From assembly GCA_963785235.1 (NCBI GenBank), contig CAWAUM010000009.1:340-64339 (forward strand): DNA of 64,000 bases, written 5' to 3'. Source of the stretch: an uncultured delta proteobacterium (lineage in GTDB: Bacteria; Desulfobacterota; Desulfomonilia; UBA1062). The notes beneath the pieces were generated by a model. The model was not told where the DNA came from. It made no database searches and saw only the letters and a list, made by a program, of their open reading frames with translations. Both the position numbers and the translations under genes were made by a program. Of this stretch, positions 1 to 64,000 are shown one piece after another. The number at the start of each line of letters is the position of its first letter. The first letter of the stretch is position 1.

Positions 1-1015
1 ACAATGACGAGGATATATCCATGGTGATCGCCGTCATAATATTCCCCCTTCACCCTCTTTTCTTCCCTGTACGTGCCTGACCATTTTTTCAGGGAGCCGC
101 CGCCGGTGCCCTCGATTATCTGCCAAATCTTGTTGCCTTTATTGTCTGGTATCAGGGCGCGGTTATAGAAATGGTCGTGACCGCAGAAATAGACTCTTGC
201 TCCGGCCTTTCCAATACTGTCCCAGAAAAAGTCCCTCTCCTTAGGATAAAAGGCGAGATTGTCCCTGTGACTTGCCTCGAAGGCAGGTTCATGACCGAAG
301 ATAAAAACATGGAGGTTCTTGTTTTCATATAGTTGCCTGTCAAGCCAGTCCTGGTTGACCTTGTGCTGGCCATTGGTGTACTGGTCCAACCCCACGATGA
401 AGGCATTCTTGTGGCTGAAGCTGAAGATGAGCCCTTCTTCTCCAACAGGTCCGTTTTCCGGGATGTAGGCTTCAGGGAAGGCATCTCTGAATGCTCTTTC
501 AATAACCCAGGTGTATCCGACGGTGGCTCAAGGTGAGCGGGCAGAGGGGGGAGAGCCAGTCGCTCTGGCCCACTGTCGTGGTTGCCCCGAATCTGGTACA
601 CCCGTATCCCTGCATGATACACGGGACTCATGGCTGCCTTCCAGTTGGTATACTGGGTCGCAAAATCAACGCCCCTGTTATTGAACCATCCGTTTACAAG
701 ATCCCCGGTAACGATTACGAAGTCGGGATTTTCCTGTACGATATTTCCGGCAATCGCCCGCACCACGGTATCATTAATGCAGGATTTTGTAGTATTGTCT
801 TTGTTGTCGTCCTGAGTATCACTGATAACGGCAAATTTCCATGCAGCCGTAGATTCCCGAGGCTGAGCCCCCAAGACCATTCCTGCCAAACAGGGAAATG
901 AAAGCACGAGTAGCAGGAGAATAAAGATAAGGAACCTTTGATTCCGAGAAGTTGATATGATTGAACCCGCAATAAACAACTTTACAACAATGAAAGCCGG
1001 TTCTTCAACCGGCAT
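1..1015 (-). pseudogene. calcineurin-like metallophosphoesterase, exported; one frame break as sequenced; 3' end lies outside the window
   Basis: ORF 152..1015 has a hydrophobic N-terminus, then DTQDD, GDLV and GNHD motifs, then S/T/R-rich nonsense. A second minus frame over 1..~527 reads ATVGYTWVIERAF...FIFGHEPAF...YFCGHDHFYNRA, the rest of the fold. The switch must lie at ~505-527. Confidence 0.75.
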
Positions 1016-1048
1016 TCATTGTTGTTGGTTAATTGACTGAAAAATTAA

Positions 1049-1726
1049 TTATTCATCATATGCCTTTGCAAAGGCCGGGGGGTTTTTTGCAGAATAGTCA
1101 TACTCATAGGCAGCGCCAATGAGTTCAATCCTCACAGGGAAATATACGCTGGTATTACTGACCTCATTATTGGAGCCGTCAACACGGATAATGAGATCAT
1201 AATCTGGCAAATAGTAGGCATTTGCCATTTCGGCATACGTCCAGCCATCCTTATATGTGCCGTCTAAAGCAACAATCTTATAGGTATAAGAAGACGGTTT
1301 ATCGGATACATAATCCGTAAGGAACTGAGTCAGCGGAATGGCCCGTACAGATGTGTAAGGGCCAAGAGTCTTGGTTGTTACGCTGAATTTTGTAGTCGAT
1401 AAGGAAGTGATAGTTGTATACTCTGAGTCACTCACGTAGTTGTCTGTGGTTGCACTGATTTCAAAGGTTGCCAGCGAACCGGCTGCATCAGGCCTTTTAC
1501 GCTTGATCCTGCGGAACATATAGATGTCATAAGAATATTTGATACTATACCTCTTTATGAGGCCGAGCGACACCGGGAAAAACATTCTTCCGGAATAATT
1601 CATATCAAGCAGATAGCCCTGGTTAAACTGATCCCATAACACATCGGGAACGTATAATCCTGAAGTGACAAACTTTGAACGGGTGCTGAATCCATCCATG
1701 TTGGATCGGTCTACCACTGCATACAA
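1049..1726 (-). CDS. hypothetical protein (225 aa)
   Basis: Clean ORF, co-directional and tightly spaced with exported-protein genes on both sides. Family not recognised. Confidence 0.5.
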   Translation of the reverse strand: MYAVVDRSNMDGFSTRSKFVTSGLYVPDVLWDQFNQGYLLDMNYSGRMFFPVSLGLIKRYSIKYSYDIYMFRRIKRKRPDAAGSLATFEISATTDNYVSDSEYTTITSLSTTKFSVTTKTLGPYTSVRAIPLTQFLTDYVSDKPSSYTYKIVALDGTYKDGWTYAEMANAYYLPDYDLIIRVDGSNNEVSNTSVYFPVRIELIGAAYEYDYSAKNPPAFAKAYDE

Positions 1727-1746
1727 TTTTCTTGCATCATTCCCTC

Positions 1747-2997
1747 CTAATACGTTGTAAGGGTCCGTGTCAATGCTTTCACCACAGCTTGGTCTACAAA
1801 CTGATCCAGGGCATATCCTGAAATCAGCGTTCCGTTGCCGTAATCGATTCCTGTAGTAAGGGTATAACCGAAAAACAGGGCTGCCGCCTCATTTGCAGCA
1901 GTACCACCATTATTTACATAGGTATATTGATCCGGCAGGTAATAGTGCAAATAAAGAGGCGCAACACCAGCAGCAGGGATGCGCGTCACTGCGACAGTAT
2001 ATGTTTTGGTGGTGCTGCCGTCTTCGGCCGTGACTACGACGGTTATGGTGGTGACCCCGACATTCAGCGCAACTGCATAGGCTGGGCTGCCGGAGGTAAT
2101 AGTATTGCCGTTTACCTTGATAGCGGCATTTATACCAGCGGCAGTGGGCGTGACCGTAAGGGAAATAACCGTGTTCTGCACCTCGGCCGTATAGAAAAGC
2201 GTTATGGGTGAAAAGGCTGGCGAGAGCGTGCCTTGCGAAATGCTCAGTCCAGAGAGGCCGGCATTCGTACTCTTGGCGGCCAGACGTGTTACGATCAGTG
2301 TGTAGGTTTTAGTGGTGCTTCTGTCTTGGGCAGTGACCACGATGGTGATCGTCGATGCAGCCCCTTCGGTCAGAGAGATTGCCGATGACATCCCACCTGT
2401 TGCCACGGCCGTGCCATTAACGGTTATGGTCGCATTTACCCCTACCGTGGTCGGGCTCACAGTAATGGATGCGACTGAATTTGAAACCTCGGCAGTATAG
2501 CTGGTGGTGTTTGCAGTGAAGGCCGGAGAAAGAGTTCCGGCAGAAGGCACCAGTCCTGCCAGATCGGCATTTTGGCTGAGCTCGGCCTGGCAGGTGACAA
2601 CCACGGTATAGGTTTTGGTTGTGGAGCCGTTATCGGCCGTGACAATGATCTGAAAGTTGTTCTGCCCCATGGCAAGGCTGACCGGGCCAAAGGCCTGTCC
2701 GGATGCCACAGCAGTCCCATTGATGGTGATGCCGGCCTGGGAGTTTGCCACGGCGGGTGTTATGCTGAACGAGGATACGATGTAATTGAGTTCCACGTTG
2801 TACGAAATCTTGTCAGGGTCAAAAACGAGCGTGCCGTTGGAAATGGTCAGATTGGACAGGTTGGCATTACTCTCTTCCGCACCGGGAGTGCTGCCCTTGC
2901 CATTGCCGCCGCCACCGCATCCGACCAACAGATTGAGCACTATGAAAATGACAACAAAACCCAAGCCCCTTCTCATTAGTATTTCCTCCTTGTCCAC
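1747..2997 (-). CDS. lipoprotein with three cadherin-like beta-sandwich repeats
   Basis: Lipobox LLVGCGGG. Three ~95-aa tandem repeats (aa 45-136, 143-238, 245-339; nt ~1981-2865), each L(S/A)xLxxSxGTLxPxF...Y...V...ITV.P...A.ITVNG......ITIVVTA.DGSTTKTYT..VTR. Confidence 0.75.
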   Translation of the reverse strand: MDKEEILMRRGLGFVVIFIVLNLLVGCGGGGNGKGSTPGAEESNANLSNLTISNGTLVFDPDKISYNVELNYIVSSFSITPAVANSQAGITINGTAVASGQAFGPVSLAMGQNNFQIIVTADNGSTTKTYTVVVTCQAELSQNADLAGLVPSAGTLSPAFTANTTSYTAEVSNSVASITVSPTTVGVNATITVNGTAVATGGMSSAISLTEGAASTITIVVTAQDRSTTKTYTLIVTRLAAKSTNAGLSGLSISQGTLSPAFSPITLFYTAEVQNTVISLTVTPTAAGINAAIKVNGNTITSGSPAYAVALNVGVTTITVVVTAEDGSTTKTYTVAVTRIPAAGVAPLYLHYYLPDQYTYVNNGGTAANEAAALFFGYTLTTGIDYGNGTLISGYALDQFVDQAVVKALTRTLTTY

Positions 2998-3168
2998 ACC
3001 CCCTGATTTTAAGACCTTGCAGGACTATGATCTGTTACATCAAGTATAAGAACTTCAGGATTCCGGCTTTCTCGCGATCCGAAAAGAAAAAAATCAAGGA
3101 AGGGTACAATGTCCGGAACCAGCGACACTTCACCCCCCCTTCAAGTTCTTAAAAAAACTATCCTTCTG

Positions 3169-4080
3169 TTAATTCAGAATGCGCTTCCTGAGCCCGATGA
3201 GACCCAGAAGTCCTGGGGCGAAAAGGAACAGACTTGCCGGGATAGGCACGGAAGATGCTGGGATCGGGTCAGTTATCTGAATGCTTGTCAGATTGCTCAC
3301 CGACCGTGAACCATGAAGGTCTCCCGTAGGTGTTAAAAGTCGCACATATCCGTTGCCTGGACTGGTGGGGTTGCCGCTATATGCGTAGAAGTTTACCATA
3401 TCAGGGCTCGTCGCGCTCAGCAGTTCACCTACTGAGAGAATCGTGGGATAGTTGTCCATCGTATTGAAGATGATCATGTTGTTCAGATTCAAACTGTTGG
3501 CGTTGACTCCGTATGCATTGAGCAGGTCTATTATGGGTCTGCTTTGACCTACAGTGAAACCTGCCGCCGACAGCTGAGCATCTGTTAATGTTGTTGACGT
3601 GATTCCGTCGCCGGAAACAGTGAGGCTGGATGAATAAGCTCTGGTGCTGGAAGTAGCATCTATGTAGTGCACAACCGAAATACTGGTTACACCCGTAACA
3701 TCGCGGCTGTCATAGCTGTCCAAATTGAAGCTGCCTAAACCATTTGATACAAGATTTATGGCCTTGTTGCCGACGTAGGCGTCGATCTCTCCCCCAGAGA
3801 AGGCTACCGTGCCGCTGTTCCCTTTCACCAGTACATAGTCTCTCTCGAATGAATTCTTGATGCCGTCACCATAATGGTATGAGGGGTCGAGAATATCATC
3901 GTGCTGCCAGAGTGGGTTAGCATAGCATGTTGGATTCAATATGCTATAGAGTGAACCAACGGCTGTATAGTCACCGGCAGTGGTCCAACATCCGCTGACA
4001 GTATACGCTTGGGCTTGAACGCTGAACATGAACAGCGCCGCTATGGCAGTAATCACAACAAAACACTTCCTTGTCTTCAT
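3169..4080 (-). CDS. PEP-CTERM sorting-domain exported protein
   Basis: Signal peptide ending AQA. The C-terminus VPIPASLFLFAPGLLGLIGLRKRILN has a P-x-P motif, a hydrophobic helix and a basic cluster. Confidence 0.7.
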   Translation of the reverse strand: MKTRKCFVVITAIAALFMFSVQAQAYTVSGCWTTAGDYTAVGSLYSILNPTCYANPLWQHDDILDPSYHYGDGIKNSFERDYVLVKGNSGTVAFSGGEIDAYVGNKAINLVSNGLGSFNLDSYDSRDVTGVTSISVVHYIDATSSTRAYSSSLTVSGDGITSTTLTDAQLSAAGFTVGQSRPIIDLLNAYGVNANSLNLNNMIIFNTMDNYPTILSVGELLSATSPDMVNFYAYSGNPTSPGNGYVRLLTPTGDLHGSRSVSNLTSIQITDPIPASSVPIPASLFLFAPGLLGLIGLRKRILN

Positions 4081-4290
4081 TTCCCGGTCTCCTTCCTCTA
4101 TGTTATTTATATGGTTTCATTTGCGCGTTACACGCTATGCATTAAATTCAATCAGTAAAACTATAAAATGTATACATATGCTCGTTCGAGCATAAAAGTC
4201 AATAGATTATTGAAAAGACGGTTAAAGCGCTATGCAAAGGTCTCTAAAAAAGTGACTCAACCCCTAAAGCAAGCTTAGTGTTCTTAAAAA

Positions 4291-5019
4291 TTATTCCAAA
4301 CGGTACGAAATGGGTAAGATCAGCTGAGCCTCCCCTGGGGGTGCGGGGAAGGGCTCGGCAATGCGAACGGTTTCCATGGCGCTCCTGTCAAGCAGCCTAT
4401 ACCCGGAGCTCTGCATGATCTTGAACGCTCTGACAGAGCCATCAGCCTTTATAATAAAGGAAAGGATCACCGTTCCTTGCCAGTCCTTGCGCCGTGCTTC
4501 GTCAGGATAGCTTATGTTCCTGAGAATCTTGTCCCGGATATAGGCAAAGTTATCGTTTAAATACTGTGCCGCGTCAGCTTCTTTTCCGCCCCCTGCATCT
4601 CCTGTACCCGAGCGTGTCCCCGATCCCTTTCCGGAACTTCCGGAAGATCCTTCCTTCACCACACCCTGGCCGGGAATATACTGTCCTATGGTACTGACCT
4701 CATGGTCGCGGGCTTGAGGAATCACAATCGGCGATATATCAGGGGCCAGGGACTTGTGGGGATTTTCCTTGAGCAGTGGGGGAGGTTCATTGTCCTTTTC
4801 ATTCGCGTGCGCAGCGGAGTTGATAGATCTTGTTTTAACGAGGGACACAGGCGTATGATCCTCAATTTTTTTGGGTTCCGGCAACGGTTTGAGCACATCG
4901 AAATCAAGGACAACAGACTTTTTATATTGGGCAAAGAAGGTGCCGCTGATGATAACTAAGGCTATTATTATACTGTGAAGCAGAAATGATAATTGGAACG
5001 CCTTGAACTGATAATTCAT
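4291..5019 (-). CDS. tonB: energy transducer TonB
   Basis: N-terminal TM helix, Pro/Glu-rich spacer, and C-terminal TonB domain (YPDEARRKDWQGTVILSFIIKADGSV...LDRSAMETV). 4-nt overlap with exbD. Confidence 0.8.
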   Translation of the reverse strand: MNYQFKAFQLSFLLHSIIIALVIISGTFFAQYKKSVVLDFDVLKPLPEPKKIEDHTPVSLVKTRSINSAAHANEKDNEPPPLLKENPHKSLAPDISPIVIPQARDHEVSTIGQYIPGQGVVKEGSSGSSGKGSGTRSGTGDAGGGKEADAAQYLNDNFAYIRDKILRNISYPDEARRKDWQGTVILSFIIKADGSVRAFKIMQSSGYRLLDRSAMETVRIAEPFPAPPGEAQLILPISYRLE

Positions 5020-5402
5020 CCGCCTTCCTCGGTCTGTAGACTGACGCGGGAGAATTCCAAGGCCTTGATAACGTCCAGGACACTGACAAATGTTTGCAAT
5101 ATGATGCTGCGATCCGCCCTTATCAACACAGGGGCGTTTTTATTCATGCCCCCCAGATCTGCTTTCAATTCCTCCAGGGACACCGGCCTGGAATTTAGAT
5201 ATATTTTCCCTGTTCGGTTGATCTCAATCATCTGGGTTTTCAGGATCTCACCAGTGCTGCGATGGGCTTTAGGCAGATCCATGGGAATCATGCCGCTGGC
5301 AATAAAGGAAGACGTGGTCAGCACAATCGTCAGGAGCACGAGCATGACATCGACCAGGGGAATGACATTGATATAATCAAACTCTCTTTCTTCCATGTTC
5401 AA
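5016..5402 (-). CDS. exbD: biopolymer transporter ExbD/TolR
   Basis: INVIPLVDVMLVLLTIVL TM segment and ~128 aa, lying between exbB and tonB. Confidence 0.8.
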   Translation of the reverse strand: MNMEEREFDYINVIPLVDVMLVLLTIVLTTSSFIASGMIPMDLPKAHRSTGEILKTQMIEINRTGKIYLNSRPVSLEELKADLGGMNKNAPVLIRADRSIILQTFVSVLDVIKALEFSRVSLQTEEGG

Positions 5403-5811
5403 TCTCCCAGGTCATGAGCAAGACCTTCACTCTTCTCAGCAGAAAATTGTATAGAGACACGGCGGGAATGGCTACCAAAAGACCGATGGCTGTCGCCTTC
5501 AAGGCCAGGGCCAAACCGACCATGATCTTGCCGGTGTCCATGAAACCTGCTTTCCCGATCATATAAAATGTGAGCATGATGCCCAGAACCGTTCCCAAAA
5601 GGCCAATATACGGGGCGTTGCTGCCGATGGTTGCAATGATGTGGATCTTTTTCGTTAGCTCCAGTTCAAGGCTCTTATAATCGGGGAAGGCTTTCAAGTT
5701 GACATGGTTAAAGAAATAAAACCGTTCCAAGGCAATCCCAACGGCAATTATGCTCAAAAAGATTAAAAGTCCTATGATACCGTAATCTATGACAATTTTC
5801 AGCCATTCCAT
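5377..5811 (-). CDS. exbB: MotA/TolQ/ExbB proton channel protein
   Basis: Three TM helices with GSNAPYIGLLGTVLGIM, typical of ExbB/TolQ. Confidence 0.8.
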   Translation of the reverse strand: MEWLKIVIDYGIIGLLIFLSIIAVGIALERFYFFNHVNLKAFPDYKSLELELTKKIHIIATIGSNAPYIGLLGTVLGIMLTFYMIGKAGFMDTGKIMVGLALALKATAIGLLVAIPAVSLYNFLLRRVKVLLMTWEIEHGRKRV

Positions 5812-5873
5812 TTTTTCTCCTCACGACAATTTCAGAAGTCGGAATCCGTAAAGATCATCCGATCTTTTTAAGT

Positions 5874-8303
5874 TTAATAACTTGCCTTGAATCCTATATA
5901 CCACATTCTGCCAGGACCCGGGTTGAATGGATCAGCGTTATAATCGTCCAGGATGTTTTTGCACATAACGTAGGCTTCGTAATTTCTAAAAATTTTCTGC
6001 GACAGCTTGATGTCGATCATAAGGGGATCGTGGAGCCTCTGGGCATGGTAATATGAGGTCGAAAAATCCGCTGTGGTTTTAGGGATAGAGCCCATAACGT
6101 ATTGGATCTGATTCAATTCGTAATTGCCGAAAATAATTAGGCTTGTGCCCGTTCTAAAATGTGTCCGGAAGTCGAAGGTAATTTTTTGTTCAGCAAGTTT
6201 CTCAAATCTAGAGCCTTTGTTTACAAAGGAATCGTCTATATCCGCCTGATTTCTTGAATTCACATATGCATAGGTGGATGAGAAAACAACATCCGCCATA
6301 TCGAAGACATCCATAAGGTTCAAAGTCAAGGTTGCCTCCGCCCCGTTCAGGACTGCAGAGTCTATATTCCTGAAAATATAGTCGTCAATCTTCGTTATAT
6401 ATATTTTCATAATTTTATCGTCATACTTGCTGTAAAAATAATCCGCGCCCCACGTCAATTGCTTGTCAAGGCATGAAAGTTCAAAGCCCACATCGGCATT
6501 GAGCATTTTTTCGGGCTTAATATTTACATCCCTGCTGCCTCGATCAGATGATGTCTGATAGGGAGAGACCGTTTTCGAATATTCCTGAAGAGTAGGGAAA
6601 GATGTTTTCCGGCATGCGGCGGCTTTAAGTTTCAAAAAGTCCTTTATAGGCTCATACACAATGTCTGAGACGGGATTGAAGGAATCGCGCGTACCCCATA
6701 ACATGGAATCGTCCGAGGCCTTGTACTGATCGACCATCTTCGTGCTCCCATCGATTCCTAATTTTTTCTGGTACTTATTCAGATTTTGCGTATCGTAAGA
6801 GACACCGAGCGTCAACTGTGCATTTTCCATTATCTGTATCTCGTCTTCAACGGCAACGGTTAGGTAAGCAGCAGCAATGTCCATAGTCGTGTATTTGCCT
6901 GTGCCGTAATATTTAATAGTCTTGGTGGACTCTGCGTTGTAAGCCTCTTCCTCTTCAGTGTGATCGCTTAGATAATACGATAAGGCAAAATTCAATCTGT
7001 TCCATGATGAGAGTTTATATGAAGGATAGATGTTCAAGCCATAGGTCTTGTCTGTCCATATGGACCATGTCATGGTAATTACATCCCGGTTGAATGCCAA
7101 TACCTTTTCCAGCGGGTCAGCATAAGCCATAAATTTGTTGGTGTTTTCATAGTAGTATAGATTGGCTTTTATTCCGAACTTGCCTTTTTCGTAAATAAGG
7201 TATGGAGATACTGCGTAATCATTATATTCAGGCCAGCGGCTTGACATGTTGCGCAGTGTATAAGTTGTATCCGGTAATAACCAGTCATTATCCTGCGTAT
7301 AACTATTATACGTATACATGCTCCGCATATCTGTAAAATAAGAGCTGGTTTCCTTTTCGGTTTGATTGTAAAAAACAGATGTGCCTATATCCAGTTCCGG
7401 CGAAATATGGTATCCGGCTTTACCGTTCAGCTTGTATTTTTCATGCCCTATGTGATCCCATATTCCTGTATCGTCCAGATAGTAAACAGCTGCTGAGCTG
7501 CCAGGATGTGAATAGATATCATTCAGGGTAAATCCGTAAAGATCATATCTGGAAAGCTTTAAAAGCCAATCCTCACGTTTTTTGCGGTCGAGTTTGTCCG
7601 ATACTTCATATCCGTCAGACTTGTCGTACAGGGCGGAAAACTGATAATAAAAATTGCCAATGGGTGCGCCGTGGGAGACGCTTGCCACAAAGTTATTATA
7701 TTCGCCGTATTCGGCGGAGATATCCGTGTACATTCTGGTGGGTTTTTTCCTGATGAGATTGATCGAACCGACACCGCCCTTTGTACCGTATAAGGCAGAC
7801 GTCGTTCCGCGGCTGACAACAATCTCCTCTATGTCCATCAGGCCAATGTTGTCGATGTCCATGGTGCCGGTGAAAGAATCGATCAAGGGAATGTCATCTA
7901 CCAGTATGGCAACCTTTGACATATCATATCCGCGCATATAAAACTGGGTAGTGCCCTTCCGTTGCGATACCACCTGGATACCCGGCACCTGATACAGGAC
8001 ATCCTTAAGCACCTTATCGCTTCTCTCTTCAATATCCTGTTTGGTAATCTCTGTTGTTGCGCCCCCTTTTACTATTTTCGGTTTTTCTATTTCTTTCATG
8101 CTGCGTTCTTTAACGACGATGCCCTCTAACTGATATTCCTTTTTGGTTTTCTGTTTATTATCTGGGTTGTCCTTATCTTCCGAAGGTTGAATTGTTGATT
8201 GCACCTCTCCTACAGCGTCCGTTTCTTTTGTGTCCTTCGCTGTCAACGGAGAAACAGTCATTAGCAGTAAAATCATTATCAGACATAAAATTCTCATTCT
8301 CAT
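5874..8303 (-). CDS. TonB-dependent receptor (809 aa)
   Basis: Signal peptide, plug region (GIQVVSQRKGTTQFYMRGYDMSKVAILVDDIPL) and long beta-barrel ending WYIGFKASY. Intact. Confidence 0.85.
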   Translation of the reverse strand: MRMRILCLIMILLLMTVSPLTAKDTKETDAVGEVQSTIQPSEDKDNPDNKQKTKKEYQLEGIVVKERSMKEIEKPKIVKGGATTEITKQDIEERSDKVLKDVLYQVPGIQVVSQRKGTTQFYMRGYDMSKVAILVDDIPLIDSFTGTMDIDNIGLMDIEEIVVSRGTTSALYGTKGGVGSINLIRKKPTRMYTDISAEYGEYNNFVASVSHGAPIGNFYYQFSALYDKSDGYEVSDKLDRKKREDWLLKLSRYDLYGFTLNDIYSHPGSSAAVYYLDDTGIWDHIGHEKYKLNGKAGYHISPELDIGTSVFYNQTEKETSSYFTDMRSMYTYNSYTQDNDWLLPDTTYTLRNMSSRWPEYNDYAVSPYLIYEKGKFGIKANLYYYENTNKFMAYADPLEKVLAFNRDVITMTWSIWTDKTYGLNIYPSYKLSSWNRLNFALSYYLSDHTEEEEAYNAESTKTIKYYGTGKYTTMDIAAAYLTVAVEDEIQIMENAQLTLGVSYDTQNLNKYQKKLGIDGSTKMVDQYKASDDSMLWGTRDSFNPVSDIVYEPIKDFLKLKAAACRKTSFPTLQEYSKTVSPYQTSSDRGSRDVNIKPEKMLNADVGFELSCLDKQLTWGADYFYSKYDDKIMKIYITKIDDYIFRNIDSAVLNGAEATLTLNLMDVFDMADVVFSSTYAYVNSRNQADIDDSFVNKGSRFEKLAEQKITFDFRTHFRTGTSLIIFGNYELNQIQYVMGSIPKTTADFSTSYYHAQRLHDPLMIDIKLSQKIFRNYEAYVMCKNILDDYNADPFNPGPGRMWYIGFKASY

Positions 8304-8588
8304 TAAAGTAATTCTTCAAGTTGTCTGGGTTTCATGTTTTCCGAATTGTTCACAGACAGTTTCTTATCCGGAGTTTCCAGATGGACATTATCTATAATCC
8401 CCAAATTGCTTTTTAAATGAGAAAAATCGTATACTTATTCACAAGCAAAGATCTTATAAGAGGGCCTTTAGGCCGCCAGAAGGAATAGAATCCTTCTATC
8501 TGCCGTTCGGGGCTTAAAGTCCCTCCTTCATCGTTCTTGTCTCGCAAGGACAAAATTCGAGATTAATATGTAACATCCAGCATATTAG

Positions 8589-8804
8589 ATAATCAAGCTT
8601 TTATTGAGAGAGAAGATATCCCTTGATCCTGCCAGGAAGACCCGGTTTGCGCAGTGGAGCAGCGTGGAGCGGGTGAATTCGTATCTGAAAGATAACCATG
8701 GAGGAAGTCATATACGGGTGAAGGGGGCATCCAAAGTCATGGCGCATCTCATGTTCGGGCTCATTGTCATTACTGCGAACAAGCTGTTCCAGATGCTCTG
8801 TTGA
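8589..8804 (+). pseudogene. C-terminal fragment of an IS4/IS5-type DDE transposase
   Basis: Only ~70 aa remain: ...WSSVERVNSYLKDNHGGSHIRVKGASKVMAHLMFGLIVITANKLFQML (the ER-N--LK ... RG--KV--HL tail). A stop lies just upstream at 8586-8588 and no N-terminal part is present. Confidence 0.6.
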
Positions 8805-9037
8805 CGATGAGAAGAAAGGATAACAGGTTATTCTTGGGGCTGGTAATAGTCACCAGGAGGATACCTCTGCCTGAAAACAGCTACAAACGTGCTGAGGAAA
8901 TGGCGCCGACCATCAAAATGGGTTTTTCACGCGCTTGAGTGCAATCGCCAACTGGGTTATACTTGGATTACATCAGCGGCAGAAACGTTTTGCAATTGGC
9001 TCATATTAAAGAAAACATGTATGGGAGGATGGAGATC

Positions 9038-10890
<1,853 letters not shown>

Positions 10891-11247
10891 TATCCGATAG
10901 ATCTTAGAGGTGGAGTAATGAGTACTCCACCTTTCATTTCATCACTGTTAACTGTGGTAACTAGGTAAGGTCGGTTACTACGAAATAGAAGAAAAGCACA
11001 CTTACGGGACCTATGAGGGTTATAACCACAACCCGTGTAGTTATCATGCCCTCCTGGATGTGTGCATGGAAAACTGAAACACATAAGCTGGGCTATAAGC
11101 GCCCATATTTCTTTTTAGGTCCGATCCCCATTACCTTCACTATGCGACATATGCCCAGACTGAACCGGACAACTTATTCACATTATCTATTATCTAATTC
11201 TAAATATTTCTTGAGGTATTTTCCGTTGACTCTCTGACTGAAGATTT

Positions 11248-11296
11248 CATGCCACACCGCTTTCTGATTACTGAATATTTGGAACCATAATCCTCG
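11248..11296 (+). repeat. partial copy of a local ~50-80-nt repeat unit
   Basis: CATGCCACACCGCTTTCTGATTACTGAATATTTGGAACCATAATCCTCG matches 11448-11499 (CATGCCATTTCACACGGTTTCTGATTGCTGAATATTTGTGACCATAATCATCG). Confidence 0.8.
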
Positions 11297-11383
11297 TTTT
11301 GTCTAAAGCGTTGATCTCTGCGATAAATTGGCGCTTTCACAAGACCTGAGACACCGTTGATTTTGCTAGTGCCAATGGTTATT

Positions 11384-11499
11384 CCAGAGCAGAGATTACT
11401 TTCTATAATCATCGAAAAAGAGGGGCATGGAAAACCGTATGATATACATGCCATTTCACACGGTTTCTGATTGCTGAATATTTGTGACCATAATCATCG
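11384..11499 (+). repeat. local repeat unit (left copy of a direct-repeat pair with 16734-16805)
   Basis: GAGATTACTTTCTATAATCATCGAAAAAGAGGGGCATGG-N16-CATGCCATTTCACACGG. 26 nt (ATAATCATCGAAAAAGAGGGGCATGG) are identical to 16750-16775. GGCATG/CATGCC can form a small hairpin. Confidence 0.85.
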
Positions 11500-11873
11500 C
11501 TATGGTCATATTGAAGATCACCTCGATAACTCACCAGTCCCATTTCAAGGAGATCAATCATAGATCTTATGGGGGATCATATAAGATCATTCACTTTCTA
11601 CCGTTGGACTCTCAAGAGATGCCTGCGAAACAGGACTAGGACAATATACACCGAGTGCCCCGGTCACCGGAAGTCCTTATGGTCCTGCTATGGGTAATTC
11701 GTCCCGCTATTGCCGGGCAGGCATACCATGTTGTATTCAAAAAATGCATGCAGGCCGATAAACCATGCCCTTATGGAATTTGACACAGGCGGGCCGATCC
11801 ACTAGTTCTTAAAAAGTTAAAAAAAACTCGTAGGCTTATATCCTTTAATGGGTACACAGGGGCGAATATTTTC

Positions 11874-13043
11874 ATGGATAGAAGGGCTCTCACCTACCTT
11901 GACAATGCAGCAAGCACCTGGCCGAAACCCTCTCAGGTCAAAGAGGCTGTGGAATGGGTCCTGGCAGAGGCGGCTGCAAATCCCGGGCGCTCCGGGCACA
12001 GTCTCTCCATCGAGGCTGCCCGCATTATCGCCGATGCACGTCAGGGGGTTGCCTCTTTCTTTGCCATAAAGGATCCGCTCCGCTTGGTCTTCACGAAGAA
12101 CGCCACCGAGGCGTTGAATATTGTCATCTCAGGCCTGCTCAGGCCGGGGGATCATGTCATAACCTCGGGCATGGAGCACAATTCCGTGATGCGGCCCCTT
12201 CATGCAGCACAGGAACGCGGGGTCGATCTGAGCGTTGTCGGCTGCTCATCTACTGGCGAGCTTGACCCGGAAGATGTGAAAAAGGCCATCAGGCCCGGTA
12301 CAAAACTCATTATCCTCACCCATGCATCCAATGTCACGGGCACCATCATGCCGGTATCTGCCATCGGTGCAATGGCAAAGGAAAACGGCATAGCCTTCTG
12401 TGTGGATGCCTCACAGAGCGCTGGTTGCCTACCCATAGATGTCCAGGAGATGAACATCGACCTCCTGGCATTTACCGGGCATAAGTCCCTCTACGGCCCG
12501 CAGGGCACCGGGGGGCTTTACATCAGGGCAGGCCTGGAGGAGGGCATCCGGCCCCTCATGATGGGCGGAACGGGCAGCGCCTCTGAGCATGAGGAACAAC
12601 CCGACTTCATGCCCGATAAATACGAATCAGGCACGCCCAATACGCCAGGTATTGCAGGGCTGCTTGCAGGGGTCCGCTTCATTGAAGCCCGCGGCATCGC
12701 TGCAATAAGGGCACACGAGATGGGCCTGACAGCCGAACTCAGGGCGGCACTCTCATCCATCCCCGGCGTACACGTCCATGGGCCTGAAGATCCGGAGCAT
12801 GCCATTGCCGTGGTATCGTTCACCATGGATGGCATGAGCCCATCCGAGCTAGCATTCATGCTCGATGATGAATATGCAATCATGGTGCGGCCCGGTCTGC
12901 ACTGCGCCCCGTCCGCACACAAGACTATCCATACCTTCCCTCAAGGGACTGTGCGATTGAGCCTCGGGTGCTTCACAACCCATGAAGAAGTTGAGAGGGT
13001 TATTCATGCTGTAGCCCAGATCGCAAGCAAAAGGAGGATTTGA
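11874..13043 (+). CDS. class V aminotransferase-fold cysteine desulfurase / selenocysteine lyase-like protein
   Basis: 389 aa with a PLP-lysine context FTGHKSLYGPQGTGGLYIR and a C-terminal HCAPSAHK. Immediately followed by yedF and DUF3343. Confidence 0.8.
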   Translation: MDRRALTYLDNAASTWPKPSQVKEAVEWVLAEAAANPGRSGHSLSIEAARIIADARQGVASFFAIKDPLRLVFTKNATEALNIVISGLLRPGDHVITSGMEHNSVMRPLHAAQERGVDLSVVGCSSTGELDPEDVKKAIRPGTKLIILTHASNVTGTIMPVSAIGAMAKENGIAFCVDASQSAGCLPIDVQEMNIDLLAFTGHKSLYGPQGTGGLYIRAGLEEGIRPLMMGGTGSASEHEEQPDFMPDKYESGTPNTPGIAGLLAGVRFIEARGIAAIRAHEMGLTAELRAALSSIPGVHVHGPEDPEHAIAVVSFTMDGMSPSELAFMLDDEYAIMVRPGLHCAPSAHKTIHTFPQGTVRLSLGCFTTHEEVERVIHAVAQIASKRRI

Positions 13044-13044
13044 T

Positions 13045-13626
13045 ATGGCACATACCGTTGACGCCCGGGGGCTCTCCTGCCCGCAGCCTGTGATACTGGC
13101 CAAAAAGGCCCTGGAGGAAAACGACGAGGTTGTTGTCCTGGTAGATGACACCACGGCGGCAGAGAATGTTAAAAGGCTCGCAGCAAATATGGGCTTTCGT
13201 GTCCAGGAAGAGCTCAAGGGCAAAGAAATCCACATCCTGATCAATAAGGGTGATGCGTGCAGTCTTGCCACAGAGATCATCTCCCGCCAGGGGCCTGTTG
13301 TCGTGGTTCTTTCGTCCGACACCATGGGTAGGGGAGAAGAGGTGCTGGGCCACGTTCTCATGAAGAGTTTCCTCCATACACTCACCCAGAGCGCACCCAT
13401 GCCCGATGTCATGATCCTGTTCAATACCGGGGTAAGGCTTGCAGTACAGGGATCCGAGGTGTTGGACGATCTGGAAGCACTCATGAATGCAGGGGTAAAG
13501 GTCATGGCGTGCGGGACCTGCCTGAACTATTTGTCCCTGAAGGAGAAGCTTGCGGTCGGTGAAGTTTCAAACATGTACGATATTGCGCAGACCATGCTCA
13601 CTGCAGGGAGAATCGTACAGATATGA
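13045..13626 (+). CDS. yedF: sulfurtransferase-like selenium metabolism protein YedF
   Basis: N-terminal TusA/SirA motif (DARGLSCPQPVILAKKAL) fused to a DsrE-like half with ACGTCLNY. This is the YedF architecture as I recall it. Confidence 0.75.
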   Translation: MAHTVDARGLSCPQPVILAKKALEENDEVVVLVDDTTAAENVKRLAANMGFRVQEELKGKEIHILINKGDACSLATEIISRQGPVVVVLSSDTMGRGEEVLGHVLMKSFLHTLTQSAPMPDVMILFNTGVRLAVQGSEVLDDLEALMNAGVKVMACGTCLNYLSLKEKLAVGEVSNMYDIAQTMLTAGRIVQI

Positions 13627-13850
13627 GCGTGGGTTCGCATGTGGTGTTTCTCTTCGAATCGGTAAGCGCCGTGCTTGTGGCCGAGAAGATCCTTAAGGAT
13701 ATGAGCATACACAACAAACTCATCCCTGTGCCCAAGAAGTTGAGCTCCGACTGCGGGGTGTGCCTGCGTGTAGAATCAGAGGATCAGCTCCGGGTGGAAC
13801 AAGCCCTGATGGACAAGGTTAAGGTGCTGGCTATCCATCCGCTTTCTTAG
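13623..13850 (+). CDS. DUF3343-type putative Se/S carrier protein
   Basis: 75 aa with a 4-nt overlap with yedF. The pattern VFLFESVSAVLVAEKILKD...IPVPKKLSSDCGVCL is typical of DUF3343 partners of YedF. Confidence 0.65.
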   Translation: MSVGSHVVFLFESVSAVLVAEKILKDMSIHNKLIPVPKKLSSDCGVCLRVESEDQLRVEQALMDKVKVLAIHPLS

Positions 13851-13871
13851 TGAGCATAAGTTATCGAGAGT

Positions 13872-13935
13872 AAACCCAGATTTTGCGTTTAGGACGTTTT
13901 AAAAACCTGATCCGTTCAAGTCCTGTCATCTTACA
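13872..13935 (+). repeat. hairpin-MITE family, 5' arm remnant
   Basis: AAACCCAGATTTTGCGTTTAGGACGTTTTAAAAACCTGATCCGTTCAAGTCCTGTCATCTT is the TIR plus left arm plus left half of the hairpin. There is no right half. It starts 22 nt after the DUF3343 stop. Confidence 0.75.
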
Positions 13936-14168
13936 ATATTTATCGAAAGCTTATTTTCTTGGTCCTGAAGAGTGGAATCTCTCCTTTGTGTAGAGTGAAT
14001 TGTTCTTATAGTAATCGTTGCTTCATCCGCGTCATCGGCGAGTATAGATTATATTCAGAACTATTCAATATCTTTAAAGGATTGATCATGGAATGTTATA
14101 TTCAGTTTCTTTGGGCTTATAGAACCATTGATTTTATTGCAAAATCATTAGTCTGAGAAAAGTGAAGA

Positions 14169-14620
14169 TTATTGGCACTTGAATGTATCCCGATAGCTTG
14201 AGACGTACTCAGGCCTCGGATATGCGAATCTCGCCTCTTTCAGCACAAAAGGTTCTCTAAACACGTCGGACATCATTCTCAGAACTGAGACAAACTCCCT
14301 CTCATAGATGAAGCGGCGGATATCTTTCAGGTCGATAAGCTCTTTCATTGTTATATATGCAAGGGGCTCCACCACGCTCAGTTCATAGCTGAAATACGTC
14401 AGGGTCCGATACCAGTTAAGCCAGCCTGCGCATGACTGACATTTCCTGATTTAGGCTTACGAACATCTCGGGATCATCCAGGTCTTAGGGTTTTATACCG
14501 CTGAATGCCAGCAGCTTCTCAGCATCGATGCCCCGTCCTGCGGCATAACGGGCAAGGATGTCGATGCTGTTGATTGAGCGATACATCGGCAGGGATGATC
14601 TCGATGCAAGGTGAATTTTA
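14169..14620 (-). pseudogene. decayed AraC-family regulator (ligand-binding-domain remnant)
   Basis: The minus strand reads MYRSINSIDILARYAAGRGIDAEKLLAFSGIKP*DLDDPEMFVSLNQEMSVMRRLA*... and then ...FVLKEARFAYPRPEYVSSYRDTFKCQ. It has several stops and no HTH part. Confidence 0.5.
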
Positions 14621-14738
14621 TCAGGAACAGTTTTTTTCAAATATCTACCTGTGGCAGCTAATCACAATATAATTGTCAATACGCAACAAGATAAATTATA
14701 TTGCATGAGAACAATTCAATGTAGATGGAGGGTCAACC

Positions 14739-15740
14739 ATGGGGTACATATATCTGAAAATACGGAATGTCAGTGCATCTCTATGGGTTGAAATTGTAAA
14801 CCCGCCAGTCAACTTCCTCACCACCAAAGTGGTGGAGGAGATTTACTCCCTCATCAAGGAAGTGGAGAAAGACCAGTCCATACGGGTATTCATCCTCACC
14901 GGCGGCATTGAGGACACCTATATCCGGCACTTCTCCATCCCGGAGCTCGTCCAGCTCAATCCTGACCTCAAGAAGATCTTCTTCGACAAGGTTTTTGCAT
15001 CGAGGATTGCAGGAAGGCTTTTCGCCTGGGGGACGACCATGACAAACTGGCTCATGGATTGGATCCCCGGGCTTGAGGAGATGCTGCTAAAAATGACAAA
15101 GGCCTTCAGCGGTTACTCTTCCGGACTTTACCTGTGGTTCATGATGCATCGGCTTTATTTCGCCATCGAAAGGATGAACAAGATCACCATTGCCGCCATC
15201 AATGGCTCCGTAAACGGCGGCGGAGCCGAGATGTCCGCCTGCTTCGATTTCAGGTTCATGATCAATGACCAGGATTTTACCATCGGACAGCTGGAAGTGC
15301 TCCTCGGCATACCTCCGGGAGGCGGTGGCACTCAGAGGTGGCCCAGGCTTATCGGCAAGGCTAGGGCCTTGGAACTCATGCTCAAAGGGGATCTGATCTC
15401 ACCGGTGGAGGCTGGAAGGATAGGGATGATAACGGGCAGCTTCAGGAAAAAAGATTTTCATGCAAAGGTTCAGGAGTTTGCAGACACCATGAGCAGGCGT
15501 CCACCTATCGCGGTCAGCGCCATCAAACAGGCCGTGCATCAGGGCATGGAAACCAGTCTTCGACAGGGTCTGAGTGTCGAACTGGAGGCGAGTGTCAATT
15601 GTTATACATCAAGCCAGACCAGTAAAATCCTGGAAAACTACAACGGCTACATCAAGGAAAAGATAGAGGCCCCGGATGCTAAACCGGCCACCATAGGGGA
15701 TACGATCACGATGCTCGAAAATGGAGGTCCAACGAAATGA
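14739..15740 (+). CDS. enoyl-CoA hydratase/isomerase (crotonase) family protein with an internal insertion
   Basis: RVFILTGG... and AAINGSVNGGGAEMSACFDFRFM (oxyanion-hole region). 333 aa, intact. Confidence 0.75.
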   Translation: MGYIYLKIRNVSASLWVEIVNPPVNFLTTKVVEEIYSLIKEVEKDQSIRVFILTGGIEDTYIRHFSIPELVQLNPDLKKIFFDKVFASRIAGRLFAWGTTMTNWLMDWIPGLEEMLLKMTKAFSGYSSGLYLWFMMHRLYFAIERMNKITIAAINGSVNGGGAEMSACFDFRFMINDQDFTIGQLEVLLGIPPGGGGTQRWPRLIGKARALELMLKGDLISPVEAGRIGMITGSFRKKDFHAKVQEFADTMSRRPPIAVSAIKQAVHQGMETSLRQGLSVELEASVNCYTSSQTSKILENYNGYIKEKIEAPDAKPATIGDTITMLENGGPTK

Positions 15741-15834
15741 AGGATCTGTCGGGTAAAGTATTTCCCAAGACAGCGGTGAGATTCCCTGCATGGAGCTTTG
15801 AATTCATTATCAGGCACAACAAAGGAGAATATTC

Positions 15835-16668
15835 ATGAAGATAAACCTCAAAGGTAAAAACGTGCTTGTGACAGGTTCTTCCATGGGGATTGGGAAGTCC
15901 TTATCAGAGTGTTTTGCAAAGAAAGGGGCGAACGTCATTATTACAGACCATCCTTCAAGGAGGGAAGAAGCTGGGCTCTGGGCCATGAATCTCGCGGACA
16001 GGTACTGTATAAGGACATGGTCTTTCCTTGAGGATCTTACTATGGAAAACGGCCCTGAAAAACTCCATGACCAGGTGACAGGCGCCGTGCCGGACGTGCA
16101 TGTCCTAGTTAATAACGCCGGGATAGCCTGGTACGGGAGATACGAAGAAATTCCCATCGAAAAGATGGAGGCAATGGTCAAACTCAATTGCCTGGCCTAT
16201 GCGAAGATGTGCCGTCTCTTTCTTCCCACAATCATCAGGCTGGGCGAAGGGGGTATATTGAATATCTCGTCGATAGCGGCCCTCACTCCGGTGCCCACCG
16301 AGACACTCTATTCAGCAACCAAATATTTCGTCCAGGGTCTCACAGAAGCAATCCGGTCAGAACTTCGCATCCATAAGGGGATTGTCGTGTCCACACTGAA
16401 TCCCCCCTTTACGAAGACCCATCTCCTCGAAGACGGGGGGTATCCATCTGATCTGTTTCCGCTCACCAGGATGAAGGTGTGGGAGCCGGATATCGTTGCC
16501 GCCCTGGGAGTCGAGGCATTTGTTAAGGGCAGGATCTTGTATGTCCCTGGCATCGACAACCAGGTTCTCTATTTCCTGATCATGAGGTTAGTGCCCCGAA
16601 GATTCATTAACTGGTTTACATGGTTCCTGTGCCGGAGGGAGTCGGAGATCATAGGGACACATGGATGA
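15835..16668 (+). CDS. SDR family oxidoreductase
   Basis: GKNVLVTGSSMGIGKSL (TGxxxGxG), NNAG, and YSATKYF (YxxxK). Confidence 0.8.
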   Translation: MKINLKGKNVLVTGSSMGIGKSLSECFAKKGANVIITDHPSRREEAGLWAMNLADRYCIRTWSFLEDLTMENGPEKLHDQVTGAVPDVHVLVNNAGIAWYGRYEEIPIEKMEAMVKLNCLAYAKMCRLFLPTIIRLGEGGILNISSIAALTPVPTETLYSATKYFVQGLTEAIRSELRIHKGIVVSTLNPPFTKTHLLEDGGYPSDLFPLTRMKVWEPDIVAALGVEAFVKGRILYVPGIDNQVLYFLIMRLVPRRFINWFTWFLCRRESEIIGTHG

Positions 16669-16733
16669 GCTCGAGAAGCTGAAGTTGCACATAGGAATAT
16701 GATCATATTGCTTTAGATTTATAGCAGGGAGAC

Positions 16734-16805
16734 CCGGAGATTATTTTTCATAATCATCGAAAAAGAGGGGCATGGTAAATCATAGATATCATGCCATTTG
16801 TGACG
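16734..16805 (+). repeat. local repeat unit (right copy of the direct-repeat pair with 11384-11463)
   Basis: GAGATTATTTTTCATAATCATCGAAAAAGAGGGGCATGGTAAATCATAGATATCATGCCATTTGTGACG, in the same orientation as the 11.4-kb copy. Confidence 0.85.
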
Positions 16806-17217
16806 CTCCTGTATGAAGTGATAGTCTCCGTATGTTTCAACCCAAGAACATCTGTTTTCAGGCATTTCAAAAGCACTCAGTCGAAGTTATCTTTGCTTTC
16901 CCATGGAAGGGGTTTTCTTTCAGTGATCCTCATTAATTTCTCTTGGGTCAATTCCAAGTTTCATTATACGTATTGGATCTCAGGATAAAAAATGTGCTTC
17001 TCTGTGCATTAAGTTACACATCTGTACAATAAATCTTCGCTATCAACAGGAGCAACCTTTTAATATTGCATGGTTATGATTCTGGCCCGGGTATTGCTTA
17101 TTTTTATTTGATTTGTAACATATAATGAGCAATCCTTAGCCGCTGCAAATCATGATGTGTCCGGCAACAGGTTTTGAGGTTTTGATGAAACGATATCACC
17201 CGGAGGAGGAATTACTG

Positions 17218-18354
17218 ATGAACGTCTGGAAATATCTCTCACTGATACTGATTGGGCTCCTTGCCGTCACGTTGACATCCTGTGGAGGATCAAGCGATGG
17301 AGGCGGAAGTAACGGAAAGCTCTCGCTATCGCTTTCTGATGCCCCTGCTCCTGAATACCAAGCGGTTTATGTAACCATTTCACAGATTCAAGTCCATCGA
17401 GCCGATGCGGCAGAAGGAAAATGGCAGACTGTGCTCACACCGAATGCCACCTACAATCTCCTTGACCTCATCAATGGTTCGAATGCCTCTCTTGGTGTGG
17501 CTGACCTGCCAACAGGCACCTATACTCAAATGCGCCTCATCCTCGCTGACGCACCTGATTCCACCACAAACATACTTGGGGCTCATCATCCCTATGCGAA
17601 CTACCTCATTACCTCTGCAGATGAGGCGATCGAACTGAAGGTGCCAAGCGGATTTCAGACAGGGATAAAGCTCGTGCATACATTTGATGTTGTATCCGGT
17701 CGTACAGTCGGCCTTGTGCTTGACTTTGATGCCGGCCGTTCTGTAGTGAAAGCGGGCAATAGTGGAAAATGGCTGCTCAAACCCACAATCAAGGTAATCG
17801 GCACATTGAATAATGCCACTTTGACCGGGATCGTCACTGATCAGTCTCAAAACGCATTGTCCGGGGTCACTGTGAGCGCGCAGATATACAACGCTTCAGC
17901 TGCCACAGAAGCAGGAAAAGTAACCACCGAAGCATCAACGCTTACCGATGAAAATGGCGAATATCTGCTGTACCTCAAACCAGGGACCTATACCATCGTG
18001 GTCGCCGCTAATGGGTACAGTACTTCATGCAAAAAGATCACCGTTGCATATAATCTGGACTACACTGAGGACTTCACCCTTGCTCCAACAACGATGGGTA
18101 TTGTTACTGTAGGGTTGACCCTGCTATCTGGATAGTCAGGAGATGCAGCCACGATAGAGTTCCGGCAGACCTCGCCCGTGATGGAACCCAGCAGATTGCT
18201 GTGAAGGATGTGAATTATTCTGAAAGTGGTTCGTATAGTGTCAGCTTGCCAAGCGGAACCTATATCGTGGTAGCCACCTACACTGACAGGAGCAATAATC
18301 ATCGATTCCGTTGCAGATGGTGATACGATTACAATCGATTTTACCACGCACTAG
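17218..18354 (+). pseudogene. DUF4382 lipoprotein with carboxypeptidase-regulatory-like domains; C-terminal part disrupted
   Basis: RBS GGAGGA then MNVWKYLSLILIGLLAVTLTSCGG. LSLSLSDAP...VYVTISQIQVH is DUF4382-like, followed by GIVTD..G..LSGVTVSA...TDENGEYLLYLKPGTYTIVV. There is an in-frame TAG at 18133-18135 and frame changes at ~18180 and ~18288. It ends ...DGDTITIDFTTH*. Confidence 0.6.
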
Positions 18355-18523
18355 GGCCTTACAGCTGGAGAATGTAATGGGCATCCTATCACTTTACGAT
18401 GGGATGCCCTACTAAAGCAATATACCACATGCCTAAGGTTCATACCCAGAGTTGGCCATATGTTTTCATAGATCCTCTTTGAGATTGTCAGTTATCCTGC
18501 ACTGGGGCTGAGTTATCAAATAA

Positions 18524-19273
18524 TTGATATTTTGGACATGGATTCCTATGAGAGTGGTTATGAAGCACGTAGTAAATCTATTCAGATCACAAGCCAAGGT
18601 ACATGAATTTGATGCAATAATAAGTCTTGGCTGTAATTGTGAGTTAACCTGGAACATTCGCAACCACTTTGGTATTGAAAGGGCATATCCGCTTGACTGG
18701 TGGATAACACCCTTTCAGGCACTACGGAAGCTATTGGAGAATAGGTTCCAGGACCTATTCAATATGAATAACCTGGAAGTGTCACATGACCTGCTTACCG
18801 TTAAGGATACTTATTATAACTTGTTGTACCACCATGATTTTAAACGGACAGAAGATGAAAAGATTATCCATGATAACCTAGATCAGCAGTTGCCCTTATT
18901 GAAGCAGAAGTATGATATGCTCATCGAAAGGTTCTTTAAAGATCTGGAAAACAAACGGGTTTTATTTGTAAGAAATCGTGATGGAAATATTCCACACCTT
19001 GACCCGGATACAACTCCCATGGACAAAACCACCTTTGAACAACTATACAGTTTGTTAGAGGAATTGTTTCCAGATTCACAAATAAGTCTGTTGATTACGA
19101 ATTGTCCCGTGTTCCCAAAGGTTCGGCGCCAAAAGGGGTATATCGTATGGGACGAGGTTGTTAACTATGATGATGCTCAATACTTTGCTGGTTCACCTAG
19201 GGGATGGCAGGAAATGTTTTTAAGGAACAATATTTCCTATGAAAAAGTCAGTGTGAGGAATTCAGTTAAATAG
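18524..19273 (+). CDS. DUF1796-type putative papain-like cysteine peptidase
   Basis: SLGCNCELTWNIRNHFGIERAYPLDWW resembles the DUF1796 signature (recalled, not searched). The true start may be the Met at 18548 or 18560. Confidence 0.45.
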   Translation: MIFWTWIPMRVVMKHVVNLFRSQAKVHEFDAIISLGCNCELTWNIRNHFGIERAYPLDWWITPFQALRKLLENRFQDLFNMNNLEVSHDLLTVKDTYYNLLYHHDFKRTEDEKIIHDNLDQQLPLLKQKYDMLIERFFKDLENKRVLFVRNRDGNIPHLDPDTTPMDKTTFEQLYSLLEELFPDSQISLLITNCPVFPKVRRQKGYIVWDEVVNYDDAQYFAGSPRGWQEMFLRNNISYEKVSVRNSVK

Positions 19274-19459
19274 CATCTCCCATACGGGCACTATCCTATT
19301 TAAAAATCTTGTACCATGTTTTTTTTAATCTTGTATTAAAAGCATAATGCCTTATAATTACAGAGTAGCTTATTCAATCCATTACGTTTTCAAGACACGT
19401 AACAGGGCACTTTTTGAGATAGAAATAAACTTTCTCAGAGAAACACGAGGGGGATTATC

Positions 19460-20014
19460 ATGCCTGAAGACACTTTGGGGACAATCGTCAACCATACTGC
19501 TTCTAAAGTCGGACAGATAGGTATGGTCGTAAGAGACGCAAAGCGATCTGCAGAGTATTTCTCGAAATTGTATAATATTAAACCCTGGTACCGCGCAAAA
19601 TTTTCTCACAAGGAGACCATTTACCGCGGCAAGCAGATTGATCTTGATTTGGAAATCTTGATCGGCTTCTGCGGCGGGGTGGAGATCGAGCTCATTCAAG
19701 TTAAGAATGATGTAGAGAATATCTACTCCGATATCCTGAAAAAGCAGGACGGAGGCATACATCATATTGGATTTTTTATCAAAGAATACGACAGGAAGCT
19801 CGCTTCAATGAAATCTTTAGGCGTTGAGCCTTTGCAATGGGGCACCCTGAAGACAACGGGAGGCGCGGTGACACGGTATGTGTATTTCGATACGGTCAAA
19901 ACCTGCGGCACCATTACGGAGTTTATTGAGACAAAATTTCTTGGGTTGAGCATTCCGCACACACAATTCATGGTGAAAATAAGCGCGTTGACTGGCGACG
20001 TAAAACGTATCTAA
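19460..20014 (+). CDS. VOC (glyoxalase/bleomycin-resistance/dioxygenase) family protein
   Basis: IGMVVRDAKRSAEYFSKLYNI... and GGIHHIGFFIKEYD, a two-module VOC pattern. Confidence 0.65.
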   Translation: MPEDTLGTIVNHTASKVGQIGMVVRDAKRSAEYFSKLYNIKPWYRAKFSHKETIYRGKQIDLDLEILIGFCGGVEIELIQVKNDVENIYSDILKKQDGGIHHIGFFIKEYDRKLASMKSLGVEPLQWGTLKTTGGAVTRYVYFDTVKTCGTITEFIETKFLGLSIPHTQFMVKISALTGDVKRI

Positions 20015-20044
20015 CTTTATAATGATGGAAACCATTGAAACTTA

Positions 20045-20087
20045 GCCGGCTGTCAGATGCGGCCCTCGCTAGCCCCTGACAGCCGGC
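20045..20087. terminator. 12-bp perfect hairpin between convergent genes (possible bidirectional terminator)
   Basis: GCCGGCTGTCAG-N19-CTGACAGCCGGC lies between the VOC stop (20014) and the HesB-Sec stop (20100). No strong T-run. Confidence 0.4.
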
Positions 20088-20099
20088 CCTCTGGATTTC

Positions 20100-20417
20100 C
20101 TAACAGCTTGAGCAACCGCCGCCGCAGTCAGAAGCCTTTTTCATGCCTGAGCTTATGACAAACCCTTCGCCGCCTGGCGAAATTACATAATCCACCGTGA
20201 TGGGTTTTGCGTCCTGCAGAAGCTTTTTCTCGATCAAAAATGTGAACCCGCCGTTTTCGATTACCTCGTCGTTTTCATTTGACTCATCCAGAGCCATCCC
20301 CAGCTGGGGTCCGCCTCAGCCAATCCCTGAGACGAATATCCTCAGGGGCTCTACCTTATCGCGTGATTTAAAGAACTCTGTAACCTTCTGGGTTGCCTTT
20401 TCCGTTACTTCAAACAT
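20100..20417 (-). CDS. HesB/IscA-like selenoprotein (UGA at codon 34 read as selenocysteine)
   Basis: ORFs 20316..20522 and 20100..20297 are in one frame, separated only by TGA (20318-20316). Joined they give MFEVTEKATQKVTEFFKSRDKVEPLRIFVSGIG-U-GGPQLGMALDE...CGGGCSSC, 105 aa. This is colinear with the 105-aa paralogue at 20529..20846, where the same position is Cys (AGAGCSGPQLGM). RBS AGAGGAGAA. Confidence 0.8.
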
Positions 20418-20528
20418 GCCAGCGTTCTCCTCTCTAGAGTATTTCGTATGGGACTTATCGGTTAGTTGCTTATCTTGGAATAAATTATCAATGGCACCGC
20501 CATACTGGTGGCGCCATGTCAACGTTTC

Positions 20529-20846
20529 CTAGCATCCGCAACAGCCGCCGCCGCACTCGCTTGTCTTTTTCATGCCTGATGAGATGATGAATCCTTCGCC
20601 CTGGGGTGTTACGACATAATCCACCTTGATGGGCTTTGCCTCTGCAAGAAGGGGTTTTTCGATGAGAAACTTGAATCCTTGTGCCTCAAAGATTTCATCG
20701 TTCTCCCCGGGTTCGTCAAGCGCCATCCCGAGCTGGGGTCCGCTGCAACCCGCGCCGGCAATGAATACCCTCAACGGGGAAATGCCGTCACGCGATTTGA
20801 AGAACTCTTTCACCTTCTCTGTTGCCGTTTCCGTCACTTCAAACAT
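20529..20846 (-). CDS. HesB/IscA-like protein (Cys paralogue)
   Basis: MFEVTETATEKVKEFFKSRDGISPLRVFIAGAGCSGPQLGMALDE...ECGGGCCGC. Intact, 105 aa. Confidence 0.75.
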   Translation of the reverse strand: MFEVTETATEKVKEFFKSRDGISPLRVFIAGAGCSGPQLGMALDEPGENDEIFEAQGFKFLIEKPLLAEAKPIKVDYVVTPQGEGFIISSGMKKTSECGGGCCGC

Positions 20847-20921
20847 TTTATCTCCTTTGGGGCGCCTTGGTTCGGTGATTTTCTCTGAGAACCATTCAGT
20901 AATGTCCTGAGAGGCGCCATT

Positions 20922-21278
20922 TTAGTTATAGATGATAACCCTATCCATTAGGTTCTTGAATAAATCAAAAATGCCGTCCACCAGGCAGTAGCACATGCTG
21001 GTTCCCCTCGGTTCCGCCGTAATCCAACCGGTCTCCTTGAGTATCTTCAGGTGCTGCGACACGCTCGATTGGGCAAGGGGCAGGGCTTCCACGATCTTGC
21101 CGCACATGCACCTGCAATCAGGCGGTTTTTGGGCAAGCATCCTTACAATCTCTACCCTGGCAGGGTGGGCGATGCCCTTGGATAGCTGCGAGAGCCTCTT
21201 CTTGCATTCATCTGCTGCCATGGCCTTGGGCTTTTCGCCCTTTGCCTGGAAATATTTTGATGACTCCGTCTTTTTCAT
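20922..21278 (-). CDS. ArsR/SmtB family metalloregulator
   Basis: Winged HTH (ARVEIVRMLA...CMCGKIVEALPLAQSSVSQHLKILKETGWI). First gene of the minus-strand operon carrying the two HesB-like genes. Confidence 0.75.
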   Translation of the reverse strand: MKKTESSKYFQAKGEKPKAMAADECKKRLSQLSKGIAHPARVEIVRMLAQKPPDCRCMCGKIVEALPLAQSSVSQHLKILKETGWITAEPRGTSMCYCLVDGIFDLFKNLMDRVIIYN

Positions 21279-21293
21279 TTTTGTCTCTCAAAA

Positions 21294-21320
21294 TTATCGA
21301 CTATCGACGAACGACGATAA
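21294..21320. promoter_or_regulatory. candidate operator upstream of the ArsR operon
   Basis: TTATCGACTATCGACGAACGACGATAA has outer arms TTATCG/CGATAA as perfect inverted repeats and ATCGAC repeated. It lies 16 nt upstream of the arsR-like start. Confidence 0.3.
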
Positions 21321-21537
21321 AGTATATGATGATCTTCGTCAAGCTATTTTATTTATCCCGGCTGTGCAAGGATTTTGCACCGGGAGCAGAAAGTTTTGTA
21401 TAAGATGCTGCTTTATTAACTTGAATAATGTTAGGACATAGTAAACAATCCCACGATAAAGATGTCGAAAGGGGTAATCAACCTCAAGGTGTGAGCGCCC
21501 AAGGGCAGCAAAGTGAAAAGGAGTTGGAGGAAACAAC

Positions 21538-22548
21538 ATGCTCATCGTCATGCATCATAAGGCTACAGACAAACAGATCGAGGCCGTGATTGCCTCTGTT
21601 GCACGGATGGGTTTGATGGCCAGGCCCATCCCCGGGAGCGAGAGGACCGCAATCGGGGTCCTGGGGAATAAGGGTTATGTGGATGACACGAATATCCGGG
21701 ATCTTCCCGGGATCAAAGAGATCATCCATGTTTCCAAGCCGTACAAAATGGTTTCCCGGGACTTTCACCCCCGCGGCACAATCATCAAGGTGGACGGTCA
21801 TGAGATCGGCGAAGGGAAACGCCCGGTAATCATTGCAGGACCCTGTGCGGTAGAGAGCGAAACACAGATCGTCAAGACTGCATTGGCGGTGAAAAAGGCA
21901 GGCGCTGATATGCTGCGCGGTGGGGCATTCAAGCCGCGCACAGGCCCCCATACATTCCAGGGACTGAAGGAAGAAGGGTTGAAGCTCCTTGCCCTGGCAA
22001 AGAAAGAGACGGGTCTGTCCATTGTCACCGAGGTGATGGGCACGGAGAATGTGGCACTTGTAGGAGAATATGCCGACATACTTCAGGTGGGCGCCAGAAA
22101 TATGCAGAATTTTGATCTCCTGACCGAACTCGGCCGCATCAACAAACCGGTCCTGCTCAAGCGCGGCATGAGCGCTACAGTGGAGGAATTCCTGGCAGCA
22201 GCGGAATATATCTATGCCGGGGGGAACCACCAGGTCATTCTCTGCGAGCGAGGCATCCGCACATTCGAGACAGCGACACGCAACAGCCTGGACCTGTCGA
22301 TTATCCCCCTGATCAAGGAACTGACACACCTTCCCGTGATCGTTGACCCCTCGCATGCCACAGGGCGTAGGAGCCTTGTCCCTCCCATGGCAAAGGCGGC
22401 CCTTGTGGTGGGCGCGCATGGCATCATGGTGGAGGTTCACCCCGAGCCGGACAAGGCCCTGTCCGACGGCCCCCAGTCGTTGACCATTCCCGGCTTCGAG
22501 AGGCTCATGGACGAGATCAGGAAGATCGATGCCTTCCTGGGGTATTGA
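21538..22548 (+). CDS. aroF: 3-deoxy-7-phosphoheptulonate (DAHP) synthase, class I-beta with an N-terminal regulatory domain
   Basis: [47 protein letters not shown] and DPSHATGRR. Confidence 0.85.
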
Positions 22549-22557
22549 CAGGGACTG

Positions 22558-22780
22558 AATCCGGGTTTTGCGCTTGAATGCACCCATAAATACTCAATGC
22601 ACAACAGGCGCTCTTTAAGTATAAAACTCATAGTGCCATGGAATTGTTTTTTAATTAGGTCCGTTCAAAACATCAATCTTGCAGCCTTGAAGGACCGATA
22701 TAATTAGCGCTCCACAAAGGCTGCAAGATTGATGTTTTGAAGGAAAAAGGTTTTACGGTTCTTAAATGCAAAATCCGGAT
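22558..22780 (-). repeat. hairpin-MITE family, full copy
   Basis: Ends AATCCGGGTTTTGCGC ... TGCAAAATCCGGAT. Central hairpin 22658-22745 with the 7-bp box CATCAAT/ATTGATG. Starts 10 nt after the aroF stop. Confidence 0.85.
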
Positions 22781-22816
22781 CGATAAGATGGACTTGTTCC
22801 TATTCATGAACGAAAA

Positions 22817-23200
22817 CTACAGGATTGATTTTACTGCCTGCAGCAACGGTTCGCGCATTATAGGTTTTTTCATTTCATAGAGCGTGTCGAAATTTTTTAT
22901 CATTTTAAGATAATACTCAGGTGCAATCTGATCACCGCCGGATATGGCGATGATCTTCACATCGGGCGACAGCAGCCGCAGCTCCATGATGGTTTGCACA
23001 CCGCCCATCCCGGGCATGAGGATGTCGGTAATGACCAGGTCCTGCCGGTGTTCGTTGAAAATCCTGACCCCATCATCCCCATTGCACGCCTCATCCACTT
23101 CATACCCTTCGCGTTCCAACATCTGCCGGAGCACATCTCTGACTGAATTATCATCATCGATAATAAGGATTCGAGCCAAATCATGCCCCCCTAGCACCAT
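22817..23200 (-). CDS. single-domain response regulator (CheY-like receiver)
   Basis: ILIIDDDNSVRDVL...DLVITDILMPGMGG...KIIAISG. Confidence 0.8.
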   Translation of the reverse strand: MVLGGHDLARILIIDDDNSVRDVLRQMLEREGYEVDEACNGDDGVRIFNEHRQDLVITDILMPGMGGVQTIMELRLLSPDVKIIAISGGDQIAPEYYLKMIKNFDTLYEMKKPIMREPLLQAVKSIL

Positions 23201-23380
23201 TATTATATCAAGTCTTGTATGATTTGCAAATAACTGCTTTTATGAAGAACATATTCTTTTTAAGATGATAGTTGTCTTTTGTTGTAAGTCAACCGGGATT
23301 TTCTACAAATATGCTTTGAAATTGACAGTAAGTCTGTAATATCATCTCATCGTCAGAATTGAAAATACCAAAGGGGCCAT

Positions 23381-24718
23381 ATGGGAAGGATTGGTGCATT
23401 ACTCGTTGTATTGTCCGCATCGATCTTTTCTGCATGCTCACATCTGGATAACGATGTTAAGCAGTGCTACACATGCACCAATCCGGTTGTCACTGTGCAG
23501 AGCTGTACCGCAGCCATTGATTCAAGACGGATTTTCGGGTTGAGGCTCGCCGACATGTATGTCCGCCGGGGGATCGCCCACGACAGCAATGGCGAGTATG
23601 ACCGTGCGATCCCTGACTTCGACCAGGCCATTGCCCTGAACCCGTATTTATTCGAGGCCTTCTACAATAGGGGGTATGCCCTGGAGAAAAAGGACGAGCA
23701 CGACCGGGCGATCAAGGATTTCGACCGGGCCATCCAGCTGGTCCCGGACCACGCCGCCACGTTCATCAACCGAGGTGTATCATATCGCAACAAGGGCGAT
23801 TATGACCGTGCAGTAAAGGATTTCACCAAGGCCATCGAAATTAATCCAACGTTATTCACCGCCTATTACTCTCGAGGGTATACCTTCGAATTAAAAGGCG
23901 AACACGACCGCGCAATGACGGATTTCGACCAGGCCCTTGCCCTGAACCCGAAATTCCCACGCGTATTCATCACCCGTGGTTTCATTGAAGAAAGCCGCGG
24001 CGAATACAACCGGGCCATCCTTGACTATGACCAGGCCATAAGCCTGAGCCCGCGGTATTCCACTGCGTTTTTCAACCGGGGTAACGGCTATCTGCGCGGC
24101 GGCGAATTCGACCGTGCCATCAAGGACTACGATCAAGCAATTAAGGTCAATCCGAAATATGCAAATGCCTTCAATAACCGGGGTAATGCTTATCGCGGCA
24201 GGGGTGAGCACGATCGAGCGGTTTTGGATTACAACCAGGCAATAGACTTGGATCCATACGATGCAAATAAATTCAAGAGCAGGGGTATTGCCGGATTCTG
24301 TATGGGGCAGTTCGGTTCTGCCTTGCAGGACCTGGAAAAAGCAATGCAATTGAAGCCCGAAGATCCCTACGCGGTTATCTGGCTGTACCTGACCCGGGTC
24401 AAGCTGGGTGGAGATGCGAAGGGTGAACTGGCAAAGAACGCGGCACAGCTGAACCTGCAGGTATGGCCGAAAGAGGTGATCGGCCTGTATCTGGGGAAAA
24501 CAACGAAAGAGACAGTACTCTCTTCTGCAAAAAACCCTGATCCGAAGAAGGAACAAGAAATTCGGTGCGAGGCCTTTTTCTACCTTGGCGAGGAGGCGTT
24601 GATACAAGGCAGAAAGCAAGATGCCAAGGTGCTTTTCCGAAAGGCCCGTGATACGAAGGTTACGCACTTTATTGAATACATCGGTACCGAGGTTGAGCTG
24701 AAGCGGCTGGTGCCATAA
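23381..24718 (+). CDS. tetratricopeptide-repeat lipoprotein
   Basis: Lipobox LSASIFSAC, then ~8 tandem 34-aa TPR units (G-YDRAI-D-DQAI-LNP---A--NRG). Confidence 0.8.
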   Translation: MGRIGALLVVLSASIFSACSHLDNDVKQCYTCTNPVVTVQSCTAAIDSRRIFGLRLADMYVRRGIAHDSNGEYDRAIPDFDQAIALNPYLFEAFYNRGYALEKKDEHDRAIKDFDRAIQLVPDHAATFINRGVSYRNKGDYDRAVKDFTKAIEINPTLFTAYYSRGYTFELKGEHDRAMTDFDQALALNPKFPRVFITRGFIEESRGEYNRAILDYDQAISLSPRYSTAFFNRGNGYLRGGEFDRAIKDYDQAIKVNPKYANAFNNRGNAYRGRGEHDRAVLDYNQAIDLDPYDANKFKSRGIAGFCMGQFGSALQDLEKAMQLKPEDPYAVIWLYLTRVKLGGDAKGELAKNAAQLNLQVWPKEVIGLYLGKTTKETVLSSAKNPDPKKEQEIRCEAFFYLGEEALIQGRKQDAKVLFRKARDTKVTHFIEYIGTEVELKRLVP

Positions 24719-24789
24719 CGGATCAAGTCTTTACTCATCATAACGCATAATCCAGTATAAGACCATCAAGCATACCCAGAATGGCTGTC

Positions 24790-25572
24790 CTATATATGCG
24801 CCTGAGTCTGTTTGGAATCCCGGATAGCTTCCTCTGCCAGGATCTCGCCGCCACGGCTTATGACGATGTGTTTCATGGGGATGTTCACCCCGGAGCGTTT
24901 TAACGCCTCGATTGCCGCATGTACAAGCCCTGTACAGCACGGGACCTCCATATGAACCACCGTGAGCGATTTCGGTGTGGCCTGGGCAAGGATCTCGGCA
25001 AGGCGCGAATGTGCTTTTCAACATCGTCCAGTTTGGGGCAGGCAATGGCCACGGTCCTGCCCTTAAGGAGCTTGTTGTGCAGCGTGGGGCTGGCAACCCC
25101 GCAGCAGTCGGCCATGAGCAGCATGTCGGACCCTTTCAGGAACGGGGCTGCAGGCGAGAGGAGCTGGAGCTTTACCGGCCAGTGTCCCAGCTGAGAGTTC
25201 ATTTCAGCACACGGAGTTTTCTTCCTGGCCGTTGGACAATTTATTCGGGGTGAGGGTCATGATGGATGATGAAGGGCAGCCACAGGCCAGCGTGGCCGGG
25301 CCGGACTTAACAGCACCATGTGGCTGTTTCGTGCGCAGGTGTTGCTCCACGGCTTCTTCGTTGAATTCATCGGCCTCGCGCTCGATAATTGTCAATGCAC
25401 CTTGCGGGCATTGGCCGATACAGGCGCCGATGCCGTCGCACAGGATATCGCCTACAAGCCTTGCCTTTCCGTCAATGAGCTTCAGGGCACCTTCAGCGCA
25501 GCCAAGGATACACAGGCCGCACCCATCGCATTTATTCTCATCGATCTCAATGATCTTCCTAGTCTTCTTCAT
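24790..25572 (-). CDS. 2x[4Fe-4S] ferredoxin-domain protein with a conserved Cys-rich C-terminal domain; two frame breaks as sequenced
   Basis: The N-terminus has [11 protein letters not shown] and CIGQCPQG. It then runs through three frames: ...[32 protein letters not shown]...IACPKLDD / [38 protein letters not shown]...*. Breaks at ~25205-25235 and ~25000. Confidence 0.6.
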
Positions 25573-25631
25573 GCCGGTCTCCCTTTTCGTTCATTATGCA
25601 GCCCTTATAGGTGCTTTGTCAGGCGAAATCC

Positions 25632-25645
25632 TTGACCTGGGTCAA
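25632..25645. promoter_or_regulatory. FNR/CRP-type palindrome TTGAC-N4-GTCAA in a divergent promoter region
   Basis: TTGACCTGGGTCAA is a perfect 5-4-5 palindrome, 46 nt upstream of the Crp/Fnr gene and 60 nt upstream of the divergent 4Fe-4S gene. Confidence 0.5.
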
Positions 25646-25690
25646 GCCATTGCACTTGCTCTTATTATCAGGAATAAGTAAGCTGTCTTC

Positions 25691-26383
25691 ATGGAACTGC
25701 GCGTCTTGTTCAGGCAGACCGAACTCTTCAAAGGCATGAGCGAAGATGCCCTGGCCAGGCTTGCCGCCAAGGGGAAACAGCGCCGCTTCGAGCAGGGGGA
25801 CACCCTGTTCGTGGAGGGGACAAAAGGCTCTGAATTTTTCCTGCTCACACAAGGGGATGTCCGCCTCTACAAGACATCGCCGGAAGGCCAGGAGATAGTG
25901 CTGCGCATCATCAGGCCGGGCGAGATCTTTGCCGAAGTGGTCATCTTCGAGGACACCACCTATCCTGCAAGTGCGGCTGCATTATCGGCAGGCAGCGTTT
26001 TTGCCATAGGCCGGGCCTCCTTTGCAGAGCTGCTGGAGGATAACCGGTTCCGCAACGAGTTCATAACCATGCTCATGAAGAAGCAGCGATACCTCACCGA
26101 ACGCATCCTCTACCTCACGACCTATGCCGTGGAGGAGAGATTTTTCCGGTTTCTCATTGAACACTACGGCACAAGCGGGGTTTACCGGGTGGATATGGCC
26201 AAGAAGGACATAGCATCAGCCATCGGCACCATCCCCGAGACGCTCTCAAGGCTCATCAACAGGCTGAAAGGGCTGGGTGTGCTTTTATGGGAGGGCAACA
26301 CATTGACAGTGGACAAGGACTTTCTTGAGAATTTCATGGAAACAGGCGAGATCAGGTCAACAAATAAGTACGGTTCATCTTGA
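25691..26383 (+). CDS. Crp/Fnr family transcriptional regulator
   Basis: cNMP-binding-like N-terminal domain (LFKGMSEDALARLA...GDTLFVEG) and a C-terminal HTH (KKDIASAIGTIPETLSRLINRLK). Confidence 0.8.
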   Translation: MELRVLFRQTELFKGMSEDALARLAAKGKQRRFEQGDTLFVEGTKGSEFFLLTQGDVRLYKTSPEGQEIVLRIIRPGEIFAEVVIFEDTTYPASAAALSAGSVFAIGRASFAELLEDNRFRNEFITMLMKKQRYLTERILYLTTYAVEERFFRFLIEHYGTSGVYRVDMAKKDIASAIGTIPETLSRLINRLKGLGVLLWEGNTLTVDKDFLENFMETGEIRSTNKYGSS

Positions 26384-26404
26384 GTAAACATACCCGGATC
26401 TTTT

Positions 26405-26552
26405 AACCCGGGTTTTGCAGTTAAGAGGAGTAAAAAAACTTGATCCGTTAAAAACCTCAATCTTGCAGCCTGGAAGGACCGGGAAATTAACATGCCGCAA
26501 AGGCTGCAAAATTGAGGTTTTTAACGGACCTATTTAAAAACAGTTTCCATGG
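26405..26552 (+). repeat. hairpin-MITE family, 3'-truncated copy; loop in the minority orientation
   Basis: AACCCGGGTTTTGCAGTTAAGAGGAGTAAAAAAAC... Hairpin 26442-26530 with box CCTCAAT/ATTGAGG. Ends at CCATGG, directly abutting the activase stop codon. Confidence 0.8.
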
Positions 26553-27488
26553 TTAAACATCTCCGAGCCCGGGTTCCTCGCCTGGTCTCCATACCCTGAT
26601 CCCCTCGGCCAGGAACAACCCTTCGACGGCATCCAGCTCGGAATCCGTAGGTACGCGTATATCAGGACCCTCCGGGAGCCCCAGCCACCGGCGTTTACCA
26701 TCCCCCATGGGGTGGAAGGGCACTATGGTCAGGAAGGATATCCCGAGCCCGTTGAGAAAGCCTGCCCAGCCCTTTACATTTTCCTGTCCGTCTGTCATAC
26801 CCGGCACCAGAGGAAGGCGTGGCCTGACAGGAGGGCCCTCCTGCCTGCCCCAGGCCTCCGCAAGGGACTTCAGGTTCTGTTTGATCTCCGTGTTGCTCAC
26901 CCCGCATAACAGCCTGTGCCGGGACTCGTCATAGACCTTGATGTCGAAGAGCACGAGCTGAAGCTCCTGAAGGAGGGGCTGCAGCCTCTCCGGATTGAAG
27001 TATCCACAGGTCTCCAGGGCGACTTCAATGCCTTCGGCGCGCAGCGACCTCGCCAGCCTGGCAGCAAATTCCGGATAGAGCGTCGGTTCCCCTCCGGTAA
27101 AGGTCACGCCGCCTCCGGAGGTCCTGAAAAGGGGAAACTCGGGTCTGAGTTCCTCCACGATTTCTTCGGAAGTCAGGGGGATGCCGAAGCGCGTCATGGC
27201 GCCCGAAGGGCAGCTGTCAATACAGGTAAAGCAGTATCTGCATTGTTCGGCATCCCTTTTCCCCACGTGGGCCAATGCGTTCCCCGGGCAGTTTTTTACG
27301 CACCTTGTGCAGTTGATGCAAAGATGCGATTTGAAGGCTATGTCGACTACAGGCTTCCAGGATTCGACGTTCTGGCACCAGACACAGCGCAGGGGGCAGC
27401 CTTTGAAAAAGACCAGGCTCCGCATCCCCGGACCGTCATGGAGGCAGAAATGCTGCAGGGAGAAGATGAGCGGCTCAGGTGATGCCAT
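26553..27488 (-). CDS. glycyl-radical enzyme activating protein (radical SAM, with extra ferredoxin-like clusters)
   Basis: GCPLRCVWCQN (CxxxCxxC) plus CINCTRCVKNCP and CRYCFTCIDSCP. The likely start MASPEPLIF at 27488 overlaps the GRE stop. Confidence 0.85.
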   Translation of the reverse strand: MASPEPLIFSLQHFCLHDGPGMRSLVFFKGCPLRCVWCQNVESWKPVVDIAFKSHLCINCTRCVKNCPGNALAHVGKRDAEQCRYCFTCIDSCPSGAMTRFGIPLTSEEIVEELRPEFPLFRTSGGGVTFTGGEPTLYPEFAARLARSLRAEGIEVALETCGYFNPERLQPLLQELQLVLFDIKVYDESRHRLLCGVSNTEIKQNLKSLAEAWGRQEGPPVRPRLPLVPGMTDGQENVKGWAGFLNGLGISFLTIVPFHPMGDGKRRWLGLPEGPDIRVPTDSELDAVEGLFLAEGIRVWRPGEEPGLGDV

Positions 27489-29945
27489 GGGCCGTTCTCT
27501 CGATGATCTCGTCCTGCACATCGGCCTGGAGGTCGTTGAAATAGGCGCAGTACCCGGCCACGCGCACCACGATCCCCGGGTAGGATGCAGGGTCGTTTTT
27601 CGCAGCCTTTAGTGTCTCGGCATCGAGGATATTGACCTGGACCTGCATTCCCCCCTGATCGAAATAATTTTTAAAAAGGTCATCAGTGCCTTACACCCCG
27701 TCTCCCCCTGGACCATCTTCCTGTCGAACTTCAGGTTCAGGGCATGGCAGTTCATCCATTTTCTGCTGTCCAGGGACGCGGCCGAACGCAGCACCGCCGT
27801 GGGGCCCAGGCGCTCGGCCCCGTCCGCCGGGGCGAGGCCGTTGGAGAGGCGCTTTCCGGCGGGCCTGCCGTTGGGCAGTGCGCCGGTAACCTTGCCGAAG
27901 CCGATGTGGCAGGTCATGGAATAGAATCCCGGCACGTATTGCCCGCCCCGCGTGTTCTTGTGGGCCCAGAGCGCATCGGCGAAGGCGTCGGCTGCGAGCT
28001 GGGTCATCCGGTCCGCCTCGGGAATGCCGTTGCCGTAGCGGGGGAGCTTGGTGGCCAGCTCGAGGCGCAGGTCTTCATGGCCACGAAGTTGTCCTTGAGG
28101 ATGCCCACGAATTCCTCCAGGCCGAAGCGCTTCTCATCAAAGACCATCTTCTTCAGGGCGTAGAGGGAGTCGCCCGCATCGGCGAGGCCTGCAGCCTGGA
28201 CGGAGGTGTAATCGTAGAGGCCGCCGCCCCAGGTAACGTCCTTGCCCTTTTCCAGGCAGCCCTGGGTGATGATGGAGTTCACCGGGGTCGGCCGGGCCGT
28301 GCGATAGACCTCCTCCAGCCAGCCGATCACCTTCACCATGTCGTCGACCCCGTGGCGGACCTGGGTGCGGAAGGCTTCAAGCACATCTTCAAAGGTCTTC
28401 ATGGAAGATGCCGGCGGTGTTGCTGCACCGAAGCGGCTGCGGCCCTCTATCCTGGCCTTGCCGTGAAAGCGGCAGCCCTCGTTCAGGGCCAGCTCCAGAC
28501 AGAGGGGCAGGTTGAAGAGCGCGGCGTCCGAGGAGTTGTAGGTGCGCCCCTGGCTCGCCATCTCCACGCAGCCGATGACGGCGTAGTCCCGGGCGTGTTC
28601 CTCAGTCATGCCTGCCTCTTTGAGTGCCCTGACCACTGCCGTGTCCCCGAAGAGAGAGGGTCGGCTGGTGCCCATCTGGAGAAGCTCCACGCTCTTGTGC
28701 AAGAACCAGTCGGGCGTGGCGGGATGGATGCGGACGTGGACCGCCGGTTCGCGGGTCAGGACCTGGGCATAGGCGTCCAGGATAAGACCGGAAAGCTCGT
28801 TGGTCACGTCGTTTCCCTTCGCGTCCGTGCCCCCAAGGTGAAGGCCTGGGCGACCCCGATGCCACTGAAGAACTGGTCGACCCTCTGGGAGTAGAGCGGT
28901 ATGGTCTCGCAGGTCTTCAGACAGAAACCGGCGGTCATCTCCGTGGCCTTCTCGGGCGTGAGCCTGCCCTGTTCGATATCCGCGCGATACAGCGGCAGGA
29001 GGACCTGGTCCATCCGGCCGAAGGAGAGGCCCTGCTCGAAGTCTTCCAGGTTCAATGCCACGTGGACAAGCCAGGTGGCCTGCAAACCCTCCAGGTAGGT
29101 CCGGGCCGGTTCAAAGGGGACCCTGCGGCACGCCTTCGCCGATTCCAGGAGTTCGATCTTTCTCCATTCAGGAACACCCGGCCGGGAGGCCATATTCTGT
29201 GCCTCGTGAGCCAGATTTTCCGCCATCTTCCTAATGCCGTCGATCGTGATGACCACCGAGCGGAAGAAGGCCCTCTGATCGGCATCAAGAGGGGAGCCGT
29301 CCGCAAGCCTGCCCTCCTCCAGCCTTTGTCGGCCTCTTCATAAGGGCGGCACAAGCCTTCATGGACGACCATCCGGTAGTTTCCCACCTGATGTCCCACG
29401 CCAGCCTCCTCGGTGATGAAGTGGCGCTTGGCCCGGAAGAAATCCAGAAAATAGGAAATGCGCCCGGGCTTGAGGAGCGCTTTTGCTCCGACGCTTTTGA
29501 ATGCGTTTCTGAGTCCTATGAAAAGGAGTTCCGCGGTCTCCCTGCCGCTTAACTTCAGGGGTATGGTCCGTTTCCCCAGCCGGAAGAAGTCCTCAAGGAT
29601 GTTGATGGACCCTCCCTCGATGTAATAATTGGCGGCAATGCGCTTGGAGGTCATGTTGCCGATGATGAGTTCACCATCGTAGATGCGGGGCGTGCGATGG
29701 GAGAATATATAGTTCAGCGCCAGGGCGCGCTGCACCAGGGAGTGCTCCGTTCTGGCGCTTTGGTGGCCCTGTCTGGACCTATGGAATTCCCCCAGGAGCC
29801 TCGGCCTCTCAAGACAGATCGAGTACGGGGTGGAAAACAGCTCCGCCCTGATGGAGGCAATACGCGGTGTGGGGCTTACGAACCCCCCGATCGGGGCTGC
29901 AGCTTTTGAGGCCTTGGTCTTCGTGACATGAGGAAATGTAGCCAT
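27476..29945 (-). CDS. glycyl radical enzyme, PFL2/glycerol-dehydratase-like family (~823 aa); four frame breaks as sequenced
   Basis: Five colinear pieces: 29945-29330, 29256-28804, 28807-28004, 28007-~27690, ~27690-27476. They carry the thiyl-Cys region AVIGCVEMAS and the C-terminal glycyl-radical motif VVRVAGYCAYF (translated by hand from 27476-27690). Confidence 0.8.
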
Positions 29946-30078
29946 AGGACGATTCCCTCCTTTTAAGAGAAGCTGGAGACGGATATGCTTTTCAGACGGG
30001 TGTATTAAAACACAGCACCATGAGCTATTACAACAATATACTTATTGCCTTTGGCGGGTTGTGTTCCCACTGCCAGCT

Positions 30079-30402
30079 TTATTTGCGGTCGGTTCCGCAT
30101 TGCCAGCACGTAGTGAACTGGGGCTCGAGCATTTCACCGCATTTGGGACAGTGCCAAAGTTTGCCGATGATGACATGTGAACCGAATCCCTGCTCATAGC
30201 GTGAGACGATTCCCAATGCCTTTTCCAGTTGGCTATCTTCCCGAATCCAAACCGATGGGAGGGTGTCCTCTGTTATTGCGAGTGCACCCAAGGCACCAAA
30301 GAGCGCTTCTCCTTGTAGTTCCGATTCTATGCCTTCCAACTCCAGAAGGTTTTTCACCAGATGCGCTTCTGTGGGATGTCGTGCGATAAATACTTTTTTC
30401 AC
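30079..30402 (-). CDS. DUF2007-like protein with a C-terminal zinc ribbon
   Basis: The N-terminus (VFIARHPTEAHLVKNLLELEGIES) resembles DUF2007. The C-terminus has CPKCG...CWQCG. Confidence 0.5.
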   Translation of the reverse strand: MKKVFIARHPTEAHLVKNLLELEGIESELQGEALFGALGALAITEDTLPSVWIREDSQLEKALGIVSRYEQGFGSHVIIGKLWHCPKCGEMLEPQFTTCWQCGTDRK

Positions 30403-30411
30403 AGCTGATCT

Positions 30412-30480
30412 CCAAAAACCCGACGTTCAAAATAACTGGTCTGCGCAGCTTTTCGGGCAGGTCCGGTCCATTGTTGAGTT
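30412..30480 (+). repeat. degenerate remnant related to the hairpin-MITE family
   Basis: CCAAAAACCCGACGTTCAAAATAACTGGTCTGCGCAGC resembles GTAAAAACCTGATCCGTTCAAAAC-box-CTTGCAGCC. The right arm is largely lost. Confidence 0.4.
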
Positions 30481-30501
30481 AGGGGCGGTCATTGGCACCA
30501 C

Positions 30502-30768
30502 CTATCTCAGCTTGCCCATGATTGCCCTAATTCCCTGTGCAGGGGCGATGCAACTCTTAGGGTCCAGGCTGAGATCAAATGCCTGGTTGAGAACCTCCAT
30601 CACGATCCTCTCGGGCTTGACGGAATTCCCTCGTACCTTCAGCCCAAAGATGATGTCTGTGGCCTCGGTACGGTATCCATCAAGGTCTGTAACTTTTTTT
30701 GCAGCCTCCCCCAATGGATTCCACTGGGCAAGAATGTTAGCCACAGCAGTGATTTGTTCTTCGTTCAT
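30502..30768 (-). CDS. DUF1871-like small protein
   Basis: ITAVANILAQWNPLGEAAKKVTDLDGYRTEATDIIF resembles DUF1871 (recalled). Start taken at MNEEQ. Confidence 0.4.
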   Translation of the reverse strand: MNEEQITAVANILAQWNPLGEAAKKVTDLDGYRTEATDIIFGLKVRGNSVKPERIVMEVLNQAFDLSLDPKSCIAPAQGIRAIMGKLR

Positions 30769-30840
30769 TTTAGCCCCCCCGTGAGCTGGACACAAGCCCG
30801 CCCATAATTCCTGATAGGCATGACTTGTTCTCCGGCATTA

Positions 30841-31053
30841 CTACAAAGCTATGGGTGTGAGCGTATATATTCGCGCAATACGACTTGCAGACTTTAAATC
30901 GCCTTTTTGTAAAGCTGATCTTACATCATCTAATTTCTGAGCATCAGTCAGAGAAAGATATGGAGACCAGCCTTTATCAGTTTCGATGAGCTCAATGTCA
31001 ACCTCAGCAACGTATCGACCTTCATGAATAAGTTTTGTGTTATGTCTTTTCAT
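30841..31053 (-). CDS. putative antitoxin partner of the DUF4258 toxin (family not recognised)
   Basis: 70-aa ORF whose ATG overlaps the stop of the upstream DUF4258 gene (ATGA, 31050-31053). No domain recognised. Confidence 0.4.
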   Translation of the reverse strand: MKRHNTKLIHEGRYVAEVDIELIETDKGWSPYLSLTDAQKLDDVRSALQKGDLKSASRIARIYTLTPIAL

Positions 31054-31376
31054 TTTTTCTTTCTCCTGAGGAAATCATTTGACCACTTCTTTGGGTCTGG
31101 TCTGTATGCAGTGACTAAGACAGCTGGTGATGATTCCCCTTTGGGTATTCCCCATACAGTATGAATAGGTTTTGATTGCGCATCTTTTTGCAATAACAAT
31201 ACACAAGGACCCTTGGGATAGTCTGGATATTCTTCTATTACTATTGCAGTATTCACGCTCTCCATAATGTCTCTAATGAAAACATTATCCTCGGCCAGTT
31301 CGTCATAACCATGATCCGAGATCAGTACCTCCTTCTTTTCTATGAGGCTAAGAATTATATCAACAATTGTACTCAC
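31050..31376 (-). CDS. DUF4258 domain toxin-like protein
   Basis: ISDHGYDELAEDNVFIRDIMESVNTAIVIEEYPDYPKGPCVLLL...HTVWG...VLVTAYRPDPKKW matches the DUF4258 pattern as recalled. Confidence 0.55.
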   Translation of the reverse strand: MSTIVDIILSLIEKKEVLISDHGYDELAEDNVFIRDIMESVNTAIVIEEYPDYPKGPCVLLLQKDAQSKPIHTVWGIPKGESSPAVLVTAYRPDPKKWSNDFLRRKKK

Positions 31377-31456
31377 AAAGAAATATTAACTCCTTTTGCT
31401 GTTATTAACAATGGGCATCATAGAATAGTCTTTCATGAGCCCCCATCCGTCATGTT

Positions 31457-32143
31457 CTACGGAATCTTATTCTGCATTGTCTCGTTAAACAGATCCGCTA
31501 CTTCGCCCCAGCAAGATCCAGGATCGGCGCTTATTCTTTTTATCATTTCTTCAAACGCGCTCCACATTGTCTCCGTGATCATCTCATAGGAGTGTCCCCA
31601 GAAGGAGAAGACCCCGCACTTCCTGGCGTTCTCGTAGCGCAACCACAGGTCAGGGGCGAGAAAATGGCAACATGGATGGAACGCCATGGGGTTTTCCGGG
31701 GGATACGGGTAATCAACGGAGTGTGCGGTTCTTGCGTATACGTGGCCGGCCTCGTGGACCAGCTGCATGACCGCTTCGCTGTATGAGCCAAACGGGTAGG
31801 CAAATCCGAGCACCCCCTGAGCGAAAAACTGCTGCAGGCGCTCGCGGCCTTCCACAATGTCATACCGCGCTGCCTCTATGGCTATTTCATCGAGTCGCGG
31901 GTGCGTCAGGCTGTGGTTGGCGATGGTGAAACCTTCATATACTTCTCTCATTTCATTCCACCCGAGTCGCACGACTTCGGTGCCCATGTGTATCCAACTC
32001 ATCCTGCGCTGTTTCTCGTGCAGGCCGGCATTCAGATTGAATGTGGCCTTGGCGTCGTATCGCCTGAGGATGTCCGTGAGCCTGACATCCGTGGTCACGC
32101 CGTCATCCCAGCACTGCACTACTTTCATAATGCCGGTATTCAT
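31457..32143 (-). CDS. polysaccharide deacetylase (NodB homology) family protein
   Basis: DDGVTTD, ATFNLN and ANHSLTHPRL motifs. Start taken at MNTGIMKV (32143), a 4-nt overlap with the upstream gene. Confidence 0.7.
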   Translation of the reverse strand: MNTGIMKVVQCWDDGVTTDVRLTDILRRYDAKATFNLNAGLHEKQRRMSWIHMGTEVVRLGWNEMREVYEGFTIANHSLTHPRLDEIAIEAARYDIVEGRERLQQFFAQGVLGFAYPFGSYSEAVMQLVHEAGHVYARTAHSVDYPYPPENPMAFHPCCHFLAPDLWLRYENARKCGVFSFWGHSYEMITETMWSAFEEMIKRISADPGSCWGEVADLFNETMQNKIP

Positions 32144-33060
32144 CCTCGGTTGTCTCTCCGGGGCAATCTCCAGAGCTGCGAGATGAGCATGCCGCAGAAC
32201 ATGAGGCTGCAGCCTGTCATGGCCCGGGGGGTGAGGACCTCGTCCAGGATAATCCATCCGCCTATGGCCGCAAAGACCGCTTCAAGGCTCAGGATGATGG
32301 CGGCGTGAGCAGGGCGGGCCTTCTTCTGGGCAACCACCTGGAGTGTGTATGCCACGCCTACGGACATTATGCCGCCATAGAGGATAGGTGCGGCTGCGGA
32401 TGTGTACATGGCTAAAGTGTTTTTTTCAAAGATGATGGAAGTAATCAGACTGAGGATGGAGCACAGGGTGTATTGCAGGATGGCTATCTTCAGCGGGTCC
32501 TGCCTTGGAGAGAGCCATCCGATGATGTGTACGTGGCAGGCCCAGAAAAAGGCGCCCATGAGCACCAGCAGGTCACCGGATGATATGGTGAAATGCTCGG
32601 TGACACTCAGGAAGTACATACCCATGGCAGCAAGCACTGCTCCGATCCAGGTGCCCGTATGGGTACGGTGTTTGAGTGCGATTCCGATAATGGGCACGAG
32701 GACAACATAGAGCCCTGTTATGAAGCCTGCATTTCCTGCGGTGGTGTAGACCATGGCCACCTGCTGGAGCGATGCGCCGCAAAAGAGGATGAGTCCGGCT
32801 GCCAGACCGCCAGAAAGACTCTTGAGAGAGAAGAGGCCCGGATTACCTGATGGTGCGGCCCCAGTACGCAAACCGTTTCTCAAGACAAAGGGCAGCAGCA
32901 CCAGGCAGCCCAGAGCGAAGCGTACGCCATTGAATCCGAACGGCCCCACATACTGCATGCCAAGACGCTGCGCCACAAAGGCAAAACCCCAGATGAACGC
33001 TGTGGTTAGCAGGAGGCTGTCCGACTTCAGAGTCTGGCTGCCCTTGAGAGTTGATGTCAT
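32140..33060 (-). CDS. DMT-superfamily (EamA) transporter
   Basis: ~10 TM helices in two EamA-like halves. Start taken at MTSTLKG. Confidence 0.7.
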   Translation of the reverse strand: MTSTLKGSQTLKSDSLLLTTAFIWGFAFVAQRLGMQYVGPFGFNGVRFALGCLVLLPFVLRNGLRTGAAPSGNPGLFSLKSLSGGLAAGLILFCGASLQQVAMVYTTAGNAGFITGLYVVLVPIIGIALKHRTHTGTWIGAVLAAMGMYFLSVTEHFTISSGDLLVLMGAFFWACHVHIIGWLSPRQDPLKIAILQYTLCSILSLITSIIFEKNTLAMYTSAAAPILYGGIMSVGVAYTLQVVAQKKARPAHAAIILSLEAVFAAIGGWIILDEVLTPRAMTGCSLMFCGMLISQLWRLPRRDNRG

Positions 33061-33210
33061 GATACGTTTCTCTTTAAGCCGATCTTCCGCCGGGCAGGCC
33101 CGATGGAGCATGGCAGCAGCAGTTAAGGAAAACTTCCTGCGGCCTTATGATGCGACTTACCCGGCCGTTACTATCAAGTCAAGGGCGTAAATCCTCTTAA
33201 GAAAGGCTTT

Positions 33211-33531
33211 TCAGGTCTTCAGGTCTGTCCTGAGAGTCTCATACTGCTCTTTTGTTATCTCGCCTTTCGCATAGCGTTTTTTTATGATTTCCAAAGCGGT
33301 GTCCGGGTCTGTAAGAGCCCCGTGTTTGTGCCTTGCATTCCTGGCAATAAGGTAAACCGCAACGATAAGGAGGATGAGAAGGGGTATCATCATGAAGTGA
33401 CCCGGGTGCCACATATATCCTCCCGGGCCGCTGCCGCCGAAGTAACCATATCCCGGGCATTGTCCGTAAAGGCTGTACAGGGATGATCCATACTGTACTA
33501 ACTGGTTGTATGCATTGATTATACTTTCCAT
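33211..33531 (-). CDS. SHOCT-domain membrane protein
   Basis: Gly/Tyr-rich N-terminus, one TM helix, and a C-terminal ALEIIKKRYAKGEITKEQYETLRTDL (SHOCT motif). Confidence 0.65.
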   Translation of the reverse strand: MESIINAYNQLVQYGSSLYSLYGQCPGYGYFGGSGPGGYMWHPGHFMMIPLLILLIVAVYLIARNARHKHGALTDPDTALEIIKKRYAKGEITKEQYETLRTDLKT

Positions 33532-33667
33532 AGAAGATCCACCTCTTTCTTAGTAGTTGTGCCTTTTGTATGGTCTGCACTGCATAAAGTCCAGGCAGGG
33601 GTATGCCGATGAATTCAGGACAGAATAAAACAGGCAGTCTTCACAAGCGGCTTATCATGATATATGG

Positions 33668-34156
33668 TTGGCCGCGATTGGTTTCTTTCAAGGTTTAAAA
33701 AAGGGGATATGCTTCATGAAAGCACCTAGTTCATCGGATCTTTTGCAGGCTGAGAAGCAGATTATGGCAGGGGTTTACGGCAGGCTCAACAACCGTTACC
33801 GAAGGCGTTTCCCGGCCGAGACCGTATCGGCCCTGGCACGCGCCGTTACGTGGGTCCTCTTCAATATTGAACCTGAAGATGAGGCTGCCCTTCAATTCAC
33901 ATCGGTTTATCAAGACATAATCGATGCCGAAATAAAGAATCTCATGGAAGATGAGGAAATCAGAAGGGTCGTCACCGACACAGTCGTGCTCAAGGCCGTG
34001 TTTTTACACCGGCAGCAGGGCTGTAAAAGCGATTCCTACATGAAGACAATCGAGCACCTGAAGCGCTCCGGCATCTTCCTTGAAGGAGAGAATCCGCCTA
34101 CTCCCAAGGGCTATATCGAAATGGCCAAGGAGTTTTATACGGCAACACCGTGGTAA
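33668..34156 (+). CDS. hypothetical protein
   Basis: Intact ORF (the start may be MKAPSS at 33716). No family recognised. Confidence 0.4.
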   Translation: MAAIGFFQGLKKGICFMKAPSSSDLLQAEKQIMAGVYGRLNNRYRRRFPAETVSALARAVTWVLFNIEPEDEAALQFTSVYQDIIDAEIKNLMEDEEIRRVVTDTVVLKAVFLHRQQGCKSDSYMKTIEHLKRSGIFLEGENPPTPKGYIEMAKEFYTATPW

Positions 34157-34290
34157 AGCATGTGCAGTAAAAGTTTTTAATGCTCGGTAGATTGTCTTTC
34201 ATCACATAGATATCCTGTGATATTAACTGGTGGTACTGCCCTTATTATAAGGGGCTGAGAATATAATCTAAAGTTCGAATGTGAGACACC

Positions 34291-35056
34291 ATGTTCCCGA
34301 TCCGTGATGACAATCCGACATTAAGCACTGCATGGGCGACATTCTTCATCATCGGGCTGAATATCGCTGCCTGGATACTTCTCCAGGGCTTTGGCATGTA
34401 CCCGGAGCTCCCCATGTCTCTATGTAAATACGGGGTAATCCCCGGAGAGCTGTTAGGGACAGTCCCACCTGGTACCACTGTACCTCTTGGTTACGAGATT
34501 TCCTGTATCGTACAGGGTGCCCATAACTGGTACACCATCTTTTCCCACATGTTCATGCACGGAGGCTGGTTGCATATTATCGGCAACATGTGGTTTCTGT
34601 ATATCTTCGGCGACAATATCGAGGATGCAATGGGATCGGGCAGATTTATCCTGTTCTACCTGGCATGCGGGCTCGCGGCAGTGGTGGTCCAGATGGTTGC
34701 GAACCCGGCGAGTGCAATTCCCATGGTTGGGGCATCGGGCGCCATCAGCGGGGTCATGGGGGCATATATCATCCTGTTCCCAAGGGCTCCGGTGCATATG
34801 CTCGTGTTCTTCGGGTTCTTCTTTACCCGCATCGTGGTGCCGGCCTTTTTCATGCTGGGCTACTGGCTCCTCCTCCAGCTTTTCGGCGGGTTCTTCTCTC
34901 TGGGGGCGTGCTTCCGGCGGGGTGGCCTTCTGGGCCCATGTGGGCGGTTTCGTTGCCGGCATGCTTTTGGTCCTTCCTGTCTGCAATTCCGAGAGGACGG
35001 CTGCCTGCCGTGCGCGCAGGGGCGTTCTGGACGGCATGGTGAGAAGGGTGAAGTAG
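34291..35056 (+). CDS. rhomboid family intramembrane serine protease; one frame break as sequenced
   Basis: HMFMHGGWLHIIGNMWFLYIFG and GASGAISGVMGAY (catalytic Ser). After ~34905 the catalytic-His segment GGVAFWAHVGGFVAGMLLV is in another frame, ending at 35056. Confidence 0.8.
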
Positions 35057-35072
35057 GTCCGGGCCTCAGGTT

Positions 35073-35294
35073 AAATCCGGATCTTGCGTTTGGATGTATC
35101 CATCAATACTTTAGGCACTTAAGGTAACCTTGAGCATAGAATTCATTACAGCCATGGTAGTGCTTTTTTTAATAGGTCCGTTCAAAACCTTTATCTTGCA
35201 GCCTCGAAGGACTGATAAAATCTGCGTTCCTCAAAGGCTGCAAGATAAAGGCTTTGAACGGAAAAAGGTTTTTGCGCATCTCAAACGCAGAATC
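35073..35294 (-). repeat. hairpin-MITE family, full copy
   Basis: AAATCCGGATCTTGCGTTT ... CAAACGCAGAATC. Hairpin 35175-35262 with box CCTTTAT/ATAAAGG. Starts 17 nt after the rhomboid stop. Confidence 0.85.
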
Positions 35295-35381
35295 TACGGT
35301 TTATGCAATTATCAGATTGATTAAACGGTCCGGCTTCTATAATATTTTGCGGTTACTTTGATAGAGAGAAGGAGTTGCTCC

Positions 35382-37173
35382 ATGAGTACAGGCATCAAAC
35401 ACGAACGGCTTAACAAGTGGGTTTCCGAAGTGGCTGACATGTGCATGCCCGAATCGGTCATCTTGTGCGACGGAAGCAAAGACGAATACGACCGCCTCAT
35501 GGCGGGCATGGTTGCAAGCGGCAGTGCAATCCCGCTCAAGAAGCGGCCCAACAGCTTCCTTTTCCGCTCGGACCCGAGCGATGTCGCCAGGGTGGAAGAC
35601 CGCACGTACATCAGCACGCCTGATAAAAATGAAGCAGGCCCAACCAATAACTGGGTCGACCCGGCAGAACTGAAACAGACCATGAAGGCCCTTTACAAGG
35701 GATGCATGAAGGGCAGGACCATGTATGTGATCCCGTTTTCCATGGGGCCCATCGGGTCGCCCATCAGCAAGATCGGCATGGAGATCACGGACAGCCCCTA
35801 TGTGGTGTGCAACATGCACATCATGACAAGGGTGGGGACAAAGGTTATGGAGGCCCTGGGCACGGACGGTGAATTCATCCCCTGCGTCCATTCCGTGGGC
35901 GCACCGCTGGAGCCGGGGCAGAAAGACGTCCCGTGGCCCTGTGCACCCATCGAGAAGAAGTACATCAGCCATTTCCCGGATGAAAACCTCATCTGGTCAT
36001 ATGGTTCCGGATACGGCGGCAACGCGCTGCTTGGCAAGAAGTGCCTGGCCCTGCGCATAGCATCCGCCATGGCTAAGAGGGAAGGGTGGATGGCCGAGCA
36101 TATGCTCATCTTGCGCCTGACAAACCCCGAGGGAACCCAGTTCCATATCGCAGCGGCCTTCCCGTCGGCCTGCGGCAAGACGAATCTGGCCATGCTCCAG
36201 CCCACCATTAAAGGCTGGAAGTGTGAGACCATCGGCGACGACATCTCCTGGATGAAAATCGGCCCTGACGGAAGGCTCTATGCCATCAACCCCGAGGCAG
36301 GGTTCTTCGGCGTGGCGCCAGGGACCTCCTATAATTCAAACCCCATGGCCATGGATACCCTGCACGAAAACTGCATCTACTCCAACTGCGCACTCACCGA
36401 CGATGGCGACATCTGGTGGGAGGGAATGGACGGCGAGCCCCCTGCTCCACGCCATCGACTGGAAGGGCCGCGACTGGACGCCTGAGAGCAAGGAGGTGGC
36501 AGCCCATGCCAATGCCCGCTTCACCGCACCTGCCGGACAATGTCCTGTCATCTGCGCCGACTGGGAGAAGCCCGAGGGCGTGCCCATCGACATCTTTGTC
36601 TTCGGCGGCAGGAGGGCAGGGGTAGTGCCGCTTGTGAATGAGGCATTCAATTGGGACCACGGTGTATTCCTGGGTGCGACCGCTTCGTCGGAGACAACGG
36701 CGGCCAATATCGGAGACATCGGGGCGCTCAGGCGCGATCCGTTTGCCATGAAGCCGTTCTGCGGCTACAACATGGGCGACTACTTCCAGCACTGGCTGAA
36801 CATGGGCGACAAGCTGGGCAAGAATGCCCCGCGTATCTTCTATGTGAACTGGTTCCGCAAAGGCGTGGCAGGTAAGTTCCTCTGGCCGGGCTTCGGCGAG
36901 AACTCAAGGGTATTGAAGTGGATGTGCGACCGCATCGACGGCAAGGCTTCTGCTCGTGAAACCTCCATCGGCCTGATTCCTGAGGAAGAAGACCTTGACC
37001 TGAAGGGCCTGAACATCCCGCAGGAAAACCTGCACGAGCTCCTGAAGGTCGACGTGGATGTGTGGAAGGCCGAGATGCCGAGCCTGGAGGAGCACTTTGC
37101 CCAGTTCAAGGACAGGCTGCCCCAGCGCATTATGCAGCAGCTCGATGCCCTGAAAGAACGGCTGAACAAGTAG
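35382..37173 (+). CDS. pckG: phosphoenolpyruvate carboxykinase (GTP); one frame break as sequenced
   Basis: RBS AAGGAG then [14 protein letters not shown]. Carries [35 protein letters not shown] and FGGRR. The frame changes at ~36445 (observed GCTCCACGCC, where GCTCACGCC would keep ...[14 protein letters not shown] in frame). Confidence 0.9.
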
Positions 37174-37189
37174 AGAAAAAATACCATAG

Positions 37190-37240
37190 GCAGGGGCCGT
37201 GCGTGATTCAGCAGGTGGTAGTGCGGTCCCTGCTTTTTTT
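37190..37240 (+). terminator. rho-independent terminator of pckG
   Basis: GCAGGGGCCGTGC...GTGCGGTCCCTGC stem, followed by TTTTTTT (37234-37240). Confidence 0.7.
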
Positions 37241-37259
37241 ATCCAGTTATCTGACTTTT

Positions 37260-37478
37260 ATCCCAGATTTTATGCTTGAAGAGGTGTAAAAACCTTTTTC
37301 CGTTCAAAACCGTTATCTTGCAGCCTTTGAGGCATGCAGATTTTATGGGTCCTTCTCGGCTGCAAGATAACGGTTTTGAACGGACCTGTTTAACAAAAGC
37401 AAAACCATAGTCTATGGCTAAAGCCACCTGAAGTGCATTGAGTATGCATAGGTACATTCAATTTCAGAATCCGGATTT
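37260..37478 (+). repeat. hairpin-MITE family, full copy
   Basis: Hairpin 37299-37386 with box CCGTTAT/ATAACGG. The 3' end is ...GGTACATTCAATTTCAGAATCCGGATTT and the 5' TIR is degenerate. Ends ~36 nt before the next gene. Confidence 0.85.
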
Positions 37479-37513
37479 ACGAGCCTTATTGACTCCATGT
37501 GCCATTGGATTGT

Positions 37514-38663
37514 ATGACAATAAGACGAGAAAGGAGATACGTGGATTTGCACCCTGCCATTACACCGTTTGATGAAGCAGTACGCTTCAGGAGGCAGCGC
37601 CTTGAAGAGGCGGCATCCAGCGGCAGGAAGGTCATCGGCTATTTCTGCACCTATACCCCTGTGGAGATCATCCATGCCGGCGGCTTTATCCCGGTGCGCA
37701 TCTGGGGAGGGACCGGCCGGATTGAGAAGGCCTATTCGCTGGTGCCGAACTTTATCTGTCCGTACATGAGGCTTTCCCTGGAAGGGGCCTTGAACAACGA
37801 GTTCTCGTTTCTGTCCGGGATCGTGCAGGGGTACACCTGCGATGTGGCCTGTGGTGCCGTGAATATCTGGAAGGATAACTTCAGCCTGGAGCTCTGCCAC
37901 AGCCTGCCTTTACCCTATAACGACAACCAGGATGCACGGGAATTCCTGCGGGCCGGCATTGAGGAGCTTGCCTGCAAGCTGACACGGATCGGGGGCAGCC
38001 TCACGGATGAATCGCTGAAAGACTCGCTTGAGCTTTATGAAGAGATAAGGACGATCCTTGCATGGTTATTTGAAATGACGTGCCCAGGGCAACCTGCCGC
38101 TTACGTGCCGGTGATGTCCTGAGCGTTGTGCAGGCGTACTTTGTCACCCCGCCTGAAGAGTACCTGGAAATGCTCAAGGCCTTGATGGTGTACCTGAAGG
38201 GCGCCCCGGTATCAATAACCCCAGGGAATACCGGTCCTCGTATCGGGCAGCGTCGTAGAGGATGCACAGGCCTTTACGATCATGGAGGGCCTTGGCTTCA
38301 AGGTCGTTGCCGATGATCTCTGTACGGGCCGGCGTGGCTTCATACCGATAGCCGGTCTCGGGGAGACGCCCATGGAGCGTCTTATAGACAGGATCATGAA
38401 CAGGTTTCCCTGCCCCTCACGGTCGCACCCCAGGGAGAGGGTGCCGCTCCTCCTGGAGCTCATCAGGGCATCCCATGCAAAAGGGGTCATCTTCGTATTT
38501 CAGAAGTTCTGCACGCCGCACCTGGCGGACCACCCCAAGGTTGCACAAGGGTTGAAAGATGCAGGTCATCCCCAGCATAGCAATCGAACTCGATGAGTCC
38601 GGGCTCATGGAGGCGCAGGTGGCAACAAGGCTGGAGACCTTCTGGGGCATGTTGAGGCAATAA
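37514..38663 (+). CDS. 2-hydroxyacyl-CoA dehydratase / benzoyl-CoA reductase BcrC-BadD-HgdB family subunit; at least 3 frame breaks as sequenced
   Basis: GRKVIGYFCTYTPVEIIHAGGFIPVRIWG, then AGDVLSVVQAYFVTPPEEYLEML, then GIPVLVSGSVVEDAQAFTIMEGLGFKVVADDLCTG and KGVIFVFQKFCTPH..., in successive frames. Confidence 0.7.
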
Positions 38664-38664
38664 G

Positions 38665-39915
38665 ATGGAGACGAACCGGAAGTCCACGAAACGCTTGAAT
38701 ACGGCCAGAGACCTCACAAAAGTGGTGGCGGAATACTACCTGGAGTGCCACCAGGCCAAGGCCTCGGGCAAGCCCGTCGGCTGGATGCCCCCCATGAACG
38801 GGGCCATAGAGGTATTCTATGCCATGGACCTGCAGCCGGTCTTCCCGGAAAACTGGTCGCCCGTGTGCGCGGCCTTCGGGCTGACGCCCGAGCAACTTCG
38901 ATATCTCCGAGCGCATGGGCTATTCGGGCGATCTGTGCGGTTATCTGCGCAATATCGTGGGCTATGTGCATGGTGACATGAACGGTCCGGCTGTCCCGCT
39001 GGGCGGCCTGCCCGAGCCGGACATGGTCATGTCCTTCGGCGGCGGGTGCATTCCGGCCATGAAGATCTTCCAGATCATGGAAGGGCGCTTTCCCAGCGGC
39101 AAAGGTCTTCAGGGCGGATGTGCCCCAGGTGGCAGTGGAGGACATCCGCGACCACCATGTGGCCTATGCGGTGAGCGAGATACACCGGCTCATAGATTTC
39201 CTTGAAAGGACAACCCGACAGAAGGCTCGATATGGCAAGGCTCGCCGACGTGGTAGAGCTCTCGGACAGGGCATGCCTGCTCTGGGACGAGATCATGTCG
39301 TTCCGCCGGTTCATACCCACCCCCATCTCGGCAGCCGAGATCGGCATCATGTTCGTCATGGTCACCAGGCAGGGTACGCAGATCGCCGTGGACTTCCTCA
39401 CCCGGGTGCGTGACGAGGTCAAACAAAGGGCAGCCTCGGGCATCGGAGTCATCGAGAACGAGAAGATCAGGCTCTTCTGGGACAACATCCCTCTGTGGTA
39501 CAACATGGGTCTGTTCAACTACTTCGAAAAGATGGGCGGCGTGATGGTTGCCGAGACCTATTCTGCAGCCTGGTCGCTCCGGCTTGACACGAAAGATCCC
39601 ATCGAGGCCCTTGCACGGAAGAGCCTCATGTCGTATTCGCTTGTCTCGTGCCTGTCCATTGATCGCCGCAAGGAGATGGTGCTCAAGGCCTGCCGTGACT
39701 ACAAAATCGACGGGGCCGTGTTCCACCAGAACAAGTCGTGTGCGCCCATCACCCTTGGCCAGGCGGACATCCGCAAGGCCTTATCCGATGAACTCGGCAT
39801 CCCTTCCATCACCATTGATGCCGACCATATGGACAGCCGCAACTTCTCTTTTGCCCAGTTTCAGACCAGGGCTGACGCGTTCATGGAGATGCTGCTCCAG
39901 AAAAAGCAGGGTTGA
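38665..39915 (+). CDS. 2-hydroxyacyl-CoA dehydratase family subunit (second component); 3 frame breaks as sequenced
   Basis: KPVGWMPPMNGAIEVFYAMDLQPVFPENW, MGYSGDLCGYLRNIVGY, VAVEDIRDHHVAYAVSEIHRLIDFLE, and LFWDNIPLWYNMGLFNYFEKMGGVMV...IDGAVFHQNKSCAP. Frames run 1>2>0>1. Confidence 0.7.
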
Positions 39916-39934
39916 AAAAGCGGGTTCTTTTTAT

Positions 39935-40125
39935 AAATCCGGATTGTGCGTTTAAGGAGTGTAAAAACTTGGTCCGTTCAAAACCTTTATCTTGCAGCTT
40001 TTGAGGAACGTTAGTTTTATCAGCCCTTCAAGGCTGCAAGATAAAGGTTTTGAACGGATCTATGAAAAAAAGCACTACCATGGTCGTAATGAGTTCTATT
40101 CTTAAGTTCACCTGAATCGCACGCA
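39935..40125 (+). repeat. hairpin-MITE family, 3'-truncated copy
   Basis: AAATCCGGATTGTGCGTTTAAGGAGTGTAAAAAC... Hairpin 39971-40060 with box CCTTTAT/ATAAAGG. The right arm ends at ...CACCTGAATCGCA, next to the stop of the convergent gene. Confidence 0.85.
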
Positions 40126-40129
40126 ATGC

Positions 40130-40504
40130 CTATGGATTGTTAATCTTGAATTTGACCGAGGCCTTTGTATCACCTTCAATAATCAGTATGGCTCCATACG
40201 ATCCCTTGGGAAGGTCATTGAACCACCACCATTTGGTCCAATTCTCAGGAACATAATCCTTGTATGTCTTCACGACAGTTCCTGTAGAAAGGTCACTTAT
40301 CCGAACCGTTACATTATGCCCGCCACAGCCTGTAACAACCACTGCGGGTATTTCGCCTGCAGCGTATTGATCTACCCGCATAGTATAGTTACCGGCCTTA
40401 ACATCAACCTGACGGGACATGTGTATGTCCTGGGGAACAGCAGCACAGCCGAACATGAATACTACTGATATGAATACGAGAACGGATGATAATAGTTTTA
40501 TCAT
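40130..40504 (-). CDS. small lipoprotein, unknown function
   Basis: RBS AAAGGAGA then MIKLLSSVLVFISVVFMFGCAAV (lipobox). 124 aa. Confidence 0.55.
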   Translation of the reverse strand: MIKLLSSVLVFISVVFMFGCAAVPQDIHMSRQVDVKAGNYTMRVDQYAAGEIPAVVVTGCGGHNVTVRISDLSTGTVVKTYKDYVPENWTKWWWFNDLPKGSYGAILIIEGDTKASVKFKINNP

Positions 40505-40690
40505 AGTGTCTCCTTTCATGATTCCTATGATAGCACAAACAGCTATAAAACTTAAAAAAATCCTCAATAGCATTTTTTCTCCTAAGTCTTCCTGATTTGA
40601 ACAGGGTGTGAGATAATTACGGGGAGTTGACACAAGCCATACTCCATGACAGATGAGGGAAGACGAGAAGGTATATGCGCCGGGAGGCAT

Positions 40691-41293
40691 ATGGACAGGC
40701 AGGAGAAACTGAACCTTATTTATGATGCTGCTTTAAAGGTATTCTCACAGTATGGATACAAGAGGACCCGCGTGGAGGACATCGCCTCCGAGCTGGGCAT
40801 GACCAAGGGAAACTTGTACCTGTATGCGAAGGACAAACGCGAACTGTACGAGAAGGCAGTATCTTACGGACTGCTCCGGTGGCAGGCAAAGGTGCGCGAT
40901 GCCGTCAAAGGCATAGATGATGTGAAAGAACAGTTTGTCGCCATGTGCAAAAAGAGCTTTATGTATCTCTCCAGGGATGTGGCGCTGAGGACCATCCTTA
41001 TCAACGACCCGTCCATCTTCCCCCTGTCCCCCAAGGAGGACAGGTTTGCCGAAATCAACCGGGCATCCATGGATATGCTCAAGACCTTGCTGAAAAAGGG
41101 AATGGATGAAAATAAATTCCGCCGGATCGACATCAAGTATGTAACCGACCTACTCTTTTCCATCTATGTCATGTTCATCATTAAGACCTACATCAAGTCA
41201 GAGGGCAAATCCACCCGCAGGATGTTCGATCAGGGCATGGACCTCATATTGAGCGGGCTTGTGAGTCGTGACGAATCTCATTCACAGGTATGA
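40691..41293 (+). CDS. TetR/AcrR family transcriptional regulator
   Basis: IYDAALKVFSQYGYKRTRVEDIASELGMTKGNLYLY (TetR HTH). Confidence 0.8.
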   Translation: MDRQEKLNLIYDAALKVFSQYGYKRTRVEDIASELGMTKGNLYLYAKDKRELYEKAVSYGLLRWQAKVRDAVKGIDDVKEQFVAMCKKSFMYLSRDVALRTILINDPSIFPLSPKEDRFAEINRASMDMLKTLLKKGMDENKFRRIDIKYVTDLLFSIYVMFIIKTYIKSEGKSTRRMFDQGMDLILSGLVSRDESHSQV

Positions 41294-41391
41294 CTATGGC
41301 GGTTAAATAGAATTTGTCTCTCAAAATAATATATGATAGCTCTTAATGAGATGTACCGGATGTTAAGATACTAGAAGGTGCCAGGAAGGGT

Positions 41392-41829
41392 ATGAAGACA
41401 ACAGCAGTAAAACCTATGAGATGCGAATTCGCCGACGAGGGGGTCTTGTGGATCGACAAGATCGCCACCGGGGTGGGCGTCATCATCTATAACCCCCAGC
41501 ACAAATTTGCTGCAGGGTTCCACGTGCTGAGAGGGAAATCCAAAGGGCAACGGGCGGAGAACCCTGCGTACTTCGCCGATACGGTCATAGAGTATGCTGT
41601 CCAGGAATTTATGAAAAGAAGCATCCCGCTGAAGGTGTCGGTAGCCATTGCCGGAGGGGCCTCAATGCTTTCATCGAATGAGCAGAACGATGTCGGTGCA
41701 GGGCTGATTCATCAGGTGAAAGAGATGCTTGCAGACAAAAAGCTCGATGTAAAGATAGAAAACCTAGGCGGGACCAAGCTTCGCACCATGATCCTGAATG
41801 TGGATGAGGGCAAGATTAAAATATCGTGA
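41392..41829 (+). CDS. CheD-like (chemoreceptor glutamine deamidase family) protein
   Basis: C-terminal pattern KVSVAIAGGASML...DVGAGLIHQVKEMLADKKLDVKIENLGGTKLRTMILNVDEGKIKI resembles CheD. The N-terminal catalytic region is divergent. Confidence 0.45.
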   Translation: MKTTAVKPMRCEFADEGVLWIDKIATGVGVIIYNPQHKFAAGFHVLRGKSKGQRAENPAYFADTVIEYAVQEFMKRSIPLKVSVAIAGGASMLSSNEQNDVGAGLIHQVKEMLADKKLDVKIENLGGTKLRTMILNVDEGKIKIS

Positions 41830-41984
41830 TGCATACGCCACAAGAATAATGAAATTATCTCAGGGATAGATGCTATGACGAATGGGATGATCCCGGGAAC
41901 CACCGGATATACTGATGATTTGCCGGAGTTGCCTTTCCGTCCTACAAGGCCGGTAAGGGAACAAGATATGGGAGGTAGTATCAG

Positions 41985-43013
41985 ATGAAGATTCGATGCC
42001 CGAAATGCTCAAAAGAATACATAATCCCTGATGAACGCCTTCAAGGAATAACGCAGAGTGTAACCATACCCTGCCCCAACTGCAAAGGTTCTATTATCCT
42101 GAAACCCAATAAGCAAAGTCAGACCCCGGCAGATAAGGACAAAGATCAGGGATCAACCCCGGATATCACCCCTTCCGACAGCGCAGACCTCAAAAAACGA
42201 ATATTAGGAACATTGAAAGACCTGCCACCCATGCCTCAGGTGGCCCAGAAGGCACGGCAGGTGATCGATAACCCGGCGTCGAGCTTCTCTGATCTCGCCA
42301 AGGTCATCGAGACTGATCAGGCCATTGTCACGCGTATCCTGAAGATCGCCAACTCCCCGTACTATGGCCTTTCGGGAAAGGTGTCTTCAGTGCAGCACGC
42401 TTCGGTTGTGCTGGGTGTAAAGACCCTCATGGAGATCCTCAATCTCGCATGCTCCTCCGAGATCCTCGGAAAGACATTGACCGGTTATGACCTTGATGCC
42501 GGCGAGCTATGGGCGCATTCCCTGGCCGTTGCAGCCGGATCCCAGATCATTGCGCGCAAGGCGAACCCTTCTCTGGAGCAGGATGCCTTCTCAGCCGGGT
42601 TGATCCACGATGCAGGCAAGATCATCCTCGACCCTTATATCCAAGAGCGCAAAGAAACCTTCAAGGCCTTTGTGAATGAAGGCAAGGAGTCCTTCCTTGA
42701 TGCTGAAAAGAGCCTCCTCGGCTTCGATCATGCCGAGCTTGCTTCAGATGCCTGCGAGCAGTGGCATATCCCGGCACAGATTGCATTTGCCATCAGACAT
42801 CACCATGACCCCACCCCATCCAAGGGCGATATTCTCTCTTTCATAGTGCATATGGCCGATGCCATTGCAATGATGAGCGGTATCGGCTCAGGCATAGACG
42901 GGATGCTGTATCATATGCACAAAGATGCCATGACCATATTAAGGCTCAACACGGATGATATGACTGCAATCATGGGCCAGATAGCCGAATACGTGGATAA
43001 GACTACCCAGTGA
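41985..43013 (+). CDS. zinc-ribbon + HDOD domain signalling protein
   Basis: MKIRCPKCSKEY...CPNCKG, then an HDOD pattern LPPMPQVAQKARQVIDNP...LAKVIETDQAIVTRILKIANSPYYG...HDAGKI. Confidence 0.7.
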   Translation: MKIRCPKCSKEYIIPDERLQGITQSVTIPCPNCKGSIILKPNKQSQTPADKDKDQGSTPDITPSDSADLKKRILGTLKDLPPMPQVAQKARQVIDNPASSFSDLAKVIETDQAIVTRILKIANSPYYGLSGKVSSVQHASVVLGVKTLMEILNLACSSEILGKTLTGYDLDAGELWAHSLAVAAGSQIIARKANPSLEQDAFSAGLIHDAGKIILDPYIQERKETFKAFVNEGKESFLDAEKSLLGFDHAELASDACEQWHIPAQIAFAIRHHHDPTPSKGDILSFIVHMADAIAMMSGIGSGIDGMLYHMHKDAMTILRLNTDDMTAIMGQIAEYVDKTTQ

Positions 43014-43097
43014 GCAGGAAATATCTATTTTCCAGAGACCTGTATCCAACACGTAAGACATATAATCACATCATACACCTGGCAGTGAGGAGAACTC

Positions 43098-43974
43098 ATG
43101 CCGGCCTTTGAACCGATTTCGCTTTCCAGGCAGCAAGAATATCTCATGATCATGAATGCTTCAACGGTGACGGCATCCGACTACAGCTTCATCAATCTGT
43201 GGGCATGGGCAGAAGAATATGGCCTTTCCTGGGCATGGGACGACGGACTCGTATGGATAAAACAGTCCAGACATGAGCCTTGTCTGTGGGCCCCAATCGG
43301 ACCTTGGGATGGTGTTTCATGGCCCGGAGTATTCAATAACCCAGAAGTATCTGAGCTTCCCTTTACCCGGGTCCCTGAAGACCTCCTTTTCCAATGGGAT
43401 TGCAACGTTGCCCGGCAGGGTGCAGGTAGAAGAGGCCCGGGAACTGTGGGACTACCTCTATGCCGTATCCGAACTCGTGGACCTTTCAGGCAGCAAGTTC
43501 CATCGCAAGAAGAACCTGTTAAACAAGTTCAAGAAGAGGTACCCCTTCTTGTATCATGACATCACCCCATCTCACATACACACGGTCCTTGCAATGCAGG
43601 AAGAATGGTGTGTCTGGCGGGACTGCGAGTCTACTGAAATGCTGGCTGCTGAAAACCGCTGCATCAGGCGGGTGCTGGAGGCCTGGGAAGATCTGTCAGG
43701 CATAAAGGGTGCGATCATTTCTGTCGATGACAGGCCTGCAGCATTCACGGTTGCAGAGGTGTTCAGGGAAGATTCGCTGCTCATCCACTTCGAAAAAGGC
43801 CTTCATGATTATTCCGGCATATATCAGGCCATCAACCAGATGTTTCTTGAACATAACAACTCGTATTCCCTGGTGAACAGGGAGCAGGACCTGGGTGATG
43901 AGGGCCTGCGCCAGGCCAAGCTTTCCTACAACCCTACAGGCTTTGTCAGGAAGTTCCGGGTGAGGATAACCTGA
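43098..43974 (+). CDS. DUF2156 (lysyl-PG-synthase C-terminal-like) domain protein; one frame break as sequenced
   Basis: ASDYSFINLWAWAEEYGLSWAW..., then (frame +1 from ~43400) GSKFHRKKNLLNKFKKRY...AFTVAEVF...NREQDLGDEGLRQAKLSYNP. Confidence 0.55.
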
Positions 43975-43979
43975 AACAG

Positions 43980-45125
43980 GTGAGATCAGTTCAGAGTCAC
44001 ATTCGGCATTCTATCATTGCAGGTGTTGTTCTTTGCACACTCCTCGCATGGTTCCCCGGCCCTGGCCAGGCAGGCCAGAAAGCCGAAGGGCAGGGCTTCC
44101 ACATCGATGTCCGGCACTGGGAAGAGGCGGAGAATCTCTTCAGGAGCGATCCCTGCTGGCTGGGTGGTGACGGGGCGTCATCAATCGATCTGGGCGCTCG
44201 AAAATCGCTGTGGCTCTTCGGCGACAGCTTCATCAGCACAAAGGGCTCTCCTTCAAGGCGCTCTGCCGTGATGGTGAGGAACAGCATCGCGCTCCAGTCG
44301 GGCCGGAACCCGGCAAAGGCATCCATGAGATTTGCCTGGAAGACAGCCGATGGCATTCCTGCATCCTTTTTTCCTGAAGAGGGCGATGCATGGTTCTGGC
44401 CGGGCTCAGGGATACTGTATAAGAAGGCGTTGATCATGTTCCTGGTAAAGGTCCGTGTATCGGAGTCCGAACTCGGGTTCACCCCTGACGGGTGGAAGGC
44501 CGTATCAGTCACTGATCCGGGTAAAGACCCGCTCGCCTGGAAACTCCACGATCTTACCTGTCCGGCCACCGGGGATATCCTCGCCGGATCGTCCAGCATA
44601 CTCATCAGGGACGGATTCCTCTATGCCTTCAGCACAAGCTGGAAGGATAATTCGGCCTATCTCCTCAGGTGGCCTCTTAAGGATGTTTCCAGGGGCGTCC
44701 TTTCAAGGCCCCAGTGGTGGATGGGAGCAGCGTCCGGATGGATGGATGCAAAGCCTGCGGACGTCAAGCCCGTACCGGTCTTCAAAGCCGCCCAGGTGGA
44801 GTTTACGGTTCACTATGAACCGCGCATCAAGGGTTATCTGCAGGTCCAGACACTGAGTCTCCTGGAACCCTGTCTGGCCGTTCGTTCTTCCGCCGGCTTG
44901 CAGGGCCGTGGTCCGACTCTGCGTGCATCTACCAGCCTCCTGAAAAGAAAAGCCCCGGACTGCTGTTGTATGCAGGCAAGGCGCACAAGGCCTTCATTGG
45001 TGCGGATCTGACCTTTACCTATGCCGTAAACACCACTGGACAAGGACAGGATCTTCGATGATATGGGCATCTACTACCCCAAAGTGCTCAAGGGAAAGAT
45101 TACCCGGAAAAGGCCATGCCCATGA
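43980..45125 (+). CDS. exported DUF4185-like protein; two frame breaks as sequenced
   Basis: Signal-like N-terminus and KSLWLFGDSFIS. The frame leaves at ~44850 (ESPGTLSGRSFFRRLAGPWSDSACIYQPPEKK...) and returns at ~45040 (DRIFDDMGIYYPKVLKGKITRKRPCP*). Confidence 0.45.
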
Positions 45126-46165
45126 CAGGCCTCTCAGAGGTTCCATCCACCCTTCTCAAGGCAATGACATCCATGGAAAAGGCCATGAGAAGACTCCACC
45201 CCCTTGCCATCCCTGCGCTCAAGGAACAGCTCCTTGCACATGAAGAACCCCTCAAGACAGTACGGCATATCCTCATGACTCAAGACAGCCCTGCCTCGGA
45301 TGCGCATACCCGGCAGGTCTTCACACGTGCCTACACACTCATTGAGGATTCCATCAGGCTCTTCGGCACAGGCGACGATGCCACCCAGACCTTCATGTCT
45401 GTTCTGAAGGCCATGAGAAAGCATTGCCAGGCCCAGGAAGCGCTCTTTGATCTCTGCGATGGCTTTCCCCGGATCAACCGGTACTTCCTCGAAGGGGAAC
45501 CGGTCCCGGAGCAGTACCACTCCAGCCCGGCAAAACCCGGCTATTTCACTCCACCGGCGACCAGGAACCATATGCCCGTGGCGGGTACTCCCTCTTTGTG
45601 CCGGAATCCTACGAGCCCTGATCATCCCTTGCCGCTGGTTGTGGCACTGCACGGGGGCTATGGCCACGGCAGGGACTTTCTCTGGACCTGGCTGCGTGAG
45701 GCCCGAAGCAGAGGTTTTATCCTCATGGCCCCGTCCTCCATAGGAAGGACCTGGTCAATTGCGGATATACCCATGGATGCACGGCAGTTGATCCGGCATG
45801 TGGAAGAGGTATGCTCCCGCTTCACGATTGATGCAAACCGCATACTCCTGACCGGCATGTCCGACGGCGGGACCTTTGCCCTGGGCTTCGGGTTTCAGGG
45901 GGACTGCCCGGCAAAGGCCATTGCGCCGGTATCCTGCGTGCTGCCGCCTGTCAACCTCGGTCTTGCGGGAGACAGGCGTATCTACTGGGTGCATGGCGCA
46001 CAGGACTGGATGTTCCCGGTGGGCCGGGCCGTAACGGCATGCAAGGAGATTTCTTCAGCAGGCGCGGACGTGAGGCTCAAGATCGTGCCGGACCTCTCCC
46101 ATGCCTACCCGCGCGAGGAGAACGATGCTATCCTCAGGTGGTTTGACCCTGCGCTTGCCTTGTGA
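45116..46165 (+). CDS. alpha/beta hydrolase (esterase / PHB-depolymerase-like)
   Basis: PLPLVVALHGGYGHG, the nucleophile elbow LLTGMSDGG, and C-terminal VHGAQDWMFP...LSHAY. About 30 codons (45530-45615) look out of frame; see finding. Confidence 0.65.
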   Translation: MPMTGLSEVPSTLLKAMTSMEKAMRRLHPLAIPALKEQLLAHEEPLKTVRHILMTQDSPASDAHTRQVFTRAYTLIEDSIRLFGTGDDATQTFMSVLKAMRKHCQAQEALFDLCDGFPRINRYFLEGEPVPEQYHSSPAKPGYFTPPATRNHMPVAGTPSLCRNPTSPDHPLPLVVALHGGYGHGRDFLWTWLREARSRGFILMAPSSIGRTWSIADIPMDARQLIRHVEEVCSRFTIDANRILLTGMSDGGTFALGFGFQGDCPAKAIAPVSCVLPPVNLGLAGDRRIYWVHGAQDWMFPVGRAVTACKEISSAGADVRLKIVPDLSHAYPREENDAILRWFDPALAL

Positions 46166-46170
46166 AAGCA

Positions 46171-46398
46171 ACCTGGTAGAAACTTGGCGTTTAAGAAGCG
46201 TAAAAACCTTTTCCGTTCAAAACCTTTATCTTGCAGCCCATGAGGACAGCAGATTTTATCAGTCCTTCAGGGCTGCAAGATAAAGGTTTTGAACGGACCT
46301 ATTAAAAAAAAGCAATACCATGGTCGTAATGAGTTCTCTACTTAAGGCCACCTGAAGCGCATAGAGCATTATAGGTACATTCAATTGCAAAATCCGGC
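46171..46398 (+). repeat. hairpin-MITE family, full copy
   Basis: Hairpin 46212-46299 with box CCTTTAT/ATAAAGG. The right arm is ...CCATGGTCGTAATGAGTTCTCTACTTAAGGCCACCTGAAGCGCA...GGTACATTCAATTGCAAAATCCGG. Starts 6 nt after the esterase stop. Confidence 0.85.
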
Positions 46399-46458
46399 AT
46401 ACATGGTATCATCCATATCCTTGTCTCTAATGCTTAAGCCATGAGGGAATGACAGGTT

Positions 46459-46953
46459 ATGAAACAACCCACAAAGATTAAATTTTTCGCCGTGGGCGGC
46501 ACCATCGACAAGGTGTACTTCGATCGCCTGAGCACCTACAAGGTGGGTGAGCCGGGCGTGGCCGATATCCTCAGGGAAGCCAATGTGGGCTTCGAATACG
46601 ACTGCGAGTCCATCCTGCGCAAGGACAGCCTGAACATGACCGAGAAGGACAGGCAGCTTGTGTTTGATCGTGTGGCGGCAGAGGAGACCAGGCACATCGT
46701 CATCACCCACGGCACGGACACCATGGTCAAGACCGCGAAAAAGCTCAAAGGTATTCATGACAAAGTCATCGTGCTGACCGGCGCCATGCAGCCTGCCCTG
46801 TTCAAGCTGAGTGATGCCGGATTTAACATCGGTGCTGCTGTGGCCGCCGTCCAGCTCCTGCCGGATGGCGTCTATATTGTCATGAATGGTTGCGCCTTCG
46901 ATCCTGACCGGGTGAAGAAGAACCGGAAGCTGCACCGCTTCGAGGAGAAGTAG
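46459..46953 (+). CDS. asparaginase-domain protein (short form, 164 aa)
   Basis: KFFAVGGTIDK (Thr nucleophile context), IVITHGTDTM and VLTGAM. Confidence 0.65.
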   Translation: MKQPTKIKFFAVGGTIDKVYFDRLSTYKVGEPGVADILREANVGFEYDCESILRKDSLNMTEKDRQLVFDRVAAEETRHIVITHGTDTMVKTAKKLKGIHDKVIVLTGAMQPALFKLSDAGFNIGAAVAAVQLLPDGVYIVMNGCAFDPDRVKKNRKLHRFEEK

Positions 46954-46957
46954 ATAC

Positions 46958-47599
46958 GTGCTGGCCTTCATCACCATCATGGCCACTTCCTTTGTCATTG
47001 CCTTTTCGGGTGCGGCCATGCCCGGCCCCTTGATGAGCGTCACCATAAGCGAGAGCGTGAAAAGGGGTTTTATCACAGGGCCGCTGCTCGTCCTGGGACA
47101 TGCGATCCTCGAACTTGGCCTGGTGCTCCTGCTCATGTACGGCCTGGCGCCTTTTCTCAAACAGGACTGGGTCTTTGCGGCAATTGCCATCATCGGCGGG
47201 GTCATGCTGGGCATCATGGGCACCGGGATGCTCCGGTCCATTCCATCTTTGAGTATCCATGCGGATATGCCAAAGACACAGGGGTCTCACCTTGTTCTTG
47301 CCGGGATGCTCATCAGCATTTCGAGCCCTTACTGGAGCCTGTGGTGGGCAACCATAGGGCTCGGATATGTCCTGTTCAGTGCGCAATATGGGGTCCTGGG
47401 GATTGTTTTTTTCTTCATCGGACACTGCCTGGGGGATCTTGTCTGGTACAGCGCCATATCACTGGCAATGGCCAGGGGGAGGCGATTCCTGAGTGACAGA
47501 CACTACCGGGCACTCATCGGCACCTGCGGGGTCTTCCTGCTTCTGCTTGCGGTCTATTTTACCTGCAGCGGCATAACAAAAGTCTTTTCACTGGTATAA
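46958..47599 (+). CDS. LysE/RhtB family amino-acid exporter
   Basis: The N-terminal AMPGPLMSVTISESV plus ~6 TM helices is typical of LysE. GTG start. Confidence 0.7.
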   Translation: MLAFITIMATSFVIAFSGAAMPGPLMSVTISESVKRGFITGPLLVLGHAILELGLVLLLMYGLAPFLKQDWVFAAIAIIGGVMLGIMGTGMLRSIPSLSIHADMPKTQGSHLVLAGMLISISSPYWSLWWATIGLGYVLFSAQYGVLGIVFFFIGHCLGDLVWYSAISLAMARGRRFLSDRHYRALIGTCGVFLLLLAVYFTCSGITKVFSLV

Positions 47600-47647
47600 C
47601 TGAAAGACTCATGCCAGCAAAAGTTTATCATGGCAAGAAAAGATTGA

Positions 47648-47698
47648 ACCGTAAAAATGTGTTGAGTTCCTCCGAGGAACTCAGCACATTTTTACGGT
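47648..47698. repeat. 23-25-bp hairpin related to the base of the hairpin-MITE stem (terminator-like)
   Basis: ACCGTAAAAATGTGTTGAGTTCC tccga GGAACTCAGCACATTTTTACGGT (one G-U). It shares the ACCGT..AAAA / TTTT..ACGGT base with 51078-51128 and lies 49 nt after the lysE-like stop. Confidence 0.7.
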
Positions 47699-47713
47699 CT
47701 AAGAAGACCAGGT

Positions 47714-48438
47714 ATGCATTCTATACAAGGGAGGGATGGTATGGTGATGAATAATGGCATGAAGAGGCCATTCATCCCTGCAGGCATAATCGGCATCTGT
47801 GTGATCATAACCAGCATAATCCTGCTCGTAATATTTCCAGGCCGCGGCCCGAAACTTCCTGAGGGCTTCATCACCCCCATCATCGCCTTCGAGTTCATCC
47901 AGACCCCTCAGGAGGTAATGGACCTGTTCGGCCAGACAGGATCACGCTGGAGAGCAGGATCTGATCAGGGCCATGAACCTGGGCAACCGGATCGATTTCC
48001 TTTACATGGGACTCTATACCGCCTTCCTGTTCGTGTTCTGTCAGAGGGCGGCATTTATCACAGGAAGAAAGGGTTACTACCTGGGGTGCTTCCTGGCACC
48101 CGTGATACTTGCAGGTGATTTCCTTGAAAATCTCCAGCTCCTGGGCATAACCTCCCGGCTCGGCAGTGGCGGTTTCGAGCATCAGCTTGCCCTGCTCAAG
48201 GTCTTTACCTGGCAGAAATGGGGAGGGATTACCCTGATCTTCCTTGATCCTGCTGCCTTTTTTTCTCAAGGGCGGCATCCTGTCGAGGGTCATTGCAGCA
48301 TGCTCTGCAGTAGCTGCGTGCTTATGCGTCGCAGCATTTTTTCATCCAGGCATGGCAAACGAACTATTTTCCCTGTCCGTGGCAGTTGTTTTTCTGCTCA
48401 TGATTTCTTATTCTTTTCTCTATCAACATTCTCAGTAG
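47714..48438 (+). CDS. integral membrane protein, unknown function; two frame breaks as sequenced
   Basis: Hydrophobic segments continue across three frames: 47714-~47945, 47973-~48245, and 48244-48438 ending ...LMISYSFLYQHSQ*. Confidence 0.45.
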
Positions 48439-48515
48439 CTCTTCATGAAGGCAGCCGGAGATCACTGACAATGACAGGGAAGAATCGACCCCAGTCCAAA
48501 GAGAGGAGACAAGGC

Positions 48516-49420
48516 ATGAAAGACAAGGCCATGGTCATGGCATCCTTTGCCGCAGACTCACTGGCTCTCGGTGCCCACTGGATCTATTCAACCGATAAGA
48601 TTGCCCGGGATTTCGGCCGCATCGAGACCTTTCTGGCCCCTGACCCCGACTCCTACCATGCAACGAAGAAAAAAGGTGAATTCACCCATTATGGCGACCA
48701 GGCCTTTGTGCTCCTGGAGTCTCTCGCTGCCCGGGGCGGTTTTGATCCGGAAAATTTCTCAAGGCTCTGGCAGCAGCTCTTTGCCGGATATAAGGGCTAC
48801 TATGACCAGGCCACCAAGGCCACCCTTGAGAACCTCTCTTTAGGTAAGACTTTCCTTGAAGCCGGTTCATCCTCCAACGACCTCTCCGGCGCTGTGCGCA
48901 TAGCACCCCTGGTTTACTGCCTTGACCAGGATGAGGAGGGACCTCGTCCTGGCTGCAAGGACCCAGACGGACATGACCCATAGAGACAGCCTGAGCGTTG
49001 ATGCAAGCGGATTTTTCGCCCGCGTGGCATACCGGGTGCTGCATGGAATGAGCCCGGTATCCGCCATTGAGGAGGTGAGCAGCGCCTTTTTTAAAGGCTC
49101 GCGGCTTCAATTGTGGGCGGAAAAAGGGCATTGAATCGTGCTCGGGAGAGAGCGTGCAGGCCATCAAGGCCTTTGGCCAGGACTGCCATACCCCGGATGC
49201 CTTCCCCAGTGTCATTCATCTTATCTGCCGGTATGAAACCGACCTGAAGGAGGCCCTGGTCCAGAACGTTATGGCCGGCGGTGACTCTGCCGCACGGGGC
49301 ATGGCCGTGGGGATGATCCTTGGCGCACACCTGGGCATGGAGGCAATACCCGCCGAGTGGATAAAAGGATTGAAGAAGGGACCTGAGATCGAGAGACTCC
49401 TGGGCAGGATACACGGATGA
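48516..49420 (+). CDS. ADP-ribosylglycohydrolase family protein; two frame breaks as sequenced
   Basis: RBS GAGAGGAGA then MKDKAMVMASFAADSLALGAHWIY. Then THRDSLSVDASGFFARVAYRVL, then GGDSAARGMAVGMILGAHLG...IPAEW, in three frames. Confidence 0.65.
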
Positions 49421-49438
49421 TCCATGTGGCTTTGGATT

Positions 49439-49665
49439 AACCCGGGTTTTGCGTTTGAAGACGCGTAAAAACCTGATCCGTTCAAATCAGTCATCTTGCA
49501 GCCTTTGCGGAAGGCTCATTATCTCGGTTCTTTAAGGCTGCAAGATGACTGATTTGAACGGACCTATTTTTAAAAACAATTCCATGGTCACTAATAGTGT
49601 TATGCTTACAACCACCAGAGATAAATGGGGCAATTATGGGTACATCTAAACGCAAAATCCGGCAT
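49439..49665 (+). repeat. hairpin-MITE family, full copy
   Basis: AACCCGGGTTTTGCGTTTGAAG ... CTAAACGCAAAATCCGGCAT. Hairpin 49475-49564 with box CAGTCAT/ATGACTG and a compensated CAAAT/ATTTG. Ends 11 nt before the MATE start codon. Confidence 0.85.
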
Positions 49666-49675
49666 CAATAACATT

Positions 49676-51020
49676 ATGGCTCAATCCCTCCATCTTACCA
49701 CCGACCCCATCCCAAAACTCATCCGTGCCATCTCCATTCCCGCGAGCATCGGCTTCTTCTTCAACACCATGTTCAACGTGGTGGACACCTATTTTGCCGG
49801 CCTCATCTCCACCCAGGCCCTGGCGGCACTGTCCCTTTCGTTCCCGGTATTCTTCATCATCATCTCGTTCGGTTCGGGCATCTCCACCGGGACTACCGCC
49901 TTGATTGCAACGGCCATAGGGGCCAGGGATATGCCCAGGGCAAAGATATTCGCCATCCAGGGCGTCGCCTTCGGGGTGCTGCTGTCAGTGGCGATCACCG
50001 CCGTCGGCATCCTGGCCTCCCCGTGGCTGTTTTCCCTGCTGGGTGCAGCAGGACCATACCTTGACATGTGCCTGGTCTACATGAACACCATCTTCCTGGG
50101 CTCGGTCTTCTTCATCATGAATTTCATGCTGAACGCCATCCTCAATGCACTGGGTGACACCCGCTCGTTCAGGAATTTTCTCATAGCCGGATGCCTCCTC
50201 AACATGGCGCTCGATCCGTGGTTCATCTACGGAGGCCTTGGGGTGCCTGCCATGGGGGTCATGGGCGTTGCATTGGCAACGGTGTTCATACAGGCGCTCG
50301 GCAGCATCTACCTGGGGTATAAGGTATCGCTCACCGAGCTTGCATGCGACAGGTGTTTCAGCGAGATCATCCCCAGGGTCGATGCCTTCCGGGAGATCTT
50401 CAAACAGGGGTTCCCCACGAGCCTGAATTCCATATCCGTGGGTATCGGGATATTCGTGATCACCTACTTTATCAGTCATCTTCGGCAAGGAGGCTATAGC
50501 GGCCTACGGGGTTGCGACCAGGGTGGAGCAGATCATCCTTATGCCCACCATCGGCCTGAGCGTCGCAACAGTCACCATGGTGGCCCAGAACAGCGGGGCG
50601 CGGTTGTACGGCAGGATCTTCGAGACGGTCCAGACCGCCCTGAAGTATGGCGGCATATTCATGGCCTTCGGCACCCTGGCACTTCTCGTGTTCGCAGGAC
50701 CACTCATGAGTCTGTTCAGCACAGACGCTCAGGTGATTGCCATCGGGACCCTTTACTTGCGCATTTCTGCATTTATCCTCTATGCCTATGTGGTGCTTTA
50801 CGTGAACGTTTCCGCGCTCCAGGGTGTGAAGAGACCCGCATACGGCCTGTATATCGGCATTGTCCGGCAGATAGCCCTGCCCGTGGTGATCTTTCCCTTC
50901 TTTTCGAAACTTCTGGGCATGGGGCTTACAGGCATCTGGATAGGTATCTTTGTCATCAACTGGGGTGCTGCGGTCTTCACGTTCTTCTATGCGCGGACCT
51001 ATCTGAAGCGGCTGGCTTAA
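49676..51020 (+). CDS. MATE family efflux transporter; one frame break as sequenced
   Basis: IPASIGFFFNTMFNVVDTYFAG and 12-TM-like hydrophobicity. From ~50475 the sensible sequence (FGKEAIAAYGVATRVEQIILMPTIG...) is in the frame of ORF 50523..51020. Confidence 0.8.
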
Positions 51021-51077
51021 TATTATGAGACCACTGTAGAACCTTCCAAGCATTTTGTTGCGATATCAAAAAACCTT

Positions 51078-51128
51078 ACCGTTCAAAACATGCATCTCGG
51101 TGAAGCCGAGATGCATGTTTTGAACGGT
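51078..51128. repeat. minimal member of the hairpin family; also a plausible terminator of the MATE gene
   Basis: ACCGTTCAAAA-CATGCAT-CTCGG tgaag CCGAG-ATGCATG-TTTTGAACGGT is a perfect 23-bp stem, followed by CCAATTTTTGGTTTT. Confidence 0.8.
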
Positions 51129-51299
51129 CCAATTTTTGGTTTTCATCTCAGAGATTTAAGGTTATGCAAGGGTCTTATATATCACCTTCGCTATCGCCTC
51201 TTTGATTGCATCATGACATCCTGACCAAAATACGCTATATCACAGGAGCAGCCACGAACCCAAAGGTTGCGTTATTTTCATAAAGAGCAGGAGGAAACA

Positions 51300-52059
51300 A
51301 TGCTGAACGAGAAGATCGAAGACGGAATCATCATCGCGACGTTCGAAAACGGAAAGACGAATTCCCTTACTCTGGATATGCTCAGGGGACTGAGGGGCAA
51401 TGGTGAAGAGGGCCAATGAGGATTATGCTATCAAGGGTATTATCCTCACAGGCGCAGGCAGGACATTCTGCAGCGGGTTCGACCTCCCCATGTTCATGGG
51501 GTTCAAGGATATCAAAGAGGTCGGTGACTTCTTTGACGAAGTTGAAGAAATCCTTGTGGAGCTTTTCATGTGCCATAAACCGGTTGTCTCTGCCATAAAC
51601 GGGCATGCCATTGCAGGCGGGCTCATCTTTGCCATGGCAAGCGACTACCGTATCGTCAAGAACCACCCCAAGATCACCATCGGCATGTCCGAGATCAAGC
51701 TGGGTCTGGCGCTTACCATAGCCCAGTCCGAGATCATGAGGTTCGGGTATGACACGAACAAGAAGTTCCGCGACCTCATGTACTTCGGCAGGATGTTCGA
51801 TATCAACGCTGCCAAGGAATATGACATCGTGGATGAGATCGTGGAAGAGGCGGACCTCATCCCCAGGGCAAAGAAGATCGTTTCAAAGTGGATAGACAAC
51901 CCGGGCAGGGCATTCATAAAGCTCAAGGAAGGCCTGAAGAAACCCACTGCGGACAGGATCAGAAAGAGACTTGCAGAAGAGGACTGGAAGCCGGGCTTCC
52001 AATGCTTCTTTGACAAGGACGTAAGAGGGGCCATCGAGTTCGTGATGGCCATGATGTAA
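51300..52059 (+). CDS. enoyl-CoA hydratase/isomerase family protein; one frame break as sequenced
   Basis: RBS AGGAGGA then MLNEKIEDGIIIATFENGKTNSLTLDMLRGL. The frame shifts at ~51395 to ...AIKGIILTGAGRTFCSGFDL...AINGHAIAGG. Confidence 0.75.
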
Positions 52060-52129
52060 GTATTTCCCGGGGGGGTGCCCCGGGGCATCATGCCGGGTGC
52101 CCTTTTTAGGGCCCCGGCATTTCATACTC

Positions 52130-52555
52130 ATGATACGGATCAACAGTTACCTTACCATTGAAGAAGACGACCTCCGCTGGGACTTTGTCCGTTCAGGCGG
52201 GCCCGGCGGCCAGAACGTCAACAAGGTGGCAACCGCAGTCCAGCTCAGGTTCGATGTCACGGGCTGCGCATCCCTGCCCCAGGAAATCAAGGAGCGCCTG
52301 AAGCGGCTTGCAGGCAAACGCATGACCACAGAGGGCGTGCTCATCATCAAGGCCCAGCGCTTCAGGTCCCAGGAACGCAACCGCACCGATGCGCTTGAGC
52401 GCCTGCAGGAGATCATTGCACAGGCTGCCAGTAAACCCAGGCACAGGATCAGGACACGGCCCAGCGCATCGTCGCGGATAGCGCGCCTGGAATCGAAGCA
52501 CAAGATGGCTGCAAAAAAGGGCATGCGTCATACCGTGGTGCATGAGGATTCATAA
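52130..52555 (+). CDS. arfB: alternative ribosome-rescue factor ArfB (peptidyl-tRNA hydrolase, GGQ)
   Basis: RSGGPGGQNVNKVATAVQLRFD and a basic C-terminal tail. ~141 aa. Confidence 0.85.
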   Translation: MIRINSYLTIEEDDLRWDFVRSGGPGGQNVNKVATAVQLRFDVTGCASLPQEIKERLKRLAGKRMTTEGVLIIKAQRFRSQERNRTDALERLQEIIAQAASKPRHRIRTRPSASSRIARLESKHKMAAKKGMRHTVVHEDS

Positions 52556-53060
52556 GTTTAATCATGACTCCAGGACATTGAGATCGTCCAGGCAGGGCCG
52601 GCAGATGCCGGAACTCGCCTCTTCCATCATGCTGGAAGTGGCCGAGTGGCTCAAAGGGCAGGGGCAGACCCTCTGGTTCCCCGAAGAGCTCACACCGGAA
52701 AAACTCATGGGCCATATCCATGCGGGTGAGCTTTACCTGGTGATGATGCAGGGCAGCCCGGTGGGCACCGTGATCTTCCAGCTCCATGACAAGACCTTCT
52801 GGCCCGACATGCCCGAAGGTGATGCCGCCTATATCCACAAGGTTATTTTGAGAAGGTCGGTGGCAGGGAAGGGCCTGGGCGTGCAGATCATTGCCTGGGC
52901 AAAAGAAAAGGCCCGCAGCATAGGCATGGCATATCTGAGGCTCGACACCGAGGCTGCCCGGACAAAGCTCTGCGAACTCTACGAGTCAGCGGGGTTCACC
53001 CGCCACAGCTTCCGGCAGGTGGGAAGGCATTATGTCATAAGATATGAGATGAGGGTTTGA
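52542..53060 (+). CDS. GNAT family N-acetyltransferase
   Basis: RRSVAGKGLGVQIIAWAKEKARSIGMAYLRLDT...LYESAGF. The start is possibly the Met at 52605. Confidence 0.7.
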   Translation: MRIHKFNHDSRTLRSSRQGRQMPELASSIMLEVAEWLKGQGQTLWFPEELTPEKLMGHIHAGELYLVMMQGSPVGTVIFQLHDKTFWPDMPEGDAAYIHKVILRRSVAGKGLGVQIIAWAKEKARSIGMAYLRLDTEAARTKLCELYESAGFTRHSFRQVGRHYVIRYEMRV

Positions 53061-53962
53061 CCCGGTTCATCCCTGCTATGAGCCTGACCTGGGCGATGAG
53101 GTTGGTAAGGTAGGCGCTGCGCTCCTGCATGATGACGCCCCGCTCGTCGTAATCCTTTCTCGCCATGGTCAAGGTGGCCTGCTCCATGTCGCCGTGGGCC
53201 TGGTCGAGGTAGGACTCGATGAGCGTGCGGAAGACATGGCGTGGCGTCGAGGGAGCTGCGGAGGAAGTCGGCTGCATCGTCATCCGTGAAGACCCAGCCG
53301 TGGCCCAGGCACAGGCACTGTGGCCGCAGTGATATGATCTTTTCCAGTGACGTGATGTAGTCGTCATAGGAGTTGAGGAAGCATGCCTGGATGCCGTCGC
53401 CTTCCCTGCCCTCGGGAACACCGGCTGCCTCGCCTGTGAAGATGGCCTTGATCTCGGGGAAATAGAAAGCGAGGGAATCCCTTGTGTGGCCCGGCACCTC
53501 GTAGACCCGGCAGGTGAGTCCGCCCAGGCCGATCTCGTCGCCGTCTTTCAGGACATGCTCGGTGGCCATGGGCGTGATGGTGACGTCCTCGTCACCGGTG
53601 ATGTCCTTGAAAAAACCGCGCTGGGCATCGCTCAGACGGTTCATCATGGCAATGACCGAATCTTTGTGCATGAGGGCGCTCACGCGCTCGTGCGCACCGA
53701 GGCCCAGGCCGGGTATCATGCGCTTCAGGTACGGGACCGCGCCCAGGTGGTCGTAGTGGGAATGGGTGACGAAGAGAAGGTCGAGCTTTTGCGAATCTCC
53801 CAGGATGGCATTGATATCCTTCATGTAGAGCGGGCCCATGAGGTTCATGCCTGCCTCGACCATGAGGCTCTTATCCCTGCCCTGCATCACATAGCCGGGA
53901 TAGTACGGGTTGCCTGCCACATGGATGTGGTCATTGATGCGTCCTGTTGCGAGCTGCTTCAT
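53035..53962 (-). CDS. MBL-fold metallo-hydrolase; one frame break as sequenced
   Basis: VTHSHYDHLG motif. RBS AGGAGA then MKQLATG. From ~53235 the C-terminus continues in the frame of ORF 53035..53421 (...PRHVFRTLIESYLDQAHGDMEQA...). Confidence 0.75.
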
Positions 53963-54036
53963 GGCGTTTACTCTCCTGGAGGAATTCTTATAGAGCAATC
54001 AATGTACTATTGAAATCAATTCATCGGAAGAACAGA

Positions 54037-54095
54037 GCCGAACGACACGCATCACCGGCGGCGTAAGCCGTCCGGTGGAGATGCGATGGTTGGCC
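54037..54095 (+). repeat. attC-like imperfect palindrome (left of the brnTA pair)
   Basis: GCCGAAC-GACACGCATCACCGGCGG...CCGTCCGGTGGAGATGCGATG-GTTGGCC. It is ~60% identical and equal in length to 54714-54774. The ends resemble RYYYAAC / GTTRRRY. Confidence 0.35.
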
Positions 54096-54096
54096 C

Positions 54097-54390
54097 TTAT
54101 TTTGTTGTTCCTTCAAACAACGTGCCGTTTATGAATTTGTGGATGATGCTTGATACATACGTCTGGTACGGAAGGCCTTCCTTAACCGCTTTTCTCTGTA
54201 GTTCAAGGAGGTCTCTTTCAGAAATCCGTATGTTTAGCCTCTTGTCCTTTCTTAAGGTGTTACGGGCGTACTCAACCAACTCTTTCTTTCTATTCGCAAG
54301 GTTTGTAACAGGAACCCATTCACCTTTCTCGAAGCTATCAAGTATTTCCTTTTCTTCTTTCGTTAGTTTAGTCTTCATGTTTTTCTCCAA
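54097..54390 (-). CDS. brnA: BrnA/CopG-like antitoxin
   Basis: LTKEEKEILDSFEKGEW...KRLNIRISERDLLELQRKAVKEGLPYQTYVSSIIHKF. Overlaps the upstream toxin gene. Confidence 0.65.
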   Translation of the reverse strand: MEKNMKTKLTKEEKEILDSFEKGEWVPVTNLANRKKELVEYARNTLRKDKRLNIRISERDLLELQRKAVKEGLPYQTYVSSIIHKFINGTLFEGTTK

Positions 54391-54652
54391 AATATCGTTG
54401 AGTTGCCTTCCTGCTCGGAATAATCGTTTTCAGAAATAACTCTTCCTCATTCTCAATATAGGGTACGAGATAGGCGTAATTGGCAACACCTATGACCATG
54501 ATTCGTTGTCCGGGGTATGCCTGCTGGTTGGGATGTAAATAATCGTCCAATATGTCACCCCTTTCAATATAGAAAACCACATCCTCGAAACAGATTCCCC
54601 GTGACGCTTTGAGAACCACACTCTTTTCTGTGTTCCAGTTTATGCTTTTCAT
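54368..54652 (-). CDS. brnT: BrnT-like (DUF497) ribonuclease toxin
   Basis: INWNTEKSVVLKASRGICFEDVV...LFLKTIIPSRKATQRY follows the W-D--K---L---RGI-FE ... I-SR-AT pattern of BrnT. Confidence 0.55.
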   Translation of the reverse strand: MKSINWNTEKSVVLKASRGICFEDVVFYIERGDILDDYLHPNQQAYPGQRIMVIGVANYAYLVPYIENEEELFLKTIIPSRKATQRYFGEKHED

Positions 54653-54713
54653 TTATAAAGATTATCACAATGTGTGCAGTTTGGCAACATACTCATATCC
54701 TATATCTGCTCAT

Positions 54714-54774
54714 GGCCAACGGCAAGGGTCAGCCGCGCGGCTCTGCCGCGTCGGCCTGGATGCCATGGTTAGGC
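54714..54774 (+). repeat. attC-like imperfect palindrome (right of the brnTA pair)
   Basis: GGCCAAC-GGCAAGGGTCAGCCGCGCGGC tctg CCGCGTCGGCCTGGATGCCATG-GTTAGGC. The right end is a perfect GTTRRRY, and the arms pair with bulged bases. Confidence 0.35.
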
Positions 54775-54837
54775 GATATTGATCTCCGTGATTTATTTTG
54801 CATCTGGTACCAAGTTTTTTAAAATAGATCCTTAATC

Positions 54838-55197
54838 TCAAATCGGTCCTTTATGAAGGAGCCAATTTTTTTCTTTAGTTGATCTAATTAACCTCAGTGT
54901 CGATAGTGATCTTTTGATTTCGGCCCGTATCTGCCTCTCATCTGTTAATTCAATAGTTGTCAGTTGCGAATCACAGAATTGTTCCCAGGTTTTCCTGGCT
55001 TCGATTCTTAGCTCTTTTTCCAATAGTGGGTCTGGATCTAAAGGGAATTCAGCTTTGTTAATGCGTAGCTTTTTTGTTTCCTCTGGATCTCCATACTCGA
55101 TCCTAATACGTTCTAGTAATGAAGTCCAAGCCCTTAGCCTTCTGCACTTGAAGCCGATGATCGCATTGAGGTCAGCGAACATAGAGTCATGAAACAA
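54838..55197 (-). CDS. hypothetical protein (possibly the C-terminal part of one gene with 55187..55525)
   Basis: ORF only. Charged and helical in appearance. It overlaps the upstream ORF by 11 nt in a different frame. Confidence 0.3.
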   Translation of the reverse strand: MFHDSMFADLNAIIGFKCRRLRAWTSLLERIRIEYGDPEETKKLRINKAEFPLDPDPLLEKELRIEARKTWEQFCDSQLTTIELTDERQIRAEIKRSLSTLRLIRSTKEKNWLLHKGPI

Positions 55198-55525
55198 ACA
55201 GATAATCCACCAGAATCCAGGAATGAGAGGATGTCTTCCGTTTTCCCCATGTATCCTCGGTCAACATCTCAGCAAGTCCAAGTGCGTCATTTTGTAGCTC
55301 ATCGATAGCAACTTGAAGCCTTGATGGAATGCGATGCTCATGAAGAATGCACTTCAGGCCACTGATGAATAGTTCACTGTGTTCTTCGAGTTTTAACAGG
55401 TTCCAATGCAATCGAACCAGCACTTCTCGTCCACAGCAGTTCCGGATAATGCGGATTGAGAATTGATTTCCTGCCACTATGTTACTAATATAGATAATAA
55501 TCATCTTTTGAGGAGGAGAATGCAT
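55187..55525 (-). CDS. hypothetical protein
   Basis: ORF only; no family recognised. Confidence 0.3.
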   Translation of the reverse strand: MHSPPQKMIIIYISNIVAGNQFSIRIIRNCCGREVLVRLHWNLLKLEEHSELFISGLKCILHEHRIPSRLQVAIDELQNDALGLAEMLTEDTWGKRKTSSHSWILVDYLFVS

Positions 55526-55991
55526 GGAACAGAAAAGGCTTGGAGATTATATCGATATCGCGATCCAGCGGGAGGAAGAGGCCTATGAATTCTACACGGG
55601 GCTCCTTTCGAATGTTACCGATGAAATTGCAAAGGATGCGTTGAAGCTCCTTGCAGGCGAGGAGAAGAAGCACAAGGCATTCCTTGTGAGTTACCGTGAC
55701 GGGGGGCTCGGGAAAGATGTGCTTCGCATGAACCACCCGGTTGATTATAAGGTTGCCGAGCATCTGGACAAACCGGATATCAACAAGGATATGAAATCCA
55801 AGGATGTCTTTCTGGTCGCCGCTTTCAGGGAGCTCAATTCCTACAACTTCTACAAAGGGATTGCCGATTTACACCCTGAAGGCGAGCTGAAGCAGGTCTT
55901 TCTTAAAATGGCCAGCGAAGAAATGAACCACAAGGAAAAGGTCGAGTACCTCTACTCGAACGCATCCTTTGCCCAGACGGACGGCGGATAA
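55524..55991 (+). CDS. ferritin-like / rubrerythrin-family protein
   Basis: Two E-x-x-H-type helices: REEEAYEFY...GEEKKHKAFL and RELNSYNFY...SEEMNHKEKV. Confidence 0.65.
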   Translation: MEQKRLGDYIDIAIQREEEAYEFYTGLLSNVTDEIAKDALKLLAGEEKKHKAFLVSYRDGGLGKDVLRMNHPVDYKVAEHLDKPDINKDMKSKDVFLVAAFRELNSYNFYKGIADLHPEGELKQVFLKMASEEMNHKEKVEYLYSNASFAQTDGG

Positions 55992-56033
55992 GCAGGACTG
56001 AGATTTTATTAAGCCGCGAGGATATACAGCACG

Positions 56034-57290
56034 ATGATTCACTGGAACACATTTCTCATAAGCTTCCTGACGCTGTTCGCCATAAGCCTGGTGGTGCGGT
56101 TCGGCCTTAAGAGGCTCAACCGGAAGCATCTCAGAGAATATGGCCATGTGGTGCCCAGGGTATTCAAAGACGAGATCGATCCGGCAACATTGACACGCAT
56201 GCGCGACTACACCGTGGCCATGAGCAACCTCGGCTCCATGGAGATGCTTGTGGATGACCTTGCCGGCCTTGCGATAATCTTAAGCGGGTTTCTGCCTTAT
56301 CTTGCAGGCACGCACCTTCTCTCGGGCCTTCATCCGGTGCCTGCAGGGATACTGTTCATGTTCGCCTGCTCGATTTTGCTTGGGGTCCTTAACATACCCT
56401 TTGATCTGTACAGCACCTTTGTAATCGAGCGCAAATTCGGGTTCAGCACCATCACGTTCAAACTCTGGCTCAAGGACCAGATGAAATCATTGCTGGTATC
56501 AGGCCTTCTCCTGGGTATCATCCTTGCCGTGTTCCTTGAGTTGCTCTACAAGCTTCCGGGCCTGTGGTGGCTGCCCGCGTGGGTGTGCTTCGTGTCCTTC
56601 CAGCTCCTTCTAACTTTGCTCTATCCGAAGGTGATCGCACCCATGTTCAACAAGTTCGAACCCATCGAAGATGAGGCCCTGAAAAAGGGCATAGACGAGC
56701 TCATGGAACAAGCAGGGTTCCACCTGAAAGGCCTGTTCAAGATGGATGCAAGTACACGCAGCAGGCATTCGAACGCCTATTTCACGGGCATCGGCAAGTT
56801 CAAGAGGATCGTGCTCTTCGATACCCTCATCAACACCCACACCAAAGAGGAGATAACGGCCGTCCTGGCCCATGAGCTCGGCCACCTCAAAAAGGGCCAC
56901 ATAAAAAAACAACTCGGCGCATCGATCGTTATCTCGTTTGTCGTGCTCTTTGTGATTGCAAAGCTCCTTGCCTGGCAGGGCCTGTACCTAACCTTCGGGT
57001 TTCAAGAAATCATCCCCTATGCAGGCCTTTTCCTCTTAACCATTATTGGAAAGCCCGTCATGTTCTTCCTGAGCCCCATCGGTGCCCTGGTCTCCAGGCG
57101 CTATGAGCGGCAGGCGGATGCCTATGCACGCACTCTGACCGGTTCAACTGTTCCCCTGGCACAGGCATTGAAACGTATTGCCAAAGATAACCTTGCAAAT
57201 CTCCATCCTCACCCGCTCTATGCGTGGTTCTACTACTCCCACCCACCCCTTGCCCAGCGTATCGAGGCCCTGGAGCGCTTACAGGATTAA
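56034..57290 (+). CDS. M48 family (Ste24/HtpX-like) zinc metallopeptidase
   Basis: Multi-TM N-terminal half, then VLAHELGHLKKGH (HExxH) and ERQADAYA. Confidence 0.8.
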   Translation: MIHWNTFLISFLTLFAISLVVRFGLKRLNRKHLREYGHVVPRVFKDEIDPATLTRMRDYTVAMSNLGSMEMLVDDLAGLAIILSGFLPYLAGTHLLSGLHPVPAGILFMFACSILLGVLNIPFDLYSTFVIERKFGFSTITFKLWLKDQMKSLLVSGLLLGIILAVFLELLYKLPGLWWLPAWVCFVSFQLLLTLLYPKVIAPMFNKFEPIEDEALKKGIDELMEQAGFHLKGLFKMDASTRSRHSNAYFTGIGKFKRIVLFDTLINTHTKEEITAVLAHELGHLKKGHIKKQLGASIVISFVVLFVIAKLLAWQGLYLTFGFQEIIPYAGLFLLTIIGKPVMFFLSPIGALVSRRYERQADAYARTLTGSTVPLAQALKRIAKDNLANLHPHPLYAWFYYSHPPLAQRIEALERLQD

Positions 57291-57527
57291 GCTGTGAAAA
57301 TGAGATTCTCCCAAAAAGTTTGTTCAGGGCCGGGAAGAAAAAACATGGGTGAAAAAGGGAGAAGATCTGATTAACAGTTTTAATCTCAAAGATATGGAGT
57401 GTTTCATCCGTATTGACAAGTTTCGGTTATTCGTGTCTACTTAGAGGAATGCGGAATTTAATACTCAGGAGATCGGTTCCTGGCACTTCAGGCCAATTTT
57501 GACCTGCTTGTTGAACAGAATCCATGA

Positions 57528-58563
<1,036 letters not shown>

Positions 58564-58596
58564 GGATAGAAAAATCTACATAAAGTAAACCATGCC

Positions 58597-58632
58597 ATCC
58601 GGGTGAGGGAAGCAATAATCCCTCATCCGGAT
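58597..58632 (+). terminator. hairpin downstream of gap
   Basis: ATCCGGGTGAGGGA agcaataa TCCCTCATCCGGAT (one mismatch), followed by TTTCATT. The T-run is short. Confidence 0.45.
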
Positions 58633-58674
58633 TTTCATTACATGCCCTGGAGCCAATTGCGAAAGCCCAAGATT

Positions 58675-58744
58675 GTCATACCTGCGAAAGCTTCGAATCC
58701 AGTCTTTTCAGAAACTTCTGGACCCCCGCTTTCGCGGGGGTGAC
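58675..58744. repeat. ~70-nt inverted-repeat element of the 'GTCAT.CC.GCGAAAGC...AATCCAG' type
   Basis: GTCATACCTGCGAAAGCTTCGAATCCAG - 15 nt - CTGGACCCCCGCTTTCGCGGGGGTGAC. The arms are imperfect reverse complements. The right arm contains the hairpin CCCCCGC-tttc-GCGGGGG, followed by a T7 run at 58748-58754. Confidence 0.6.
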
Positions 58745-58861
58745 ACCTTTTTTTAGTTTTGCAATTGCCTCCCTGTCTTTAAAAACCCATTTTGTCTTGA
58801 CTCGCATCCAAGGCATTCCCTATAGTTCCAGCGAATCTTTCAGGGGGGGGGTAATTGCTCA

Positions 58862-62062
<3,201 letters not shown>

Positions 62063-62077
62063 ACTGAATAAGGACTT

Positions 62078-62215
62078 GTTTTTAAAATAGGTCCGTTCAA
62101 AACCTTAAAGATCGCAGCCTTTGTGGAATGCTGATTGTAGCGGTCCTTCAAGGCTGCGATCTTTAAGGTTTTGAACGGATCAGGTTTTTACACTTTTTGA
62201 ACGCGAAATCCGGGG
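62078..62215 (-). repeat. hairpin-MITE family, half copy; loop in the minority orientation
   Basis: Hairpin 62090-62181 with box CCTTAAA/TTTAAGG. CTTGCAGCC is replaced by GATCGCAGCC, compensated by GGCTGCGATC. It then runs GGTTTTTACACTTTTTGAACGCGAAATCCGGGG. The CCATGG-containing arm is absent. Starts 16 nt after the carB stop. Confidence 0.8.
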
Positions 62216-62497
62216 TACTATAAAAAGCATTTGCACGTTGTTTTTTTAATTACCTGAGAGTATAAATGCCCTGTCTCCTGTGCAGAGTAACGGATTGACG
62301 GGGGCTAAGAGCTGAAAAAATCCGATGCAATGTGCCTGCATAATTGAATGTTCTGATATAGGGCATGAGCATTTATAATTTTTTTGTATTATGCACAGGA
62401 GACCATCCTTTCATACCTCACCTCCTTTTTTAATAGTATTGAATCGAAAACAAATAGCACATACAATGGATGCATTGACCTTAAAAAGGGCATTGAA

Positions 62498-63821
62498 ATG
62501 TCTTGGAATATGAGTCTTTTGAAAAACCTTGCATCATTGCGGCTTACTGTGGGGCTTCTGCTCTGGCTCGCCTTTCTGTGTATCCTCGGCACCATCATAC
62601 CCCAGCAGCCCTTTCCCTCTGCAGCCGGTGTGCCCTTTGCCATGCATGTCATCAGCTTGTTGAGCCTGAGAGATGTATTCCATTCACTGTGGTTCCTCAT
62701 CCCTGCGGCTGCGCTCTGTTTGAACGCACTTGCCTGCATGTACCTGTGGAGGAAGGCCTTTTGGCGGGTCAACTTCCATGCCCAAGGCCCTACTGTACGA
62801 GGTAACCATTCCCGGTGAAGGCGCTCAGGATCGGATCAGTGCGGATCTCACCAGCTTCATGAAAGGCACGCACAGGACTTGCCACAGCCAGGAGGGCCAC
62901 ACAGAGATTATCATGGGTGAAAAGGGGATGCCCCGTAAGTTTGCGCCGTTTATGGTGCACGGCAGCATCCTTCTCATCCTGCTTGGCGCAGGCCTGGGGT
63001 TTCTTGGTTACAAGGGGAGCCTTGAAGTCCCTGTGGGCCAGGCTTCGGACACGGTCACGCTGAGTAACGGAACAATCATGCACCTGCCTTTTCAGGTCCG
63101 TTGTGATGACTTCAAGATGGAGCTCTACGACAACGGCATGCCCAAGGAATACCGCTCAGAGATATCGTTCCTTCAAGGAGACAGGGTTGTTCGGCACGCA
63201 TCCGTCCTGGTCAATCACCCGGTGAGCTTCAGCCGTGTCCTGTTCTCGCAGAGCGGATACAACGCCAGTCCGGTTGCTGCAATACAGGTGAGCACCCCTG
63301 CAGGCAATGACCAGATAGATGCAGCCGAGGGTTCGGTCATTGAGTTGCATGACACCGGGTACAAGGCCCATGTGGTTAAGGTTGTGGAGGACATCATGCA
63401 TATGGGCCCCGGGGTCCAGCTCGTCATCGAGACACCCAAGGGCGAGCAGGAGGTATGGGTCTTCAAGCAGATGGAGAAGATCCTGGCCATGCATCCCGGG
63501 ATCATTGAAAAGATGCCCCAGTTCAATCCATCACTGGTTAAGCCTTATACCTTTTCCCTCAAGGACGTCACCCACAGCTATACGACGATACTCGGCATCA
63601 ATTACGACCCGGGTATCATCTTTGTGGGGCTCGGGTCCGTGCTCTTCATGGCAGGCATCTGCATTGCCTTCATGGTTGTCCATGAGAGGGTCTGGATCTC
63701 CCTGGAAAAGCTGCCCCAGGGGCTGACAATCAAGGTCGCACAGCGCAGCAATGGAAAACCGACTGCCGTCAGCCCGCGCTTTCTGGAACACCTCAACAGC
63801 CTTACCGGGGTGAAATCATGA
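62498..63821 (+). CDS. resB: cytochrome c biogenesis protein ResB/Ccs1 family; one frame break as sequenced
   Basis: LASLRLTVGLLLWLAFLCILGTIIPQ, then (from ~62760, the frame of ORF 62730..63821) ...FAPFMVHGSILLILLGA...PKEYRSEISF...VNHPVSF. Confidence 0.75.
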
Positions 63822-64000
63822 ACACCACGATCTTTGCAGCTGTAACCTTTGTCTATCTCGCTTCATTCGTCATTTTCCTCATTGCAGAGGTTGCTCTCCG
63901 TGCAGCATGGGGCCGTGCAGGAAAGATTCTTGCCATGGCAGGATTTGTCTTCCACACCTGTGGGATTGCCATCAGGTGGGTCGAGTCTCACCAGGCAGGC
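63818..64000 (+). CDS. ccsA: cytochrome c assembly protein CcsA/ResC family, 5' part only (runs off the window)
   Basis: The ATG overlaps the resB stop (ATGA). Hydrophobic MNTTIFAAVTFVYLASFVIFLIAE..., in the usual resB-ccsA order. Confidence 0.55.
   Translation, partial: MNTTIFAAVTFVYLASFVIFLIAEVALRAAWGRAGKILAMAGFVFHTCGIAIRWVESHQAG

Follow-up and report, generated by a model that had tools for sequence, protein, structure and literature searches.

Recurrent inversion of a hairpin loop within a MITE-like family of intergenic repeats in a bacterial genome

The loop of a hairpin that forms the core of a dispersed repeat was found in two opposite orientations relative to its flanks. Its inversion is recurrent, having occurred in many independent events, and flipped copies form no clade. 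On balance we favour, as the probable explanation, a passive inversion mediated by the hairpin, through template switching in replication or recombination of one arm with the other, accompanied by ectopic gene conversion among copies, rather than a programmed switch.

An inverted-repeat scan of the window (the whole 64-kb stretch of DNA analyzed here) identified eight hairpins, at 22.7, 26.5, 35.2, 37.3, 40.0, 46.2, 49.5 and 62.1 kb, with arms of 26–27 nt (consensus CCGTTCAAAAC-N4-6-ATCTTGCAGCC) and a loop of 31–32 nt. Folded as single-stranded DNA, these hairpins reached energies between -29 and -41 kcal/mol (z between -8 and -14, whichever strand was folded) and are far from chance. The initial annotation had described two different hairpin flanks and these were present in all eight copies, with GTAAAAAC(C)-TKRT on one side and ACCTATTTAAAAA...CCATGG on the other. 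Read from the GTAAAAAC side, six of the eight loops have the form TTTG(N)GGA...GGTCCTTCAA, with a start written TTTGNGGA and an end written GGTCCTTCAA, and we refer to this as the common orientation. It is found in the hairpins at 22661-22744 (loop 22687-22718), 35178-35261, 37300-37383, 39974-40057, 46213-46296 and 49478-49561. In the other two hairpins the loop reads T(T/G)GAAGGACCG...CCRCAAA from the same side. The first of these flipped hairpins lies on the plus strand at 26445-26527 (arms 26445-26470 and 26502-26527, 31-nt loop 26471-26501; single-stranded DNA fold -29 kcal/mol, z -8.5) and the second on the minus strand at 62093-62178 (arms 62093-62119 and 62152-62178, 32-nt loop 62120-62151; -39 to -41 kcal/mol). 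Once the flanks are used to orient all eight, these two loops are the reverse complements of the remaining six. The 62.1-kb loop matched the six common loops at 22–27 of 32 positions as reverse complement and at 14–19 directly, the corresponding values for the 26.5-kb loop were 18–23 and 15–17 of 32, and the two flipped loops matched one another directly at 24/32. The division into six copies of one orientation and two of the other is that made in the initial annotation, and its estimate that the plus-strand loop at 62.1 kb is approximately 80% identical to the reverse complement of the plus-strand loop at 22.7 kb compares with a measured 27/32 (84%).

Such assignments depend on a loop that can be oriented, and this loop clearly can be. 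Comparison of a loop with its own reverse complement gave only 14–22 identities in 32, the central 16 nt are asymmetric, and the difference between forward and reverse orientation scores was at least 8 for 136/138 family loops (see below) compared with 12% of shuffled loops. It might nonetheless be argued that the flips are an artefact, either of a symmetric loop that has no true orientation or of an assembler that crossed the palindrome wrongly, and the loop ends (TT...AA, GGA...TCC) are indeed partly palindromic. The asymmetric centre and decisive orientation scores argue against the first form of this explanation, and excessive symmetry, which the initial annotation had named as a way in which its proposal could fail, is not a property of these loops. 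The second form is considered below together with the assembly data.

The pattern GGCTGCAAGAT-N6-TTTNAACGG, which needed to match in one arm only, was used to collect further copies. A scan of species-representative genomes with this arm pattern identified 35 loci in a single MAG (CAYMDG01), which is ~92% identical to the window and syntenic with it; a small number of further MAGs, of sediment or freshwater origin, also matched. A metagenome scan added at least 120 further loci, mostly from lake or sediment samples, whilst human-gut matches were single-arm chance hits. An apparent organization of the stem into constant outer and inner parts with a variable middle was set aside, being largely imposed by the search pattern GGCTGCAAGAT-N6-TTTNAACGG. 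Among the matches listed, 138 hairpins were scorable, with 99 in the common orientation, 35 flipped and 4 ambiguous, and the flipped share by source was 2/8 in the window, 11/39 at genome-collection loci (mostly of the related MAG) and 22/91 in metagenomes. Scoring of loop against flank orientation over many copies had been suggested in the initial annotation, and it revealed both states: the 126 distinct copies among the matches listed (window, MAG and sediment metagenomes) comprised 93 common and 33 flipped (26%), with the reservation that comparison copies come mostly from short-read metagenome assemblies, in which copies joined into chimeras at identical arms could make loop and flank look more independent than they are. 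After canonicalizing, the loop consensus was TTTGTGGAATGCTAATTTTCTCGGTCCTTCAA for both classes, and loop length was 30–34 nt in both states. Flipped copies were no older and no more diverged than common ones, and their arms were no less perfect. The inverted segment (~28–32 nt) is bounded exactly by the arms.

Alignment of the window copies with their flanks indicated that a larger repeat surrounds the hairpin, which is only its core. This repeat occurs as a short form of ~167–170 nt and a long form of ~220–245 nt and is intergenic or overlaps only gene ends. The long form carries an extra module of ~75 nt (CCATGGTC..TATGCTTAAGGCCACCTGAAG...) on one side and accounts for 6/8 window copies, at 22559-22784 and 35075-35301 on the minus strand and at 37257-37476, 39933-40150, 46181-46399 and 49436-49664 on the plus strand, each enclosing the common-orientation hairpin at that position. 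The 26.5- and 62.1-kb hairpins lie within short forms that lack the ~75-nt module, at 26407-26573 on the plus strand (~167 nt; left end CCCGGGTTTTGCAGTTAAG, right end ...TTAAACATCTCCGAGCCCGGG, with the extent read from sequence and the right end a weaker match) and at 62047-62215 on the minus strand. That both flipped window copies are the two without the module is what would be expected if two old subfamilies, one per loop orientation, had been amplified separately with no recent inversion, an explanation also put forward in the initial annotation as a way of refuting its proposal. In the larger sample, flipped loops were found in 18/84 of the copies that carry the module and 10/27 of those that do not (Fisher p = 0.13), and the correspondence between flipped loop and short form in the window is therefore a coincidence and no rule. 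All 84 copies in which the immediate flanks could be scored against the outer 75-nt module had them in the same relative orientation. Flipped loops did not cluster but were scattered over the sub-lineages, and among the matches listed 27/33 flipped copies had an unflipped copy as their nearest neighbour by loop sequence. Amongst pairs 90–95% identical outside the loop, the state differed at a frequency of 0.43 (13/30) compared with 0.39 expected under independence.

A number of near-identical copies differ by the flip alone. In the pairs L052:1086/L125:2073, L102:87/L143:70 and L061:17/L112:2715 (L numbers designate sequences of the wider sample), which have the same flank orientation, the arms are 100% identical and the loops are 97% identical as reverse complements (94–97% over such copies), and some of these pairs, for example L102:87 and L143:70, share rare stem and flank variants. 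Orthologous loci also differ in state. L013:3538 and L092:1560 represent one orthologous locus at which a rare loop end, CGAACCG, is common to both but lies in opposite orientation, a difference that is an in-situ flip. Similarly, the 46.2-kb copy has the common orientation in the window and is flipped at its orthologs in the MAG (L029:3918) and in an independent metagenome contig (L090). The initial annotation had claimed that the segment bracketed by inverted repeats inverted at least once in the history of the family, and the data extend this claim to many inversions, which refute the ideas of two old subfamilies and of a symmetric loop; we give the former hardly any credence.

As regards assembly, public short-read contigs very often end at or inside the hairpin (L166, L169 and many JGI contigs, e.g. 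L058, L061, L090, L101 and L117). The hairpin breaks short-read contigs, and the family thus acts as an assembly breakpoint. The response-regulator gene beside the 22.7-kb copy was found on four short contigs, two of which (L166 and L169) break inside that hairpin, and the sole contig of the four to reach the loop has it oriented as in the window. An exact-protein look-up for strain-level alleles returned no record for any of three window proteins. Frequent breakage within the hairpin lends some plausibility to wrongly crossed palindromes, but at 84 nt the hairpin is short enough to fit within a typical read. Moreover, the objection from chimeras is limited because the loop and stem variants of every window copy are its own, leaving no donor for a chimera, and because the 46.2-kb flip is replicated in independent assemblies. 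With both of its forms considered, an artefactual origin of the flips is scarcely tenable.

Six loci of the window were compared with orthologs, five of them with the syntenic MAG and the sixth (49.5 kb) with metagenome contig L161. The hairpin was conserved at the 22.7- and 37.3-kb loci. At 40.0, 46.2 and 49.5 kb the orthologs carry a different stem variant in which both arms have changed together. The stem variant also differs at the 35.2-kb ortholog (L008:816-899 versus 35178-35261), where the hairpin together with 5–6 nt per side (CTTGAT-hairpin-ACCTA, exactly these 96 nt) is inverted with respect to the outer element. A direct repeat, TAAAAAC, flanks this CTTGAT...ACCTA unit in the family consensus, and the arrangement hints that the hairpin unit may once have been a separate nested insertion. 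Co-variation of the arms was observed throughout the family. Among the matches listed, the arms were perfect in 87/126 distinct copies, and 322 departures from the arm consensus were compensated on both arms compared with 44 that were one-sided, counts to which subfamily inheritance contributes and in which the variable positions are biased by the search pattern, although pairing itself is unbiased, one arm having been matched.

Several of the differences between orthologs are mosaic replacements, indicating that part of the signal is conversion and not in-place inversion. In L104/L144 and L048/L132 the genomic flanks are 99% identical whilst the element differs, in a mosaic, over 100–250 nt, and between the 40.0-kb copy of the window and L008:5543 identical and divergent patches alternate. 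Such mosaic differences between near-identical loci suggest that ectopic conversion among copies is also frequent. The flips could then arise mainly from ectopic gene conversion, with palindromic arms pairing in either register and the donor loop being copied either way. In keeping with this, orthologous loci with 92–99% identical genomic flanks have different stem variants and mosaic tracts (L104/L144, L048/L132 and the 35.2-, 40.0-, 46.2- and 49.5-kb copies versus L008, L029 and L161), and the 40.0-kb copy is a patchwork when set against L008:5543. The pure flip between L102:87 and L143:70, with rare variants common to both, would however require donor and recipient to be identical, in effect one and the same copy, and the same objection applies to the in-situ flip between L013 and L092 with its rare loop end. 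We therefore consider conversion an unlikely main source of the flips, albeit one to be taken seriously. It complements passive inversion, and neither excludes the other.

The element has the properties of a mobile repeat. Terminal inverted repeats, CCGGATTTTGCGTTTAAG... and ...CTTAAACGCAAAATCCGG, were evident in the long-form alignment, and the right ends of short forms matched more weakly. A profile search of the window returned the eight copies, a degraded copy at 13871-13967 on the plus strand in which the terminal repeat and the arm of the left side survive and the right arm is missing, and a relative with a short loop at 51.06–51.14 kb. This related hairpin (51062-51144, strand unassigned) has a 5-nt loop and the same outer stem, CCGTTCAAAAC...GTTTTGAACGG; it is perfect, with A-rich flanks like those of the family and a different inner stem. 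A further perfect hairpin at 47648-47698 (ACCGTAAAAATGTG...) is more distant from the family. Beside some elements a second hairpin family was seen (AAACCTGACCTGTTAAAGCCATGCATCTCGCC...GGCGAGACGCATGGCTTTAACAGG, loop ~28 nt), in L044 approximately 100–190 nt upstream of 4099 and in L140 downstream of the hairpin at 3386. Copies of the element are dispersed: the 64-kb window has 8 or more and a single related MAG at least 35 loci. An extra short-form copy is present in the related MAG at L008:3040-3277 (hairpin 3164-3249), directly after the 37.3-kb element, and is without counterpart in the window at 37409-37475. In L003 and L110 the element lies at different points, and in opposite orientations, within one intergenic region. 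Four insertions are flanked by 5-bp AT-rich duplications of the putative target site, TTTAA/TTTAA (L110), TTTAT/TTTAT (L104), ATGAA/ATGAA (L013) and TTTAA/TTTAC (the extra copy in L008), and such duplications are absent at several window copies, e.g. those at 49.5 and 26.5 kb. On account of the presence/absence differences and moved positions, with 5-bp duplications at several insertions, the element behaves as a MITE, and we describe it as a non-autonomous, MITE-like intergenic repeat of a previously undescribed family. No additional pairs of terminal inverted repeats that might mark an autonomous insertion sequence with the same ends were detected in the window or in ~0.8 Mb of family loci, and no plasmid match to the element was found. 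Rfam returned nothing at the gathering threshold over the whole window, and a relaxed Rfam search with one element gave only generic miRNA-hairpin matches far under threshold.

Other known kinds of hairpin were considered and rejected. Integron attC arrays have their sites in one orientation, with GTTRRRY/RYYYAAC cores and intI nearby, whereas the copies described here occur in both orientations, 2–12 kb apart amid housekeeping genes, with no integrase in ~50 ORFs. REP/RAYT-associated palindromes, as characterized in PMC3733652, are 20–40 bp with a GTAG or CGTC tetranucleotide head, whilst the present hairpin is 83–86 nt, begins CCGTT and lies inside an element bounded by terminal inverted repeats. 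An IS200-type hairpin was ruled out on architecture.

Mobility offers another route to two loop states. Terminal palindromes of parvoviruses occur in flip and flop states that arise via a hairpin intermediate, and the loop might similarly be randomized at each transposition through a fold-back or hairpin intermediate, so that new copies are born in either state. The element is mobile, as judged from presence/absence and from different insertion points between relatives, and the relatedness of copies shows no correlation with their loop state, both of which fit this idea. Orthologous loci that have not transposed nevertheless differ in state, the ratio is 3:1 and not 1:1, and ordinary terminal inverted repeats with ~5-bp duplications point to a DDE-type cut/copy mechanism that works at the ends of the element, not at the hairpin within it. 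Randomization during transposition is accordingly improbable.

Every window copy (8/8) lies just downstream of the 3' end of a gene, and the neighbouring genes are ordinary housekeeping genes (DAHP synthase, Crp, radical-SAM activase, rhomboid, PEPCK, HGD-D, MatE and CarB). The right end of the short form at 26407-26573 overlaps the stop codon of the radical-SAM ORF (26553), and the right end of that at 62047-62215 overlaps the last codons and stop (62060-62062) of carB; the last few codons of both genes are seemingly provided by the repeat. Three genes of the window are each split over two ORFs, namely PEPCK (35358-36485 and 36280-37173), a PFL-like glycyl-radical enzyme (28004-28807 and 29052-29945) and the D-component of 2-hydroxyglutaryl-CoA dehydratase (37499-38122 and 39202-39915), which suggests frameshifts, either from assembly indels (e.g. 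in long reads) or in pseudogenes. A Pfam search of ~50 window ORFs, covering Phage_integrase, Resolvase and transposase domains, revealed no recombinase, invertase or transposase. In the 34.9–40.3 kb region, which holds three copies, no sigma-70-like promoter was predicted and no simple terminator was called. A candidate -10 box in the loop was dropped as no promoter was called inside the three elements of this region. Using crude ORF calls, neither loop nor flank orientation correlated with the direction of the neighbouring gene.

The initial annotation had left it undecided whether inversion is passive or active. An active switch would be driven by an enzyme, either a site-specific recombinase or one acting on the cruciform, and would alter, for example, transcription termination or RNA stability of neighbouring genes. 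In either state the loop shows the same degree of conservation as the remainder of the element, the two orientations keep a stable 3:1 bias and all eight window copies are located just past a gene 3' end, observations that a switch of this kind could accommodate. Against it are the ~50 window ORFs devoid of a recombinase, the lack of any promoter-like or terminator-like call in the three elements of the 34.9–40.3 kb region, the lack of correlation with neighbouring gene direction and the independent flipping of dozens of dispersed copies. A 32-nt spacer is also far smaller than the segments that known invertases or tyrosine recombinases invert. Of the two alternatives, the passive one is favoured by the 28–32-nt segment, its arm-exact bounds and the absence of a recombinase from the window ORFs and of promoter calls from the 34.9–40.3 kb region, and an active switch is very improbable.

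Passive hairpin-mediated inversion is our preferred reading because the bounds coincide exactly with the arms, inversion is recurrent, the segment is only ~30 nt, no recombinase was seen amongst the window ORFs and dozens of dispersed copies have flipped. The loop, effectively its inner ~28 nt, would be inverted repeatedly and in place by the element's own arms. The likeliest route would be RecA-independent template switching during replication across the extruded hairpin, in which a nascent strand copying one arm may re-pair with the complementary arm, copy the loop backwards and then switch back. The same template switching could re-copy one arm from the other, which would leave the arms perfectly paired, and ectopic gene conversion among the many copies would presumably replace hairpins as well. 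A segment of ~30 nt falls far below the size at which known inversion recombinases can achieve synapsis, or at which the two arms could recombine as duplexes. We infer both the preference for template switching over duplex recombination and the absence of function.

One feature of the data is not predicted by a neutral, symmetric flip-flop. The two states occur at 74:26 and not 50:50 (binomial p = 8e-8, with copies treated as independent), although loop state appears equilibrated with respect to relatedness. Possible causes of this 3:1 bias are asymmetric flip rates, a preference of orientation at transposition and weak selection. Since the bias persists although state seems randomized with respect to relatedness, a functional reading stays alive, namely that the hairpin is a minimal, recombinase-free flip-flop with states that differ in function and with measurable switching in populations. 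The states might differ, for instance, in strand-specific RNA hairpin stability, in termination at gene 3' ends or in transposition competence. We regard this as speculative and quite unlikely; if true, it would represent a dispersed, structure-driven phase-variation device.

If passive inversion is correct, the MITE family is a natural record, replicated many times over, of how hairpins mediate the inversion of their loops in a bacterium. Considerably more than a hundred copies are available, having perfect arms of 26 nt and a 32-nt loop that can be oriented, and from these the rates of template switching and arm homogenization relative to point substitution could be estimated. The family would also show how perfect palindromes persist in genomes. 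Flipping loops of this type will mislead repeat alignments and phylogenies, and software for finding invertons would flag such sites as phase-variable switches, though probably none is one.

The recurrent loop flip is a further example of a known mutational process and no new kind of system. As in fimS, hin/gin and the invertons of Bacteroides, a segment bounded by inverted repeats is found in two orientations. Those systems have a recombinase and a segment of hundreds of bp with promoter or coding sequence, usually at a single locus, whereas the segment here is 31–33 nt, with no recombinase among ~50 window ORFs and no promoter-like site in the 34.9–40.3 kb region. Amongst small repeats, inversion has been reported for the Correia repeat-enclosed elements (CREE) of Neisseria (Elbeyioglu et al. 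2016, as cited in PMC10969869 and PMC5874624). These are likewise small, non-autonomous repeats bounded by inverted repeats and located by genes, with an interior found inverted. In CREE, however, the whole core between the terminal repeats inverts, together with promoter and IHF elements, whereas here the terminal repeats and flanks are fixed and the internal hairpin loop alone flips; there is no sequence similarity between the two. ERIC elements occur in size classes, with short forms and long forms that have an internal insertion of ~70 nt, and are not known to contain a long and perfect hairpin whose loop flips. ERIC/IRU sequences of enterobacteria are intergenic, imperfectly palindromic, MITE-like repeats near gene ends (PMC10969869). 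They thus resemble the present family as intergenic palindromic MITE-like repeats with short and long forms, but differ in sequence and in host.

The closest parallels to the flip itself are with small inversions at hairpins. Template-switch mutations in RNA genes invert hairpin loops and make simultaneous compensatory changes in stems (Mönttinen & Löytynoja 2022, PMC8794818). Stems are kept perfect there as here, where 322 compensated changes were counted compared with 44 one-sided ones, but the inverted loops are mostly 4 nt and up to 7–8 nt (PMC8794818) compared with 31–33 nt, and the sites are rRNA and miRNA genes and not a non-coding repeat. In non-coding DNA of chloroplasts, hairpin-associated inversions of 4–50 bp are pervasive and a recurrent case has been described (PMC12371153); that review also covers the 'minute' or small inversions of Kelchner & Wendel 1996 and Catalano et al. 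2009. In the chloroplast inversions, as in the family described here, the loop flips recurrently and homoplasiously with no dedicated enzyme, and the bounds are the arms of the stem. They involve single-copy organelle loci compared across species, whereas here a bacterial mobile element is affected that exists in many copies; dozens of these, paralogs as well as orthologs, show the process, and the perfect arms are much longer (26 nt).
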